From: an uncultured Pseudomonadota bacterium
GTDB lineage: Bacteria; Oederibacteriota; Muellerivitia; Muellerivitales; Muellerivitaceae
DNA: 64,000 nt
Direction: 5' to 3'
Assembly: GCA_963770835.1 (NCBI GenBank)
Contig: CAVYRH010000007.1
Location: 64,001 to 128,000 of the forward strand
The position numbers were made by a program, and so were the translations under genes. Shown here one piece after another: positions 1 to 64,000 of this stretch (positions are counted from its first letter, which is position 1; the number at the start of each line of letters is the position of its first letter). The notes beneath the pieces were generated by a model, which was given only the letters and a program-made list of their open reading frames with translations, ran no database searches and was not told where the DNA came from.

Positions 1-1248
1 GATCCTTTCCCGGATGGTGCCGGAGGGTTCACTGGGCTGGGTGTCCGAGATTTCCTTCCACTTCAAGGCCGGCACCTCGATGTGCAGGTCGATCCGGTCC
101 AAGAGGGGCCCTGAGATTTTACTCAGGTATTTCTGGATTTGGTGGGGGGTGCAGGTGCATTCCCGGGAAGGGTCGGTGTAATAGCCGCAGGGGCAGGGGT
201 TCATGGCCGCCGCCAGCATGAACTGGGCTGGAAAGCTTAGGGTGGACTGGACCCGCGCAATCGTGACCATACCGTCCTCCAAAGGTTGGCGTAAAACTTC
301 CAAGACGTTTTTATTGAATTCCGGAAATTCGTCCAAAAATAAGACGCCATGATGCGCCAAACTAACTTCACCCGGTTTTGGAATAGTCCCACCACCAATG
401 AGGCCCGCATCTGAAACCGTATGGTGTGGAGAGCGGAAGGGCCGCACGGCGGTCAAGGCTTTGCGTCGTCCCAGGGTTCCCGCTATGGAGTGAATCTTGG
501 TAGTTTGGATGGCTTCCTCCAATGAGAGGGAAGGAAGGATTGTCGGCAGGCGCTTGGTCAGCATGGTTTTGCCCGAGCCCGGAGGACCGACCAGTAAAAT
601 ATTATGGCCCCCCGCCGCCCCGATTTCCAAGGCTCTTTTGGCGTTCTCTTGCCCTTTGACGTCGGAGAAATCGACCTTGTAGGACGAATGGTTGCGGAAC
701 TCCTCTTCGATATTCACTTGAATGCGTGGGAGCTTTTTGGCGCCGCTCAGGAATTCGAAGGTTTCGCGAAGGTTTTTCACCGCGTAAACCGGCACTTCCT
801 GGACCACTGCCGCTTCCTTGGCGTTTTCGGAGGGCACCAGCAACCCCTTCACATGGGCTTCCCGGGCCGCCAGGGCGATGGAAAGTGCACCCCGGATGGG
901 CCGGATTTTTCCGTCTAGGGCCAGTTCGCCCACCATCCAAAAATCCTCCACGGCATTTTGGGGCAGGCGCTCGGAGGCGACGAGGATGCCGACCGCCATG
1001 GGCAAGTCGAAGGAAGGGCCTTCTTTTTTGGTATCGGCAGGGGCCAGGTTGACGGTGATGCGTTGGATGGGGAAGTTAAAATGGGAATTGGTGATCGCGC
1101 TTTTGACCCGGTCCTTGGATTCCTTGACGGCGGCGTCGGGTAATCCTACGGTTTGGAAAGTGGGAAGGCCGGGGGCGATATCGACTTCCACCTCCACGGC
1201 GTAGGCGTCGATCCCCAGGAGGGCGGCGCTTTTGATGTTACCGAGCAT
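1..1248 (-). CDS. comM: YifB/ComM-family Mg-chelatase-related AAA+ ATPase (runs off the left edge of the window)
   Basis: Manual translation from ATG 1248: [48 protein letters not shown]...[20 protein letters not shown]; Walker [30 protein letters not shown]. Missing from the ORF track because it has no stop inside the window. Confidence 0.93.
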
Positions 1249-1376
1249 GAACCCTACCCGAATTGGAATGAGGCGTTGGAAAGGGTGTAGGAGGGGTATA
1301 TAACAAGCGTTCCCGGAATTATCAACAAAATATGCACCACAAACCCTGCAAAACTCCCGCAAAAGGGGCGTTTTGC

Positions 1377-1405
1377 TTGAAAAAGGCCTAGAGCGCGGGT
1401 AAGAT
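1377..1405 (+). promoter_or_regulatory. sigma70-like promoter for the 1449 gene
   Basis: TTGAAA-N17-TAAGAT. Confidence 0.55.
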
Positions 1406-1448
1406 ACCGCCTCTGTTGCCCGCTAAAAACCCATCAAAGGTGCTATTC

Positions 1449-1732
1449 ATGAACCAAACGCCAACGGCCGAAAAAGTCAAAGTGACCATTCACGAGAAGG
1501 ATTTCGAGGTTGAAGTATTTGAGAAGGACAGGGAAAATTATTCGCCAAAAGCCACGTGAATAATTTTGGTGAGATTATGGTTCCCGATTTCGGGGGTGGA
1601 AGGGAAAAGGCCCTCCAAAATATCCAGGCCCGCATCGGAAATATCATGACTGCCATGCAAGCGGATGAGGCCCGTGAGGCCCGCCGGAAGGAATGGGAAG
1701 AAGAACAGGCCAAGAAACAGCAGGGCCAGTAA
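1449..1732 (+). pseudogene. Small (~94 aa) protein interrupted by a 1-nt frameshift near 1530 (pseudogene or assembly indel); weak HicB-N-like pattern
   Basis: MNQTPTAEKVKVTIHEKDFEVEVFEKD, then in the -1 frame GKLFAKSHVNNFGEIMVPDFGGGREKALQNIQARIGNIMTAMQADEAREARRKEWEEEQAKKQQGQ*. Has an upstream promoter and a downstream terminator. Confidence 0.55.
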
Positions 1733-1808
1733 GCCGGCTGCCACCGGCCACTCGACAGTTCGTGCCCCGGCTTAACGGCCGGGCACTGAGGGGATCCCCC
1801 CCTCTTTG

Positions 1809-1840
1809 AAGCCTCGGATCCCCATCCGGGGCTTTTTTTT
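1809..1840 (+). terminator. Rho-independent terminator
   Basis: AAGCCTCGGAT-CCCC-ATCCGGGGCTT stem running into a T8 tract. Confidence 0.75.
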
Positions 1841-1844
1841 ACAC

Positions 1845-1955
1845 CAGTTGGCAGTTCACAGTCCGCAGCTATGGATTTGAAAGCCAAGTCATTAAGGTTG
1901 GTTTGGGTTTGCCGGGATTGGCTGCGAACTGCTAGCTGCCGACTGCCAGCTGCCG
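1845..1955. repeat. 7-nt-periodic inverted-repeat hairpin element, copy A
   Basis: Left arm cagttgg cagttca cagtccg cagc; right arm ctgcgaa ctgctag ctgccga ctgccag ctgccg, abutting the stop codon at 1956. Confidence 0.8.
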
Positions 1956-2411
1956 TTATTCGATCCAGAAGCTGATAACTTCCAGGTTTTTGTTGGCTTG
2001 GCGGAGACGGTTCGAAAGTACCTTGATGATGATATCCATCAATTTCAAGGCCGTATGGGGTTTTTCACGGCGTAATTTCTGGTAGCCGTCCAGGGAGACC
2101 ATGAGGACCTCGCTGTCGGCGGTGGCGCGTACCGTAGCGGAGCGGGGAAGCCCGTCCAAAAGGGCCATTTCCCCGAAAAACTCGCCAGGGTTCAAAACTG
2201 CGATGGTGTTTTCCTGGTTTTTCACCTTTTTAAGAATCTTCACCGAACCCGACTTGATGACATACATGCTGTCGCCCTTGGAGTCCTCGTCGAAAACCAG
2301 CTCATCCTTCTTGACGGATTTTTCTTCGCCCACAGAGCCCAGGGCCTCCAGGTCGTTTCCATCAAAGGTTTTGAAGGGGGCGTATTTGGCGAGGTAACTC
2401 ACATCAGGCAT
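1956..2411 (-). CDS. Standalone cyclic-nucleotide-binding domain protein (CRP-like cNMP domain, no HTH)
   Basis: Canonical phosphate-binding cassette GEFFGEMALLDGLPRSATVRA; 151 aa. Confidence 0.9.
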   Translation of the reverse strand: MPDVSYLAKYAPFKTFDGNDLEALGSVGEEKSVKKDELVFDEDSKGDSMYVIKSGSVKILKKVKNQENTIAVLNPGEFFGEMALLDGLPRSATVRATADSEVLMVSLDGYQKLRREKPHTALKLMDIIIKVLSNRLRQANKNLEVISFWIE

Positions 2412-2554
2412 AAAAATCTCCTTGGGTTTTGGTGTCCCTCAATTGTAGGAATCTTCCCTTAAGACGCAAGCCCAAAATCAGCTGTCGGTTAAAACCTAAA
2501 TCCAAGGTCTTTAAAACCGCTCTTGGCACGATGGTTGAGGACAAACGACCGGCG

Positions 2555-4480
2555 TTAAAAGAAACCATGTTTGATTGCGGATTTTTGGGTTTGGGTGTTC
2601 GGCGGGATGGGAGACGCGGGAATGGAAGGCGGCTTCGGGGTGGTGGAGAGGGAAGGCATGGGAACGGGCGTAGGGGGGGCTTGCGGAGCATCTTCCAATA
2701 ATTCATCGTCGCCCATGTGGGAGGATCGGATGGCTTCAACGGCCTCCAGGACCTGGGCTTCCTGTTCCACGCTTTGGGTGTCCACTTGGACAATGGCGTT
2801 CAAGACTTCTTCCTCGTCGAGGACATAGCCGTCAAGGGCGGAAGCGGGTAGGGGTTGGTCTGGATTGTAGATGGGGATGGAGGAAACGGCTTCTTCTTCC
2901 GGCTGGTAGGCTGATGAGGCGGCTTCGGCCTGGACCGGCTGGGGATGTTGCTCCGGTTGGGGTTCGGAGGCTTTGGCGGTTTCGGGCAGACCTTGAGTTT
3001 CCACGAAGGGAGGTGCGGCAAGGGCGGGCCGGGGAACAGCCTGAGGTTCGACAGTTTCCGGTTTTGAGGTGGCGATCGGCGGCATTGGAGCGGGTTCAGG
3101 GGCCGGAGTTGGGGCAGGGGGCGCCATGGCCGCTGGGGGTTCGGGAGCAGGCGCTGGGGCCTGGATCGGCGAGGGAACTGTTGGGACGGTCGCAGGGGTT
3201 GCCGGGGCGGGCGCCTTGGCCGCAGGGACCGATGGAGCGGCCATCGCCGGAGGCGCCGAGGCTTGGGGGTTTTTGGCCGCTTTGGCCTTGGCCAGGACCT
3301 GTTTTAAGTATTCCTTGGGGTCGGTCAGTTTCACTCCGCCGGCGGACGGCGCAGAGGCGGCCGCTTCGGGTGCCCCCGGAGTGGAAGAAGCGGCGGGCGC
3401 GGTGGCCGCTTCCGTAGGCGCCGGTTCGGAAACCGGAGCGTCCTGTTTTTTCATGTTCAATTGTTTTTCCAGCTCGTCCAGGCTGGTGTTTCTCAATTTG
3501 GCGATGCGGGTTTTGGCCTCGTCCACCATGGCGCCTGTCTCATGGATGCGGACAAACTTCTCGTATTCCGCCACGGCTTTTTCCACGATGCCCTTGTTCT
3601 CGTAAACCTGGCCCAGGATGAAATGGGCGTTGGCGTAGCTGGGTTCCAGCTGGATGGCGACGCGGTATTCCTTGATGGCTTGCTTGTAAAGGCGGAGCTT
3701 GTCGTAAATCAAGCCTACCGTGTTGTGGATCTTGGCGCTTTGCGGGTTGAGGGTGATGACCTGGCCGAAAGTCTCAAGGGCCTTTTGCAAATCCCCTTTG
3801 CGCTCATAGGCGAACCCCATGGACATGAAGGCCGCCTCAAAGCGGGGGTCCAGCCGGGTGGCCTCCAGGAAGGATTTGATGGCCTTATCATGGAGTTCCT
3901 GTTTGGCGTAGAGGGTGCCCATGTCGTAGGCCACCTTGGCCTTGTTCTTTCCCGACTTGGCGGCTTCCTCCAGCCGTTTCAGCGCCACGTCCATATTACC
4001 GGCGGTGTCCTTGTCGATTCCCAGGCGGTGGTAGGACTCGGCGTAGGAGGGATCCAATTCCACGGCGGTTTGGAAGACCTGCATGGCTTGGGCGAACTGG
4101 CCCAATTCATAATAAACGTTCCCCAGGTTATTGTAGAAGGTGGCGACCTTGGGGTTGCGGGCAATGGCGTCCTCAAAGGTCTTGATGGCTTCCTTGTATT
4201 TCTCGCAGCGGGCCAGGGTCAGTCCCAGGTTGTTCCAGGCCTCGGGAGAATTGTTGTCAATGGAAATGACCTTCTTGAAAATCTGGATGGCGTCGTCATA
4301 TTGGCCCATGTCGGAATAAATAAAGCCCATGGCCGTATGGGCTTCCTTGTAGTTGGGATCGATATCCAGCGCTTTTTGCAGTTCCTTCAGGGCTTTGGCC
4401 GTATCACCCTGCTCGGAAAGTTTTTGCGCGGATTCGACCAGTTCTTTTTTCTTGTCGTCCTTGCTGCCGAAGAGTCCCAT
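2555..4480 (-). CDS. Multi-TPR protein with a long Pro/Ala-rich disordered C-terminal half
   Basis: About 8 TPR motifs (AWNNLG, FYNNLGNVY, AHFILGQVY) followed by a PAP/APA low-complexity region. Confidence 0.85.
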   Translation of the reverse strand: MGLFGSKDDKKKELVESAQKLSEQGDTAKALKELQKALDIDPNYKEAHTAMGFIYSDMGQYDDAIQIFKKVISIDNNSPEAWNNLGLTLARCEKYKEAIKTFEDAIARNPKVATFYNNLGNVYYELGQFAQAMQVFQTAVELDPSYAESYHRLGIDKDTAGNMDVALKRLEEAAKSGKNKAKVAYDMGTLYAKQELHDKAIKSFLEATRLDPRFEAAFMSMGFAYERKGDLQKALETFGQVITLNPQSAKIHNTVGLIYDKLRLYKQAIKEYRVAIQLEPSYANAHFILGQVYENKGIVEKAVAEYEKFVRIHETGAMVDEAKTRIAKLRNTSLDELEKQLNMKKQDAPVSEPAPTEAATAPAASSTPGAPEAAASAPSAGGVKLTDPKEYLKQVLAKAKAAKNPQASAPPAMAAPSVPAAKAPAPATPATVPTVPSPIQAPAPAPEPPAAMAPPAPTPAPEPAPMPPIATSKPETVEPQAVPRPALAAPPFVETQGLPETAKASEPQPEQHPQPVQAEAASSAYQPEEEAVSSIPIYNPDQPLPASALDGYVLDEEEVLNAIVQVDTQSVEQEAQVLEAVEAIRSSHMGDDELLEDAPQAPPTPVPMPSLSTTPKPPSIPASPIPPNTQTQKSAIKHGFF

Positions 4481-4609
4481 GATTTTTGCCGTTTAACCCT
4501 AGAGAAATTTGAGGAATTGGAGAGGTGCCATATTTTATCGCCGGTTCTTTTGAAAGGTCAACGTGAACCGGCTTTTTCTTTGGTTTGGAAGGCGTGAATT
4601 AATTTTTGG

Positions 4610-5992
4610 TTAAGCGCGGGGAAAACCAGGGGGCATGGCGCCAGGTGGAAATCCCGCGCCCCGCCCGCTCATCAGATTCTGCAGGTTGCGGTCGGCTCCC
4701 CCTTTTTTCACCATCTTCCGCATCATGTCATATTGCTTTAAAAGAGTGTTGATTTCATCGGGGCGGGTGCCGCTGCCCGAGGCGATACGGCGTTTCCGGG
4801 AACCATCCAATAATTGGGGAAAGCGCCTTTCCTTGGCCGTCATGGAAAGCAAGATCGCCTCCATCCGTTTGATTTTTTTCTCATCCGGCGCATTGGCCAT
4901 CATTTGTTGTTTTTGGGCCTGGGCGCCGGGGAGCATGTTGATGATTTCGTTCATGGAGCCCATTTTTTTGAGTTGGCGGATCTGGTCCAGCATGTGGTCC
5001 AGGTTGAAGTCGTTACCCTTGACGGCCTTCTGCTTTTCAAAGGACGATTGCCGGGCGACTTCTTCGGCTTTCTCGATCAGGGTCAGCATGTCGCCCATCC
5101 CGAGGATGCGGGAAGCCATGCGGTCCGGGTAAAAGGGCTCCAAGCCCTCCATTTTCTCGCTCACCCCGACGAATTGGATGGGGACCCCCGTGACGGAAGT
5201 AATGGAAAAAATGGCCCCACCCCGGGCGTCGCCGTCGGCTTTGGTCAGGACTAGGCCCGTCAAGGGCAGGCGGGCGTGGAAAGAGGTGGCCACATTGACG
5301 GCGTTTTGGCCCGTCATGGCGTCCACAACCAGCATGATATTGGTGGGCTTCAATTTTTTATGGATTTCGGCGATCTCCTCCATCATGTGCTCGTCGATCT
5401 GGAGGCGGCCCGCCGTATCCAATATGAGGATGTTGGCATCGTTCTGAAGGCAGGTCTTGACGGCCCTCACGCAGACATCCAGCGCTTTTTCTCCACCCTC
5501 GGGCTTGAAGATGGGAACGCCGATCTCCTTGGCCAATACGGCCAACTGGTCGATGGCGGCGGGACGGACAAGATCGGCGGCCACCAAGCCCGGTTTTCGG
5601 CCGTCCTTCTTCAACCACAAGGCCAGCTTGGCGGCCGTGGTAGTTTTGCCGGTTCCCTGGAGGCCGGCTAAGAGAATCAGGGTGGGGGGGGCTGGCGCGA
5701 ACTTGAGCTTGGTGGCGTTCTTGTCCTTGGGGGTCAGGAGGGCAATCAGTTCTTCGTGGACGATCTTGACCATGACCTGCCCCGGGGTGAGGCTTAAGGC
5801 CACTTCCTTGCCGAGGGCCTTGATTTTGATCCTTTCGAGGAAAAGCTTGACGGTCTCGAGGTTGACATCGGCGTCCAAAAGGGCCAGGCGGACTTCCTTC
5901 AAGGCTTCCTCGACGTTTTCCTCGCTGATCTTTCCTTGGCCGCGGAGGTTCTTGAAGACTTTTTGGATTTTTTCGGTGAGTTGCTCGAACAT
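4610..5992 (-). CDS. ffh: Signal recognition particle protein Ffh
   Basis: MFEQLTEK start; GLQGTGKTT, DTAGR, TKADGDARGG; M domain RMASRILGMGD and SRKRRIASGSG. Confidence 0.97.
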   Translation of the reverse strand: MFEQLTEKIQKVFKNLRGQGKISEENVEEALKEVRLALLDADVNLETVKLFLERIKIKALGKEVALSLTPGQVMVKIVHEELIALLTPKDKNATKLKFAPAPPTLILLAGLQGTGKTTTAAKLALWLKKDGRKPGLVAADLVRPAAIDQLAVLAKEIGVPIFKPEGGEKALDVCVRAVKTCLQNDANILILDTAGRLQIDEHMMEEIAEIHKKLKPTNIMLVVDAMTGQNAVNVATSFHARLPLTGLVLTKADGDARGGAIFSITSVTGVPIQFVGVSEKMEGLEPFYPDRMASRILGMGDMLTLIEKAEEVARQSSFEKQKAVKGNDFNLDHMLDQIRQLKKMGSMNEIINMLPGAQAQKQQMMANAPDEKKIKRMEAILLSMTAKERRFPQLLDGSRKRRIASGSGTRPDEINTLLKQYDMMRKMVKKGGADRNLQNLMSGRGAGFPPGAMPPGFPRA

Positions 5993-6077
5993 GAAGACAT
6001 TTCCTGTCATAGATATAAGGGGCGGTCGATTTTAAGGCCAATCCTGCCAAAAGAAAAGGCGGGGTTGTGGCGGGTGC

Positions 6078-6617
6078 TTAATTTGTTTCCTTGAGCGCCT
6101 GAAACGCCCAATCAAGCAGGATTTTTTTATCCGGTGCGCTTAACGGCTGGCCGAATTTTAAAACCTTTTGGATTTCGGGTGGCATCCATCCTTTTTGAAG
6201 CGCCCTCACCATATCCTTCAAATCATCCTTCGGATTGTCACTGCCAGGAAAGGGAAAGGTGATATCCATCCGAAGTTCGTTTTGAGCTTTGGCAATAGTT
6301 TTTACGGCTTTTTTCCTCAAAGCGGGATCTTGGATGCCATCGGTGCCTTGGGGCTGGGGCCCATGGCAGGCAAAACAACTTTGCCGGAGGATTGGAAGGG
6401 CTGTTTTCGAAAAATCAGATCGAATGGACGGGGCCGGGGAGACGGAAGGAGTCCCTGTGGTTTTGTTATCGGCTTGGAGAACGGAAGCCGCAAAAAGGAT
6501 TCCGGCCAGCGGGGTGAAAAAAACGGCTTTGGCTTTCCGCGTTTTGGGAAGGGGCATTTCTTTTACTTTGATCATTTCTCCGGTTTCACCGGCTGGTGGA
6601 TTTTGAGGTAATTTCAA
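6078..6617 (-). CDS. Exported monoheme c-type cytochrome (heme-binding domain); start uncertain
   Basis: Signal-like segment ILFAASVLQA, CFACH heme motif, distal WMPP. Confidence 0.75.
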   Translation of the reverse strand: MKLPQNPPAGETGEMIKVKEMPLPKTRKAKAVFFTPLAGILFAASVLQADNKTTGTPSVSPAPSIRSDFSKTALPILRQSCFACHGPQPQGTDGIQDPALRKKAVKTIAKAQNELRMDITFPFPGSDNPKDDLKDMVRALQKGWMPPEIQKVLKFGQPLSAPDKKILLDWAFQALKETN

Positions 6618-6646
6618 ATCAAAACTATGCTTCCCCTAAAACTTCA

Positions 6647-7264
6647 TTAGGATTTTTCGCCCAATAGAATTTCCAGGTCCTTGTCCAGGGTCAAAAGGGA
6701 TTGCTCATCGTCACTGTTGTAATAGCCGCGGATCCGCCCTTGGCGGTCCACGAGAGTGAACCGGATGCTGTGCACGAAATCGGAATCCGGTCCCCCTTGG
6801 GCCGGGAGTTTGAATCCGTTTTTCGCGAGCCGGGTCACGTCCTCGTAATTACCAGTCAAAAAGGACCAGCTGTTCGTATCCGCGCCGTAATCCTTAGCGT
6901 ATTGAGCCAGTTCCCCTGGAGTGTCCCGGGGGTCCATGGTAAAGGAAACGAAATAAATACCTTTCCCCTTCCACTGCTCTTGGACCTTTTCCATGACTTT
7001 GGTCATAAGGGGACACTGGGTGGTGCAATGGACATACATAAAATCCGCCACCCAAACTTTTCCCTTCAAATTATCCAATGTGAATTTTTTTCCATGGGTA
7101 TCCGTCAGGGAAAAAGCGGGTATGTTTCCAAGGGGTTGGAGGGTCCGGGGCGGTTTATCCGTTAATATCGCAAAAGCCAGGGCTGCCACCAGGAGGGCGG
7201 CGAAAACGTAAACAAAAATCTCCTGGCGGTCCAGCCTGGTCCGTTCCATGGTGGTCGTGTTCAT
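6647..7264 (-). CDS. SCO1/SenC-family copper chaperone
   Basis: N-terminal TM; ADFMYVHCTTQCP (CxxxC); FVHS His ligand; VDRQGRIRGYY. Confidence 0.92.
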   Translation of the reverse strand: MNTTTMERTRLDRQEIFVYVFAALLVAALAFAILTDKPPRTLQPLGNIPAFSLTDTHGKKFTLDNLKGKVWVADFMYVHCTTQCPLMTKVMEKVQEQWKGKGIYFVSFTMDPRDTPGELAQYAKDYGADTNSWSFLTGNYEDVTRLAKNGFKLPAQGGPDSDFVHSIRFTLVDRQGRIRGYYNSDDEQSLLTLDKDLEILLGEKS

Positions 7265-7276
7265 GATGACGTCCTG

Positions 7277-7612
7277 TTAATGGCTGTTCATGGCGTCGGG
7301 TGTGGAAGAGGGGGCGGCGTCCGCAGGCGCCTTTGATTTCACCAAGTCCATCCCGCATTTGGGGCATTTCCCATCCTTGGTCCTTGGGCCGCTGTAGTCT
7401 CCCATGGGACAAACCCAAACGACCTTGGTTTTCTTTTTCTTCTGGACTTTTTTGGACTTCGGCTGAACGGCCCGGGTGGCTTGAACCGTCGGCTGCGATG
7501 AGGCGGGCGTAGACATGGCCATTCCGGACATGTTATCCGCCCAAACAGTGGTGGAAAGAATTCCAAAGAGTGACAGAATTGCCATCGAACGGCTTAAAAA
7601 ATTGGTTTTCAT
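7277..7612 (-). CDS. Exported heavy-metal-binding domain protein
   Basis: Signal peptide, Met-rich MSGMAM, WVCPM...GKCPKCGMDLV. Confidence 0.8.
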   Translation of the reverse strand: MKTNFLSRSMAILSLFGILSTTVWADNMSGMAMSTPASSQPTVQATRAVQPKSKKVQKKKKTKVVWVCPMGDYSGPRTKDGKCPKCGMDLVKSKAPADAAPSSTPDAMNSH

Positions 7613-7837
7613 TTTTTCTCCTTAATGAAGTTGTTCCCCTCCGGGCCGGAACCTGGAAGGGATTTTCGAACGGTTTTTACTGGAAAAACTACGGCTTGGT
7701 GGATTAAAAATTGTGGCGGGGGTGTCACACTTTTCGAACGGCGCGGACACATCGAGGGAAAAGTTTCCCTCGATGGTTTCAAACTCAAATATTCATAATT
7801 GGCGAGAGTCCGCGGGACCAATAGAGATCAGTCCGTC

Positions 7838-8842
7838 TTAAAACTGGTATCCGACCCCAAAGTTGAGCAAGTATGGAGCGACTTGCTGGTAACCATTTTC
7901 ATCACGGTAGAGAGGTATATAGATGGCGGCATTGGCCAGCAAGTGTGAATCGATTCTATCCTGAAGACCCGGGGTCAAATAAAAGTTGGAGTATCCACTA
8001 TCCGCATTCCCAAACGCCGCGTCGCCTCCACCTTGATCATAGTCTCGGAACTGGTAGTGGATCTCGAGGGTGGGAATGAGACTGGTAGCCGTTTCAATTC
8101 CATGAAATTGGTCACCGATAGCCGCGTCGATGCTATCACCCGGCCGATATCCCTGGAAACTGTAAAGGGCATGTTCCCACAAAGCCTGTACATACCAGCT
8201 GCTAGGGCCTAAATTCCCGACTTTAAAAGCTCCCAGTAATGTATCCGTAGTGCCCGTTCCTGGCTGGGTATCCTGGTCCATGATCGGCTGGCCCTGGAAA
8301 TAATCCCCGGCATCGTTCGGACCTGTCGGCAACTTGAGCCCGAATTGTATGCCAAGCGACATGTCATCGGACAAACCCATATATTCACCCATGATGCGGA
8401 TGTCTGACAGTACGGTAGCGTTGGATGACAATAATTGCGGGGTTACGCCCTGGCTGGCATCGGTTACGCCCGGAGTACCATTGTTATCAGTTACGAAATT
8501 TCGATTCCATACCGGTATCATCGCCATGAATCCCCAATCCTGATCAAATTGATGCTGAAAAAATAAAGTAAAGAAGTTAGTCTCTAGCTGTTTATCCGGG
8601 TTCAAGTCACCAGAAACAAGCCCCGTACCATGTTGAGTCTTATTCTGGTTCATGTAATCGTACTGTAAGGAAAAAGTTGTAGAGTAGTGCATATCTGGAA
8701 GGCCAGGAACTACTAGGTCGAAAATCCCGCATCCACAGGCACAGGCAGAAGCCAGATGAGGAATCGCCCCCAAGGTTATGATAATGGCTACAACCTCCCA
8801 AAACCGTCTCACTTTTAAATTTAATCGTTTAAACCTGGTCAT
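7838..8842 (-). CDS. Putative outer-membrane beta-barrel transporter with an N-terminal CACGC motif
   Basis: Signal peptide then ACACGC; GLKLPTG, QPGTGTTD; C-terminal GVGYQF barrel signature. Start ATG 8842 follows AAAGGAG. Confidence 0.7.
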   Translation of the reverse strand: MTRFKRLNLKVRRFWEVVAIIITLGAIPHLASACACGCGIFDLVVPGLPDMHYSTTFSLQYDYMNQNKTQHGTGLVSGDLNPDKQLETNFFTLFFQHQFDQDWGFMAMIPVWNRNFVTDNNGTPGVTDASQGVTPQLLSSNATVLSDIRIMGEYMGLSDDMSLGIQFGLKLPTGPNDAGDYFQGQPIMDQDTQPGTGTTDTLLGAFKVGNLGPSSWYVQALWEHALYSFQGYRPGDSIDAAIGDQFHGIETATSLIPTLEIHYQFRDYDQGGGDAAFGNADSGYSNFYLTPGLQDRIDSHLLANAAIYIPLYRDENGYQQVAPYLLNFGVGYQF

Positions 8843-8984
8843 GACTTCTCCTTTGTGAAAATTAAATTTGGGATAAAAGTTTTGAATTTCGACATTGAAT
8901 CCCAAGAAATATTTTTAAAACGACGTAGCATGAAATACCTGCTCGAATGGAATGATCTCTCAACAGACTTTCAAAAGCCTGTCC

Positions 8985-9356
8985 TTAGCAAAGACCTTTC
9001 CATCGGGGAGGTGGGGTATGGACAAAAAGGGGAGGGATCGGAAGGGAAACGGTTTTCATCTCCTGGCTTCCCGGGGGAATCGGAATGAAGAGGGAAGGCG
9101 TGGCGGGGGGGAACCCCTTGACCGGACTTTGGGAAAGGGCATTGGAATGGGAGCCGCCACCGCAATCTCCTGAATAAAAGCCGGGGGCGGCGGGACAGGG
9201 TGTGTTTTCGGCAGGATGATGGCAGCAACAGGGACCATGGCACATGGGGCAATAAGCTTTTACTTGGGATGGTTTAGGGGAAAAGGATAGGCCAACGAAG
9301 GGTTCTGTGACCCAAGAAAAAGCCAATAAGAGCAGGAAGGCAAGTTTTAGACTCAT
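8985..9356 (-). CDS. Cys/His-rich small protein, DUF2946-like putative metal-responsive leader
   Basis: Hydrophobic N-terminus, CPMCHGPCCCHH, C-terminal TPPPR; first gene of the metal cluster. Confidence 0.6.
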   Translation of the reverse strand: MSLKLAFLLLLAFSWVTEPFVGLSFSPKPSQVKAYCPMCHGPCCCHHPAENTPCPAAPGFYSGDCGGGSHSNALSQSPVKGFPPATPSLFIPIPPGSQEMKTVSLPIPPLFVHTPPPRWKGLC

Positions 9357-9435
9357 CTCGTTAAATTACCCGGACTCCATTAGAATTTCAATGCCGCCTG
9401 TCTATATCTCTAAAACACTGTAAAAGTTACTCATC

Positions 9436-10659
9436 ATGGTAAAAACGGAAATATTCAGCGAATCCCCACTGATAGGCCATTCCCCCGGACTCGGAAAGCC
9501 CTGGTCCGGTGAAAAGCTTTATTTCCACGGCGACGATTATTTCTGGGATGTCCTAAGGGCCATACGGGAAGCGCGCAGGAGCGTGGACATTGAAACTTAT
9601 ATCTTTGAGCCGGGAAGACTGGGGAATCTAATCGTGGCCGCCCTTATCGCCGCGAAACGGAGGGGTGTTTCCGTGAGGCTTTTGGTGGATGGCGTGGGTT
9701 CGCCGGAATTCCTGGACCATTACGGTCCCCGGCTGGAGAAGAATGGGGTTGCTTTTCGGATTTACCGTTCTTGGCCGACATTTTTCTCCTCCGTTTTCCA
9801 CCGCTTCCAGTGGATGCGGCTCCGGTGGTCCCTCCGTTATGCCTTTACCATCTGGAACAGCGGGAAACACCGGGATCACCGCAAGCAATGTATCGTGGAT
9901 GGACGGAAAGTTTGGATCGGTAGTTTCAACGTTTCCGATTGGCACCTGGAGGGAATAAAAGGAAAATCGTCCTGGAGGGACACGGGTATCGGCCTTTCGG
10001 GAGTGAAAAGCCAAGTGTTTCAACTGGCCTTCCGAACCGCCTGGGAAGATCCCTGGCCCCACCAATCGGCCCGCCGGCACCGCCATTTTCTGATCCAGTG
10101 GCTGACTCATGACGTCCAGGGAAGCCCTATTCGCATGACCGCCAGCCGCAAGTTAAGGCGCAGTTTCCGCAAGGAATTGCTGGGCCGCATGTCTTCCGCC
10201 AACCACCGGGTTTGGGTCCTGACACCTTATTTTGTCCCAACTGGGCCGCTTTTGCGGGCCCTGGCACGGGCTGCCCGGCGGGGATGCGACGTCCGCCTGG
10301 TGCTCCCCGGCCGCTCGGATGTGCCCATGGTGCGTTGGGCTTCCATTGTTTATTTCCCGGGTCTCCTCAAGGCAGGATGCAGGATTTTCGAATACCAAGG
10401 ACGGGTACTCCACGCAAAGACTTTCCTGGCGGATTCCTGGGCCCTGGTCGGGTCCTCCAACCTGGATTATCGAAGCCTCCGCAAGGATTTGGAGGTCAAC
10501 GTCATTCCCTCGGAAAAAAAGTCAATCCGGGGTTTAGAGGCGCAGTTCGAAAAGGATTTCGCCCATTGCCGTGAAGTTTCCATGGCCGATGTCCGCCAGC
10601 GCCCTCTCTGGAGCCGTTTCCTTTCGACCGTCTTCTTCCATTTTCGATATTGGTTTTAA
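9436..10659 (+). CDS. clsB: Cardiolipin synthase ClsB-like phospholipase D
   Basis: Two HKD motifs (DHRKQCIVD, LHAKTFLAD); WRDT; TPYFVP; no N-terminal TM. Confidence 0.85.
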   Translation: MVKTEIFSESPLIGHSPGLGKPWSGEKLYFHGDDYFWDVLRAIREARRSVDIETYIFEPGRLGNLIVAALIAAKRRGVSVRLLVDGVGSPEFLDHYGPRLEKNGVAFRIYRSWPTFFSSVFHRFQWMRLRWSLRYAFTIWNSGKHRDHRKQCIVDGRKVWIGSFNVSDWHLEGIKGKSSWRDTGIGLSGVKSQVFQLAFRTAWEDPWPHQSARRHRHFLIQWLTHDVQGSPIRMTASRKLRRSFRKELLGRMSSANHRVWVLTPYFVPTGPLLRALARAARRGCDVRLVLPGRSDVPMVRWASIVYFPGLLKAGCRIFEYQGRVLHAKTFLADSWALVGSSNLDYRSLRKDLEVNVIPSEKKSIRGLEAQFEKDFAHCREVSMADVRQRPLWSRFLSTVFFHFRYWF

Positions 10660-10764
10660 CCCGGTTTTAACCCTATCGAAAAAGGAAAACTTGCATTTTG
10701 AGCCGTCTTAAATAAGGTATAAATACTTTTAGCGCCGAATTCGCCCGTTCCATCGAGGACAGCC

Positions 10765-13700
10765 TTGGCCAAGAACAAGAAAAAGAAAGCTTCTTCAGAA
10801 GACTCCTCCCCCCTCCTTCACACCATGGCCCAAACCACGGACGCCCAAAAGGCTTCCCAGCAGCTTTCCGAACTGCCCGACCTCAAACAACACCCCGACG
10901 CCCCCAAAATTGCCGGTTACATGTTGATCAAGCCCCTGGGGCGGGGTGCCTACGCCCAGGTTTGGGAGGCCATCCAGCTTCGGACCCGGAAGTTCGTTGC
11001 GGTCAAGGTTTTCACCAAGAAGAGCGGCGTCCATTGGTTCTTTCTCCAAAGGGAAGCCGACCGCCTGATCCGCCTGGACAAGCATCCCCATATTGTCTCC
11101 CTTTTGGACGCGGACTTGAGCGGCGATATCCCCTATTACGTCATGGACCTGGCCCAGGAAGGATCACTCGAACGCCAAATGGAGGGTGGGCTACCCGGAA
11201 CCGGTGAGATCGAAGTGGAAAAGGCCGCTGGTTGGATGGACGAAGTGGCCCAGGCTTTGCATTACGTGCACGCCAAACAGATGGTGCACTGCGACTTGAA
11301 GCCGGCCAACCTGCTCGTGGACGACGAAGGGCATATCCGCGTTGCGGATTTCGGCAATTCCCGGGTTTTGAGCGAGTCCGGTGGAACCTTGGGCACCCTT
11401 TTTTACATGGCGCCGGAACAGGCGGTCACGCCCGACCCGGAAAAGCCCCTCCAGCCCGACATCCGGTGGGACATCTATGCCCTGGGCTGTACGATTTATT
11501 CCATGTGCTCCAACCGGGTACCCCACTCGGAGATCGCCCCCAAACTGGAAAAAGTTTCCGGGGTGGAGGAAAGGCTCCGGATTTACCGGGAAGCCGTCGA
11601 GGCCGAACCAGTTCCCGATCTCTTCACCCTCACCAAGGGCAGGGTGGACCGGGACCTCTCCGCCATCGTGGCCAAGTGCATGGCGGTCGATCCCCAGCAA
11701 AGATACACCTCAGTCGGAGAGGTGTTGAAGGATTTGAAAGCCCGCCGGGAAGGACGGCCGGTGAGCCCCCTGGCCCACGACATGGGCTATTGGCTGGCCA
11801 AGTTCCTCCTGCGGTACCGCACCTCGGTTTTGATCGCGGCGGTTTCCTTGATCGCCCTTTCGGTCGTGCTTTTCTTCCTTTCCAAGCGCCAGACCGCCCA
11901 AATTCAGGACACGGCCTTCAACTATGTCCTGAGGGGGAGGGAATTCCTGGACAAGGACGACGAGGCCTCCGCCGTGGCTTATTTTGCGGCGGCGGACAAG
12001 ATGTACCCTTCCATCCTGGCCAGGGGTAACGCTGCCTGGCATATGCCGCCCGTTCCAAGAGCGTTTTTCGCCCATGACGGCCCGCTGATGACCGTGGCTT
12101 ACAGTCCGGACGGCAAGATCCTTTTGACGGCCGGGGGAACGACGGGAGCGATACTTTGGGACGCCGAGACGGGCCAAGTCTTGAGCCGCACCCTCCCGTT
12201 GAACGGGGTCCTGACCGCCGCAGCCTTTAGCCGGGACGGCTCCAAATTGGCCTTGGGCGGGGACAACGGGGAAGCAAGGGTTTTTGACGTTGCCACCCAT
12301 GCGGCGGTGGGGAAGGCGATGTGGCAAAACAAGGGAATCACTTCGGTGGATTTCAGCGATGACGGCCAAAAGGTTTTGACGGGTGGAATGGACGGAAGGG
12401 CGAGGGAATGGAACGCCGCCACGGGCCTTTTACTGCCGCCCGTGATGGAGCACGACCAGCCGGTTTTGAAGGCTTTGTTCGGCCCCCAGGGGGACCGGGT
12501 GCTGACTTTGGATAAGGGCGGCGCGGCGCAGTTGTGGGACGCCGATAACGGGAATCCGGTCGGGGAATCCATCCAACTGGACTTGAAAGGGGCGCCCTCC
12601 TGGTACAAGCCCACCGTGGCTTTTAACCCCAATGGCAGGGGCTTTCTTGCCGCCGGATGGAATGGGGCGGTCAAATTTTACGACAACAAGGGAAAAAGAA
12701 CAGGGGCCGTGATCTTTATGGAAGGCTTGGGAGCGCAGGCCGTTTACAGCCCAGATGGCAGCCACGTCCTGGCTTCGGTCACCAGCGGGGGTTCGGCCGG
12801 GTTCGCCAGGGTTTTCAATGCCCGGACCCACGCGCCCTTGAGGTTTATCCTAAAGACCGGGGGAAGGATTTCAGCCTTAGCTTTCAGTGCCGATGGAAGG
12901 GAAGTCCTGACCGGGGACACGGACCACGTGGTGGGGATATGGAACGCCGAAACCGGCCAACACTTGGGCCATGATTTTTGGCAAGGGGACATCATTACCG
13001 CCGCCGCCTTCGATCCCCAGGGCAGGACCTTGGCCGCTGGCTGCCGGGATGGTCTGGCCTGCCTTTGGGCCTTACCGGGGGACGGGATGGACGACGAAAT
13101 TTCCCTGGCGTGGAATAATCCGGGGCGCGAGCACCTGAAGAAATTCCAAAGCCACGCCCTCTTCAGCCCGGATCTGAAAAAGGCGCTGACCTTCGGCGGG
13201 AAAACCGCCTGCCTTTGGGATGCCGCCACGGGGAAAGGGGAAGGGGATATCCTGGTGGCCGGTGGAACGATCCTGAGGGCGGTTTTTAGCCCTGACAGTT
13301 CCCGGCTTCTCACCTGCGATTCGGACGGCGAGTCCCGATTGTGGAATCTTCCCACCGGTCGCTTCCAAGTGCTGGGGAAGGGGAAGGCGGTTTACGGGGG
13401 GGCCTTCAGCGCCGACGGCCGGACGGTCTTGACCGGCGGAGAGGATAAAAGCCTGCACCTGTGGGACGTCCAAAGCGGCCAAGAAAAGGGAAAGCCCCTA
13501 GGGACAGGCCTTTCCATTTCAAAGGTCCTGCTTTCCCCTGACGGTGAAAGAATGGCCGCCTTGGGTTGGAACGGGGGCCTCAAGCTTTATTCCCCGCAGC
13601 CGACGGGTGGCAAGCCGCTTCTGAAGGTGGAAAAGGGGGTCCACGACGCGCTGTTCAGCCCCGATAGCCGCACCCTGGTTTATGCGCTTACCAAGACCGC

Positions 13701-14244
13701 GGCGGTCGTGGACTCCTCAACCGGCAAGTCCTTGAGAATCCTCGACCACGGTATCGGGCTGGTCTCCGTTTTAATCAGCCCGGATAGCGGGACCATCGCC
13801 ACCATGGGCTCGGATGGAACCATCCGGCTTTGGAGCCTCGCCACAGGGCTTTCTATCGGAAACCCCTTGCGGCACGAAGGCCCGGCCCAGGATTGGACCT
13901 TCAGCCCCCATGGAGACGTCCTTTTAGTCGCCTACCAGGATGGGGGCTGGGAATTTTGGGACACCCGCACCGGGGAAGCGATTGGGGAGGAAGAGCCCCG
14001 GGGACTCTTGGCTAAGGCTGTTGGCTTTGATCCGGACGGGAAGACCGCGCGAATGCTGGGAAAAGAGGGGGAACTCGTTCAAAAGCGGCTGGATTGGATG
14101 GACCCCCTGACCGATCCAAACCGCCTGGTGTTAATCTCCGAAGTGGCGGGCCGTTCGCGGGTGGACGTCCAAGGATCGCTGGAACCCGTCACGAGCGACC
14201 AATGGGTGCGCCTTTGGGCCCAATACCGGAAGGAAAGCAAATGA
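10765..14244 (+). CDS. Hanks-type Ser/Thr protein kinase with a hydrophobic segment and a long WD40 repeat region
   Basis: LGRGAYAQV, VAVK, HCDLKPAN, DFG, YMAPE; TM-like VLIAAVSLIALSVVLFFL; many FSPDG...LWD repeats. Confidence 0.93.
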   Translation: MAKNKKKKASSEDSSPLLHTMAQTTDAQKASQQLSELPDLKQHPDAPKIAGYMLIKPLGRGAYAQVWEAIQLRTRKFVAVKVFTKKSGVHWFFLQREADRLIRLDKHPHIVSLLDADLSGDIPYYVMDLAQEGSLERQMEGGLPGTGEIEVEKAAGWMDEVAQALHYVHAKQMVHCDLKPANLLVDDEGHIRVADFGNSRVLSESGGTLGTLFYMAPEQAVTPDPEKPLQPDIRWDIYALGCTIYSMCSNRVPHSEIAPKLEKVSGVEERLRIYREAVEAEPVPDLFTLTKGRVDRDLSAIVAKCMAVDPQQRYTSVGEVLKDLKARREGRPVSPLAHDMGYWLAKFLLRYRTSVLIAAVSLIALSVVLFFLSKRQTAQIQDTAFNYVLRGREFLDKDDEASAVAYFAAADKMYPSILARGNAAWHMPPVPRAFFAHDGPLMTVAYSPDGKILLTAGGTTGAILWDAETGQVLSRTLPLNGVLTAAAFSRDGSKLALGGDNGEARVFDVATHAAVGKAMWQNKGITSVDFSDDGQKVLTGGMDGRAREWNAATGLLLPPVMEHDQPVLKALFGPQGDRVLTLDKGGAAQLWDADNGNPVGESIQLDLKGAPSWYKPTVAFNPNGRGFLAAGWNGAVKFYDNKGKRTGAVIFMEGLGAQAVYSPDGSHVLASVTSGGSAGFARVFNARTHAPLRFILKTGGRISALAFSADGREVLTGDTDHVVGIWNAETGQHLGHDFWQGDIITAAAFDPQGRTLAAGCRDGLACLWALPGDGMDDEISLAWNNPGREHLKKFQSHALFSPDLKKALTFGGKTACLWDAATGKGEGDILVAGGTILRAVFSPDSSRLLTCDSDGESRLWNLPTGRFQVLGKGKAVYGGAFSADGRTVLTGGEDKSLHLWDVQSGQEKGKPLGTGLSISKVLLSPDGERMAALGWNGGLKLYSPQPTGGKPLLKVEKGVHDALFSPDSRTLVYALTKTAAVVDSSTGKSLRILDHGIGLVSVLISPDSGTIATMGSDGTIRLWSLATGLSIGNPLRHEGPAQDWTFSPHGDVLLVAYQDGGWEFWDTRTGEAIGEEEPRGLLAKAVGFDPDGKTARMLGKEGELVQKRLDWMDPLTDPNRLVLISEVAGRSRVDVQGSLEPVTSDQWVRLWAQYRKESK

Positions 14245-14248
14245 AAGA

Positions 14249-14341
14249 CAGTTCGCAGTCCACAGTTCGCAGTCCGCAGTTAAAATCTTTCAAGCTTCAG
14301 AGGTTGGCTGCCAACTGCCAACTACCACCTGTGGACTGCCG
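14249..14341. repeat. 7-nt-periodic hairpin element, copy B (carries the 35-aa mini-ORF 14241-14348)
   Basis: cagttcg cagtcca cagttcg cagtccg cagt ... ctgccaa ctgccaa ctaccac ctgtgga ctgccg. Confidence 0.85.
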
Positions 14342-14344
14342 TTC

Positions 14345-16015
14345 ATGAAGGCCATTGTGGAAGCCGTGCGCCAGGGGGAGGCCACCCTTCGTTTTGAGAT
14401 TGGGGAGAACCACGACGTCATCCTGGGCCGCACGGATGATGCGGACTGGGCCGTGCCCCATGAGAAGTTCCTCAGTCACCGCCACCTGGAATTGCGCATG
14501 AAAGCGGGGCGGCTGATGGTCAAGCGCCTCACCGGCACCACCAACCCCGTCTTCCACAAAGGCGTGGAGAAAGAAGCCTTCTTCCTGGAGAACGGGGACC
14601 AGTTTGTCGTGGGGAAAACCCGGTTCCATTTCGCGATCCTAAGCAACCGCAAGGACGAGGTCCGGCCCGACCTCAAGATGTCCATGAGCTCGGAAGAAGT
14701 TTACAAGAACGGAGGGGCGGTCCCCGCCCGGTTGCGCATCCTCGACCTTTTGGAGCTTCCCGAACTCCTCCGTCAAAAGGCCGAGTCCGACTCTTATAAC
14801 CATATCGCGAGCCTTTTGAGGTCAGTAGCCGCCGGGTCCTGGTCCCAAATCATGCGGCCGGGAGGCCGGGTCCTGGCGGTGGATTCGGCCCTGGATTCCA
14901 CGGGTTTTAAGACCAGCCGCACCCTCATCGAGGAAGCCCTCAAACATGCGCCCCAGCCCTTTCTTTATTGCTGGACCAACCCGGACCAGGGCCTTTCGGC
15001 CACCCTGCAGGAAGGGGCCGATTGGGCGGTTTGTGCGGCCACCCAAATCCCCGGGGAAGAACCGCTTCTTTTCTATGTGGCCGGGCAGGGAGGTAGTGAA
15101 GCGGCCCTCAAGGATAATTGCCGCCTGGTCGGCCTCATCGCCGACATGGTGGGCCGCAGTCTTTCGGTGCAGAAACTGGAGGGATTGAAGGAAAGGCTTC
15201 AACGGTTTTTCTCGGGCCAGGTGGTCTCCAAAATCATCGAGTCTTCCGACACGGAGGAATTGAAGCCCAAGCTGACCGAAGGCACGGTGATGTTTTTCGA
15301 CATCCGTGGCTTTTCCAAGCTCACCGAGGGCAAGGCCGAGAAGATCCTGGAAAAAACCGGTGAACTACAGGACGTCATGACGGCCATGACCGAGGAAATT
15401 TTCAAGGAAAATGGCGTCGTGCTCCAGTTCCTGGGCGACGGCATCCTGGCCTGCTGGAACCTGCCTTTCCCCGATCCCGACCACGTCAACCGCGCCTGCC
15501 GGGCCGCCCTGGCCATGGTGGTCTCCCTGGAAAAGATTGCCCCCGAGTGGCGTTGCGGCATCGGCATCCATACGGGCCAAGTGGTGGCGGGGTCCATGGG
15601 CGCCAAACAGCTTTTTTCCTACACCGTCATGGGGCCGGTCGTGAACCAGGCCTCCCGGCTGGAAGGCATCACCAAGATCGTGGAGGTGCCGATCCTGGCC
15701 ACCAAGGAAGTGGTGGAAAAGATTTCCAAGGATACCGCCGTGGCGCGCCGCATCGGGAAGTTCCAGCCGGCGGGCATGAACGTGGCCCTGGACCTCTTCG
15801 AGATCCATCCCCTTCCGGCGGACCAGGACAAGGCCAAGCTTTTCACCAAGGGCCTGGAAGAATTCGAGTTGGGCCAATGGGAAACGGCCTACGAAATCCT
15901 CGACCACCTGCCCCCCAGCGACCGGCCCGCCCGCTATATCAAGACCCTGGCCGAGATGCACCGCCGCCGCCCGCCCAAGGACTGGAAGGGCATTATCGAG
16001 CTGGCGGAGAAATAA
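14345..16015 (+). CDS. FHA domain + GAF-like region + class III nucleotide cyclase
   Basis: FHA: ILGR, LSHRH, TTN. Cyclase: MFFDIRGFS, QFLGDG, GIGIHTG, YTVMGPVVNQASRLEG. Confidence 0.9.
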   Translation: MKAIVEAVRQGEATLRFEIGENHDVILGRTDDADWAVPHEKFLSHRHLELRMKAGRLMVKRLTGTTNPVFHKGVEKEAFFLENGDQFVVGKTRFHFAILSNRKDEVRPDLKMSMSSEEVYKNGGAVPARLRILDLLELPELLRQKAESDSYNHIASLLRSVAAGSWSQIMRPGGRVLAVDSALDSTGFKTSRTLIEEALKHAPQPFLYCWTNPDQGLSATLQEGADWAVCAATQIPGEEPLLFYVAGQGGSEAALKDNCRLVGLIADMVGRSLSVQKLEGLKERLQRFFSGQVVSKIIESSDTEELKPKLTEGTVMFFDIRGFSKLTEGKAEKILEKTGELQDVMTAMTEEIFKENGVVLQFLGDGILACWNLPFPDPDHVNRACRAALAMVVSLEKIAPEWRCGIGIHTGQVVAGSMGAKQLFSYTVMGPVVNQASRLEGITKIVEVPILATKEVVEKISKDTAVARRIGKFQPAGMNVALDLFEIHPLPADQDKAKLFTKGLEEFELGQWETAYEILDHLPPSDRPARYIKTLAEMHRRRPPKDWKGIIELAEK

Positions 16016-16192
16016 TGGCTCCACCGGCGGGTCTTATGGTATGGTATGGCCTGTTTTTGACGGATGACATTTGGTAACCCTCGTTTCGAGCCGCCATGGG
16101 GTGGCGGGAGCCCTTCAACAGGTGCCCCGCAGAAATAGCGTGACGGCTTTCCAACCCAATTATTTCCCCTGGTTCATTCCCAAAACTCAAAT

Positions 16193-16390
16193 GCTGTCGT
16201 TGTGAGGAATATTCACCGAATCGGTGAATGGCTATGACGAAGCAATCCAATTTTTATAAGCTTTTTGCAATGGATGCTTCATCTACTTTGAAATCTTCGG
16301 CGGAAAACCTTAAAAACGAATGCATGTGGAATTGAGGTTTCTTCGCCGTTAACGTCCCGCTAATCGCGGGACACTCCTCGCAATGGCAGC
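16193..16390. repeat. Cruciform palindromic element, copy 1
   Basis: Outer stem GCTGTCGTTGTGAGG/CCTCGCAATGGCAGC, inner stem GACGAAGCAATCC/GAGGTTTCTTCG, two side hairpins. Confidence 0.75.
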
Positions 16391-16414
16391 GATTAAAATT
16401 GATAAGGAATTAAA

Positions 16415-18322
16415 ATGGAAAGTTTTCAAGAATTGGATTTGCCCGAGTTTTTAAGGCATTCCCTGCATCAGATGAATTTCGAGAAGCCCATGCCCGTCCA
16501 GGCGCAGGCTATCCCATTGGCATTGGAAGGGAAGGATGTCATCGCTTCCGCCCAAACCGGAACGGGGAAAACCGCCGCTTTCGGCATCCCCCTTTTGACC
16601 TACCTGGAAAAGAACAAGGACAAGACGGCGCTGGTGCTGACCCCCACGCGCGAGCTGGCCGTGCAGGTGTTGGAGGTTTTACGCAAGCTTACCGGAACCC
16701 ATCACGTGGGCGGGTCCGTTCTTTTGATCGGCGGGGCCAATATGAGCACCCAATTCAGCCAGCTTACCCGTAAGCCCCGGCTGATCATCGGCACGCCGGG
16801 CCGGGTCATTGACCATTTGAACCGGGGTTCCCTGGTTCTTTCCTCCAACGGCTTTTTGGTTTTGGACGAGGCGGACCGGATGCTGGACATGGGTTTCGCC
16901 CCGCAATTGGATGAAATCCGCAAGCGCTTGGCGGGACACCGCCAGACACTTCTTTTCTCGGCGACCATCCCCCCCAACATCCAGCAAATGGCGTCCAAAT
17001 ACCTGAAGGACCCGGTCCGCATCACCATCGGTTCCACCACCCAGCCCATCCAGAAGATTGTCCAAAAGGTGCTCTATACCACCGAGGCCAAAAAACCCGA
17101 GGAGCTTTCCAGTGAGCTTAAGGAAAGGCAGGGTTCCATCCTGATCTTCGCCCGCACCCAGCACCGCGTGGACCGCATCATGAACCGCCTCAAGGACGAA
17201 GGCGTGAAGGTCACCCGCATCCACGGGGGCCGCACCCAATCCCAGCGGCGCCAGGCGATCGATCAGTTCCGGGAAGGGAAGTTCCTGGTCCTGGTGGCCA
17301 CGGACATCGCGGCCCGGGGGCTGGATATACACCATATCGCCCATGTCATCAACTACGACCTGCCGAAGAACCCGGAGGACTACATCCACCGCGTGGGCCG
17401 CACAGCGCGCGCGGGCGCCGAGGGCGAATCCCTGTGTTTCCTCACTCCTGAGGACATGGACTTGTGGAGGAGGATCCTCAAGTTGATGAACGTGACGAAG
17501 GAATCCATCCCGGTGAAGCCTTCCCGGTTCGGGTTTACGGCTCCCAAGGAAGAATCAGCTCAAAAACAACACGCTCCACGGCCCGCATCCCATGGACGTC
17601 CCCCGCAGGGGCATGGAAGGCCCCAAGGAGGCCGGAATGAAGCCCGGCCCCAAGGCCAAGGCGGATTCAAGCCTTCCTATTCCAGGCCGCCCCAAAGGCG
17701 CCAAGAAGGCTGGGGTGTCGGTCACAAGGATTCCCAATCCAGGGATTTCCATCAAAAAAATCGCCATCCGGATGGACGGCATCAGCAAAGGTCGGAACAG
17801 CACCGGGACAAGTTTCAAAGGCCCCAGGAAGGCTCCCGGGATAACACTCCCTTCAATGAAGCCGATGAGAAGCAACCCATGTCGAACGAATCCCGCAATT
17901 GGGCGAAACCGGAAGGTTTTATCCAGCGAATCGGGAGAAAGTTCATGGGCGGGGACCGGCCCCGGAACTCGAACCGGAACTTTCGGGATGACCGCCAGGG
18001 TTTTAGGAAAGAAGGCGGGTTCGGTGGCGGCGCAGGAAAGCCCCATCAGAGGCCGTCGCAGGGACAGCATCCGCACCGCTTTGAGAAACGTCCAGGGGAA
18101 CAGCGGCCTTTTTCCGGGGAGCATCGCAGCCGTCCGGATAGCGGATTCGGTGGCGGCTCAGGCACCCCCCATCGCAGGCCCGAAGGGGAACATCGGAATC
18201 GGGAGTATCGTCCGGAAGGTGGCAACCGGCCCCAGCGGCCGGGAGGCAACTTCCGCCCCAAGGGCGGGTTCAAGCGGCCCAGCGAGGGAAACTCCAGGCC
18301 CGGCGGTTTTCGTCCCCGCTAA
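16415..18322 (+). CDS. DEAD-box RNA helicase with a long R/G/P/Q-rich disordered tail
   Basis: AQTGTGKT, PTRELA, DEAD, SAT, ARGLD, HRVGRTAR. Confidence 0.95.
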   Translation: MESFQELDLPEFLRHSLHQMNFEKPMPVQAQAIPLALEGKDVIASAQTGTGKTAAFGIPLLTYLEKNKDKTALVLTPTRELAVQVLEVLRKLTGTHHVGGSVLLIGGANMSTQFSQLTRKPRLIIGTPGRVIDHLNRGSLVLSSNGFLVLDEADRMLDMGFAPQLDEIRKRLAGHRQTLLFSATIPPNIQQMASKYLKDPVRITIGSTTQPIQKIVQKVLYTTEAKKPEELSSELKERQGSILIFARTQHRVDRIMNRLKDEGVKVTRIHGGRTQSQRRQAIDQFREGKFLVLVATDIAARGLDIHHIAHVINYDLPKNPEDYIHRVGRTARAGAEGESLCFLTPEDMDLWRRILKLMNVTKESIPVKPSRFGFTAPKEESAQKQHAPRPASHGRPPQGHGRPQGGRNEARPQGQGGFKPSYSRPPQRRQEGWGVGHKDSQSRDFHQKNRHPDGRHQQRSEQHRDKFQRPQEGSRDNTPFNEADEKQPMSNESRNWAKPEGFIQRIGRKFMGGDRPRNSNRNFRDDRQGFRKEGGFGGGAGKPHQRPSQGQHPHRFEKRPGEQRPFSGEHRSRPDSGFGGGSGTPHRRPEGEHRNREYRPEGGNRPQRPGGNFRPKGGFKRPSEGNSRPGGFRPR

Positions 18323-18787
18323 GACTTTAATCGGGGAATACAGCCAGCTTGAATTTCATGCAATCATTCGGAAAAGGAAAATCTGGGCATTTTAAGCAGG
18401 ATTCGATTCCTTTTTCGATGACGCATTTCCTTGCGCCGCAATTGCCGTTCGCTTCGGTATTTCGACAACCCTGGCATTTTTTCTTTAGGTAGGTGGCGCA
18501 GGCGCCGCAGTAGAGCCCGCAACAAGACAACATACTTGAATCAACGCCAATTAGACCCATGGCCAATACCTCGTTTTAGGGATAAGGCACTTTAAACGGG
18601 TGGGTCAGGGGCCAATATGATTCAAGTCAGGTACTATTCCACTATGTTTAAAGGCATTTGGAGAATCGTCCGGAGTGGGCAACCGGCCCCATCGGCCGGG
18701 AGGGAACTTCTGCCTCGAGGGCGGGGTTAGGCGGCCAGGTGAAGGGAATTCCAGCCCCGGCGGATTTCGTTCTCACTAAAACTTAAA
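18202..18787 (+). repeat. Degenerate ~128-bp direct repeat of the helicase 3' end (18202-18330 and 18660-18787)
   Basis: gagtatcgtccgga...ggcaaccggcccc...cggcggttttcgtccccgctaagactttaa versus gagaatcgtccgga...ggcaaccggcccc...cggcggatttcgttctcactaaaacttaaa. Confidence 0.85.
18327..18566 (-). CDS. DUF3795-like Cys-rich small protein
   Basis: CCGLYCGAC...CQGC...C...KC...CLKCPDFP. Confidence 0.7.
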   Translation of the reverse strand: MAMGLIGVDSSMLSCCGLYCGACATYLKKKCQGCRNTEANGNCGARKCVIEKGIESCLKCPDFPFPNDCMKFKLAVFPD

Positions 18788-18847
18788 AGATCAACAATTT
18801 CTATTCCGTGCCTGTCCACGACGGGTCCCCCATCGTGGACAACAGGA

Positions 18848-19216
18848 TTACTGAAAAAGCCCTTTGATTTTCAAATAAATCCAATAAGTTGACATCCCAT
18901 GCAAAATAACGAAAACCGTTATGAACAGTGCAAAGAGTTTGAACTTTTTCTCTTTGATAAGGAGAAATAAAAATTGAATTAAAAAACTGTAATATAAAAA
19001 AACTAGGCCCCAATTTAGTAACACACAAGCACTGCTATCAAAACCAGTAAGAACGTTTATCAGATGAAGAAGATAAACAAAAGGTCCGGCAAAAAAGCAT
19101 CCAAGTAGATTCAAAAATTCAGAACTTATTCCTGAATTCGTCAAGAAATAAGAAGTAGCGACTATCAACAAAGCGATGGGAAAATTCAAAATTTCTTTAA
19201 AATTAAAAACTTTCAA
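18848..19216 (-). CDS. AT-rich hypothetical membrane protein
   Basis: TTG start at 19216 after a GGAGGT SD; 3-4 hydrophobic segments; visibly lower GC than its neighbours. Confidence 0.55.
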   Translation of the reverse strand: MKVFNFKEILNFPIALLIVATSYFLTNSGISSEFLNLLGCFFAGPFVYLLHLINVLTGFDSSACVLLNWGLVFLYYSFLIQFLFLLIKEKKFKLFALFITVFVILHGMSTYWIYLKIKGLFQ

Positions 19217-19272
19217 AAACACCTCCCAATATCGTCCAACCCGGATTCCCAGCGCGGGCAATTCTTTTTCAG

Positions 19273-19842
19273 TTAAGCCTCCACCCGCTTAAGTGTGTTC
19301 TTGTCCCTATGCTCGAAGATGTTCTTCTGCCCCTTGATCTGAATGCGGGTCACTTGGTGGTAAATAAAGGTCTCCTCGTCGGGGAAAGACACCTGGATTT
19401 CGTATTCGACCGTTTGGAATTCCTTGTCGAGGAAAGGGTTGGAACAAATCCCGAAGGTCTTTGAGCCCAATTCCGCCTTGAGCTTGAACGATTTGGAATC
19501 ATGCTCCGCGTGACCACCCGCCAGGAGCGCCATGGCCCGGGGAATGGCGAGGGATTGCATCACTTGCTTGGCCTTGGGGTCCCAATGCCAGTAGCCGATT
19601 TGGTCGTGGAAGGGGAATTCCTCGCCGTGGCGGAAGACCTGTTGGTGATACCGAACCCCATAAAGTGTCTGCTCGTGGTTCATGGCGGGCAGGATATGGG
19701 TGAAGACGATGACTTCGTGATACTTGTTGTTTTCGGTGCCCCGGTCGTCCGAGGGGGCTGTGTCGTCCCCGATATCCCCCGTGAAAGTCCCCACCAAGTT
19801 CTGCAGAGGTCCTAATTCGTTCAAATCGAGTTGCTGCGCCAT
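19273..19842 (-). CDS. Nitrobindin/FABP-like heme-binding beta-barrel protein (DUF1794/THAP4-like)
   Basis: LGPLQNLVGTFTG, NHEQTLYGVRY, FHDQIGYW, C-terminal FEHRDKNTL. Confidence 0.78.
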   Translation of the reverse strand: MAQQLDLNELGPLQNLVGTFTGDIGDDTAPSDDRGTENNKYHEVIVFTHILPAMNHEQTLYGVRYHQQVFRHGEEFPFHDQIGYWHWDPKAKQVMQSLAIPRAMALLAGGHAEHDSKSFKLKAELGSKTFGICSNPFLDKEFQTVEYEIQVSFPDEETFIYHQVTRIQIKGQKNIFEHRDKNTLKRVEA

Positions 19843-19875
19843 GACGCCTCCTTAAAATAACGGCAACACAAGTTT

Positions 19876-20062
19876 AACCACCAAGCTCACCAAGGGCACC
19901 AAGAACAGCAAAAAAATATACCTAAACCTCCACGGTTTATTTTGATTTTATCTTTCTTGGTAAGCTTGTGCCGATTACCCACAAGATAAAATTGTGGAAA
20001 TCGATACTATACCGACCTCTATAACTGCTTTATGGAAGGTCGGCATAGTGACCTTGGTGGTT
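19876..20062. repeat. 9-nt-periodic (CACCAAGnn) inverted-repeat element, copy 1, with two nested hairpins in the right arm
   Basis: aac caccaagct caccaaggg caccaagaa ... ttcttggta agctt[insert]gtg accttggtggtt. Confidence 0.8.
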
Positions 20063-20086
20063 CAAATCGCCTTTTTAGTAGTGTGC

Positions 20087-22153
20087 TTACTTTTGCTTGA
20101 CCGCCGTAAATGGTTTCCGGTCCTGCGTCACGACGGTCTGGTAGAAGGCCAATAAGTCCTGGTATTCCTTGCCCAACGAGATAGTCCTTTGCTTCACCCC
20201 AACGTACCTTTCGTAACTCAAGGTCCCAAATTCGAGTTTGGAAGTAGCGGAAAATTCCGCGACAGGATTGCTGAGGGCCACATCCTTGGGCAGATCGCCG
20301 GCCAGGTAGCCGGGGGGCAGTTTCACGATGGTTTCGGTCTCGGAATTGAAGTTTTGGGGCACGACCACGGGCGTTTGGCGGGAATCGTGCAGGACGGAGA
20401 AAAAGTCCTCCACATCCTCGAAGACCACGGGGAAGAAAGCCATGCCACCGTCCTTGCGGAACTTGGCGTAAGAGGGAATTTGGAAGGTGTAATGAACGTC
20501 CAGGGGTTTGGAAATGTCCCTGTAGTCGCCGAAACGGTAGTCGGTGAGGGCCACTTGGGGGAAAAGGCGGGCCAAGCCCCTGTAAACCAGGTCGCGCCGC
20601 TTCTCATCGGTGGTGGCCCGAAAAAACTGGCGCAAGGCCAACTCGGAGGAACCATAGGCCAGGATATCGACCGTGCAATTCAGGTTGCCCTGGGCGTCCA
20701 GTTCCATGACGACGTCGCGGTGTTTGCGGTGGTCCTTGGCTGCAAAGGAGGGCGTCAGCTTCCAATTCAAGGGTGTGAGGACGCAAAGGGCCTTGCGGTC
20801 CAGCGCGTTGATGGGGAGTACGCCCGGTGCCGCCAGGGGTTCGGTAGGATCGACCCAAATCAAGTCCTTGCCGGAAGCTACGGCCACCAGCACCCCGTTG
20901 AACTGGGAAAGGGCGGGCAGATCGGGAATGATCTCGCCGCTGGAGGCCTGGCGGTAGAGGTAAACCAAGGGCGTTAGTTTGGCGTACCGAAGGGACAGCG
21001 TCAAAAGCATGGCCATATCGTGGGCCGTACCCTTTCCGCTTTCAATGATTTCACTCACGGGCCGGTCGGGGTTCAGGTAAACAGGCAGGCCCGTGTCCAC
21101 GAAATCGACTTTTTGCTCGATGGCGGATTTGATTTGGCCGATCCGGTCAGCCAGGGCTTCGGCCGTGTTGCTTCCGGCGTCCCCGATCAAGTCCCCCACC
21201 TTGGAAAGATCCCCGTCCAAGTACTGCCGGACCCGGATACGGTAGGGCATCACCGCTTCCTCCCAGGATCGGTTGAGGGTGAAGGCGGTGAGGGGGGCCA
21301 GGTCCTGGAGGGCGGGTTGGAAACTTTCGGAAGGCACGGGGTCTTCGGGCCCCATGGATAAGCGCACGGTTTTTTCGTGCCCCTTGGGGACCGTGGGTGC
21401 GTCCGTGGTGAAGTTTTGGGGCAGCCTCAGCCGGGCGCCGAAGAGCTCCAGGTTGGAGGGAATGTGAAGGGTTAGGTCCCTTTGAAGGGAAGGGGTGTAG
21501 TCGTTCCAACGGAACGCGAAGCTGGCCTCGGGGGCTATCGGGTGGGGTTTCTTCGGGTCCTTCATCATATCCTTGTCCACCAAAAGCGCGGAAGTTTTGG
21601 TTTCAAGGGTGTACTTCACTTCTAGGGCTTCGCCCGCCTCCAGGTCGGGAATCCGGACCGAGGTCAGTTTGGAGAGGCTTAAGGGCAGGTTTTCCTGGGG
21701 TGGGATCCATTGGGCCTGGGGTTGTTTTTCGGCGGGCGTGAAGTTCCCTTTATCGTCCAGCACATAAAGCTTCAGGGTCTGGATGGAGAGATTTTGGGAA
21801 TCCTGGTTTAGGCTGGCCAGAAGGGGCAGGGGATGGTCGGGTTTGACCCGGGCCGCCCATATCTGATGCACCGTCACCCGGAAGCTTTTGTCCGAACGCC
21901 ATTCCACCTGGGCGTCATCCTGGAGGGTCAGGGTCTTGGGCGCATCAGGGGCGGTGAAACGGGCGGCGGCTTGGGAAAGGAGGGCTTGGGTTTGGGCCTC
22001 CTCGGGGGGAAGGGGCGTGGGAGTAGGCGCCGTCGCACAGCCGGTTAAAGACAATATTAACCACCAAGGCACCAAGACACCAAGGAAAGCGAAAACCAAA
22101 GAAACAATATTTTTAGACGTTCTTGGTGTCTTGGTGTCTTGGGAGTGAAACAT
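20087..22153 (-). CDS. Lipoprotein with DUF3857-like and transglutaminase-like domains (catalytic Cys/His absent)
   Basis: ATG 22153 just after the rpe stop; lipobox LTGC; GTAHD / QFNG / WVDPT align with the GDCKD / FNH / WxDPT motifs. Confidence 0.75.
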   Translation of the reverse strand: MFHSQDTKTPRTSKNIVSLVFAFLGVLVPWWLILSLTGCATAPTPTPLPPEEAQTQALLSQAAARFTAPDAPKTLTLQDDAQVEWRSDKSFRVTVHQIWAARVKPDHPLPLLASLNQDSQNLSIQTLKLYVLDDKGNFTPAEKQPQAQWIPPQENLPLSLSKLTSVRIPDLEAGEALEVKYTLETKTSALLVDKDMMKDPKKPHPIAPEASFAFRWNDYTPSLQRDLTLHIPSNLELFGARLRLPQNFTTDAPTVPKGHEKTVRLSMGPEDPVPSESFQPALQDLAPLTAFTLNRSWEEAVMPYRIRVRQYLDGDLSKVGDLIGDAGSNTAEALADRIGQIKSAIEQKVDFVDTGLPVYLNPDRPVSEIIESGKGTAHDMAMLLTLSLRYAKLTPLVYLYRQASSGEIIPDLPALSQFNGVLVAVASGKDLIWVDPTEPLAAPGVLPINALDRKALCVLTPLNWKLTPSFAAKDHRKHRDVVMELDAQGNLNCTVDILAYGSSELALRQFFRATTDEKRRDLVYRGLARLFPQVALTDYRFGDYRDISKPLDVHYTFQIPSYAKFRKDGGMAFFPVVFEDVEDFFSVLHDSRQTPVVVPQNFNSETETIVKLPPGYLAGDLPKDVALSNPVAEFSATSKLEFGTLSYERYVGVKQRTISLGKEYQDLLAFYQTVVTQDRKPFTAVKQK
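22059..22150. repeat. 9-nt-periodic inverted-repeat element, copy 2, lying inside the lipoprotein signal-peptide coding region
   Basis: aac caccaagg caccaaga caccaagg ... tcttggtg tcttggtg tcttgggagtg (units of 8 nt here). Confidence 0.85.
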
Positions 22154-22155
22154 GT

Positions 22156-22821
22156 TTAATTTTTGTTTCCGGCGTTTTTGAGGGCCTGGACGGCTTCTTT
22201 CATGTTGGGTGCCTTGAAGACGGCTGTTGCGGCCACTAGCAAGGTGGCCCCCGCCTCCACCACCAAGGGTGCGGTCTTGGGGTTGATGCCCCCATCCACT
22301 GCGATCTCCGGTTTGAAGCCTTGCTCTTTGCACCATTTGGAGAAACGAGCGATTTTAGGCACCACGTCGGGAATAAAGGATTGGCCGGCAAAGCCGGGCC
22401 AAACCGACATGAAAAGCACGTAGTCCAGGTCCTTGACGAAGGGTTTTAAAACTTCCTCGGAAGTGGTGGGATTGACGACCATACCTGCCCGGCAGCCGTC
22501 CTGCTTGATAAGGTGGATGGTGGAAGCCGGGTTTTCGATCGCCTCCGCGTGGAAGAGGATATAGGTGGAGCCAGCCTTGATGAAATCCGGGATGTATTTA
22601 TCCGCGTTTTCAATCATTAGGTGGGTATCCATGGGGACGTTGACCTTGCCCTTGAGGCTGGCGATGACAGGGGCGCCGAAGGTGATGTTGGGCACGAAAT
22701 GGCCGTCCATGACGTCCATGTGCAGCATGTCACAACCGGCCTCGACGGCCTGTTTGGCGTTCTTGAGGAGGTCGCCGAAATCCGCGGAGAGAATGGAAGC
22801 CGAAACTTTGATGGGGGGCAT
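22156..22821 (-). CDS. rpe: Ribulose-phosphate 3-epimerase
   Basis: SILSADF, HMDVMDGHFVPNITFG, DTHLM, MSVWPGFAGQ, VDGGIN. Confidence 0.97.
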   Translation of the reverse strand: MPPIKVSASILSADFGDLLKNAKQAVEAGCDMLHMDVMDGHFVPNITFGAPVIASLKGKVNVPMDTHLMIENADKYIPDFIKAGSTYILFHAEAIENPASTIHLIKQDGCRAGMVVNPTTSEEVLKPFVKDLDYVLFMSVWPGFAGQSFIPDVVPKIARFSKWCKEQGFKPEIAVDGGINPKTAPLVVEAGATLLVAATAVFKAPNMKEAVQALKNAGNKN

Positions 22822-23094
22822 AAAAACACCTCGAACTTGGATTGGGGCCCGTATCTTAGCAAAAAGGGTTCCAACATCCTATGCAGTTTCCCAATGGCAA
22901 CAGGGCCAAGGCCCCTAAATGAAAATTGTCTCTCACCTATTTTTTGGAAAATAGATGATTTGTGGGACTATACCGATCACCTTAATTCTTAAAAGAAGAT
23001 CGGCGTGTATAACCCGCATTTTCTTGTTCGGGCTGGCTTGATTTCAATGACGGAGAATGAGGGTCGGAGAGCCTTCGACGGCAAAAAAGGCCGA

Positions 23095-24075
23095 TTACTC
23101 GATGGGTATTTCCTTCACGAACTCCTGGTTCAGGTACACCTGGGCGGAGGCCTTGCCACTGACCAAAACGTCCAACTCCACGTGGTCCTTGGGGGTTTCC
23201 ATCTTGTTGTAAATCGTTCGGGTGCCCGAACTGTCGAAGATGTCGATCTGGAGGCGCCGGGGGTTGCCCTCGGGCATGTCAAAGACGATTTTGGCGGAAC
23301 GGGTTTTCAGGCTGGGCTCGGAACTTTTGGCGCTGACCACGAAGGAGACGTCGTCTTTCTCCTGGATACGGGTGCCGGCGGGCGGGGTTTGGGAAAGGAT
23401 GGTTTCCGAATCCAGGTCGTCGTGCACCTCGCTCTTGATGTTCTGGATGGTGATGCCCGCGGGCCGCAGGGCCTTGAAGGCTTTTTCCAAGGGCTGGTTT
23501 TTCAAGTCCGGCATGATGTAACTCGGCTGGGGCGGCGCGGCGGCCACCAACAGGTTGACCTCGGTGAAAGAATCGGCCAGTTCGTCGGCGGGGGGCATTT
23601 GAGCCAGCACGGTGTCCTGCGGGTCCCCGGAAATCATGAGGGATTCGCGGCCTACCCTCAAATGGGCCCCGGCCAGGGCGATCTGGGCCTGGGGGAAAGA
23701 CATCTCGACGACCTGTGGCACCTTGACCTTGGGGTTGCCCTTGCTCAAAACCACTTCTACCGTTTGCCCCCGCTTGGCGTAGCTATTGGCCTTGGGGACT
23801 TGCTCGCTGACAAGGCCCAGTGGCACATGTTCGTCGTATTGGGAACGGGTGACCTTCAAGTGAAGACCCTTGGAGGAAATGGCCTTTTCGGCCTGGTTTT
23901 CGTCCATGCCGATGATCTTCGGCACGATCATCGGCTGGTGAAATTGGGTGTAGAGCATGGAAGCCAGGGCCGTCACCACCGTAATGCAGGTGAAGGTGCC
24001 CAAAACAACCAGTGCCCGTTTCGTAAGGTTCTTTTCCCCGGGCGTCAGCTTGATTTTTTCAAAACGCAGGTTCAT
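23095..24075 (-). CDS. Membrane-anchored PASTA-domain protein (three PASTA repeats)
   Basis: One TM, then VPKIIG, VPQVVE and MPDLKN repeats, each ending in a Q.P..G/A...V.+.+S pattern. Confidence 0.85.
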   Translation of the reverse strand: MNLRFEKIKLTPGEKNLTKRALVVLGTFTCITVVTALASMLYTQFHQPMIVPKIIGMDENQAEKAISSKGLHLKVTRSQYDEHVPLGLVSEQVPKANSYAKRGQTVEVVLSKGNPKVKVPQVVEMSFPQAQIALAGAHLRVGRESLMISGDPQDTVLAQMPPADELADSFTEVNLLVAAAPPQPSYIMPDLKNQPLEKAFKALRPAGITIQNIKSEVHDDLDSETILSQTPPAGTRIQEKDDVSFVVSAKSSEPSLKTRSAKIVFDMPEGNPRRLQIDIFDSSGTRTIYNKMETPKDHVELDVLVSGKASAQVYLNQEFVKEIPIE

Positions 24076-24102
24076 CCAAGCCTTCTTTGAGGCGATTTGT
24101 GA

Positions 24103-25179
24103 CTATTTAAACGCGGGCGTATTTTCGAAGCCCAATTGGCCGCAAGCTGCGGCGATGTCCACGCCCTTCCTCTCCCGCAAGAAAACCCGCATTCCCTTCG
24201 CTTTCAAGAGTGCCCGGAAGGCCATCACCTTTTCCTCACTGGGCGCATCGAAAGGCAGGGTGGGTACTGGGTTATAGCGGATCAAGTTGACCTTGCAAAG
24301 CAGATCCTTGCAGTAGTCCGCCAGTTTTTCGGCATCCTCGGGGCGGTCATTGACGTCTTTTAAAAGGATGTATTCCAAGGTGACCGGAAGGCGGCGCACG
24401 AAGGTGTATTTGCGCATCAGCTTTCGCAGCTTGTCCAGGGGGTTGGAACGGTTGATGGGCATCAGGCGGCTGCGGATTTCGGGGTCGGCGCTGTGAAGGG
24501 AAACCGCCAGCGAAACCGGCCAATCGTCCTTGATAAAGCGCGCGATGTGTTCCAAGAGGCCGGAGGTGGAAACGGTGACGCGGCGCCGGCCTAAGTTTAA
24601 CCCATCGGGGTCGTGCAGGATGCGCATGGCTTTCTCGGTGTTTTCATAGTTGTCCATGGGTTCCCCCATTCCCATGACCACTACATTGTTAAAAGAAGTG
24701 CCGGAATCCTGCTCCATGCCTACGATCTGGGCCACGATTTCGGCGGTCGTGAGGTTCTTTTGGAACTTGGGGATTCCGGTGGCGCAAAAAGTGCATTTCA
24801 TGCGGCAACCGGCCTGGGTGGAAAGGCAGGCCGTATGGCGGGAGGCTTCACCTTCCTCGTCGCGGGCCATGGGGATGAGCACGCTTTCCACCAATGCCGT
24901 TTGGCCTTTTTCATCGGGAGGCAGCTGCCAGAGGTATTTGACGGTTCCATCCTTGGATGCCTGGCGGGTATGGAGGGTGAGGGGGGAAAGGGAGGCTTTT
25001 CCCTCCAGATCCTGGCGCAGTTCCTTAGAGAGATCCGTCATTTCACCGAAACCGCGGGCGCGTTTTTGGTAAAGCCAGCGAAAGACCTGGGTGCCGACAT
25101 GGCGGGGCGAACCCCATTCGCCCAGGAGGTGGATGAGTTCGGGGCGGGTGTAATCGTAAAAGTGGACTGGGTTTTCCAA
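24103..25179 (-). CDS. rlmN: Dual-specificity RNA methyltransferase RlmN (radical SAM)
   Basis: CLSTQAGCRMKCTFC, MGMGEP, IAAACGQL; probable TTG start at 25179. Confidence 0.95.
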   Translation of the reverse strand: MENPVHFYDYTRPELIHLLGEWGSPRHVGTQVFRWLYQKRARGFGEMTDLSKELRQDLEGKASLSPLTLHTRQASKDGTVKYLWQLPPDEKGQTALVESVLIPMARDEEGEASRHTACLSTQAGCRMKCTFCATGIPKFQKNLTTAEIVAQIVGMEQDSGTSFNNVVVMGMGEPMDNYENTEKAMRILHDPDGLNLGRRRVTVSTSGLLEHIARFIKDDWPVSLAVSLHSADPEIRSRLMPINRSNPLDKLRKLMRKYTFVRRLPVTLEYILLKDVNDRPEDAEKLADYCKDLLCKVNLIRYNPVPTLPFDAPSEEKVMAFRALLKAKGMRVFLRERKGVDIAAACGQLGFENTPAFK

Positions 25180-25286
25180 GTTTTTTTGTCCCGGGGATTT
25201 TTTGGAAGGGCTTAGTCTACAAAAGTTCCAATTCGCTTTAAAGATATAAACAGACCTTGTCAAAGCCAAGGTCAGGTTGTTAAATA

Positions 25287-25367
25287 CAGTCCAAAGTTGA
25301 CAGTCGACAGTCCACAGCAAGGCTTTTGGGTCGTTGCTGCCGACGGTCGACTGTGGACTGTTAACCG
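25287..25367. repeat. 7-nt-periodic hairpin element, copy C (upstream of hisG)
   Basis: cagtcca aagttga cagtcga cagtcca cagc ... ctgccga cggtcga ctgtgga ctgttaa ccg. Confidence 0.85.
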
Positions 25368-25385
25368 CTTTTAAAGGAATTCGCA

Positions 25386-26260
25386 ATGGCCAATTTATTG
25401 AAGCTGGGGCTGCCAAAGGGGAGCCTGCAGGAATCCACTTTCCACCTCTTCGCCAAGGCGGGATACAAGATATCCTCCACGTCGCGATCCTATTTCCCCA
25501 ATATCGACGATCCCGAAATGAAAGCCATGCTGATCCGCGCCCAGGAAATGGGCCGCTACGTGGAAGACGGCACCCTGGACGTGGGCATGACGGGCCGGGA
25601 CTGGGTATTGGAAAACGGGTCCAAGGTTGAGGAAGTGGCCGAATTAATCTACGCCAAGGCCGGCTTAAGGCCCGTGCGCTGGGTTTTGGCGGCCCCCGCC
25701 AATTCCCCCATTAAATCGGTGAAGGACCTGGAAGGGAAGAAAATAGCCACCGAATTGGTGAACGTCTCCAAGGAATATTTGAAGAAGAACGGCGTTACCG
25801 CCCATGTGGAATTTTCCTGGGGGGCCACCGAGGCCAAGCCTCCCGAATTGGCGGATGCCATTATCGAAGTGACTGAAACCGGATCCTCGCTCAAGGCCAA
25901 TAACCTGGTCATCCTGGAGACCATCATGGAATCCAATACGGTGGTTATCGCCAACAGGGCCGCTTGGGCCGACCCCTGGAAGAAAAAAAAATCGAGGACA
26001 TGGTCCTGCTTTTAAAGGGCGCCTTGGCCGCCGAGGAAAAAGTGGGGCTGAAGATGAACGTTCCCCGCAAAAAACTGGAGACGATCCTCAAAGTCCTCCC
26101 CGCCCTCAATTCGCCCACCGTTTCGGAGCTCCACGACAAGGATTGGGTGGACGTGGACACGGTGGTGGACGAGAAAATTGTGCGGGGCATCATCCCGAAA
26201 CTCAAGGATGCGGGCGCGGAGGGAATCGTGGAATACCCTCTCAATAAAGTAATCCCTTAA
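25386..26260 (+). CDS. hisG: ATP phosphoribosyltransferase, long form, split by a 1-nt frameshift in an A9 run (25983-25991)
   Basis: [25 protein letters not shown] in the first frame; regulatory domain ([24 protein letters not shown]) in the -1 frame; one added A gives 291 aa. Confidence 0.93.
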
Positions 26261-26263
26261 CAC

Positions 26264-26331
26264 CAGTCGACGGTCGACAGCTTACAGCCGACAGTTTTGG
26301 CGGTTTTTGCCTGCCGACTGTGAACTGATTG
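26264..26331. repeat. 7-nt-periodic hairpin element, copy D
   Basis: cagtcga cggtcga cagctta cagccga cagt ... ctgccga ctgtgaa ctgattg; starts 4 nt after the hisG stop. Confidence 0.8.
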
Positions 26332-26344
26332 TTAGAGGCTTTGA

Positions 26345-26845
26345 ATGACAACACCGGATGAACTGAACAAAGAAGCGGTCCAGCTTTACCGGAACCTGGA
26401 TTTTGGCGGCGCCGAAAGGCTCTACCGGCAGGCTATCGGGCTGGATCCCGCCTATTTTCCTTCCCAATTGAACCTCGGCATCCTTCTTTTTAAGGAAGGG
26501 CGCTACGACGACGCTATCAAGGAATGCACCAAAGCGGTTTCCTTGAGGCCTGATCATCCTTCCGCCCATTTCCATTTGGGTAACGCTTATTACGCCAAAA
26601 TGTGGTGGGAAGAGGCCATGGTGGAATACGAGCGGGTTTTCCAATTGGAACCTGAGCACATTGACGTGCACTTCGCCTTGGGCGGCATTTACCTTAACCG
26701 CGGCTACCAGGAAAAAGCCGTGGAGTGCTGGAAGAAGTACCTGGAACTGGCTCCACCGGATTCCCCCAAAGCCAAATTGGCAAAGGAATACGTCGAGGGG
26801 ACCTTGGCCAATAAGGTTACGATAGGGAAGTACATCGCGGAGTAA
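26345..26845 (+). CDS. TPR protein
   Basis: About four TPR motifs (QLNLG, AHFHLGNAY, VHFALG). Confidence 0.85.
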   Translation: MTTPDELNKEAVQLYRNLDFGGAERLYRQAIGLDPAYFPSQLNLGILLFKEGRYDDAIKECTKAVSLRPDHPSAHFHLGNAYYAKMWWEEAMVEYERVFQLEPEHIDVHFALGGIYLNRGYQEKAVECWKKYLELAPPDSPKAKLAKEYVEGTLANKVTIGKYIAE

Positions 26846-26851
26846 TAAAGG

Positions 26852-26977
26852 CAGCCGTTAGTCCTTAGTTCTAAGTTGTTAGCAAAAGAAAAAAATGAAA
26901 AAAAAGGCGGGGAGGAAACTCCCCGCCTTTGCTATTTCAGTCTCGCTAAGAACTGAGACCTGATGCCTAACAGCTAA
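26852..26977. repeat. 7-nt-periodic hairpin element, copy E, enclosing a terminator in its loop
   Basis: cagccgt tagtcct tagttct aagttgt tagc ... ctaagaa ctgagac ctgatgc ctaacag ctaa. Confidence 0.75.
26898..26930. terminator. Intrinsic terminator between convergent genes (stronger on the minus strand)
   Basis: A8-GGCGGGGAG-GAAA-CTCCCCGCC-TTT. Confidence 0.8.
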
Positions 26978-26979
26978 TC

Positions 26980-27306
26980 TTAATGCTTGTCGTTGTAAAT
27001 CTGCCCCGAACGGTGGTTTTCCTCTTTTTCCAAATGCTTGCGTTGTTTGTGGGTCAACCGGCCTCCGTCTTTTTTCAGGTCGGCCTTGCGCTGATGGTTA
27101 ATTTCTTTGCCTTCCTTGGCCAATTTGCGGTGCTCTTTCTTGGTGATCTTTCCGTCCTTCACGCCATTCTCAATGCGGTTGTGCTGGCGGTCCAAACGGG
27201 CATCGGGGCTCATGGCGGGGTTGTTTCCATTGGCGTCTTGGGCCAGGGCCAATCCTGTTGAAGCGACGAACAGCGCGGCGGCCAATGCGGCGGTTAGGTT
27301 TTTCAT
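26980..27306 (-). CDS. Small exported His/Lys/Arg-rich helical protein
   Basis: SD AGGAG; MKNLTAALAAALFVASTGLALA signal peptide; RIENGVKDGKITKKEH repeat-like units. Confidence 0.75.
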   Translation of the reverse strand: MKNLTAALAAALFVASTGLALAQDANGNNPAMSPDARLDRQHNRIENGVKDGKITKKEHRKLAKEGKEINHQRKADLKKDGGRLTHKQRKHLEKEENHRSGQIYNDKH

Positions 27307-27347
27307 TTCCGATCTCCTCATAATGATTTTAAATCCACTACGCCTAT

Positions 27348-27376
27348 TGGACGGAAGGGAGATCGTGAAAGTTGCA
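27348..27376 (-). promoter_or_regulatory. ECF-sigma-type promoter
   Basis: TGCAAC-N17-CGTCCA on the minus strand. Confidence 0.65.
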
Positions 27377-27466
27377 ACGATAAAACAAAATGCTTTTTGG
27401 CCGTGTTTAATTAAAAAAAGGCGAGAAAATCCCGCCTTTTATAAGGAATTAGTAATGCGCTGTTTT

Positions 27467-28069
27467 TTAGTGCCAATCTCCACCATCCCGGTGGTCGTCA
27501 TGATGATCAAAGTGATGATCATCCCGTCCGGGACCGGGGTGCCGGTATTGGTCATGGATGTAGGCATAGCTGCGGCCTCCGGCCCGCATGCTCATGACTT
27601 CTTCCGGCGTGCGGTGGTAATACTCGGTCGCGAATCTCAAGTTAACCATATTGACGATGTCCGCGTCCACTAGCCGGACTCTTTCACGACCGTGCCCGTT
27701 GTAATAGGCATAGTACCCCGCATAAGGCCCGACTGCCCTGCCATGGAAGGGGACGTAAAGGACCCGGGGGCTCAAATGATAGCGGCGGAAAATATCGACC
27801 CAGGGCATACCCCCAGCCCTGAGGTTGATGATGACCCCCGGCGCCACGTGCACCTGATTGGCGACGAAGAAAACGACGGGCTGCTCCTCGTCCGGAATAT
27901 GTTGTTGCTGGCAAACGGTCACCTGTGCCGGTGGCGCGTTGTAATAACTGCCGATCGCCATGTGAAAGCTGTCGCCCCCGGGCCCGACCGAAATGCCCGC
28001 CTGAATCTGCGCCAAGGCCAGCCCGGCGGTCCAAAACAAAGCAGTGGCCAAAACGATTCTTTTTTTCAT
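27467..28069 (-). CDS. Exported hypothetical protein with a His/Asp-rich tail
   Basis: MKKRIVLATALFWTAGLALA signal peptide; SD AAGGAG. Confidence 0.75.
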   Translation of the reverse strand: MKKRIVLATALFWTAGLALAQIQAGISVGPGGDSFHMAIGSYYNAPPAQVTVCQQQHIPDEEQPVVFFVANQVHVAPGVIINLRAGGMPWVDIFRRYHLSPRVLYVPFHGRAVGPYAGYYAYYNGHGRERVRLVDADIVNMVNLRFATEYYHRTPEEVMSMRAGGRSYAYIHDQYRHPGPGRDDHHFDHHDDHRDGGDWH

Positions 28070-28112
28070 TCAATCTCTCCTTGCATCTAGACCGAAAATT
28101 CACTACGGCTTT

Positions 28113-28141
28113 TTGACGCGCCAAGGCGTCCCGTTGTTACA
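28113..28141 (-). promoter_or_regulatory. ECF-sigma-type promoter
   Basis: TGTAAC-N17-CGTCAA on the minus strand. Confidence 0.65.
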
Positions 28142-28285
28142 CCCTAAAACCGGGGTTAAAACCCCGTTACTTCCAAAGGGCGACCCTTCCCGCCTGGCCC
28201 GTTCGTCTACACAGCGGAACCGGAAATCAACTTGGGATTCACGAACCTCTTGAAAAGCCGGTTAAAAACACAGAGGAGGATAAGG

Positions 28286-28864
28286 ATGAAAAAGAAACTA
28301 TGGCTGGTGGCATTGATGACCACTGCGTTGGTTGGTACGGCATTTACGCTTTATGCAGATGATGCCCAGGCCCCCGCAGGAGGGGACGACAAGCCCGGAA
28401 TGGGACAGGGAACGGACCCTGGACCGGACGGTGGCATGATGGGCGGGGACCACATGGACAAGATGAAGGAGAAACTGGGGTTGAGCGACGACCAAGCGGC
28501 CAAGCTCAAAGACCTGTTCAAGAGCCAAATGGAAGCCAACAAACCCCTTCGGGACCAGATGAAGATCGACATGGACACCCTCCAACAAAAGGTGGATATG
28601 AAGGCTTCGGATGGCGACATCAAGAAGCTATTAGATAAGCTGGATTCCGAAAACAAGGAAATGCAGGCAAGCCGCGACAAGATGAAAGATCAATTGCGGT
28701 CGATTCTCACCCCCACCCAGCAAGCCAAGATGGTGCTTGGCATGCGCAAAATGGGAATGGGGATGATGAATCGTTGGAAGGGTCACAATGGATGGAAAAA
28801 GGACGGCAAAAGCGGTGATGACAAGAGCCAGCCCGCGCCAAGTGGGAATGGGGACAACACTTAA
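28286..28864 (+). CDS. Spy/CpxP-family periplasmic chaperone-like protein
   Basis: Signal peptide; LGLSDDQ and ILTPTQQ (LTxxQ) motifs; Met-rich. Confidence 0.85.
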   Translation: MKKKLWLVALMTTALVGTAFTLYADDAQAPAGGDDKPGMGQGTDPGPDGGMMGGDHMDKMKEKLGLSDDQAAKLKDLFKSQMEANKPLRDQMKIDMDTLQQKVDMKASDGDIKKLLDKLDSENKEMQASRDKMKDQLRSILTPTQQAKMVLGMRKMGMGMMNRWKGHNGWKKDGKSGDDKSQPAPSGNGDNT

Positions 28865-28892
28865 TCGATCAACACCTCAACCACGCCGACCG

Positions 28893-28931
28893 AAAGCCGC
28901 TCCCGGATTAACCCTCCGGGGCGGCTTTTTT
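28893..28931 (+). terminator. Intrinsic terminator
   Basis: AAAGCCGCTCCCGGA-TTAACCC-TCCGGGGCGGCTTTTTT. Confidence 0.75.
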
Positions 28932-28988
28932 ATTGGGGGGTGAGGTATGATGAGCTCGCTAATATTTTTCATTTTATGGAGCGGGTAG

Positions 28989-30722
28989 ATGAATTCAAAA
29001 TCTCTTTGGCAAACCGCCTGGCCCCCGGTGATAGCCGGGTTATGGTTGGTGACTGCACCAGGTTTCTGGCTCGGCAAAATCATGCCTTCGTCGGGCTTCG
29101 AGCCTTGGTCCGGTTCCGGGGCCTTTTGGTTTTGGGGCGCCAGCCTTGTGCTATTGGCAGCATCGGTTTTTGTCCTTTTTTGGTTGTGGAAGAAATCCTT
29201 TCCGAAATCTCTAAAGAAGAAAAAAGGCTTTCAGCCCCTCGCAAGTTCTATCCTTTCGTTTTTGTTCTTCGTGGTTCTGGGTTATGTCGTCAGCGGCTAT
29301 TTCTGGCGGTACATGGGGCAGATAGCCCTGGACAGAGCCCAAAGAGACGTCCAGGACGCTGGGTATAGCCTGACGCTCCCGGCCAATGCGCCCGTCCTGC
29401 CGGATGACCAAAACGCTGTCGTTCTCATCAATGAAGCCTGGAACTCGCCTTCCATGCGAAAATTTGGTGCGCTCACGGCCATTTATGACGATCCCGCGCC
29501 CAACGGCCGGTTCGCCGACAACACCCGTAAATACGGACATCTTAAAAACCAGCCCAACCTGACCAACCAGCCTTTTTTCGGCAAGATGGCCGAGGATGAC
29601 TTCGTGATTTATTTCAACCACCAAGCCTCACTGGGCCTGGTGACGGCCACGGAAAAAGTCTATGCCCATAAGTTGTTGAAGGAACACGAGGATGCCTTCC
29701 GGCTGATCGACGCTGCTTTTCAGGATAAGGGCGTGGATTGGGGAATCGACTGGAACCACAAACCCTCCTGGGAAAGGGCCGTGCCCCAGTTTGCGCATTT
29801 ATTTTCCTTGGCTCGCCTAATATGTTTTCGGGCAACTGCACAAGCCATGGAGGGCGACGCGAGAGGCGCGGTCCACAGCTTCGAGGAGGGGTTCCTCTTG
29901 GCGGATATTGCAGGACAAGTCCATGACTTGATCGGATGTATGATCAGCGCGCCTGTGGCGGGAATGATGACGGCTCCAGCCCGGCGGGCCCTGCCGCTTT
30001 TGGAGGTAAAAGGGGAAGGGGGGATGGAGCTTCTTCCTTTCATTCGACCGGATAGGATCAAAACTGAATATTTTGCTGCCATGCAAAGAGACGTTTTTGG
30101 ATCTTTTTTATCGGATTTCGACCAATTCGGTTGGTGGGGATACGCAACCCTGGATGGGGATAAAACCAATGCCTTGAATAAACTTGTGGGGATCATCTAT
30201 TGGCCCTTTTTGTTATTTGACCAGGCTTCGCAATATGAATATGGCATTCAATATATGAATGCCCTCAAGATGAGTCCGGGTGCCGGTGACCGTGTCATTG
30301 ACGGTTATAGGAATAAATTATGGTTGTTTGGCTTAATTGCCGGGCCCCGTTTTTCCCAAATGGCAGAGAAAACGAACGAAGCTTGTACCAAGTGTGATTT
30401 ATTACAGATTTGTATAGGGATGCATTCATACCATCAAAAACATCACCGCTGGCCGGCCTCATCCGAAGAACTGGAACAGGCTATGGTGGATAGTGGGGCT
30501 GCATCTGGAGCTCGTGGCGTTCCCGAAGTCGAGGTCACCAGTGCTTTTGTCGCTGGTGCCAAAAGTCCAGAGGGGAATAACGTCATCATGGCCAAAAAGG
30601 GCGAAGCCCCCGCGGGAAGCGGCACGGGTTGGCTCTACGACAGCGATTCCGGTAAGGTTTATGTCAACAGCACGGTGAAAGATTCAAAAGCAGTTCCTTA
30701 TTCATTCTATGGTTTCGAGTAG
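28989..30722 (+). CDS. Hypothetical membrane protein with a C-terminal pilin/GspG-like globular segment
   Basis: Three N-terminal TMs; YHQKHHRWPASSEEL...GWLYDSDSGKVYVN. Confidence 0.6.
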   Translation: MNSKSLWQTAWPPVIAGLWLVTAPGFWLGKIMPSSGFEPWSGSGAFWFWGASLVLLAASVFVLFWLWKKSFPKSLKKKKGFQPLASSILSFLFFVVLGYVVSGYFWRYMGQIALDRAQRDVQDAGYSLTLPANAPVLPDDQNAVVLINEAWNSPSMRKFGALTAIYDDPAPNGRFADNTRKYGHLKNQPNLTNQPFFGKMAEDDFVIYFNHQASLGLVTATEKVYAHKLLKEHEDAFRLIDAAFQDKGVDWGIDWNHKPSWERAVPQFAHLFSLARLICFRATAQAMEGDARGAVHSFEEGFLLADIAGQVHDLIGCMISAPVAGMMTAPARRALPLLEVKGEGGMELLPFIRPDRIKTEYFAAMQRDVFGSFLSDFDQFGWWGYATLDGDKTNALNKLVGIIYWPFLLFDQASQYEYGIQYMNALKMSPGAGDRVIDGYRNKLWLFGLIAGPRFSQMAEKTNEACTKCDLLQICIGMHSYHQKHHRWPASSEELEQAMVDSGAASGARGVPEVEVTSAFVAGAKSPEGNNVIMAKKGEAPAGSGTGWLYDSDSGKVYVNSTVKDSKAVPYSFYGFE

Positions 30723-30759
30723 GAAACGGAAAAGTTTTACCTGCCATGGGGAGGCCTTA

Positions 30760-32133
30760 GTGCCCGTTTTTGAAAAACAATCTCGTATCGAAGCACCCGT
30801 CAAGGAGTTGTTCAACTGGCATAATCGGCCCCACGCCTTCGAACGGCTGACGCCTCCCTGGGAAAAGGTAAAGGTGGTTGAGCGGCAAGGCGGCATCCAG
30901 GACGGTGGGAAGGTTGTCCTGGAAATGCAGCAGGGCCCTTTCCGGCACCGATGGGTGGCCGTGCATGGGGACTACGTAGAGGGGAACCAGTTCGTCGACG
31001 AACAGGTGCAGGGGCCCTTCGCCAAGTGGGTGCACACCCACCGCATGCTGCCCGAAACCGAAACCACCAGCCTGCTGAACGACCACATCGAGTACCGCCC
31101 GCCCCTGGGATTTTTGGGGGAAGCGGCGGCGGGTGGTTATCTGCGCAAAAAATTAGACCGCCTCTTTGCCTTCCGCCATGCCCGCACCCAAAACGACCTG
31201 AAACGCTACCACCCTTACGCCCAACAGTCCCCCTTGAAAATCGCCATAACCGGCGCCTCGGGCCTGATCGGGTCCGCACTGACCACGTTCCTTTCCTGTG
31301 CGGGAAACGAAATGAAAACCCTCGTGCGCCGCAGGCCTCAATTGGAAAGTCCTGAGATCTTCTGGGACCCCTATCACCAGGAACTGGATAAAGCTTCCAT
31401 GGAAAGCCTGGATGCGGTGGTCCATTTGGCCGGCGAAAACATCGGCGGGAGACCGTGGACCAGCCGGCGGAAAGACGAAATCCAGAACAGCCGGGTGAAA
31501 GGCACCCGGTTCCTTTGTGAGACACTGGCCTCCCTGAAACACCCCCCAAAAACATTGCTTTGCTCGTCGGCCATCGGCTTCTACGGAAACCGGGGAGAGG
31601 AAACCCTTACGGAGGAAAGTACCCGTGGCGAGGGGTTCCTACCCGAAGTCTGCCAGGTTTGGGAAGAGGCCACAGAGCCGGCCCGGAAGGCCGGCATCCG
31701 GGTAGTGAACGTTCGAACGGGGATTGTCTTGACCTCCTTGGGCGGTGCCTTGGCCAAAATGCTTACGCCGTTTCAAATGGGGGCCGGTGGAATCATCGGA
31801 GCGGGGAACCAATGGATGAGCTGGATTTCGATGGAGGACCTGCTGGGTGTTTATCACTACCTGATTCACACCGAAGGGCTTTCGGGCCCCGTTAATGCCA
31901 CTGCGCCCAACCCCGTCACGAACAGAACATTTACTAAAATCCTGGGAAAGACCCTGGGGAGGCCCACCCTTTTCCCCTTACCCGGCTTTATGGTGAAGGC
32001 TCTTTTCGGCGAGATGGGTCAGGCGCTTCTTTTGGAAGGCCAAAAGGTCCAACCCGCGAAACTGGCCGCTTCCAGGTTTTCCTTCCTTTACCCCGATTTG
32101 GAATCCGCACTTCGCTGGGAATTGGGGCGATAG
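30760..32133 (+). CDS. SRPBCC domain fused to a TIGR01777/YfcH-like NAD-dependent epimerase
   Basis: GTG start after GGAGG; AFERLTPPW, GPFAKWVHTH; IAITGASGLIG, HLAGENI, GPVNATAP. Confidence 0.88.
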   Translation: MPVFEKQSRIEAPVKELFNWHNRPHAFERLTPPWEKVKVVERQGGIQDGGKVVLEMQQGPFRHRWVAVHGDYVEGNQFVDEQVQGPFAKWVHTHRMLPETETTSLLNDHIEYRPPLGFLGEAAAGGYLRKKLDRLFAFRHARTQNDLKRYHPYAQQSPLKIAITGASGLIGSALTTFLSCAGNEMKTLVRRRPQLESPEIFWDPYHQELDKASMESLDAVVHLAGENIGGRPWTSRRKDEIQNSRVKGTRFLCETLASLKHPPKTLLCSSAIGFYGNRGEETLTEESTRGEGFLPEVCQVWEEATEPARKAGIRVVNVRTGIVLTSLGGALAKMLTPFQMGAGGIIGAGNQWMSWISMEDLLGVYHYLIHTEGLSGPVNATAPNPVTNRTFTKILGKTLGRPTLFPLPGFMVKALFGEMGQALLLEGQKVQPAKLAASRFSFLYPDLESALRWELGR

Positions 32134-32146
32134 GGTAAGTCGGATT

Positions 32147-33394
32147 TCAGAAAGCCGGTTTCAGTTTGTCGAGAGATTTCAAACCGGCCATTTCCGGCCA
32201 GATCCGCAGGACCGCCAAAACCACCAGGATACTCGCCACCCCTCCCAACACCACCGAAGGCACTAACCCTAGGAGAGAGGCCGCAACCCCCGATTCAAAT
32301 CCCCCCAGTTCGTTGGAAGAACTGATGAAGATGGAACTTACGGCGGTGACCCGGCCCCGCATGGAATCCGGAGTCAAGACCTGGACCAAGGTTTGGCGCA
32401 CGATGACGCTGACAAGGTCCAGGGCGCCGGCCGCCAGCAAGGCCAGGAAGGAAAGCCAGAACCACCGGGATACTCCGAAGACGATGATGGCCGCGCCAAA
32501 GCCTGAAACCGCCCAAAGCAACGCCGGCCCCGCTTTCTTCATGGGCGCACGATGAGCCATGAGGATCGAGGTGAGGAAAGCCCCCAGTGGGATGGCGGCC
32601 TGCAGACAGCCCATGCCGAAGGACCCGCAATGCAGGATTTTGTCCGCGAAGGCGGGCAACATGGCCATGGCGCCCCCGAAAAGCACCACGAAAAGATCCA
32701 TCGTAATAGTGGCCAGGATTAATTTGGTTTTCCAGACAAACCCCAGGCCCGCTCGCAGGGATTGGAGGCCAATCGGTTCGCCTTTGGACTTTGCTGCGGA
32801 TTGGCGAATGGCCCCATAGCTCAGGAGCACGGCCAGCTCCAGGGTTGCCACCAGGAAACAGGAATTGGAAAAACCGATCAAGGCATAAAGCATTCCGCCC
32901 AGGGCTGGACCCGCCACCATGCCCATCTGGTTGACGTTGCTGTTCCAGGTGATGGCGTTGGTGAAATGCTCCCTGGGAACCATGTGGACGAGCAGGGCCC
33001 GACGGGCGGGTTCGTTGAAGGCCCGGGTAAGGCCGGTCAAAAAGAGAAGGCCGTACATGAGGGGGAGGGGCGTGGAGGACCGGGAAGAGAGGGCCAGCCC
33101 CGCCGCGCACAAGCCGAAGAGCAGGGTGCCGATGAGTACGATGACCTTGCGGTTGTGGCGGTCGGCCACCGCGCCACCCGGAAGCATGAAAAGGAAAATG
33201 GGAAGCCAGATGGAAAAGCCGATGAAGCCCAGGGCCAGGGTGGAATGGGTTCTTTGGAAGATTTCCCATCCCACCAGGACGCGCAACATCTGCTCGCCGA
33301 TCTCGGCGAAGAAGAGGCCGAGGGTGTAGAAACGGTAGTTGGGATACCGGAAGGCGGCGTAGGGATTGTGACGGGTTTTCACGGGGGTCGGCAT
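32147..33394 (-). CDS. MFS transporter (MFS_3/EntS-like)
   Basis: About 12 TMs; GGAVADRHNRK; SSNELGGFESG. Confidence 0.9.
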   Translation of the reverse strand: MPTPVKTRHNPYAAFRYPNYRFYTLGLFFAEIGEQMLRVLVGWEIFQRTHSTLALGFIGFSIWLPIFLFMLPGGAVADRHNRKVIVLIGTLLFGLCAAGLALSSRSSTPLPLMYGLLFLTGLTRAFNEPARRALLVHMVPREHFTNAITWNSNVNQMGMVAGPALGGMLYALIGFSNSCFLVATLELAVLLSYGAIRQSAAKSKGEPIGLQSLRAGLGFVWKTKLILATITMDLFVVLFGGAMAMLPAFADKILHCGSFGMGCLQAAIPLGAFLTSILMAHRAPMKKAGPALLWAVSGFGAAIIVFGVSRWFWLSFLALLAAGALDLVSVIVRQTLVQVLTPDSMRGRVTAVSSIFISSSNELGGFESGVAASLLGLVPSVVLGGVASILVVLAVLRIWPEMAGLKSLDKLKPAF

Positions 33395-33432
33395 AGGAGC
33401 CGCATTGTAGCTTCCGCACGGAAAAATTTAAA

Positions 33433-33596
33433 TTGTTGTCCTTGCGAGGAATAGCCGCCGAATAGGCGGCTGTTTATGACGAAGCAACCTCAGTTCCAAA
33501 AAATAACATCTTTTTGGAAAAGACTTATTTAAACTGGGGTTGCTTCGGGCAGAACCGGTCCCCTATTCGGGGACCAAGCCCTCGCAATGACAGCAA
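33433..33596. repeat. Cruciform palindromic element, copy 2
   Basis: Outer stem TGTCCTTGCGAGG/CCTCGCAATGACA, inner stem GAAGCAACCTCAGTT/AACTGGGGTTGCTTC, side hairpins. Confidence 0.8.
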
Positions 33597-33617
33597 TAAA
33601 GTATTATTTGGAGTTCC

Positions 33618-34436
33618 ATGCCCTTCATCCAAACCGAGCGGGGAAAATTCTTTTACCAGGAATTCAATTCCTCGGGGCCGGTGGTTTACCTTCTCCACGG
33701 CCTGACGGCCAAATCGCAGGATTGGGGAAGCGTTTCCGACCTTCTGGCCAAAATGGGCTTTCATGTTTTCGCTTTTGACATGCGCGGGCACGGCCAGTCG
33801 GACAAGCCCGAATCAGGCTATACCCCCGAAGACCACGCGAAGGACATCGAAAGCTGGGCGGAGGCTTTAGGCCACGCCAAAATCCACGTGGTGGGCCATT
33901 CCACGGGGGGACGCAACGCCTTGGTGTTCGCTGCCCTTTTCCCGGAAAGAGCCTTGACGCTGACGATCGTGGACCAGACCCTCACGAAGGATGAGGAAAG
34001 CTGGAAGAAATATTTGAAGCGCTATACCGAATATCCCGTGCCTTTTCCTGATGAGGAAGCCCTGAATCATTTTTTGAGGAAGAAGTTTTCCCGCGACGAA
34101 AGGCGTTTTGTTTATTACAAAGGGCAGTTTTGGAAAACCGACAACGGGGAGTGGAACTGGAATTTTTCCCCCCAGGCCGCCTGGAAGACCCAGAAACTCG
34201 GCCGCGAAAAGGAAGCCTATGAATGGCTGGGTAAGGTGAAATGCCCCGTTTTGTTTATTAAAGGGGGCGACAGCGACTATGTTTCACCTGAGGAAGCCGA
34301 GAAAATCAAAGGTCTTCTGCCACAAGGACGGCTGGTGGTGGTGGAAAAGGCGGAACACGCCGTATTCCGCGACAATCCGGAAGGGTTCTTGAAGGCGCTG
34401 GGGCCTTTTCTCAGGGAAGCCCGCCCGCAGGTTTAA
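33618..34436 (+). CDS. Alpha/beta hydrolase (YbfF-like esterase)
   Basis: LLHGL, DMRGHGQS, GHSTGG nucleophile, GGDSD, AEH. Confidence 0.88.
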   Translation: MPFIQTERGKFFYQEFNSSGPVVYLLHGLTAKSQDWGSVSDLLAKMGFHVFAFDMRGHGQSDKPESGYTPEDHAKDIESWAEALGHAKIHVVGHSTGGRNALVFAALFPERALTLTIVDQTLTKDEESWKKYLKRYTEYPVPFPDEEALNHFLRKKFSRDERRFVYYKGQFWKTDNGEWNWNFSPQAAWKTQKLGREKEAYEWLGKVKCPVLFIKGGDSDYVSPEEAEKIKGLLPQGRLVVVEKAEHAVFRDNPEGFLKALGPFLREARPQV

Positions 34437-34458
34437 CCCCCCGTTTTCCCAAAAACCT

Positions 34459-34486
34459 TTGATTTATTGGCCCTTTTGGGTATACT
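34459..34486 (+). promoter_or_regulatory. sigma70-like promoter for typA
   Basis: TTGATT-N16-TATACT, followed by a hairpin in the leader. Confidence 0.5.
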
Positions 34487-34551
34487 TTCGCTCCCTTGAA
34501 GCCGATTGGCAAACGCCAACCGGCTTCTTATTTTTTACAGCAGAGGTTGTC

Positions 34552-36423
34552 ATGACTTTACGCAGTGACTTACGAAATATCGCCATTATCGCCCATGTCG
34601 ACCATGGCAAGACCACCCTGGTGGACGCCCTGTTCAAACAATCGGGCGTATTCCGCGCCAACGAGCATATGGAAGAACGGGTCATGGATTCCAACGACCT
34701 GGAAAAAGAACGCGGCATCACCATCTTCTCCAAAAACGCCTCGGTCATCTGGAACGGTATCCGGATCAACATCGTGGACACCCCCGGCCACGCGGACTTC
34801 GGCGGGGAAGTGGAGCGCATCCTTTCCATGGTGGACGGCGTTCTTTTGCTGGTGGACGCGGCGGAGGGGCCCCTGCCCCAAACCAAGTTTGTGCTGCGCA
34901 AAAGCCTGGAACAAAACCTGGACGCCATCGTGGTCATCAACAAGATCGACCGCAAGGACGCCCGCCCCCACGAGGTGGTGGACGCGGTCTTGGACCTTTT
35001 TATCGCGCTGGGCGCCAACGAGCACCAGATCGGTTATCCCGTGGTGTACGCCATCGCCCGGGAAGGCAAGGCCACGCTGGACCTAGAAAAGCCCGGCACG
35101 GATTTGAAGCCCCTTTTCGAGACGATCGTGAGCCATTTCAAGCCCGTCGAAGTGGACCTGGACTCGCCCTTCCAGATGCTGGTGACCACCACTTCCTACA
35201 ATGAATACCTGGGCCGCATGGCCGTGGGCCGCGTCAAGCGGGGGAAGATTAAATTGAACGATCCCATCACCCTCATCAAGCTGGACGGCCGCAAGGTCAA
35301 CAACAACGCCACCAAACTTTTTACCTATCAAGGGATCAAGCAGGTTGAGTGCCAGGAAGCCTCGGCGGGGGACATCATCCTCTTGGCGGGCTTAGAAGAC
35401 GTCCAAATCGGTGAAACCGTGGCCTCCACCGCCGCGCCCGAGGCTTTGCCGCCCATCTCCATCGACGAACCCACCATGTCCATGATTTTTTCTGTCAACA
35501 ACAGCCCCTTCGCCGGAAAAGAAGGAAAGTTTGTAACCTCCCGTCACTTGCGCGACCGTTTATATAAAGAAGCGGAAGCCAACCCGACATTGAAAATTAC
35601 CGATACCGAAAGCCCCGATGCCTACAAGGTCGCGGGCCGGGGTGAGTTGCATTTGGGCATCCTGATCGAGACCATGCGCCGTGAGGGATATGAGTTCCAG
35701 GTGTCCCGTCCCCAGGTTATTTTTAAGATGGCGGACGGGAAACTCGAGGAACCTTACGAAAATCTCATCGTCGATATTCCTAATAGCAGCGTCGGTGTGG
35801 CCATGGAAAAATTAGGCGCCCGAAAAGGCGAAATGAAGAACATGACCCCGCTTTCCGAAGTGACCACCCGCATCGAGTTTTTGATCCCTTCCCGATGCCT
35901 CCTGGGTTTCCGTACCGAGTTCATGACCGATACCAAAGGGGAAGGCGTCCTGCACCATGTCTTCGCCGGTTATGGCGAGTTCAAGGGCGAAATCAACGGC
36001 CGCAGCCGCGGCGTGCTGGTGGCCTTCGAGGCCGGTGTTACCGCCGCCTACGGCATGTTCCAATTGGCCGACCGGGGCAAGTTTTTCATCAATCCCCGCA
36101 TGGAAGTTTATGAGGGAATGATCGTGGGGGAACATACTCGCGAAAACGATATTGCCGTCAACCCCTGCAAGACTAAGCACTTGAGCAACATGCGCAGCAA
36201 GTCCTCCGACGAAGCTTTGACCATGGAGCCGCCGACGATTTTCTCGCTGGAACAGTGCCTAGAATACATCCAGGACGACGAGCTTCTGGAAGTGACCCCG
36301 CAGACCCTGCGCATGCGCAAGAAGATCCTCAACAACAACGAGCGCATGAAATCCGAGAAACAGACGGCCAAAAGTTCCGCCAAGCAAATGATGGAAGAAG
36401 CCGCCCGCAACACCAGGGCTTGA
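34552..36423 (+). CDS. typA: Translational GTPase TypA/BipA
   Basis: [51 protein letters not shown]. Confidence 0.97.
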
Positions 36424-36501
36424 GAGGTCTTTTTTTTAAAACCCTTCCTGTTGAAAAGCCAAAAATAATTTTTTAATTCATGGCACCCCATTGTTGATTT
36501 T

Positions 36502-36547
36502 ACCCATTTCAAGAAGGAATACTTGCGTATTCCTTCTTGAAATGGGT
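36502..36547. other. Perfect 21-bp hairpin with a 4-nt loop
   Basis: ACCCATTTCAAGAAGGAATAC-TTGC-GTATTCCTTCTTGAAATGGGT. Confidence 0.85.
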
Positions 36548-36636
36548 CCGCCGTTTTCACTTCCCTTTTAAACGCCCACAAAACAGATGTGCGACCGAAT
36601 TGTGGGAAGGATTAAAAATTAAAAGGGAGGATCGTC

Positions 36637-37173
36637 ATGAGTAAACCTCAGTTTGGGGATCGTAAATTTGCGGTAAGGGTGCATAAGTTAAATTGGGCCA
36701 CCAGGGAACATTTCGATTTTCGATTGGAATATGAGGGGAAACTCTGGTCCTGGGCATCGTGCGACCCGCCGAATTTGAATCCGTACAGACCAATCAAGCT
36801 TTTTTGGACGAATTATCATCAATTGAAATACCTACTTTCCGATAGAATTATCCCTGAAGGCGTGCCGGGTGCGGGCCCTACTGTTGTTGGGGATAAAGGA
36901 GTTTATAGATTTTTGGACGATGGAACAGGTTATGAACAATTTGCGAGAGGCCATATCAGCATCTATCTTTCGGGTGAACTTCTTAACGGGGCATATTCAT
37001 TGAGGCGAGTTGGCTCGAGGCCAGATGATTGGCTGTGGGTCAAGGGACCGGATAACTACGTTGATTTAACCTTCCGATTTCCGGATGAATTGACTCCGCA
37101 AAAAATCCAAGAATTGGGAAACAAAAACCGGATTAATAACAATTTCCTGCCGTTTCTAGAGGGTTATTCGTGA
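36637..37173 (+). CDS. Standalone LigD 3'-phosphoesterase (PE) domain protein
   Basis: VH...HFDFRLE..GKLWSWA, HQLKY, IPEGVPGAG, DKGVY. Confidence 0.8.
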   Translation: MSKPQFGDRKFAVRVHKLNWATREHFDFRLEYEGKLWSWASCDPPNLNPYRPIKLFWTNYHQLKYLLSDRIIPEGVPGAGPTVVGDKGVYRFLDDGTGYEQFARGHISIYLSGELLNGAYSLRRVGSRPDDWLWVKGPDNYVDLTFRFPDELTPQKIQELGNKNRINNNFLPFLEGYS

Positions 37174-37343
37174 AACCCATAACAGGGTGGATAAAGGGTT
37201 ACACGGCTTTTCATTTGAAATTTCTTCGCATAGAATCTTGGGGCGGCAGGTTGCATGCCGGGTTTGAACGTTGTGAAATAGGCGCATAGGTTTTGTGTCA
37301 GTCTTTTAAACGCTGAGCTTTTCAACTTCAAGGAGGAAAGATT

Positions 37344-37922
37344 ATGAAGAAGCGTAACCTGTTGCTTTTCGCGGCTGGACTGGCCCTGTCGGCTGGAAAT
37401 TTGATGGCGGACCAACCCGCCGCTTCCACGACGCCCGCCGCCGCCCCGGCCACACAAATGGCCCCCAAGCCGGCCAAGGGAGATAGCCCGACCGTCACGG
37501 CGATGAAGGCAGCCAACGCCCTGGAAGCCGCCGGTGATACCGCGGACGCCATCGCGGCTTACGAGAAGATGGGCGTATTGAAATCCAAGAAGATGGAAGC
37601 CTGGAGGCTTAATAACGAAGCCCTGGCTTACCTAGTGGCCGACCAGGCCGACAAAGCCTTGCCGCTCCTGGTAAATGCCACCGCCGCGGACGATTCGAAT
37701 TACGTGGCTTGGAACAACCTGGGCACCGCTTACGAGCAAACGAACGATAATGATAAGGCCAAGGACGCCTACCAGAAAGCCATCGACACGGCCAAGGCCG
37801 CTAATGCGAGCTCAGCCAAGGCCGAGGGAAACCTGGCGGCTTTACAGGCCCGCATGGACGCGACGGGCGGGACCAAGTCTGATGACACGACTAGCGCACC
37901 TGCGTCAACCACTTCGAAGTAA
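37344..37922 (+). CDS. Exported TPR protein
   Basis: SD AGGAGG, signal peptide, AWNNLGTAY. Confidence 0.8.
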   Translation: MKKRNLLLFAAGLALSAGNLMADQPAASTTPAAAPATQMAPKPAKGDSPTVTAMKAANALEAAGDTADAIAAYEKMGVLKSKKMEAWRLNNEALAYLVADQADKALPLLVNATAADDSNYVAWNNLGTAYEQTNDNDKAKDAYQKAIDTAKAANASSAKAEGNLAALQARMDATGGTKSDDTTSAPASTTSK

Positions 37923-37947
37923 GAAACTCTTTTAGCCGGTTTAAATA

Positions 37948-37984
37948 AAAGCCTTGTCCCGCGAAAGTGGGGCAGGGCTTTTTT
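37948..37984. terminator. Intrinsic terminator, probably bidirectional
   Basis: AAAGCCTTGTCCCGC-GAAA-GTGGGGCAGGGCTTTTTT. Confidence 0.75.
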
Positions 37985-38122
37985 ATTTTCCTGCCCCGGG
38001 GTTCAAGGGGGCTGGCACCCTTGGTATTTAATGAGGTACATAGGGGGAGGTTCCCCTATGAGTGTCAGCGGGCAGTGCTTTTTCTCTTTTCCCCCAGGGG
38101 TACAAGGGGGGGGCCTAAGGGA

Positions 38123-39109
38123 TTATTTTTTGGATGGCGTCGGTAAGGGAGTTGGCTTAGCTTTTATGCGGCTGTCCTTCTTCTTGAGTCCGGGCACACT
38201 GATCCCCATCTGGGCCGCAGCCACCCCCATGGTGCCCTTCATGGGGATGAAGTAAACCGGAATGTATTTCTTGGAATGAACCCGCCCCCGGCTGTCCATC
38301 CGGTAAACGTAAAGCACCTGGTTGTGTTTGAAGGGCTGGCCGATGGGAATGATGATGCGGCCCCCCTTTTTGAGCTGGTTGAACAGGGGAGGCGGCACAA
38401 ACTGGGCCACGCAGGTGAACATGATGATGTCGAATCCTCCTACGTCCTTCCACCCGTAATAGCCGTCCCCCACGCGGGTGTGGACGTTCTTTAAGTCCAG
38501 TGGCTTGAAAACGTGCGATACGGCCTGTCCCAGGGGTTTGATGATCTCGATGGAATAGGCGTCCTTAACCATCCTGGAAAGCAGGGAAATATTAAATCCG
38601 CTGCCGGTCCCGACTTCCAACACGGTTTCCTTCGAAGTAGGATGGGCCAACTGGGCCATATAGGCCTGCCCCTCGTAATCGCTCAAGGCTGAGCCCCAAC
38701 CCAGGGCCCAGGTACGGGGCGGATATTCGTAAGCGGTCTTCGAAAAGTCCTGCTCGTCCTGGTACTCGTAATGGTAATACTCGCGGGGGAGGTCCTCGAA
38801 GGCCTTCATGACCCTCGGATCGGCCCAGCCGAACTTCCGCGTCAGGTAGCGGCGAATATCCTTTAAATATGCGTCCTTACGCCCCTGAACACGGGTGAAT
38901 TCCTGTGCTGTCAGGTGAGTCACCCGTCCGCTTTTCTTGAACGCCTTCAGGTATTTTTTATAGGTCCAACCCTGATCGGCGGGGGTTTTCGGCTTCGGGT
39001 CCCCGTTCGCTAGTGCCGCCGGGGCAAAGCTGGACAGCAATGCCAAACCTCCAACAAAAGTTAAAAGAATCATCCGCCAATTCGTGATTGTGAATTTTCG
39101 ATTGTTCAT
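38123..39109 (-). CDS. Protein-L-isoaspartate O-methyltransferase-like protein with an N-terminal signal peptide
   Basis: ATGA overlap with the upstream gene; signal ending AALA; DPRVMKAF, VLEVGTGSG, GDGYYGW, QLKKGGRIIIPIG, VYFIPM. Confidence 0.85.
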   Translation of the reverse strand: MNNRKFTITNWRMILLTFVGGLALLSSFAPAALANGDPKPKTPADQGWTYKKYLKAFKKSGRVTHLTAQEFTRVQGRKDAYLKDIRRYLTRKFGWADPRVMKAFEDLPREYYHYEYQDEQDFSKTAYEYPPRTWALGWGSALSDYEGQAYMAQLAHPTSKETVLEVGTGSGFNISLLSRMVKDAYSIEIIKPLGQAVSHVFKPLDLKNVHTRVGDGYYGWKDVGGFDIIMFTCVAQFVPPPLFNQLKKGGRIIIPIGQPFKHNQVLYVYRMDSRGRVHSKKYIPVYFIPMKGTMGVAAAQMGISVPGLKKKDSRIKAKPTPLPTPSKK

Positions 39110-41616
39110 GAGCGCCTCAATGGGTTGGCTGGTTTTGGGTTGGCAAGGGCCATGGGAAAGGAGAGGAAGGCCAGACCGTAAAGGAGAAGTCCCAGGACGA
39201 TTAAAAGCCGGTAACCGGCGGAAATGGCCAACAGATTGGCCAGTGGCGTGGCCACGACCGAAAAGGCGCCGTTCAAGGCCCAGGCCCAGGGAATGAGGCC
39301 GCTTTCCCGGGGGAGGCGGGTTAGCCCGAGGGGAAAGAAAAAGCCCAAGGGAACGGAAGCCAATGCGGACCAGGCAACCAGGAACAGGCACTTGGCCAAA
39401 AGCGGCCAGGAAAGCAGGGCTCCCAGAGTCCAATTGAACAGGAGGAGGGTTAAAAGAAGCCAGGCCCCCAGGATGATGGCGGCGGCGCGCAGGCCCGTTT
39501 GCGGGTTTCTAAGGTAACGGTTGGAAAGCCAGCTTCCCAGGCCGGTAAAGACCAGCATGGCCGCGAGGATCACGGAAAAAGAATAGGTGCGATCCCCGAG
39601 GAAATAAGCCCCCTTCTCGATCAGGAAAATTTCGATAAGGAGGAAACCCAATCCCAAACAGGAAAAATAAAGCAGGGATTTAAAGACCTGCGAAATGGGG
39701 AAGGAACCCCGGTGGGGCCTCAGCCAGGGTAGGACCAGTACCAAAAGGGCCCAAAGCAGGGATTGCAGGAGCACCGCGATGTTGATCAGATAACCGATCT
39801 CCTCCCGGGGAATCTGGGAAATGTTTTGGATGATTTCCTGTAGGTGCGAAAGGCGGAGCACCGAATAAAAGAAGGGGCGGTCCTGGGTGGAAGGCCGTAG
39901 GTTGAAAAAATGGGTTTTGAGAAAATCTGGACCCTGGGTGGAAAGAAGCTTGGTGCTGTCGTCCATCAGGGCATCGGAAGCATCCTTGGGCGCGGTAACG
40001 TCTTCTTCGCCCCACACCGTGGGAGGGAGATCGTTGAAGATTTCCGACTGCCCGGGAACAATGCCGGGGAAATAGGAAATGTCGAAGGAACGAAGGTCGC
40101 AAAAGGACTTTAGGGCCGCAAGCTCCTGGTCATTCCAGGGGTCCTTGGATACCAGGAGGCGGGCATTCCAAGCGGAGCGGTAAAAGACAAGGTGGGAAGC
40201 GGGGTCCTTTACCCCGAGGCCGTCCAGGGCCTCGCGGGCGGTTTCCAAAAGCTTCAGGGCATAGACCGTGAACTCGCGGATATTCACCGGCAGGGAAATC
40301 AATCCACCGGGGTTTAGGGACTGGTAATAGCGTTGCAGGGCTTCCGTGGTGAAGGCGTATTTATTGGCGTCGGCCTGGTCGAGGAATTCCGAGGAAACGT
40401 CGATGATGTCAAAACCCTTCTTGGACGCGGCCAAATAGGATTCGGGGGCTTGGCGCAGGAGTGTCACACTATTGTTTTTGAGCCAGTGTTTTTCGTTGTC
40501 GGCCATAGGACCCATGATGAGTTTCAATAGGTTGGGGTCGCTTTCCAAGGCTACCAAGTCTGCAGCCTTGTAACTCAAAGCCTCCCCAATGCGGAAGCCT
40601 CCCCTTGTACCGATTAAAAGACTGCGGCTACCGGGTTTAAGGATATAAGGAAAAATATCCAGGGCGGCTTTGGCATAGGAAAGATCAGCCTTGGGGCTTT
40701 TAGGGAAAGAACTGATCCGGTTGCCGTCCAGGTAGAGGCCATAGGCCCTCGGTGGCCCGTCCACCTTCAACAGGACGTAGTTGTTGGAAAGGTCGATATC
40801 GAGGCGTTCGGTGAAATTGTCCAAGATCATGTAGTAGCCCCAAGGTGAGAACACCTTATGTTTCACTGTGGCATCGGCAACATTGAGGGCTGGCGTGATC
40901 ATTTTGTATTGGCAGAACCGGGCCTTGTTCATCTTCACGGCGGAAACCTCCCCCGCCAAAAAGACGAGAGCCACGGCCATCCAGCCGATCCAGGCTTTGG
41001 ACTGGAACCGGGCGCGGGGCTGGGCCAAAAGGGATGCCAGGCCCCAAAAAGGGATCAAGGTGCACAAAAGGTAAAAGGGGTAGACCCAAAACATGGCCAG
41101 CAGGATGAACAAAGCCCCGGCGCCCGCCCCCACCAGGTCGGCGGCGTAAACCGAGGCGATTTTCTCATTCGTCAAGGCAAGGAAGCTCAGGCTGATATAA
41201 AGGCCCGAGAGGAAAAAGACGGGAAAGAGGGCGGCGTAGTATTTAGCGATGTTTTGGAATTGATCCATCCAAAGGTCCGGATTCTGGAATTCCAGCGGAT
41301 TAAAGGTATTGAGGGTCACCAGGTAAAAGCCCAAGCAAGCCAGGGGTGGCAGGAAGAGCGGGATAAAGAAAAAGAAACGGTGGGCGTGCCGGAAGAAAAA
41401 ATCCCGGAAGAGGCTCAAGACCACCCCGCTGGCGGAATAACCGGCCATGGCGATGGAAATGACCCAGTAACCGTACTCGGACCAACTGGCAATGGCGAAA
41501 TAACGGGTGAGCAGGATCTCAAAGCCGATGCTAGCCGCCGAAACCGCGAAAAGCGCGGCTAGGAGCTGGCGGCCCGGTTTAGAAAGTTGGGTGCGACCCT
41601 CAAGATTTAATGGCAT
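39106..41616 (-). CDS. Polytopic membrane protein with a central spermidine-synthase-like SAM-fold domain
   Basis: About 7 N-terminal and 7 C-terminal TMs; LLIGTRGG, ALESDP, FDII, DRPFF, PWAWALNG. Confidence 0.8.
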   Translation of the reverse strand: MPLNLEGRTQLSKPGRQLLAALFAVSAASIGFEILLTRYFAIASWSEYGYWVISIAMAGYSASGVVLSLFRDFFFRHAHRFFFFIPLFLPPLACLGFYLVTLNTFNPLEFQNPDLWMDQFQNIAKYYAALFPVFFLSGLYISLSFLALTNEKIASVYAADLVGAGAGALFILLAMFWVYPFYLLCTLIPFWGLASLLAQPRARFQSKAWIGWMAVALVFLAGEVSAVKMNKARFCQYKMITPALNVADATVKHKVFSPWGYYMILDNFTERLDIDLSNNYVLLKVDGPPRAYGLYLDGNRISSFPKSPKADLSYAKAALDIFPYILKPGSRSLLIGTRGGFRIGEALSYKAADLVALESDPNLLKLIMGPMADNEKHWLKNNSVTLLRQAPESYLAASKKGFDIIDVSSEFLDQADANKYAFTTEALQRYYQSLNPGGLISLPVNIREFTVYALKLLETAREALDGLGVKDPASHLVFYRSAWNARLLVSKDPWNDQELAALKSFCDLRSFDISYFPGIVPGQSEIFNDLPPTVWGEEDVTAPKDASDALMDDSTKLLSTQGPDFLKTHFFNLRPSTQDRPFFYSVLRLSHLQEIIQNISQIPREEIGYLINIAVLLQSLLWALLVLVLPWLRPHRGSFPISQVFKSLLYFSCLGLGFLLIEIFLIEKGAYFLGDRTYSFSVILAAMLVFTGLGSWLSNRYLRNPQTGLRAAAIILGAWLLLTLLLFNWTLGALLSWPLLAKCLFLVAWSALASVPLGFFFPLGLTRLPRESGLIPWAWALNGAFSVVATPLANLLAISAGYRLLIVLGLLLYGLAFLSFPMALANPKPANPLRRS

Positions 41617-41641
41617 TTCAAAACCTCTTTTATTTCCAAAT

Positions 41642-43822
41642 TCAAGGACGGGCGGGCATTTGGCCCACGTTCGTCATTCCCCCATTGGGAGCAGCCGTTG
41701 CCGCCGGTTTAGGGGTGTGAGTCGGAATGCCAGCCGGGTAGCGGGTGGCCTGCCTCAGGAAATTCCTCAAAGCATTATTAAAATGGTCCGGATCGTCGAC
41801 AAACAAGGCATGTCCCGTATTTTCAAATATTTCCACCCTGGATAGGGGGGCCAGATGGCTCAGGTAATCGGCCTGAAACGCGAATTTGGGAGTGACCGCG
41901 TAAAGCAGGGGTACTTGGCGCAGGGTTTGGATGCTGGGTTGCCAGCTGTCACCCGGGAAGACGTTATTCATCAAGGACAAGGCGATATCCGGGGGCGTCA
42001 GAAGGGCGGATTGGTTCAAGTCCCTCGTAAAGTCCGCAGGGGGCGGGTTTTTGAACAGGCCCCATATAAAACCGCGGAGGGCACCCTCCCTGTCTTTCTT
42101 GAATTGTTCCAGGAACTTCGCTTGCCGCGTATTGGCGGCAGGCATAGAAGAAGCGGCCCCTAAGGAGGAATCCACCAAGACCACGGCATAAAGGCGGTCG
42201 GTGCCGAATTCACTCAAGTAGGACAGGACATGAAAGGCTCCATGGGACCAGCCAACCAAAACAACCGAATTAACCTGAAGATGATCGAACAATTCCTGGA
42301 TGTCCCTGGCTTGGCGAAGGGGTTCGTCCCCCTGGGGGGTCATATCCGATAGGCCTTGGGAACGGGGGTCCAAAGCCACCACATGATAGTTCGCGGATAA
42401 AGCTTGCAATTGGAGCTTCCAGATTTCCGCGGGCAAAAGCCAGCCGGGTATAAATACCAAGGTCAGTCCATGACCCGCCTCCAAGTAATGAAGTTTCACA
42501 TGATCGCTGGTGGTGAAATAACCATCGTGGATCGGGCTGCCGGAGGCCTCTTCGAATATCTTCGGCCGGCGGTAAGGGAGATTTGCTGCTGGAGTAGCCG
42601 AGATGGAGCCGGGAGTAAAAGTGGGGGCCGGAGGAGCCTTTAGGGGAATCCGCGTTGGAATGGGGGTGGAAGTGGGGTGAGGGATGTGAGTTGAAGTAGG
42701 ACGAGGTTTAAAGACCGGCCGTGAAGTAGGTGTTGGGCTGGGGTTGGAAATCAAAACGATCTTTGCAGTCGGACGGGGGAGAACCGGGGGAGTGGTCGTT
42801 GGAGTGGGGCGAAGCTTTGGTTTCGGGCGAGGGGTTGGGGTAGGGCTGAGTTTTAGAACTGAAACAACTGTAGTCGTCGGTTGAGGAGTGGCTGGCAGCA
42901 AGCCCACCACCCTGGGCCTTAAGGATGAAGGAAGACCAGGTGGATACAAGGTGTTTTGCCTCAGAAAATCCCGGAGCAGGGCATTGAAGCGTTTTGATTC
43001 ATCAACGAATAGGGCGTGGCCGCAGTTTTCAAAAGATTCGATCCTGGCTTGGGGGTCTACTTGTTGCAGATACTGGGCTTGCGAGGCATAAGTCGGAGTG
43101 ATGATGTAAAGAAGGGATATTTGGCGCAGGGCTTGGAGGCTGGGTTCCCAAGCGTCACCTGGACGGACGTTGTCCAGGATGGCCAAGGCGGTATCGGTCG
43201 GCACACGCGCTTCCGCTTGAGCCAATTTTTTATATAAACCGGGGGGCAGGGGTTTCTTGAACAAACTCCATACATAGTCGGGGCCGGTATGTTCCCGGTC
43301 GTTTTGAAACCGTAGCAGGAAGGGGCTGCGTTGGGCAGGGGCGGCGCCCGAAGGGGCGGCGAGGGGGCTGTCCACCAACACCAAAGCATTGACCTTATCG
43401 GGTCCGAACTGGCGCAGATAGGCCATGGCATCAAAGGCGCCCAAAGACCAACCCACAAGGACCACGGAATCAATGTGAAGATAATTCAATAATTCGCTGA
43501 TGTCTTTAGAACGCCTTGAGGGATCGTTGCCTTGGGGGGTGATGTCGGACCCGCCTTGGGACCGGGGATCTAAGGCTACCACGTGATAATCCTTTGAGAG
43601 ATCATTGATTTGAAGTTCCCAGATATCCGCCGACATCATCCAACCGGGAACAAAGAGGATGGACTCACCGCGACCCGCTTCCAGATAATGGAGCTTTGCC
43701 CCGTCGCTGGTAGTAAAAAAGCCATCGTGGATGGATTGTTGCGCGAAGGCGGGAGTAGCAAGTGTCAATGTCAGCAGGGTGGCCGCTTTGGCGACTTTTT
43801 TGAGCCGGGCGCTGGAAGGCAT
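41642..43822 (-). CDS. Exported tandem double alpha/beta hydrolase with a Pro/Thr-rich linker
   Basis: Signal ending AFA; two near-duplicate domains with PGW, LDPRSQG, GWSLG/GWSHG and GHALF. Confidence 0.88.
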   Translation of the reverse strand: MPSSARLKKVAKAATLLTLTLATPAFAQQSIHDGFFTTSDGAKLHYLEAGRGESILFVPGWMMSADIWELQINDLSKDYHVVALDPRSQGGSDITPQGNDPSRRSKDISELLNYLHIDSVVLVGWSLGAFDAMAYLRQFGPDKVNALVLVDSPLAAPSGAAPAQRSPFLLRFQNDREHTGPDYVWSLFKKPLPPGLYKKLAQAEARVPTDTALAILDNVRPGDAWEPSLQALRQISLLYIITPTYASQAQYLQQVDPQARIESFENCGHALFVDESKRFNALLRDFLRQNTLYPPGLPSSLRPRVVGLLPATPQPTTTVVSVLKLSPTPTPRPKPKLRPTPTTTPPVLPRPTAKIVLISNPSPTPTSRPVFKPRPTSTHIPHPTSTPIPTRIPLKAPPAPTFTPGSISATPAANLPYRRPKIFEEASGSPIHDGYFTTSDHVKLHYLEAGHGLTLVFIPGWLLPAEIWKLQLQALSANYHVVALDPRSQGLSDMTPQGDEPLRQARDIQELFDHLQVNSVVLVGWSHGAFHVLSYLSEFGTDRLYAVVLVDSSLGAASSMPAANTRQAKFLEQFKKDREGALRGFIWGLFKNPPPADFTRDLNQSALLTPPDIALSLMNNVFPGDSWQPSIQTLRQVPLLYAVTPKFAFQADYLSHLAPLSRVEIFENTGHALFVDDPDHFNNALRNFLRQATRYPAGIPTHTPKPAATAAPNGGMTNVGQMPARP

Positions 43823-44159
43823 TGAGTTTCTCCCTGTTGAGTGTAAAAAAGGCTGGGGGGATTGAAGCGGCGAAAAAGAGTTTACCTGTTCGTTTCTGAA
43901 AAGGGAATGTTTTAAAGATTCTATAAAAGAATTTAAGTGATAACCCTTCGCGTGAACTCGAGGAAGAAATACCGTTAAACGAAAAACTGGTTAAACTTTT
44001 TTCTGCGGAAAATTTCAAGCTAAAATTTACTTTGTCCGCGACGGGGATCCGTTCAACATGCTCATGGCGGGCTGTATTGGACAATCGAGAGGAGGGATTT
44101 TACTAGGACCCATTTTATTGGCTATTTCATTTGAATTTATGAGGCGTTAAAATACCGAC

Positions 44160-44648
44160 ATGTTTTCTCGCGTTCCACTTTATTGTGTTTTGTTTCTAGC
44201 CCTGCTATGGGCCTGCCCTCTTGCGGGTTGGGCACAATTGTCCATTCCTGACGAGCATTCCTCCGAGTACGAAACCTTAAACCAGGGAGGTTTTGCAAGA
44301 CCCTATGAGTACGAACGCCAAGCCTATGGCTATGACCCCGAAGGAGTGGAGTACCATGAAAATCAATCAGAAGATTTTCAGGTCATCTTCATTACCTCGG
44401 CCCCTTTTGCCGCCGGAGCCAGTTTTCTTTTGACCGGCATGGTTTCCTTGGCCACGACCGGTAATTTTCAGGTGGGCGGTAATTATTTCCTGCCGTTCCT
44501 GGGGCTAACTTTAACGGGTACCACGACCATTGCTTGTGTTTCGGTTTTAACCAATAAATATCCGCCGCCCGGAACCACCTATGTCGATGGTTCCGGGGCC
44601 CCGAGACCATTAGCCTTCAATGTGCCTCTGATAACGGCGAAATTCTAA
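44160..44648 (+). CDS. Hypothetical exported/membrane protein
   Basis: Signal peptide plus two hydrophobic segments. Confidence 0.6.
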   Translation: MFSRVPLYCVLFLALLWACPLAGWAQLSIPDEHSSEYETLNQGGFARPYEYERQAYGYDPEGVEYHENQSEDFQVIFITSAPFAAGASFLLTGMVSLATTGNFQVGGNYFLPFLGLTLTGTTTIACVSVLTNKYPPPGTTYVDGSGAPRPLAFNVPLITAKF

Positions 44649-44651
44649 CGA

Positions 44652-44728
44652 CAGCTGGAAGTTGTCAGCTGTCAGAAACGTATTAAAAGATTAACCTGAA
44701 AACTGATAACTAAAAGCTGATAGCTGTC
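44652..44728. repeat. 7-nt-periodic hairpin element, copy F
   Basis: cagctgg aagttgt cagctgt cag ... ctgaaaa ctgataa ctaaaag ctgatag ctgtc; starts 4 nt after a stop. Confidence 0.8.
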
Positions 44729-44820
44729 TTTGGAAAGAATTTTGTTGGGGGTTTTGCCAATCGGGTTAAAATAAGGACCTCCCAAAAAGACTGTTCATTA
44801 ATAAACCAAGGAGCTTTGGC

Positions 44821-45681
44821 ATGATCAAGTGGCTTCCGGCGTTCCTCTTTCTTTTGGCAACAGGAGTTCTTTTCGCCCAGGACATGCCACCCCTGCCGCC
44901 CTTGCCGAACCAGGGCCAAGCCACCGCTCCTGCAACAACCGCGCCCCCGGCGGCGGCCGCACCTTCGGACAACAACTCCTCACCGGCCCTGCCACCCCTA
45001 CCTGGCCAGGCTCCCGTCACCACTGCGGCTCCACCGACAGCTCCCCCGCTTCCGGGGCAACCAGCGACAACTGCACCTGCAACGACTGGTGCTCCTCCTT
45101 TGCCGGGGGACAACAATCCAACCACAATCATCCCCGCCGTACCCTCGACCGAGACAGCCCCTGGAACGGAGACAATGCCGACAAAAAAAACAGCGTCTAA
45201 GTCAAATCCCTATCTTGTTTCCAAGTACCGTCCGAATGTGATATTTGGGGGATGGGTGAAGGCCAAGGGGGGGAATGAAACATCCCGTATGGCCTGGACT
45301 TCCCAGGAAATCCTGAACACATTGATTTTCAAAAAATATGAGTTGCTAAGTCCAGCCGAGGGAAAACCCGAGGAAGGAAATTACGAGGGGCAGGAAGGGA
45401 GACAATGGCGCGAATTCAATTTCACTGTCCCCAAGTCCAAATTGGCCGTACAGGTATATATACGGCAGGACGCCAATAAAAAAGTATGGATGCGGGTGGG
45501 GCCGGATGAGGCGGTATTTCCTGAAGCCACGTCACTGGCCCAGGCTAAAAAGGAGCGGCAGGCGGACTTGGTGGTCCTTCACCTGCTTCAAAAGAAATTC
45601 GGCCGCCGGCTTACCCCCAACCGGGTTGTGGCCAGTTGGGATGCGCCTTACCGTTATTCCATGGCAACGGCGGATAAGTAA
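44821..45681 (+). CDS. Exported protein with repeated PPLPG units
   Basis: SD AAGGAG, signal peptide, about four (P)PLP(G)-type repeats, then a globular C-terminus. Confidence 0.7.
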   Translation: MIKWLPAFLFLLATGVLFAQDMPPLPPLPNQGQATAPATTAPPAAAAPSDNNSSPALPPLPGQAPVTTAAPPTAPPLPGQPATTAPATTGAPPLPGDNNPTTIIPAVPSTETAPGTETMPTKKTASKSNPYLVSKYRPNVIFGGWVKAKGGNETSRMAWTSQEILNTLIFKKYELLSPAEGKPEEGNYEGQEGRQWREFNFTVPKSKLAVQVYIRQDANKKVWMRVGPDEAVFPEATSLAQAKKERQADLVVLHLLQKKFGRRLTPNRVVASWDAPYRYSMATADK

Positions 45682-45895
45682 CACCAAGGCAAATGGTAAT
45701 GCCAAACCACATGGCCGCTTATTTGCTTTTTGGCATAGGATTCTGTGGATTGTTGTTTTCACTGGGCCGGACTTATTACTTGCTTCGAAAGTCGAGAAAA
45801 GAGCGGGAGTCGAGGGGGATACGGCCCCGTCATTAAGAGCATTGCCAGTCAATCACCAAAATCGATAATTATTTAAGTTTTAGGGAGGAACCATC

Positions 45896-46369
45896 ATGTC
45901 AGCCCGCAAGGAAGCGCCAGTTACGGATTTCTTAAAGGAAGTCAGCCTTTTCGACGGCATTCAGGATAAAGCTTTAAGTCAAATCTTCAAGTTGGGTAAA
46001 GTCCAGAATTTCAAGACTGGACAAGCCATCATCGAAGAGGGCCAGCCAGGAGGCAGCCTTCATATTATGATCAACGGGCGGGCCGAGGTTTCGAAATCCG
46101 GGAAGGAACCGGGTGATAAAAAATATTTAGCGGATCTCAACCGTGGTTCCATCTTTGGCGAGATGAGCGTGTTTGATGACGCGCCTTATTCCGCCACAGT
46201 CAAGGCGCGGGAGGATTGCTCCGTGCACGTGATCAAAGGCGAGGACTTCAAGAAATTCCTCAAGAAGAATCCCGATGTGGCTTATGAAGTTTTTTGTACC
46301 TTGATCAGCCTTATTTCCAGCCGCTTGCGGCGCACCAACCTGGCTTTTTCACTTCTCGAGTTCAATTAA
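45896..46369 (+). CDS. Standalone cyclic-nucleotide-binding domain protein (variant cassette)
   Basis: IFGEMSVFDDAPYSATVKA; SD GGAGG. Confidence 0.88.
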   Translation: MSARKEAPVTDFLKEVSLFDGIQDKALSQIFKLGKVQNFKTGQAIIEEGQPGGSLHIMINGRAEVSKSGKEPGDKKYLADLNRGSIFGEMSVFDDAPYSATVKAREDCSVHVIKGEDFKKFLKKNPDVAYEVFCTLISLISSRLRRTNLAFSLLEFN

Positions 46370-46372
46370 CGG

Positions 46373-46460
46373 CAGTCTTCAGCTATCAGTTGTCGGTCCT
46401 CAGCAAGGCCGAGCCCTGAAAATTCACCTAAGAGGTGTCAGCTGATAACCGCCGATTGCC
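46373..46460. repeat. 7-nt-periodic hairpin element, copy G
   Basis: cagtctt cagctat cagttgt cggtcct cagc ... gtgtcag ctgataa ccgccga ttgcc; starts 4 nt after a stop. Confidence 0.75.
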
Positions 46461-46485
46461 TCTATATTTGGTAGCCGAAAAGCCC

Positions 46486-46514
46486 TTGCCATCTACTGGT
46501 GGGGATGGTACATT
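46486..46514 (+). promoter_or_regulatory. sigma70-like promoter for the smc operon
   Basis: TTGCCA-N17-TACATT with an extended TGn. Confidence 0.55.
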
Positions 46515-46592
46515 CGTGATTTGAAGGCCTTTCCAACGCATTTCCACGCATTTCATGACTTTTAAAAACTAGTTCTTTCCGGAGACTGCCGG

Positions 46593-49500
46593 TTGTTCCT
46601 CAAAAAGCTCGAAATACACGGTTTCAAATCCTTCGCCGATAAAACCGAACTCCTTTTTGAAACCGGTGTCACCGCCGTCGTGGGGCCCAACGGCTGTGGA
46701 AAAACCAATGTAGCGGACAGCATCCGCTGGGTGATGGGGGAACAGTCCGCTAAGGGCTTAAGGGCCTCCGAAATGACTGACATCATCTTCAACGGTACCG
46801 ACTCCCGCAAACCTTCCAGCATGTCGGAAGTGACCCTTACCCTTTCCAACGAAGACAAGACGATCCCCCTGGAATACAACGAAATTTCCATTACGCGGCG
46901 CGTTTACCGTTCCGGGGAATCCGAGTACCTCATCAACAAGGTACTTGCCAGACTCAAGGACGTCAAAGAGCTCTTCATGGGGACGGGACTGGGCATCAGC
47001 GCCTATTCGGTTATGGCCCAGGGTCAGATGGACCAGATCATCATGTCCAAGCCAACCGAGCGACGAGCCATCTTCGAGGAGGCCGCCGGCATCACCAAGT
47101 ACAAGGCTCGAAAGGTGGAAGCCCTGCGGAAGCTGGATGCAACGGACCAAAACCTGATCCGTATTTCCGACATCATTGCTGAAATCAAACGGCAAATTTC
47201 CACGCTGGAACGGCAGGCCAAACAGGCCGAAAAGTACCGTGAGTACAAAGAAGAGCTGGGCAAACTCCAGGTCCAAATCCATCTGGACAAGTCCGTCAAA
47301 TTGAAAGGCAGACTCAAGGATATTCACCACAAGATGAACCAGGTAAAGGAACGCCTGGAGGGGGCGCAGTCCGAAACCCATAAGCTGGAGCAGGACGAGA
47401 AAAACCAGCGGGCCCAGCTGAACGAGATTGAACAAGAACTTTCCGGCGTCAGGGAGCAAGCCTACAAGGTGGGAAGCGAAGTCGAGGTGACCCAAGGCCG
47501 GGTGGAGGGCACCAAACGGCACCGCAACCTGTTGGCTGACCAGAAGCAGCGGAACGAACAACAAGCGGTCGAGGCTTTAAGTCGGATCGAACAACTGAAG
47601 ATCTGGGTGGCGGAAAGGCTTCAGCTTCTTCAAAACAAGGAGGCCCAGAGGAACGAAAAAGAGGGGTTGCGAGCGGGTTTTTTGGAAAAGCTGGGATCGT
47701 TGGATGGTGACCTTTCGGCCAAAAGCCAGGACCTGGAAATCAAGAATGCCGCCGCCATGGACTTGGTCCAGAAGTCCGCGCAGATGAAGGCCGAACTGGA
47801 TTCGCTGAAGGCCCAGGATGCGGAAACTTCCCGCCGGGTTGGCGACCTGGCCGCGCAGGTGGAGCGGCTTCAAAGGGAATGGGAGGCGGCACAGGAGCGG
47901 CTCACGAAAATCCACGCGGAAAAAAACGCGACTCAGGCCGAGGAGGCCCGGCTTGATGAAAGCATCCTTCAATACCAAGGCGGGCTTTCCCACAAAGAAA
48001 CCCGCATCGATGAGATCAACGGGGATTTAAAGCGCATCAACAACCAATACTCGGAAACCCGTTCCCGTTTCGGCGTTTTGGAGGAATTGCAGATCAAGTT
48101 GACCGGCTACGACGCCGGCGTCAAAGTGATCCTCCAGGCCAAGCAAAACGAACCCCTCATGTGGCAGGAAGTGTTGGGCGTGGTAGCTAACCTGGTTTCG
48201 GTGGACCAGACCCATGAGAACGCGGTCGAAGCCCTTTTGGGCGGGCAATTACAATCCCTGGTGGTCCGGAACCGCGCCACGGCCCACAAGGTCATCGAGC
48301 ATCTCAAAACCGAGGGACAGGGGAAAGTTTCGTTATTTGTGCTGGAGGACCTCCTTCAAGGCCAGGGGGAGACTTTGCCGGAGAGGGTCCTTTTGGAATC
48401 GGGCGTGGAAGCCTCCATCGTTTCGATACTCAAATACGACCCCCAGGTGGAACCGGTGATCCGTTTCCTTTTTAACCTGGACGTCTTTGCCCGTGATTTT
48501 TCGGCCGCTGAGGCCCTAATTGCCGCCTACCCCAAGGTCCGTTTCGTCACCAGGGAGGGAGACCGGCTGGGCCCCCTGGGGTCTATGAAAGCCGGCTCGA
48601 CCATCACCGGCGTCTCGCTCCTCGGGCGCCACCGGGAAATGTCCGAGTTGTCCGAGAAGATCAAGGCTTTGGAAAGCCAAATGCAGGAAGCAGAACGTCT
48701 TTTGAGCGAAACCAAACGCCAGCGTAAGGAAACCGAGGACCAACTTCTTGGGGCTGAAACCCAAAGGCAGCAATTAAAAATCCGTCTTGCCGGCATGGAA
48801 AAGGAAATTACACAACTCCAGGAAACCCAGGTCCGGCTGACGGCGGAGAAAACCACGGAGGAAAAGGAAAAGGGAAAGCTGGAGGAGCACTGGAACACGG
48901 ACAAGAACCGCATCCAGCAATTAAGCCATCTCTTGGCTGAAAGCGAGCAGGCACACCACCTGACCCAGGAAGAGATTTCCGAGGCGCGTCGCAACCTTCA
49001 GGAACTGCAAACCCGCAAAGAGGAGATATCCCGGCAAATTCTCCAGGTGGAGATGGAACTTTCGGCCCTCGACGAAGTGGCTGCCCGCTCGAAGGAGGAG
49101 GCGGAACGCTACCAAGTGGAGCAGGACCAATTGGCCCAATCGGCGGCCCAAAAGCGGGAAGAAAACCACCAAATCGACTTGCAAGAGCAGCAGCTTTCCT
49201 TGGACCTGGATGACCTTGAAAAAAAGGTTGGAGGGCTCTCCGAGTCCAAACAGGAAGCGGATACCCGGGTCAAGATTATCGTGGAGAAACGCGAAAAGAT
49301 TGCCATGGAAACCGAGGAAAGGGCCGAGAAGGTTCGCCAAGCCCGGGGCAAATTTGAGGAAATCCAGAAAGACCTGCATGGTTACGAGCTGCAAGAGGCC
49401 CAAGTGAACGTGGAGACCCGTAACATCGAGGAAAAACTGCAGGTGGAATACAAAGTGGACTTGGACAACCCGCCGGTTTCCCTTGAGAAGGATTTTGACG

Positions 49501-50174
49501 ACGAAGCTGCAGAAAAGGAATCCATCGAGCTGAGGGCCAAAATTGAGCGCCTGGGGTTGGTGAACATGGTGGCGGTCGAGGAGTACGACGAACTCAACCA
49601 GCGCTACAAGTTTTTAACCGAACAGCGGGACGATCTTTTAAAGGCCAAGGATGACCTCCAAAAGGCCATCAACAAGATCAACCTGACGTCTAAAGAACTG
49701 TTTACTTCCACCTTCGCCACGGTCCAGGAAAATTTCAAGGACACCTTCCAGCGGCTTTTCGAGGGGGGGAGGGCGGAGCTGATCCTCATCGACGAGGGCG
49801 ATGTGCTGGAATCGGGGATCGAAATCGTGGCCCGACCGCCAGGCAAACGCCTTCAGTCGGTCTCCTTGCTTTCCGGCGGAGAGAAAGCACTGACCGCCAT
49901 CGCGCTTTTGTTCGCGCTTTTCATGGTGAAACCCAGCCCCTTCTGTCTTTTGGACGAAATTGACGCCCCCCTGGACGACGTCAATGTGGGACGGTTCAAC
50001 CATTTGTTGAGGGAGTTCAGCAAGAAAACCCAATTCATCATGATTACCCACAGCAAGGTCAGCATGGAAACGGCGGACGTCATGTACGGCGTTACCATGC
50101 AGGAATCAGGCGTTTCCAAGATCATTTCCACAAAATTTAAGGAAAATTCCCCCGAGGAATCCACGGTTTCTTGA
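46593..50174 (+). CDS. smc: Chromosome segregation protein SMC
   Basis: GFKSF, GPNGCGKTN, coiled coils and hinge, LSGGEK, LLDEIDAPLD. Confidence 0.97.
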   Translation: MFLKKLEIHGFKSFADKTELLFETGVTAVVGPNGCGKTNVADSIRWVMGEQSAKGLRASEMTDIIFNGTDSRKPSSMSEVTLTLSNEDKTIPLEYNEISITRRVYRSGESEYLINKVLARLKDVKELFMGTGLGISAYSVMAQGQMDQIIMSKPTERRAIFEEAAGITKYKARKVEALRKLDATDQNLIRISDIIAEIKRQISTLERQAKQAEKYREYKEELGKLQVQIHLDKSVKLKGRLKDIHHKMNQVKERLEGAQSETHKLEQDEKNQRAQLNEIEQELSGVREQAYKVGSEVEVTQGRVEGTKRHRNLLADQKQRNEQQAVEALSRIEQLKIWVAERLQLLQNKEAQRNEKEGLRAGFLEKLGSLDGDLSAKSQDLEIKNAAAMDLVQKSAQMKAELDSLKAQDAETSRRVGDLAAQVERLQREWEAAQERLTKIHAEKNATQAEEARLDESILQYQGGLSHKETRIDEINGDLKRINNQYSETRSRFGVLEELQIKLTGYDAGVKVILQAKQNEPLMWQEVLGVVANLVSVDQTHENAVEALLGGQLQSLVVRNRATAHKVIEHLKTEGQGKVSLFVLEDLLQGQGETLPERVLLESGVEASIVSILKYDPQVEPVIRFLFNLDVFARDFSAAEALIAAYPKVRFVTREGDRLGPLGSMKAGSTITGVSLLGRHREMSELSEKIKALESQMQEAERLLSETKRQRKETEDQLLGAETQRQQLKIRLAGMEKEITQLQETQVRLTAEKTTEEKEKGKLEEHWNTDKNRIQQLSHLLAESEQAHHLTQEEISEARRNLQELQTRKEEISRQILQVEMELSALDEVAARSKEEAERYQVEQDQLAQSAAQKREENHQIDLQEQQLSLDLDDLEKKVGGLSESKQEADTRVKIIVEKREKIAMETEERAEKVRQARGKFEEIQKDLHGYELQEAQVNVETRNIEEKLQVEYKVDLDNPPVSLEKDFDDEAAEKESIELRAKIERLGLVNMVAVEEYDELNQRYKFLTEQRDDLLKAKDDLQKAINKINLTSKELFTSTFATVQENFKDTFQRLFEGGRAELILIDEGDVLESGIEIVARPPGKRLQSVSLLSGGEKALTAIALLFALFMVKPSPFCLLDEIDAPLDDVNVGRFNHLLREFSKKTQFIMITHSKVSMETADVMYGVTMQESGVSKIISTKFKENSPEESTVS

Positions 50175-51292
50175 GCCCCTCTGCCTTTTTTGAGAAGACC
50201 ATTAAGAAAATCTTCTGGAAGAGCTTGAATCCCAAGGCATCTCCACCTGGAACTTTTCGCCTCAAACCCAGCATGGCTGTTCTAGCGCTGCGGCCTGACC
50301 GGTTGGGGGATTTCATCCTCTCCACTCCAGCGCTTCAGGCCTTGGAAAGGGAATTGGGTTCTTCCGTCCGGCTGACCCTTGTCGTCGGTGAGCGGAACGG
50401 GGCACTCGCGCGCTTTTTTTTCCCTCGCGCGGAGGTTCTTGTTTTTCGGAAATTCTTCCTAAGTCGTTTGATCCTTTTTCTTCGGCTAAGGATGAGACAT
50501 TTTGACCTAGTACTGGATTTTCATTCCTATCCCTTTTCCACCACCTCTGCGATTTTGGCCCTTTGTTCGGGAAGTCCCTTCCGTGTCGGTTTCTGGGATC
50601 GTAAAGAATCAAACCGGCTTTCCCGGCGGGTTTTTAACTTGGGAGTGCCTTCGCCCCCTGAGAACCTTCATGAGATGGAAAAGAGTTTCTTACTTCTTAA
50701 GCCTTTGCGGTTGAGTCATCCGAAATCCAAGGAAGCGATCCTTAAAATCCCTGACGTGCCTGCTGGAATCGCAAGCCGGGTGAAGGCTTTTTACGACCGG
50801 ATCGGTGTGGGTCCTCTAACGGTTCTTTTGGCCATTCATCCTACCCTTCAAAAAGAGGACAACCGCTGGTCCCTTGAAAAATATGTCGAACTTAGCAGGA
50901 AGATGGCCTCGTTTTCAAAATTTAAAATGGTGGTTGTCCATGGATTGGGCGAAGAAGACCACTTGCAACGTTTTAAGGGGCTGGCCACTGAAATTCCTAA
51001 TCTCTTTGAACTACCCGATAATGATGTTTTCTTTATACTGGAGGCCGCAAAGCGCTTTAATCTATTGGTCTGTAATGATAGTGGTTTGATGCACTTGGTT
51101 GCCCTGATGACAAGAGTTTTGGCGATTTTTGGACCCAGCGATCCGGAACGATGGGGACCATTAAAGGCCGGAAATTTGCGACCCAAAATCCTTCGTTCAA
51201 GAGATCATTGTTGCGATTCGGTTCGAGTTTCAATGGTCACCGAGGAAATCGAAAAAATGGTTCGGCGCCCACGGTCACTGCTTCATCGTTAA
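50171..51292 (+). CDS. Glycosyltransferase family 9 (ADP-heptose:LPS heptosyltransferase-like)
   Basis: RPDRLGDFILSTP, RW, NDSGLMHL, IFGPS. Confidence 0.85.
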   Translation: MSPSAFFEKTIKKIFWKSLNPKASPPGTFRLKPSMAVLALRPDRLGDFILSTPALQALERELGSSVRLTLVVGERNGALARFFFPRAEVLVFRKFFLSRLILFLRLRMRHFDLVLDFHSYPFSTTSAILALCSGSPFRVGFWDRKESNRLSRRVFNLGVPSPPENLHEMEKSFLLLKPLRLSHPKSKEAILKIPDVPAGIASRVKAFYDRIGVGPLTVLLAIHPTLQKEDNRWSLEKYVELSRKMASFSKFKMVVVHGLGEEDHLQRFKGLATEIPNLFELPDNDVFFILEAAKRFNLLVCNDSGLMHLVALMTRVLAIFGPSDPERWGPLKAGNLRPKILRSRDHCCDSVRVSMVTEEIEKMVRRPRSLLHR

Positions 51293-51329
51293 CGCTTTAG
51301 AATTCCTTGTTTTTTAAAGGCCGAAAAGA

Positions 51330-52253
51330 ATGGGCTTATTTGACAAATTTCGAAATGGGCTCCGAAAAACCGCCCTACAGCTGTCTGTCCCATTGGAAAG
51401 CTTATTCAAAGGCCCTGCCCAGCTTTTAGAGTCCACTCTGGGTGAACTTGAAGAAAGATTGGTAGCGACCGACATGGGGTCTGCTACCGTACAGGCTATT
51501 ATCCTGGAAATAAAAGAGGCTGCAAAAAAGGAGGGAAAACCTGACGCCGCCATACTCACCCGTCAGTTAAGAGGTGCAATATTACGAAGGCTTTCAAAAG
51601 CCTATTCCCCATGGAAACCACCTGTCCCCATTGTCATTTTGCTTGCCGGCGTGAATGGAGCGGGGAAGACCACAACTGCCGGCAAGTTAGCGGCCCGTTT
51701 TTCCAAAGAAGGACGGAGGGTGCTTTTGGCAGCGGCGGACACTTTTCGGGCTGCTGCAGAAGAACAGCTGACGGAATGGGCTACCCGTGCTAAAGTAGAG
51801 TTCATTCGGGGCTCCCATGGAGCTGCCCCCTCGACAGTAGTATTTGACGCGTTAAAGTCTGGGCTTTCCCACGGTGTTGATTGCTTTGTAATAGATACAG
51901 CTGGTCGGCTCCATAACCGGCAGAATTTGATGGAAGAATTGCAGAAGATTTCACGGGTCGCCGAAAAAGCGACGCCGGGAGTTTCCATCGAGAAGTGGCT
52001 GGTTTTGGACGCCAACACCGGCCAAAATGGATTGAGCCAAGCCCATGAGTTCAACAAGGGAATGCCGTTGACGGGTTTGGTATTGACGAAGTTGGATGGA
52101 ACCGCGAAAGGCGGCATCGTGGTCGCCCTTTCCGAGCAGCTGGGACTTCCTGTGCGTTTTTTGGGTGTGGGAGAAGGGTTGGAAGACTTGATCCCCTATG
52201 ACCCCCAAATGTTTGCAGAGGCTTTAGTCACTGATCCGGTTGTAAACGTTTAA
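51330..52253 (+). CDS. ftsY: SRP receptor FtsY
   Basis: GVNGAGKTT, DTFRAAA, DTAGR, TKLDGTAKGG. Confidence 0.97.
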   Translation: MGLFDKFRNGLRKTALQLSVPLESLFKGPAQLLESTLGELEERLVATDMGSATVQAIILEIKEAAKKEGKPDAAILTRQLRGAILRRLSKAYSPWKPPVPIVILLAGVNGAGKTTTAGKLAARFSKEGRRVLLAAADTFRAAAEEQLTEWATRAKVEFIRGSHGAAPSTVVFDALKSGLSHGVDCFVIDTAGRLHNRQNLMEELQKISRVAEKATPGVSIEKWLVLDANTGQNGLSQAHEFNKGMPLTGLVLTKLDGTAKGGIVVALSEQLGLPVRFLGVGEGLEDLIPYDPQMFAEALVTDPVVNV

Positions 52254-52265
52254 GGAGGATTTTGT

Positions 52266-52616
52266 ATGGAACGTCTGGTGCTTGCGTCGCGAGCGGCCAT
52301 GTCCAATACATCCGTCACCGTTGTAGATATTGAAGGGGTGTTGGATATCAATACGGTGGGCGAGTTCGAGGCCATCCTTCAAGAACTGTTCAAAAAGAAG
52401 CAATATAAGATTGTCTTGAACATGAAAAAACTAACTTATATTTCCAGCGCAGGTTTCGGTGTTTTGATGAGCATCATCAAGGACGTCCGGAAAAACCGCG
52501 GCGACATCAAGATCGCCAATGTCAGTCCCGATATCTACAAAGTTTTCGATTTGCTCGAATTACCCGGACTTTTTCATATCCTGAAAACCGAACAAGACGC
52601 CGTCAGCGAGTTCTAA
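52266..52616 (+). CDS. STAS-domain anti-sigma-factor antagonist
   Basis: GVLDINT, LTYISSAGFGVL (phosphorylatable Ser motif). Confidence 0.88.
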   Translation: MERLVLASRAAMSNTSVTVVDIEGVLDINTVGEFEAILQELFKKKQYKIVLNMKKLTYISSAGFGVLMSIIKDVRKNRGDIKIANVSPDIYKVFDLLELPGLFHILKTEQDAVSEF

Positions 52617-52639
52617 ATTTCACCGAAAATTTTCCGCGA

Positions 52640-54211
52640 ATGAATTTAGGCATGAAGCAAAATTATTTTTTTGTGCATTCGAAATATCTTCGTGCCTATT
52701 CCTTGTTCATTTTCCTGCTAATTCTGATCATCCCACTTTGCCCGTTTGTTTCCGCAAGAGAAATTAATCTTACCATCCTCTTCACCAACGATCATCTGGG
52801 ACAGGTGGACCCCATTCATACTGACGACCCCTCCAAGCCCGTGGGAGGTGTGACCCGTCGGGCAGCCCTCATCAAAAAAATTATCCAGGAGGTCGGGCCG
52901 AAAAACGTTCTTTTGGTGGATAGCGGAAGCTTATTTACCGGCACTGCTTTTTCAGATATGACCCAGGGAGAAGTGGATTGTGCGGCCTACCAGCTGATGC
53001 AATACGACGCGGTGGGCTTGGGCCCCCATGATTTCGACTACGGTAAAAAAACACTCCTCGATTACCGTAAGACCTTCCGGATCCCCTGGGTTTCGGCCAA
53101 TGTGGTTGTACGCACAAACTTCCAGAATTTCATGCGTCCTTACGTGCTCAAGTACGCCGACATGCGAGTGGGAATGATCGGGTTCAGTAATCCCGATACA
53201 ACCTCGCTCACCCGCCGGGAAAATGTGTCGGGGCTTATCTTTAACCCACCAGGAGCTTCCGCCAAGGGCCTCCATTCGATCCTGAAAAAAGATGCGGATT
53301 TTTTCATCGCCTTGAGCCAACTCGGGATGGACGCAGACAAAAAGTTTGCCAAGGACAATCCCTTCCTGCACGTTATCATCGGCGGTTTCAGCCGGACGCT
53401 TTTAACCAAGCCGGTGGTGGAAACAAAGGCTGACGGCAGTCCCGCAGGCCCGCTGATTGTCCAGGCAGGCTCCCGGGGGTTTTACCTGGGCCGATTGGAT
53501 CTAACCGTGGGGGGACATCGGGACCCTAAAAGTAAAAAAGAAGAGTATTCGGTCGAGGATTTCAAATACCAACTAATTCCCATTACTTCCGACCTACCGG
53601 AGGATCCACAGATGGCGGGCCTCTTGGCCAAGTACAAAGAGAGGCTTAAATCCAAACCCCTCGAAGAAGTGCTAACGACCGTAACCGGGGATCTTACGGA
53701 CTGTAGCGGTGGGGATTCACTTATCGGGGAAATCATGGCCGATGCCATGCGGAAATCGGCCCAAGCGGAGATAGCCTTGGTGAACAATGGATTCTTCAAC
53801 CCTGGTTTCAAATCGGGCGATTTTACCCGCGAGATTCTTTACCAGGTTTGTCCTTCCGATAGCGGAATGGCCGTCATTGATGTGCCCGGGGTTTATTTGA
53901 GGAAGGCTCTTGAGGAATCGGGGACGGAAAAAGGACAGAATGGTTTTTTACAGATTTCGGGTTTGAAAATCCAAAAGAATGGGGAAGAGTTAACGATGTT
54001 GATGGGGGACGAACCTTTGAACGACCGTCGGAAATACCTGGTGGCTGTAAACGATTTTTTAGCCAATGGAAACGGTGGTTATGATTTTTTTGGGAAAATA
54101 AAATCTCGTCGGAAAATTCAAATTAGCCTTCGAGATTTGCTGGAAACGTCGCTTAAAGAAAAACCGAAAATTGCACCGGAGGATTTGGAAAAACGCTGGA
54201 TACTGCCGTAA
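52640..54211 (+). CDS. UshA-like 5'-nucleotidase homolog with a degenerate metal site
   Basis: Calcineurin-like domain plus 5'-nucleotidase C-terminal domain (FLQISG, NDFLANG..GY); metal motifs altered. Confidence 0.8.
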   Translation: MNLGMKQNYFFVHSKYLRAYSLFIFLLILIIPLCPFVSAREINLTILFTNDHLGQVDPIHTDDPSKPVGGVTRRAALIKKIIQEVGPKNVLLVDSGSLFTGTAFSDMTQGEVDCAAYQLMQYDAVGLGPHDFDYGKKTLLDYRKTFRIPWVSANVVVRTNFQNFMRPYVLKYADMRVGMIGFSNPDTTSLTRRENVSGLIFNPPGASAKGLHSILKKDADFFIALSQLGMDADKKFAKDNPFLHVIIGGFSRTLLTKPVVETKADGSPAGPLIVQAGSRGFYLGRLDLTVGGHRDPKSKKEEYSVEDFKYQLIPITSDLPEDPQMAGLLAKYKERLKSKPLEEVLTTVTGDLTDCSGGDSLIGEIMADAMRKSAQAEIALVNNGFFNPGFKSGDFTREILYQVCPSDSGMAVIDVPGVYLRKALEESGTEKGQNGFLQISGLKIQKNGEELTMLMGDEPLNDRRKYLVAVNDFLANGNGGYDFFGKIKSRRKIQISLRDLLETSLKEKPKIAPEDLEKRWILP

Positions 54212-54267
54212 GAATAGTTTGAATGTCCCTGAACGTCGTGCAACCATCCCCTTTATCGCCTCTTTCC

Positions 54268-54295
54268 TTGACACCCCTTCCCCGGCCCTTATAAT
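54268..54295 (+). promoter_or_regulatory. Consensus sigma70 promoter for glgA and the GGDEF-CBM48 gene
   Basis: TTGACA-N16-TATAAT. Confidence 0.7.
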
Positions 54296-54339
54296 GCCGC
54301 TTTCGACACTCTCGTTTTTAAAGTTGATCTAGGATTCAA

Positions 54340-55866
54340 ATGCCGCGTAAAACTATAAAAAAAACAAAAGTTGTTCCTAAAACCTCCTCTAAGGCCGCCC
54401 GTTCCCCGCATCCTTTAAAGGTTCTCTTGGCGGCTTCGGAAGTCGTACCTTTCGCTAAGACGGGCGGGTTAGCCGATGTGGTAGGGGCCCTTCCTAGGGC
54501 GCTCTTGAAATTGGGATGCGAGGTCGCGGTGGTCCTGCCCAAGTACCGCAGTATTTCCCCGGAAAAATACAAATTGAAAGTTGCGGTCAAGGATATGCCG
54601 GTCCCAATGGGAATGGGTGAAATGAGCGCCGATATCCTTTCGACCCGCCTGGGTGATACGCATGCGATGGCTTATTTCATCCAAAACGACCGTTATTTCG
54701 ACCGGGGAGGCTTTTACGGCACTTCCGAAGGTGATTACCACGATAACGCCGAGCGCTTCGCCTTTTTCTCCCGCGCCGTCCTGGAAATGCCCAAAGCACT
54801 CCATTGGTATCCCGACATCCTCCACCTTAACGACTGGCAGACGGGGCTGGCTGCGGCTTACTTGAAAACCATCTACAAGGATGAGCCTGCTTTTTCCTCA
54901 ACCAAGAGCCTATTTACCATTCATAATATGGCCTACCAGGGGCTCTTTCCCAAATACGTCTTGCCCATGACGGGAGTCGGCTGGGAAGAATTCAGCCCCG
55001 ATAAACTCGAATTCTATGACCAGGTTAATTACTTGAAGGCGGGGTTGGTTTACTCGGACGCACTGAACACCGTTTCGGAAAGATACTCTCGGGAAATCCA
55101 GACCGACGAATTCGGGCACGGGCTCCAAGGGGTCCTCAAGTCCCGTTCTTCGGACCTCCATGGCATCGTCAACGGTATCGATTACGATGAATGGAATCCG
55201 GCAACGGACCGGGAAATACCCTCCCAATATACGGTTAAAAACCATGAAAAAAAGTTGGAGTCAAAGCGGAAACTGTTAGAAGAAATGGGGCTGGAGTTTA
55301 AACCCGGCGTTCCAGTAGTGGGATTGGTTTCCAGACTGACCGATCAGAAGGGGTTAGACCTTATCGCCGAAACCATTGAGAGCTTTCTCTCGATGGATGT
55401 CCAATTCATCGTACTGGGAACGGGGGAACCCCGGTACCACGCCCTTTTCGAGAATTTAAACCAGAGATTTCGCACGAAGTTGTCGGTCGCGTTGAAGTTT
55501 GACCCCCGACTTTCCAAAATGATTTATGCCGGCAGCGACTTATTCTTAATGCCGTCGCGTTTCGAGCCCTGCGGCCTGGGCCAAATGATCGCCATGAAAT
55601 ATGGAACCATCCCGGTGGTGCGCCGCACGGGCGGCTTGGCGGATACGGTGGAAAACCTTTCGCTGGACGGCAAAAAAGGGACCGGGTTTGTATTCGACAA
55701 TTACATCGGGGATGAACTTCTTTTCACCATCAAGCGGGCCGTAGAAGCCTTCCACCAGCCAAAGCTTTGGAAGGCCCTGGTCCAGCGGGCAATGAAAGAG
55801 GATTTTTCCTGGGATGTCTCCGCCGAAAAATATCTGGATCTTTACCGGGAAATCCTTCAAAAGTAA
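54340..55866 (+). CDS. glgA: Glycogen synthase
   Basis: KTGGLADV, HLNDWQT, TIHNMAYQG, SRFEPCGL, TGGLADTV. Confidence 0.96.
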   Translation: MPRKTIKKTKVVPKTSSKAARSPHPLKVLLAASEVVPFAKTGGLADVVGALPRALLKLGCEVAVVLPKYRSISPEKYKLKVAVKDMPVPMGMGEMSADILSTRLGDTHAMAYFIQNDRYFDRGGFYGTSEGDYHDNAERFAFFSRAVLEMPKALHWYPDILHLNDWQTGLAAAYLKTIYKDEPAFSSTKSLFTIHNMAYQGLFPKYVLPMTGVGWEEFSPDKLEFYDQVNYLKAGLVYSDALNTVSERYSREIQTDEFGHGLQGVLKSRSSDLHGIVNGIDYDEWNPATDREIPSQYTVKNHEKKLESKRKLLEEMGLEFKPGVPVVGLVSRLTDQKGLDLIAETIESFLSMDVQFIVLGTGEPRYHALFENLNQRFRTKLSVALKFDPRLSKMIYAGSDLFLMPSRFEPCGLGQMIAMKYGTIPVVRRTGGLADTVENLSLDGKKGTGFVFDNYIGDELLFTIKRAVEAFHQPKLWKALVQRAMKEDFSWDVSAEKYLDLYREILQK

Positions 55867-55925
55867 AAATCTGCGATTCCCTACTTCGCTTTTAACCACC
55901 ACTCCTGCCAAAATGGAATTATCAA

Positions 55926-57212
55926 ATGGAAGATAAACCGAACAAGTTAACTCAATTTCTCCAGCAAAAGGAAGACGTCCTCCAGGAACGGTGGCGTGCT
56001 TCCGTGCACCAATTGTCCGGCCGCTTGGAGAGTTTCAGCAAGCACCCTGGGATTTTTGGCGAGGTGCGCGGTTTGCTGCTGGATCTGGTAGCGGTGGTGG
56101 AGCGGACGGGAAGCGTAGAACAAGCGGTAGACGCCGAATTCAACGAGATATTGGCCCACCTCAGGGCTCTTCAATCGGACCACCAACTTTCCTCCGCCGA
56201 CATGGTTTTCCTCCTTTTTTCCATGAGGGACGCGGTTCGGGAAGCGGTGCGAGAGGTCGTGGATATGGGGCCTGACGGCCAGCATGAAGTTTCCACACAT
56301 TTCCAGGTGGTAAGCCAGGTTTCCATGCTGTTAAACCGGCTGGGGCTTGTCTTTTTCGAGGGCGCCATGCGGCTACGGGAGGATGGGGGCACGCAGGACG
56401 TACTTGCCATTGAATATGCCCTCCTTTATGAACGGGCCCGCCAGATGGCTATCACCGACCGCCTGACCGGGCTTTACAATTTTGGCTATTTCCACGAACG
56501 CCTAAAAGAAGAGCGAATGAGAGCGGAGAGGTACCATCGTCTTTTATCGCTGGTCATTCTCGATATCGACCATTTCAAGAAATACAACGATTCCAACGGC
56601 CATCCGGCAGGGAACGAGGTTTTAAAGAAAATCGCCACGATCCTAAAACAAGAGGCCAGGGAAGTGGACATTGTTGCCCGTTATGGAGGGGAGGAAATGG
56701 TCATCATCCTTCCAGAAACAAGCCGGAGACGAGCCGCCGAATTAGCGGAACGAATTCGTCAAAGGGTTTCAGAAGGGCTCTTCGACCACATGCAATCCCA
56801 ACCGCTCGGGAAGCTGACTATCTCGGCGGGCGTGGCCACCTTTCCCGTTGACGCCTCCACGGAGGATGACCTGATTAAAAAGGCGGACACCAGTCTTTAC
56901 CAGGCCAAAGCCCAGGGCCGCAATCGGGTCGTGGTCTTTGAGCCGCCAATCAAGGTGCCGATCACCTATCGGCCCAACCGGGAAATTTCCAAGGTCGCAT
57001 TGGTTGGCAACTTCAACAACTGGGACAAAGACGCGGATCCCATGTTACGTCAGGAGGATAGTACTTTCCGTTTCGTGATCGCCCTCAATCCCGGACTTTA
57101 TCATTACAAGTTTGTTTTGAATGATGTCGAATGGATACCCGATCCATCCTGTCCGGAACGAGTTCACGACGGGTTGGGCGGTGATAATAGCGTGCTGCGG
57201 GTACACGCTTAG
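55926..57212 (+). CDS. Diguanylate cyclase: helical RsbRD_N-like N-domain + GGDEF + C-terminal CBM48 (AMPK-beta-like glycogen-binding) domain
   Basis: DRLTGLYN, DIDHFKKYND, I-site REVD, RYGGEEM, AKAQGRN; then VALVGNFNNW...PGLYHYKFVLNDVEWIPDP...DGLGGDNSVL. Confidence 0.9.
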   Translation: MEDKPNKLTQFLQQKEDVLQERWRASVHQLSGRLESFSKHPGIFGEVRGLLLDLVAVVERTGSVEQAVDAEFNEILAHLRALQSDHQLSSADMVFLLFSMRDAVREAVREVVDMGPDGQHEVSTHFQVVSQVSMLLNRLGLVFFEGAMRLREDGGTQDVLAIEYALLYERARQMAITDRLTGLYNFGYFHERLKEERMRAERYHRLLSLVILDIDHFKKYNDSNGHPAGNEVLKKIATILKQEAREVDIVARYGGEEMVIILPETSRRRAAELAERIRQRVSEGLFDHMQSQPLGKLTISAGVATFPVDASTEDDLIKKADTSLYQAKAQGRNRVVVFEPPIKVPITYRPNREISKVALVGNFNNWDKDADPMLRQEDSTFRFVIALNPGLYHYKFVLNDVEWIPDPSCPERVHDGLGGDNSVLRVHA

Positions 57213-57321
57213 TCCTTTACGGTTCCTTCCCACCAGTGCCCCGGGAATTCCAAAAAACACTAAACATTTCCAACGGCTTTTGATAAGCTTTCGGTCTTAA
57301 TCCGCAGTTTTTGGACGGAAA

Positions 57322-60153
57322 ATGGCCGATTACAAGTCAACACTCAATATCACGCAGACCTCTTTCCCCATGAAAGCCAATCTTCCCCAAACCGAGCCGG
57401 AGAGGCTCAAACTTTGGGAAGGGATGGGCTTTTACCGCCGCACCTTCGAGAAGCCGGGCGCCCCTAAGTATGTTCTGCACGACGGCCCTCCCTTTGCCAA
57501 CGGCGACATCCACATGGGCCATGCCTTGAATAAAGTGTTGAAGGACATCATCGTCAAATACCAGGCCTTGAAAGGTCAGGACGCGCCCTACGTACCGGGG
57601 TGGGATTGCCACGGCATGCCTATTGAGCACAAAGTGGTGGAGCAATTGGGCCCCAAGGTTAAGGCCATGTCCAAGGTAGAAATCCGCAATGAGTGCCGGA
57701 AATACGCGGGAAAGTTCCTGGACCGCCAGCGGGAGGAGTTCAAACGCCTGGGCGTTTTCGGCGATTTTGAGAAACCTTATAGCACCATGGACCCGGCTTA
57801 TGAGCTGTCCCTGGTGAAGGCCCTGACAAAGATGGTTTCGGAGGGTTATGTCAACCGCCGCTTGCGCCCCATCCACTGGTGTCCTGTGTGCAAATCCGCC
57901 TTGGCCGAGGCCGAGGTGGAATACGCCGACCATGAATCCCTTGCCGTGACAGTCGCCTTTCCAGTGAAAAAGCTACCGGACGACGTTTTTCCCAATACAC
58001 CCCGCCAAAACCTCTCATTCCTCATTTGGACGACCACCCCCTGGACGCTGCCGGCCAACCTGGGGATTTCGGTGCATTCCGATTTTGAGTATGTGACTCT
58101 TCAAGTGAGGGACGCTTATTACATTGTGGCTAAGGTGCTTTTGCCCCAGGTGGCAGCCATGTGCGGTTGGAAGGCTTCGGATTTCAGGATTATTGATGAG
58201 ATCCGAGGTGAGGCTTTGGACCGTTCCCTGGCCCGACACCCTTTTCTAGACCAAGATTCCCTTGTGATGGTAGGCGCCCATGTAACCGCAGAGGCCGGCA
58301 CGGGCTTGGTGCACACGGCCCCCGGCCATGGCCGGGAAGACTATGAAATTGGCTTGAAATACAACTTGCCCATCTATTCGCCGGTGGACGAGGCGGGGAA
58401 GTATGATTCCCGGGTCAAGGAATATGAGGGAATGACCGTCTGGGATGCCAATCCCAAGATCGTGGAAAAACTTAAAAGCCTGGGCCGACTTCTTTCCCTT
58501 CAAACCATCAAGCACAGCTACCCGCATTGTTGGCGCTCGAAAAATCCCATCATCTTCCGTGCTACCGCCCAATGGTTTATCGAGCTGGATCACAAAGATT
58601 TGCGCAAGAAATGCCTGGCGGAAATCGAGAAGGTCCAATGGATTCCTTCCTGGGGAAAGGACCGAATCAAAAACATGGTGGAAGGCCGCACGGACTGGTG
58701 TATTTCCCGGCAGAGGGCCTGGGGCGTGCCCATCGCGGCCGTTTACTGCAAGGCTTGCGGGAAGGTTGTGGGCGACCTCAAAGTGCTGGAGTCCATCGTT
58801 TCGCTGGTCCAAAAAGAAGGCATCGACGGCTGGTTTGAACACCAAGCACAGGATGTTCTCCCCCAAGGATTCAAGTGCCCTTGCGGTTCCTCCGAATTTG
58901 TAAAGGAAGAGGACATTTTGGATGTTTGGTTCGAATCCGGTAGTTCCCATTTCGCGGTCATCGATCAAAGGGAAGAACTAAAAAACGCGAATTATATCCT
59001 TTATTTAGAAGGAAGCGACCAACACCGCGGTTGGTTCCAACATGCGCTGTGGACCGGTGTGGCCTTGAAGGGAAAGGCGCCTTTCAATGGTGTTTTGACC
59101 CACGGTTTTATCCTGGACGCAGAAGGCAAAGCCATGCACAAGAGCGCGGGCAATGTCATCGATCCCCTTGAGATGATCAAGAAATACGGCGCGGACGTCC
59201 TGCGCCTATGGGTTTCCTCCGAGGATTACACCGAGGACGTTTCCATCAGCGAGGAAATGCTGGCCCGCATGTCGGAGGCCTACCGCCGTATCCGCAATAC
59301 TTTTCGCTTCATCCTGGGGAACATCCAGGATTTCAATCCCAAGGCTCATCGCGTGGCGGAAAAGGACATGACGCCCCTGGACCGTTGGGCCTGGATGGAA
59401 GCCCGGAAGACCCTTTCCGTTCTGAGGGAAGCTTATGACCAATACCAGTTCACGAAGGTTTTCCACCAGGTGGACAATTTCTTCTCCGTGGCCTTGAGTG
59501 CGGGTTATTTCGACATCCTCAAAGACCGGCTTTATACTTTTGAAACGGATTCACCCGACCGGCGGGCTTCCCAAACCGTGTTGTATGACATCTTGAAGAA
59601 CTTTGTGATGGCCGTGGCGCCCATTCTTTCCTTTACCGCCGAGGAAATCTGGCAAAGCCTCGCGGAGAAATTCCGGGAGAAGGGTGAAAAAAGTGTGTTT
59701 GGCGGCCGTTGGGAGGCCGTGGATGCACAGATTGACCAAGCTTTTGAGCAAGAATGGGAACAGATATTGTCGGTTAAAAGGGCAGTTTCCAAGTCCCTGG
59801 AAGGCTTGCGGCAGGCCAAGACTATCGGGAGCTCCCTGGAAGGAGAAGTGGACCTTTATGTCGGTAATGACAAGGTGAAATCGACCCTTCAAAAACATAT
59901 CGACGAGCTTCGATATTATTTCCTCGTGTCCAAGGTTGAATTGAAGGATGGAGAGGTGCCTTCGGACGCCCTTGATGCGGAGGATTCGAACCTTAAAATT
60001 AAGGCCATCACCCGGAAATCCGCGGGTCAAAAATGCGCCCGGTGCTGGAATTATTACTCCTCGGAACAAATGGACAAGACTTATGCCGACATTTGCCACC
60101 GCTGCGGGCCTATCGTAAAGAAGTTCCAAAAGGTTTCGGAGGGTAAGGCCTGA
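57322..60153 (+). CDS. ileS: Isoleucine--tRNA ligase (type 1)
   Basis: DGPPFANG, HMGH, WTTTPWT, DWCISRQR, AMHKS, C-terminal CARC...CHRC zinc finger. Confidence 0.97.
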   Translation: MADYKSTLNITQTSFPMKANLPQTEPERLKLWEGMGFYRRTFEKPGAPKYVLHDGPPFANGDIHMGHALNKVLKDIIVKYQALKGQDAPYVPGWDCHGMPIEHKVVEQLGPKVKAMSKVEIRNECRKYAGKFLDRQREEFKRLGVFGDFEKPYSTMDPAYELSLVKALTKMVSEGYVNRRLRPIHWCPVCKSALAEAEVEYADHESLAVTVAFPVKKLPDDVFPNTPRQNLSFLIWTTTPWTLPANLGISVHSDFEYVTLQVRDAYYIVAKVLLPQVAAMCGWKASDFRIIDEIRGEALDRSLARHPFLDQDSLVMVGAHVTAEAGTGLVHTAPGHGREDYEIGLKYNLPIYSPVDEAGKYDSRVKEYEGMTVWDANPKIVEKLKSLGRLLSLQTIKHSYPHCWRSKNPIIFRATAQWFIELDHKDLRKKCLAEIEKVQWIPSWGKDRIKNMVEGRTDWCISRQRAWGVPIAAVYCKACGKVVGDLKVLESIVSLVQKEGIDGWFEHQAQDVLPQGFKCPCGSSEFVKEEDILDVWFESGSSHFAVIDQREELKNANYILYLEGSDQHRGWFQHALWTGVALKGKAPFNGVLTHGFILDAEGKAMHKSAGNVIDPLEMIKKYGADVLRLWVSSEDYTEDVSISEEMLARMSEAYRRIRNTFRFILGNIQDFNPKAHRVAEKDMTPLDRWAWMEARKTLSVLREAYDQYQFTKVFHQVDNFFSVALSAGYFDILKDRLYTFETDSPDRRASQTVLYDILKNFVMAVAPILSFTAEEIWQSLAEKFREKGEKSVFGGRWEAVDAQIDQAFEQEWEQILSVKRAVSKSLEGLRQAKTIGSSLEGEVDLYVGNDKVKSTLQKHIDELRYYFLVSKVELKDGEVPSDALDAEDSNLKIKAITRKSAGQKCARCWNYYSSEQMDKTYADICHRCGPIVKKFQKVSEGKA

Positions 60154-60635
60154 TGATGCTTATGGGCATTTCCATGCTGGTTGTGGCCTTGGACCAATTG
60201 ACCAAATTTCTGGTCCTTAACTCCATGTCCCTCAACGAATCGGTGCCAGTGCTTCCCAACCTGCTTTACCTCACTTATATCCAAAACCCCGGGACGGCTT
60301 TTGGTTTCATGTCGAACATGGAATCGCTGGTACGCATTCCCTTCTTTATCGCGGCAACGGTCGGGGCGACCTTTATCGTCTACATGTATCAGCGGTTGAT
60401 TCCACCTGAAAGGCGGTTCACCAAGATCGCCTTGGGCCTGGTGTGGGGCGGCGCCTTGGGCAACTTGGTGGACCGATTGCTATACGGCAAGGTCATCGAC
60501 TTTATTGAGATGCGTTACCACGAATACCAATGGTTCCCTTATATTTTCAATGTTGCCGATTCCTGCATTACCATTGGGATATTCTATCTGCTGATTGAGT
60601 TCATTACTTCCAATCGCCAGAAGTCTCTTTCGTGA
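60153..60635 (+). CDS. lspA: Lipoprotein signal peptidase II, copy 1
   Basis: DQLTK, NPGTAFG, GGALGNLVDR, VIDF, FNVAD. Confidence 0.93.
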   Translation: MMLMGISMLVVALDQLTKFLVLNSMSLNESVPVLPNLLYLTYIQNPGTAFGFMSNMESLVRIPFFIAATVGATFIVYMYQRLIPPERRFTKIALGLVWGGALGNLVDRLLYGKVIDFIEMRYHEYQWFPYIFNVADSCITIGIFYLLIEFITSNRQKSLS

Positions 60636-61114
60636 GCATCCGGGTGGTTTCCATATTGGCGGTTCTTTTTGACCAGCTTTCTAAATATCTGATCGTACGT
60701 ACCTGCCGGTTAGGGGAATCACTGACCGTTCTTCGGGAATATTTCTATATTACCTACATCCAAAATCCAGGAGCAGCCTTCGGTTTTATGGCTGATACAC
60801 CAGCTTATGTGCGCATCCCCTTTTTTATCGTGATCACACTCGGGGCGGGCCTCATTGTTTACGCTTATCAACGCTTTATTCCCCGGGAAAAGAAACTGCA
60901 CCGATTTGCCCTGGGGTTGATTTGGGGAGGGGCCATGGGTAACTTCATAGATAGGCTTTTCTACCGTAAGGTTGTGGACTTTATCGATGTTCGTTATCAT
61001 CAACACCAATGGTACGTATTTAACATCGCCGACTCCTGCATCACGGTGGGTCTCACGCTTTTAATACTGGGTTATTTGAGCGAAAAGAAAAGTCCTTGGC
61101 GGGTGAGAAATTAA
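60632..61114 (+). CDS. lspA: Lipoprotein signal peptidase II, copy 2
   Basis: DQLSK, NPGAAFG, GGAMGNFIDR, VVDF, FNIAD. Confidence 0.93.
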   Translation: MSIRVVSILAVLFDQLSKYLIVRTCRLGESLTVLREYFYITYIQNPGAAFGFMADTPAYVRIPFFIVITLGAGLIVYAYQRFIPREKKLHRFALGLIWGGAMGNFIDRLFYRKVVDFIDVRYHQHQWYVFNIADSCITVGLTLLILGYLSEKKSPWRVRN

Positions 61115-61974
61115 TGTATCCAAAATTACCTTTTTCCATCCCTGCGTTTGCCCTCTTCGGCCACATCTTTGGGCCGATTTATTTCTATACCTATGGCCTT
61201 TGCATGGCTGTGGCTCTGGGGTTCAGTATTTATCTTTTTGCGCGGGACGCGGGTAAATATATTGCGCCTAAAGTGGGCCTTAACTACCAGCAGGGGTTCC
61301 AAAAGGCTTTCGATTTGGGGGTCTATGTTATTGTTTGCTCGCTTCTCGGTGCTCGAATTTTTTACGTTTTGGAGAACCATTCAGAATTCGAGAACGGCCA
61401 TTGGTTAGACGCCGTCAAGATTTGGCAGGGAGGGTTGGTGTTTTACGGTGGCCTTTTCGGCGCCCTTGCCGTGGCCTGGTATTGGATGAAGGTTGAGAAA
61501 TGGCCACTCAGTTACTGTTTTGACCTCGTGGCACCTTACATCCTTTTGGGTCATGCCATCGGTCGTGTGGGATGTTTTTTGAACGGTTGCTGTTATGGCA
61601 ACGTATCGGATGTTCACCAAGGAATCTTTGACTTGGCCCATGGCTGGATTTTTCCTGGCGGCGAAGATCAACAACCCCATTTGCCCACACAGCTATGGGA
61701 ATTGATAGGCGATCTGGGGCTTTTCTTTTTCCTGCTTTGGGTTCGGCGTTGGACTATTCGTTATACCTGGTTGACCTTTAGTCTTTACGGGTTAACCTAC
61801 GGTCTTCTGCGGTTCGTTATCGAGATTTGGCGGCTTGACCGGAGTGTCCATTTCCTGATCGCATTCCGTTCTGCTTCCCAGGCAACCAGCGCCATTATCG
61901 TCGTCCTGTCCTTGGCCGCTATCATTTGGACTCTCTTGAAGAACGGCGACCGTCAGTCTTCAGGCCCAATTTGA
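61114..61974 (+). CDS. lgt: Prolipoprotein diacylglyceryl transferase
   Basis: GARIFY, GGLVFYGG, GRVGCFLNGCCYG, PTQLWE, RFVIE; TAATG overlap. Confidence 0.93.
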   Translation: MYPKLPFSIPAFALFGHIFGPIYFYTYGLCMAVALGFSIYLFARDAGKYIAPKVGLNYQQGFQKAFDLGVYVIVCSLLGARIFYVLENHSEFENGHWLDAVKIWQGGLVFYGGLFGALAVAWYWMKVEKWPLSYCFDLVAPYILLGHAIGRVGCFLNGCCYGNVSDVHQGIFDLAHGWIFPGGEDQQPHLPTQLWELIGDLGLFFFLLWVRRWTIRYTWLTFSLYGLTYGLLRFVIEIWRLDRSVHFLIAFRSASQATSAIIVVLSLAAIIWTLLKNGDRQSSGPI

Positions 61975-62000
61975 GCTCGACCTGTTAAAATGAGCGCCGA

Positions 62001-62978
62001 ATGAAACCCTCTTCGTCTTCGCCCCAGACCTCAGTTTTCACTGTTTCCAAGACCCAGAGCGGGAAGCGCCTGGACGTTTTTTTATCGTCCCAATTGCCGT
62101 CTTTTTCCCGAAGCCAAGTACAGGCTATCCTCAAGGCGGGCCACATCATTCCCCAATTTGAAATTAAATCCCTTAAGTCTGGAATGACGGTCGTGGAAGG
62201 ACAAGCTTTTCAAGTTACGATTCCTCCGTCTCGAAAATCCGACATCCCCTCACAAGCCATCTCGTTAGACGTGGTTTTTGAAGACGACGATCTTTTGGTG
62301 ATCAACAAGCCGGCCGGGTTGGTGGTCCATCCGGGCGCCGGAAATCCTGACCATACTTTGATCAATGCCTTGGTGGCCCATTGCCCGGATATTGCCGGTG
62401 TTGGGGGTGTGCAAAGGCCAGGACTCGTCCACCGATTGGACAAGAACACATCGGGGCTTCTGGTGGTCGCCAAAACCGATGCAGCCTACAAAAGCCTGGT
62501 TAAGCAATTGAGGTACCGAAAATTAAGCCGGGAATATTTGGGGATCGTGAAAGGAAAACTCGAGGGGCGAGGAAAAGTGGACGCGCCTATCGGCCGACAC
62601 GTGAGCGCCCGAAAAAAAATGGCTGTCCGGCCTGAGAGCGGGAAAAAGGCGGTCACCCATTTCAGGGCTTTGGAATCCAACGAAAACGCCAGTTTGATGC
62701 ATTTGAAGCTTGAAACAGGGCGTACCCACCAGATTCGCGTGCATCTGCAGTACATTCATCATCCCATCTTGGGCGACGCGGTTTACAGCGGCCCTACGGT
62801 GCCCGCCAACCGCCAGATGCTCCACGCGTTCAGGCTTTCCTTCCAACACCCTCGAATAGGCGGCCTAAAGGAATATTATGCCCCTCCACCACGGGATTTT
62901 GAGGAATGCCTTTCGGCACTCGGCCTTCAAGTTCTATCGTGGAAAAAAGTGGAATGGCGGGACTCCGAGAAGGCTTAA
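62001..62978 (+). CDS. rluD: RluA/RluD-family pseudouridine synthase
   Basis: S4-like N-terminus, NKPAGLVVHP, HRLDKNTSG, TGRTHQIRVH. Confidence 0.88.
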   Translation: MKPSSSSPQTSVFTVSKTQSGKRLDVFLSSQLPSFSRSQVQAILKAGHIIPQFEIKSLKSGMTVVEGQAFQVTIPPSRKSDIPSQAISLDVVFEDDDLLVINKPAGLVVHPGAGNPDHTLINALVAHCPDIAGVGGVQRPGLVHRLDKNTSGLLVVAKTDAAYKSLVKQLRYRKLSREYLGIVKGKLEGRGKVDAPIGRHVSARKKMAVRPESGKKAVTHFRALESNENASLMHLKLETGRTHQIRVHLQYIHHPILGDAVYSGPTVPANRQMLHAFRLSFQHPRIGGLKEYYAPPPRDFEECLSALGLQVLSWKKVEWRDSEKA

Positions 62979-63006
62979 AAAAGAATGGGAAATCGATTCT
63001 AAATTC

Positions 63007-64000
63007 ATGGATTACAGCTTAAAAAGTCTTCTAAAACTCACTTTGGCCATCAAGGCTTCAGTGATTGGGCTGATTTATTTGGGATATTTTCTTTTTCCTT
63101 TCAATCTCTCCGATTACCAAGGTAATTTTGTCTATCCCTCCGGAGAAAATCCCAACCCTTGGACCCCTTTAAAAACTTGGGACGGACAAATCTATCTCCA
63201 TCTTGCTGACCACGGCTACGGGCCCCATCAGTTCACCAATGCTTTTTATCCCCTTTTCCCTTTTTTGATCCGAGTGGCGGGTTTGTGGTTGGGAGGGAAC
63301 AATCTTTTGGGAGGCCTTTTGATTTCCCATTTGTTCACTGTTTTAGCGATGATTTTTCTTTACAGGATAACTCAGGAAAAATACGACGAAAAAACCGCTT
63401 TTTACGGCTGTCTGTTCATGCTGGCTTTTCCTATGGGTTTTTACCTGGGGCTCCTTTACACCGAATCCCTCTTTCTTCTGCTGACAATCGCGTACTTTTA
63501 TTATTGGCGCCAAAAGAGATACAGGTTTTCAGCCTTATGTGCTTTTTTGATGCCGTTGACGAGGCCAACGGGAATCCTGGTTTTTCTTCCAGCATTGGTC
63601 GCCTTGGGAGAGGAGAAGATTAAGACTAAGCCCACCGTCGTAAAGTGGTTTCCGTTGGCCGCCTTTCTTGCCGGTTATGCGGTTTATTTTTTGGCGATGC
63701 AGTTCATGACCGGAAACGCTTTTTCAGCCTTCGAATCGGAAAAATATTTTATCGCCCACTTTGACATTAAGAATTTATTCCATCCCGTGGATTGGTTCGC
63801 TAGGAACTTCATTAATGTAAATTCTGCAAATGCCATCGAACCGATACTCCTATTCAACAGAGGATTCTTTTTGCTTTTCCTTTGGGTGCTAGTAATCTCC
63901 CGGAAGTATCTCAGTAAATCCCTTTTAACATATTCCCTGGTGTTGGGGATGATTCCCGCACTTTCGGGGGGATTGGTTACTTATATGCGGTACTTGTTGG
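63007..64000 (+). CDS. PIG-V-like membrane mannosyltransferase (runs off the right edge of the window)
   Basis: Manual translation from ATG 63007: ...KTWDGQIYLHLADHGY...AFYPLFP...YTESLFL...TRPTG; multiple TMs. Confidence 0.75.
   Translation, partial: MDYSLKSLLKLTLAIKASVIGLIYLGYFLFPFNLSDYQGNFVYPSGENPNPWTPLKTWDGQIYLHLADHGYGPHQFTNAFYPLFPFLIRVAGLWLGGNNLLGGLLISHLFTVLAMIFLYRITQEKYDEKTAFYGCLFMLAFPMGFYLGLLYTESLFLLLTIAYFYYWRQKRYRFSALCAFLMPLTRPTGILVFLPALVALGEEKIKTKPTVVKWFPLAAFLAGYAVYFLAMQFMTGNAFSAFESEKYFIAHFDIKNLFHPVDWFARNFINVNSANAIEPILLFNRGFFLLFLWVLVISRKYLSKSLLTYSLVLGMIPALSGGLVTYMRYLL

Follow-up and report, generated by a model that had tools for sequence, protein, structure and literature searches.

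The stretch of DNA analysed here (the window, 64,000 nucleotides) carries a glycogen synthase gene followed by a gene for a protein, P0001, in which a GGDEF domain is joined to a CBM48 module. All features described lie on the + strand. A promoter-like site of the sigma-70 consensus type (TTGACA, 16 nt, TATAAT; 54268-54295) is found 44 nt upstream of the start of glgA (54340-55866), which encodes a bacterial glycogen/starch synthase (GT5) of 508 aa matching PF08323 and, above the cut-off, TIGR02095 (586.6 bits, cut-off 328.45). The site agrees with the consensus at 12/12 positions, as the preliminary description had it, and no other perfect match occurs in the window, where 0.01 would be expected. 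The whole 4.58-Mb host genome contains 10 perfect sigma-70 consensus matches, this one included, and the consensus with a 16-nt spacer also occurs ahead of an ORF which we take to encode an L13-like ribosomal protein. An identical promoter-like site precedes glgA in 9/16 of the related loci scanned (within a limited upstream window). The glgA stop and the P0001 ORF are separated by a spacer of 59 nt (55867-55925), the same length as first described. From the promoter to ileS the + strand shows no terminator-like site, so co-transcription of glgA and P0001 is plausible.

P0001 (55926-57212, 428 aa) consists of an N-domain, a GGDEF domain and a CBM48 module. Neither a membrane helix nor a signal peptide is evident; it is best read as a cytoplasmic GGDEF enzyme. 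Its AlphaFold model (mean pLDDT 88, pTM 0.67) contains six N-terminal helices, a helix at aa 156-176, the GGDEF fold and, about five residues later, a beta-sandwich. The helix preceding the GGDEF domain (56391-56453, with the motif EYALLYER) is likely a dimer or signalling helix; 10 of its 21 columns are at least 90% conserved across the family, and the linker span measures 36 or 38 residues in 179/185 family members. A profile scan, which had been proposed earlier, located the GGDEF domain (aa 175-337, 56448-56936) by a match at aa 175-334 (162 bits; TIGR00254: 182.7 bits) and the AMPK-beta-type CBM48 (56952-57206) by an AMPK1_CBM (PF16561) match at aa 351-427 with 37.7 bits against a cut-off of 26.8. 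The match of the module to PF02922 lies below its cut-off (18.7 vs 22.4 bits).

The N-domain (aa 7-148, 55944-56369) is all-helical and weakly resembles RsbR-type non-haem globins. As to the likeness to RsbRD_N suggested earlier, the match at aa 8-108 (E 1.5e-4) scores 22.8 bits, below the cut-off of 24.3. In structure comparison the best plausible hit is the stressosome globin 3zta, which unrelated helical folds equal in score, and the N-domain alignment of the family contains no conserved haem His and no conserved Cys. Clusters with GGDEF and RsbRD_N/Protoglobin are among the Atlas neighbours of P0001. Within the protein, conservation is lowest in the N-domain, with 16/145 columns at 90% compared with 81/161 in the GGDEF domain and 31/84 in the CBM. 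A second input through this domain is plausible. The hint that the upstream STAS gene provides such an input found no support. This anti-sigma antagonist-like gene (52266-52616; TIGR00377 76.9 bits, cut-off 53.5) belongs to the conserved gene block described below and is very conserved within it; it lies upstream of the promoter, separated from glgA by that promoter and a 5'-nucleotidase-like gene, and is missing from all distant loci.

Members of the family and their phylogeny

Both GGDEF (PF00990) and CBM48 (PF16561) were present in 187/330 proteins collected. Among the best 120 homologues listed, 116 contain both domains, while four are shorter and match only in part. As a query, the N-domain was found once each in 22/24 host-family genomes and in 0/16 other genomes, and the CBM in 28/30 host-family genomes and 9 others in a 99-genome set of the phylum. 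Eight of these 9 non-family genomes encode a second type of the protein (type B, 370-390 aa), in which the GGDEF-CBM48 part is kept but the N-domain is unrelated to the helical one of type A; the ninth match is an anti-sigma-like protein. A search with type B returned proteins with both domains in 42/42 cases, and a search with representatives added P0222, an EAL+sensor+GGDEF+CBM48 protein, and the short form P0308. The family has at least three kinds of N-terminus. Source labels of its members include Polyangiaceae and Deltaproteobacteria, and in the nearest Atlas cluster (81 members, score 0.96) Planctomycetota are commonest among the 11 labelled.

A GGDEF tree of 56 rows places the 25 fused ones, together with one Asn-type sequence without a CBM (L102), on one side of a branch with support of 98/91 (bootstrap not fully settled). 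Sampled Ser/GGDE proteins branch apart from this clade. A clade of the 25 fused GGDEF rows alone was not rejected (p-AU 0.36). The 25 fused CBMs are set apart from 14 other CBM48s with support of 97/88, and the pairwise identities of one domain rise with those of the other (rho 0.61, over 300 non-independent pairs). In these trees the GGDEF and CBM48 domains form congruent clades. We infer one old GGDEF-CBM48 fusion, conserved as a unit, whose N-terminus has probably been swapped since. The P0001 family joins known domains in a new way, and its active site is non-standard. The preliminary description knew of no characterised system with such a layout, and in agreement with this, no description of a GGDEF/diguanylate cyclase combined with a CBM48/glycogen-binding/AMPK1_CBM domain was found in the literature searched, which lay mostly outside subscription journals.

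Sugar-binding and catalytic residues

The C-terminal module carries the motifs GNFNNW, YHYKF and WIPDP by which it had first been assigned to the AMPK-beta/CBM48 type, an assignment upheld by the AMPK1_CBM score. The nearest solved structures are an archaeal-type pullulanase module and AMPK beta1/beta2, and the sequence match to AMPK beta has an E-value of 2.7e-6. P0001 residues W366, K395, W403, L417, G418 and N421 correspond to AMPK beta1 W100, K126, W133, L146, G147 and N150. W100, K126, W133 and N150 are called critical for AMPK glycogen binding in the available text of PMC4032982, and W100, K126, W133, L146 and T148 are given as sugar contacts in that of PMC2642990, where AMPK is also described as inhibited by glycogen through this domain. 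The counterparts of the four critical residues (W366, K395, W403, N421) are invariant in 85/85 aligned type-A proteins (from the best 120 listed) and 42/42 type-B proteins. The L417 column is Leu in 51 and Met in 19 of the 85 aligned type-A proteins, and T148 is replaced by Gly (G419) in 84/85. With the critical sugar contacts unchanged, the CBM48 of P0001, which is the only AMPK-type CBM in the host, likely binds glycogen or a related alpha-glucan.

GGDEF residues were mapped by ungapped alignment to PleD and by alignment to GacA (6d9m). The GGEEM loop (aa 254-258, 56685-56699) had been described as an intact active site. This is true of the metal and phosphate ligands: D213 corresponds to PleD D327 (the metal Asp), N221 to N335, and K218 answers to K332. 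These three residues are conserved in the family, as are GGEE, RxxD and the sugar-edge ligands, and the metal/phosphate ligands and GGEE are kept across types A, B and C. It does not hold for the specificity positions, where N230 (56613-56615) stands in place of the guanine-reading Asp (PleD D344, GacA S348) and F186 (56481-56483) in place of the cross-dimer Arg (PleD R300, GacA Y304). GGEE occurs in 180/187 members and GGDE in 3. The RxxD inhibitory (I) site, also reported earlier, was located at aa 245-248 (REVD, 56658-56669) and is present in 178/182.

Across the family the base-reading residue is Asn in 182/182 scorable members (5 of the 187 were unmatched); in the other host GGDEFs it is Asp in 16/16 scorable cases (3 unmatched). 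The cross-dimer residue is F in 152, Y in 21 and L in 8 of the 187 members (6 unmatched), and Arg in 0/181 scorable ones. This second departure is the weaker sign, because just 9/15 scorable other host GGDEFs have Arg there. Type A also lacks the second Arg of the NRR motif (G187). Asn-type GGDEFs without a CBM do exist (6/82 motif matches in generic loci). In the text available from PMC6456294, Asp at the base-reading position enforces GTP and the cross-dimer Arg is present in 94% of predicted cyclases. The parts available of PMC9140294, PMC7288161 and PMC12943098 agree on D344; this Asp is reported to be essential and to be the residue of c-di-GMP specificity. The GGDEF-specificity literature found, as far as its text is available, characterises only Asp and Ser/Thr at this position and does not cover Asn.

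Compared with canonical cyclases, P0001 has the GGDEF profile, the GG(D/E)EF loop and equivalents of D327, K332 and N335, and lacks both the Asp at the D344 position and the cross-dimer Arg. Compared with Hypr enzymes, it shares the non-Arg cross-dimer residue and lacks the Ser/Thr base-reading residue and the GGDE[F/Y] loop. By sequence, P0001 differs from canonical cyclases in one defining feature and from Hypr enzymes in two. Its GGEEF loop excludes textbook Hypr membership, and because both specificity positions are non-canonical, c-di-GMP output is not secure. The initial reading that the GGDEF domain signals via c-di-GMP is weakened on this account, while the retention of the metal/phosphate ligands still speaks for it.

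One alternative is a glycogen-docking cyclase of promiscuous specificity, in which Asn230 and the aromatic cross-dimer residue would admit ATP as well as GTP. The product would be 3',3'-cGAMP or a mix, and the signal would be insulated from the host's c-di-GMP enzymes. The two positions that distinguish Hypr from canonical enzymes both depart from the canonical state across the whole family, and F186 and N230 align with the corresponding GacA residues. In GacA, cGAMP is favoured by a Tyr in the cross-dimer position, and the Y304R mutation shifts the product to c-di-GMP (PMC6456294, available text). Asn is as long as Asp and so would fit the GGEEF geometry, and its amide could both donate and accept. 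However, Ser/Thr in the known Hypr enzymes occurs exclusively with GGDE[F/Y], and Ser combined with GGEEF is inactive (same source, available text), whereas nearly all members of the P0001 family have GGEE. The non-Arg cross-dimer residue is not rare among host GGDEFs, and the association of the family with EAL domains points to c-di-GMP. This alternative is considered unlikely.

Another alternative, judged improbable, is that P0001 is a weak or dead cyclase acting on the granule as a receptor for c-di-GMP (through the I-site) or GTP. Information would then flow from c-di-GMP to glycogen metabolism, as in the case of Streptomyces GlgX. The loss of a guanine-reading Asp reported as essential, the wide retention of RxxD and the missing NRR Arg of type A are in line with this. 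Degenerate GGDEF receptors usually lose the metal/phosphate ligands and the loop, but both are conserved here across types A, B and C, and the invariant Asn looks selected rather than decayed. No GlgX-type ExR(x)6R motif was detected in the host glgB-like or phosphorylase ORFs, so a receptor of this kind would need a separate adaptor.

Gene neighbourhood and host inventory

In the host family, glgA lies directly upstream of the fusion gene in 26/28 genomes, the other 2 being undecided at contig ends. In one locus comparison the same was seen in 21/22 relatives, with a contig break in the remaining one. Conservation in the family extends to a whole block, smc-(GT9)-ftsY-STAS-ushA-glgA-fusion-ileS-lspA-lspA-lgt-rluD, of which ileS (57322-60153) was used as a control for background synteny. 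Counted over overlapping, non-independent loci, the glgA-fusion adjacency is intact in 48/48, fusion-ileS in 40/41 informative loci and ushA-glgA in 16/18. In both loci where ushA and glgA are parted, glgE-like and GT4 genes have been inserted immediately before glgA, which hints mildly at a gathering of glycogen genes at the glgA-fusion locus.

Outside the host family, the neighbours of the fusion gene are unrelated to glycogen. The 40 metagenome loci include 14 with distant type-A members, 10 of them with more than 900 bp of upstream sequence (9 distinct). Upstream glgA is absent in 9/9 of these distinct loci; a stand-alone EAL gene takes the upstream position in 4/9, and the four are related and may represent one or two events. 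glgA is also absent from 6/6 type-B loci with upstream DNA, and a Cof-type HAD hydrolase was found downstream in five of six annotated type-B loci. In the home-like locus L108 a gene other than glgA precedes the fusion, and in the single-contig genome G029 glgA and the fusion gene are about 670 kb apart. Conservation of the glgA linkage had been named beforehand as a test of the proposal. It was kept within the host family, inside a conserved block, and lost outside; since glgA is absent from distant type-A and type-B loci, the linkage is a feature of one family and not of the system. The co-occurrence of the two genes in genomes says little either: glgA is present in 37/37 fusion-bearing genomes of the phylum, and in 89/99 phylum genomes overall.

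A reading in which the CBM senses soluble maltodextrins/cyclodextrins or is a packing or protein-binding module, with the glgA adjacency an accident of frozen gene order, fits the conserved smc-to-rluD order, the unrelated neighbours outside the family and the binding of beta-cyclodextrin and short oligosaccharides by the AMPK CBM (PMC2642990, available text), but is rated doubtful given the invariant sugar-contact residues, the two glgE-like/GT4 insertions and a glgA-fusion pair that stays intact where both flanking adjacencies show breaks.

The host possesses glgA, a glgB-like gene and two phosphorylases. The ADP-glucose pyrophosphorylase gene glgC was found in 0/99 phylum genomes at E 1e-60 (control: 8/14). 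In genome G000 (96% complete) the best glgC match reached 120 bits against 424.9, which leaves the classical GlgC-GlgA-GlgB pathway without a recognised GlgC. The cyclic-dinucleotide inventory of the host comprises 20 GGDEF ORFs, 8 EAL matches over the cut-off, 20 PilZ matches and one DAC.

Proposed function and comparison with known systems

In the preferred reading, for which the chances are about evenly balanced, P0001 would dock on glycogen or another alpha-glucan and make a cyclic dinucleotide, most likely c-di-GMP, as a glycogen-dependent local signal. c-di-GMP is ranked first because of the GGEE loop, the I-site, the large c-di-GMP network of the host and the EAL association, seen both in the stand-alone upstream EAL genes and in the EAL-GGDEF-CBM48 fusion P0222. 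The helix at aa 156-176 would dimerise the protein, and the paired CBM48s would dock on the multivalent granule surface. Binding to the granule could then, through the fixed-length linker, alter how the two GGDEF half-sites are brought to face each other, in the simplest form by clustering and activation, and the RxxD site would cap the output by feedback. A second input, differing between lineages, may come from the exchangeable N-terminus (helical in type A, that of type B, or EAL+sensor). Co-transcription with glgA in the host family would match the sensor to granule synthesis. The carbon store would in this way set a local second-messenger signal. Counting against this reading are N230 in place of Asp, the missing cross-dimer Arg, the unlinked glgA outside the family and the loss of T148.

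In many bacteria, attachment, motility and dormancy are under the control of cyclic-dinucleotide signalling. A cyclase with its own glycogen module would supply a missing direction, with stored carbon as an input to this signalling. A bolder proposal, to which only a small probability is given, is that the ancient GGDEF-CBM48 module, re-wired to different N-terminal sensors over several uncultured lineages, represents a third GGDEF specificity class (Asn/aromatic/GGEEF) whose product, formed solely on docking to glycogen, is cGAMP or some other dinucleotide that is not c-di-GMP. If true, this would amount to a dedicated 'energy-reserve' second messenger, a bacterial counterpart of AMPK glycogen sensing. 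P0001 is small and apparently soluble, and offers a test case for the role of Asn at the GGDEF specificity position.

Among known systems, canonical diguanylate cyclases (PleD, WspR, DgcR; PF00990) share with P0001 the fold, the metal ligands, the N335 equivalent and the GG(D/E)EF loop, as well as the RxxD I-site and a helix ahead of the domain. P0001 differs from them by the D344 to Asn and R300 to Phe replacements and by the added C-terminal CBM48; no canonical diguanylate cyclase with a CBM48 partner was found in the literature searched. Hypr cGAMP synthases (GacA, Bd0367) resemble P0001 in having no base-reading Asp and an aromatic cross-dimer residue (by the GacA alignment), but P0001 has Asn instead of Ser/Thr and GGEE instead of GGDE. 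The six-helix N-domain is weakly like that of RsbR-type non-haem globin sensors (PF14361; PDB 3zta) and globin-coupled cyclases, with a Pfam match below the cut-off. In P0001, however, the structural match is no better than to unrelated helical folds, no haem His is conserved, and other domains replace this one in types B and C.

Streptomyces GlgX, a glycogen debranching enzyme activated by c-di-GMP (PMC9530166, available text), also ties a cyclic dinucleotide to glycogen. GlgX is an effector downstream of c-di-GMP, whereas in P0001 the glycogen module is attached to the cyclase domain directly, and the host glycogen enzymes examined lack the GlgX motif. A parallel in design is the glycogen-binding domain of AMPK beta (CBM48; PDB 1z0m, 1z0n, 2f15), six residues of which have equivalents in P0001. 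The AMPK domain sits on a subunit of a kinase trimer, whereas the bacterial CBM, with Gly in place of T148, is part of one chain with a nucleotide cyclase. Like AMPK, P0001 would be a catalytic signalling protein that carries a non-catalytic glycogen module.

CBM48 in other architectures and Hypr-like GGDEF proteins

CBM48 was found in several further contexts. P0222 (691 aa) combines an EAL domain, a sensor-like region, a GGDEF domain of the Asn type (Asn at the base-reading position, PleD D344) and CBM48 in a single chain. In G050, another genome of the phylum set, the gene after that of an ECF sigma factor encodes an anti-sigma-like membrane protein whose C-terminus carries CBM48 (L152:2158-3388), and this pair is another signalling layout with a glycogen module. 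Genome G029 encodes a small stand-alone CBM48 protein, divergent from a CBS+GGDEF gene (L153:4011-5850). Many of the proteins P0177-P0322 are approximately 330-490 aa long and consist of three to four AMPK-type CBM48 modules in tandem, and in the three that were scanned no further Pfam domains were detected.

GGDEF proteins with the Hypr-like Ser/GGDE signature are present at three loci (L075, L097 and L100) from Aminicenantes and Acidobacteriota genomes. These proteins form one clade, separate from the GGDEF-CBM48 family.

Neighbouring genes in the window and in relatives

The STAS protein (window 52266-52616) is 67-99% identical across 11 relatives, which is unusually high and exceeds the values of its neighbours. 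Between ileS and the lgt-like gene lie two tandem ORFs (window 60153-61114), presumably signal peptidase II-like judging by their sequence, and the pair is kept across the host family. At two related loci (L127:9328-12614 and L132:9391-12719) ushA and glgA are separated by an insertion of two genes, one glgE-like and of the alpha-amylase family, the other for a GT4 glycosyltransferase.

Glycogen genes in the host genome and its phylum

The host genome (G000) contains other glycogen clusters. One consists of a glgB-like gene and a gene which we take to encode a GH57 protein (C2:97663-102096). In the other, a second phosphorylase gene is flanked by what are presumably phosphoglucomutase and amylomaltase genes (C16:43189-49170).

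Across the phylum set (G000 and 98 other genomes), glgA is present in 89 of the 99 genomes, whereas glgC (TIGR02091) was found in none (0/99). Absence of GlgC is reported for Bacteroidetes as well (PMC10395257).
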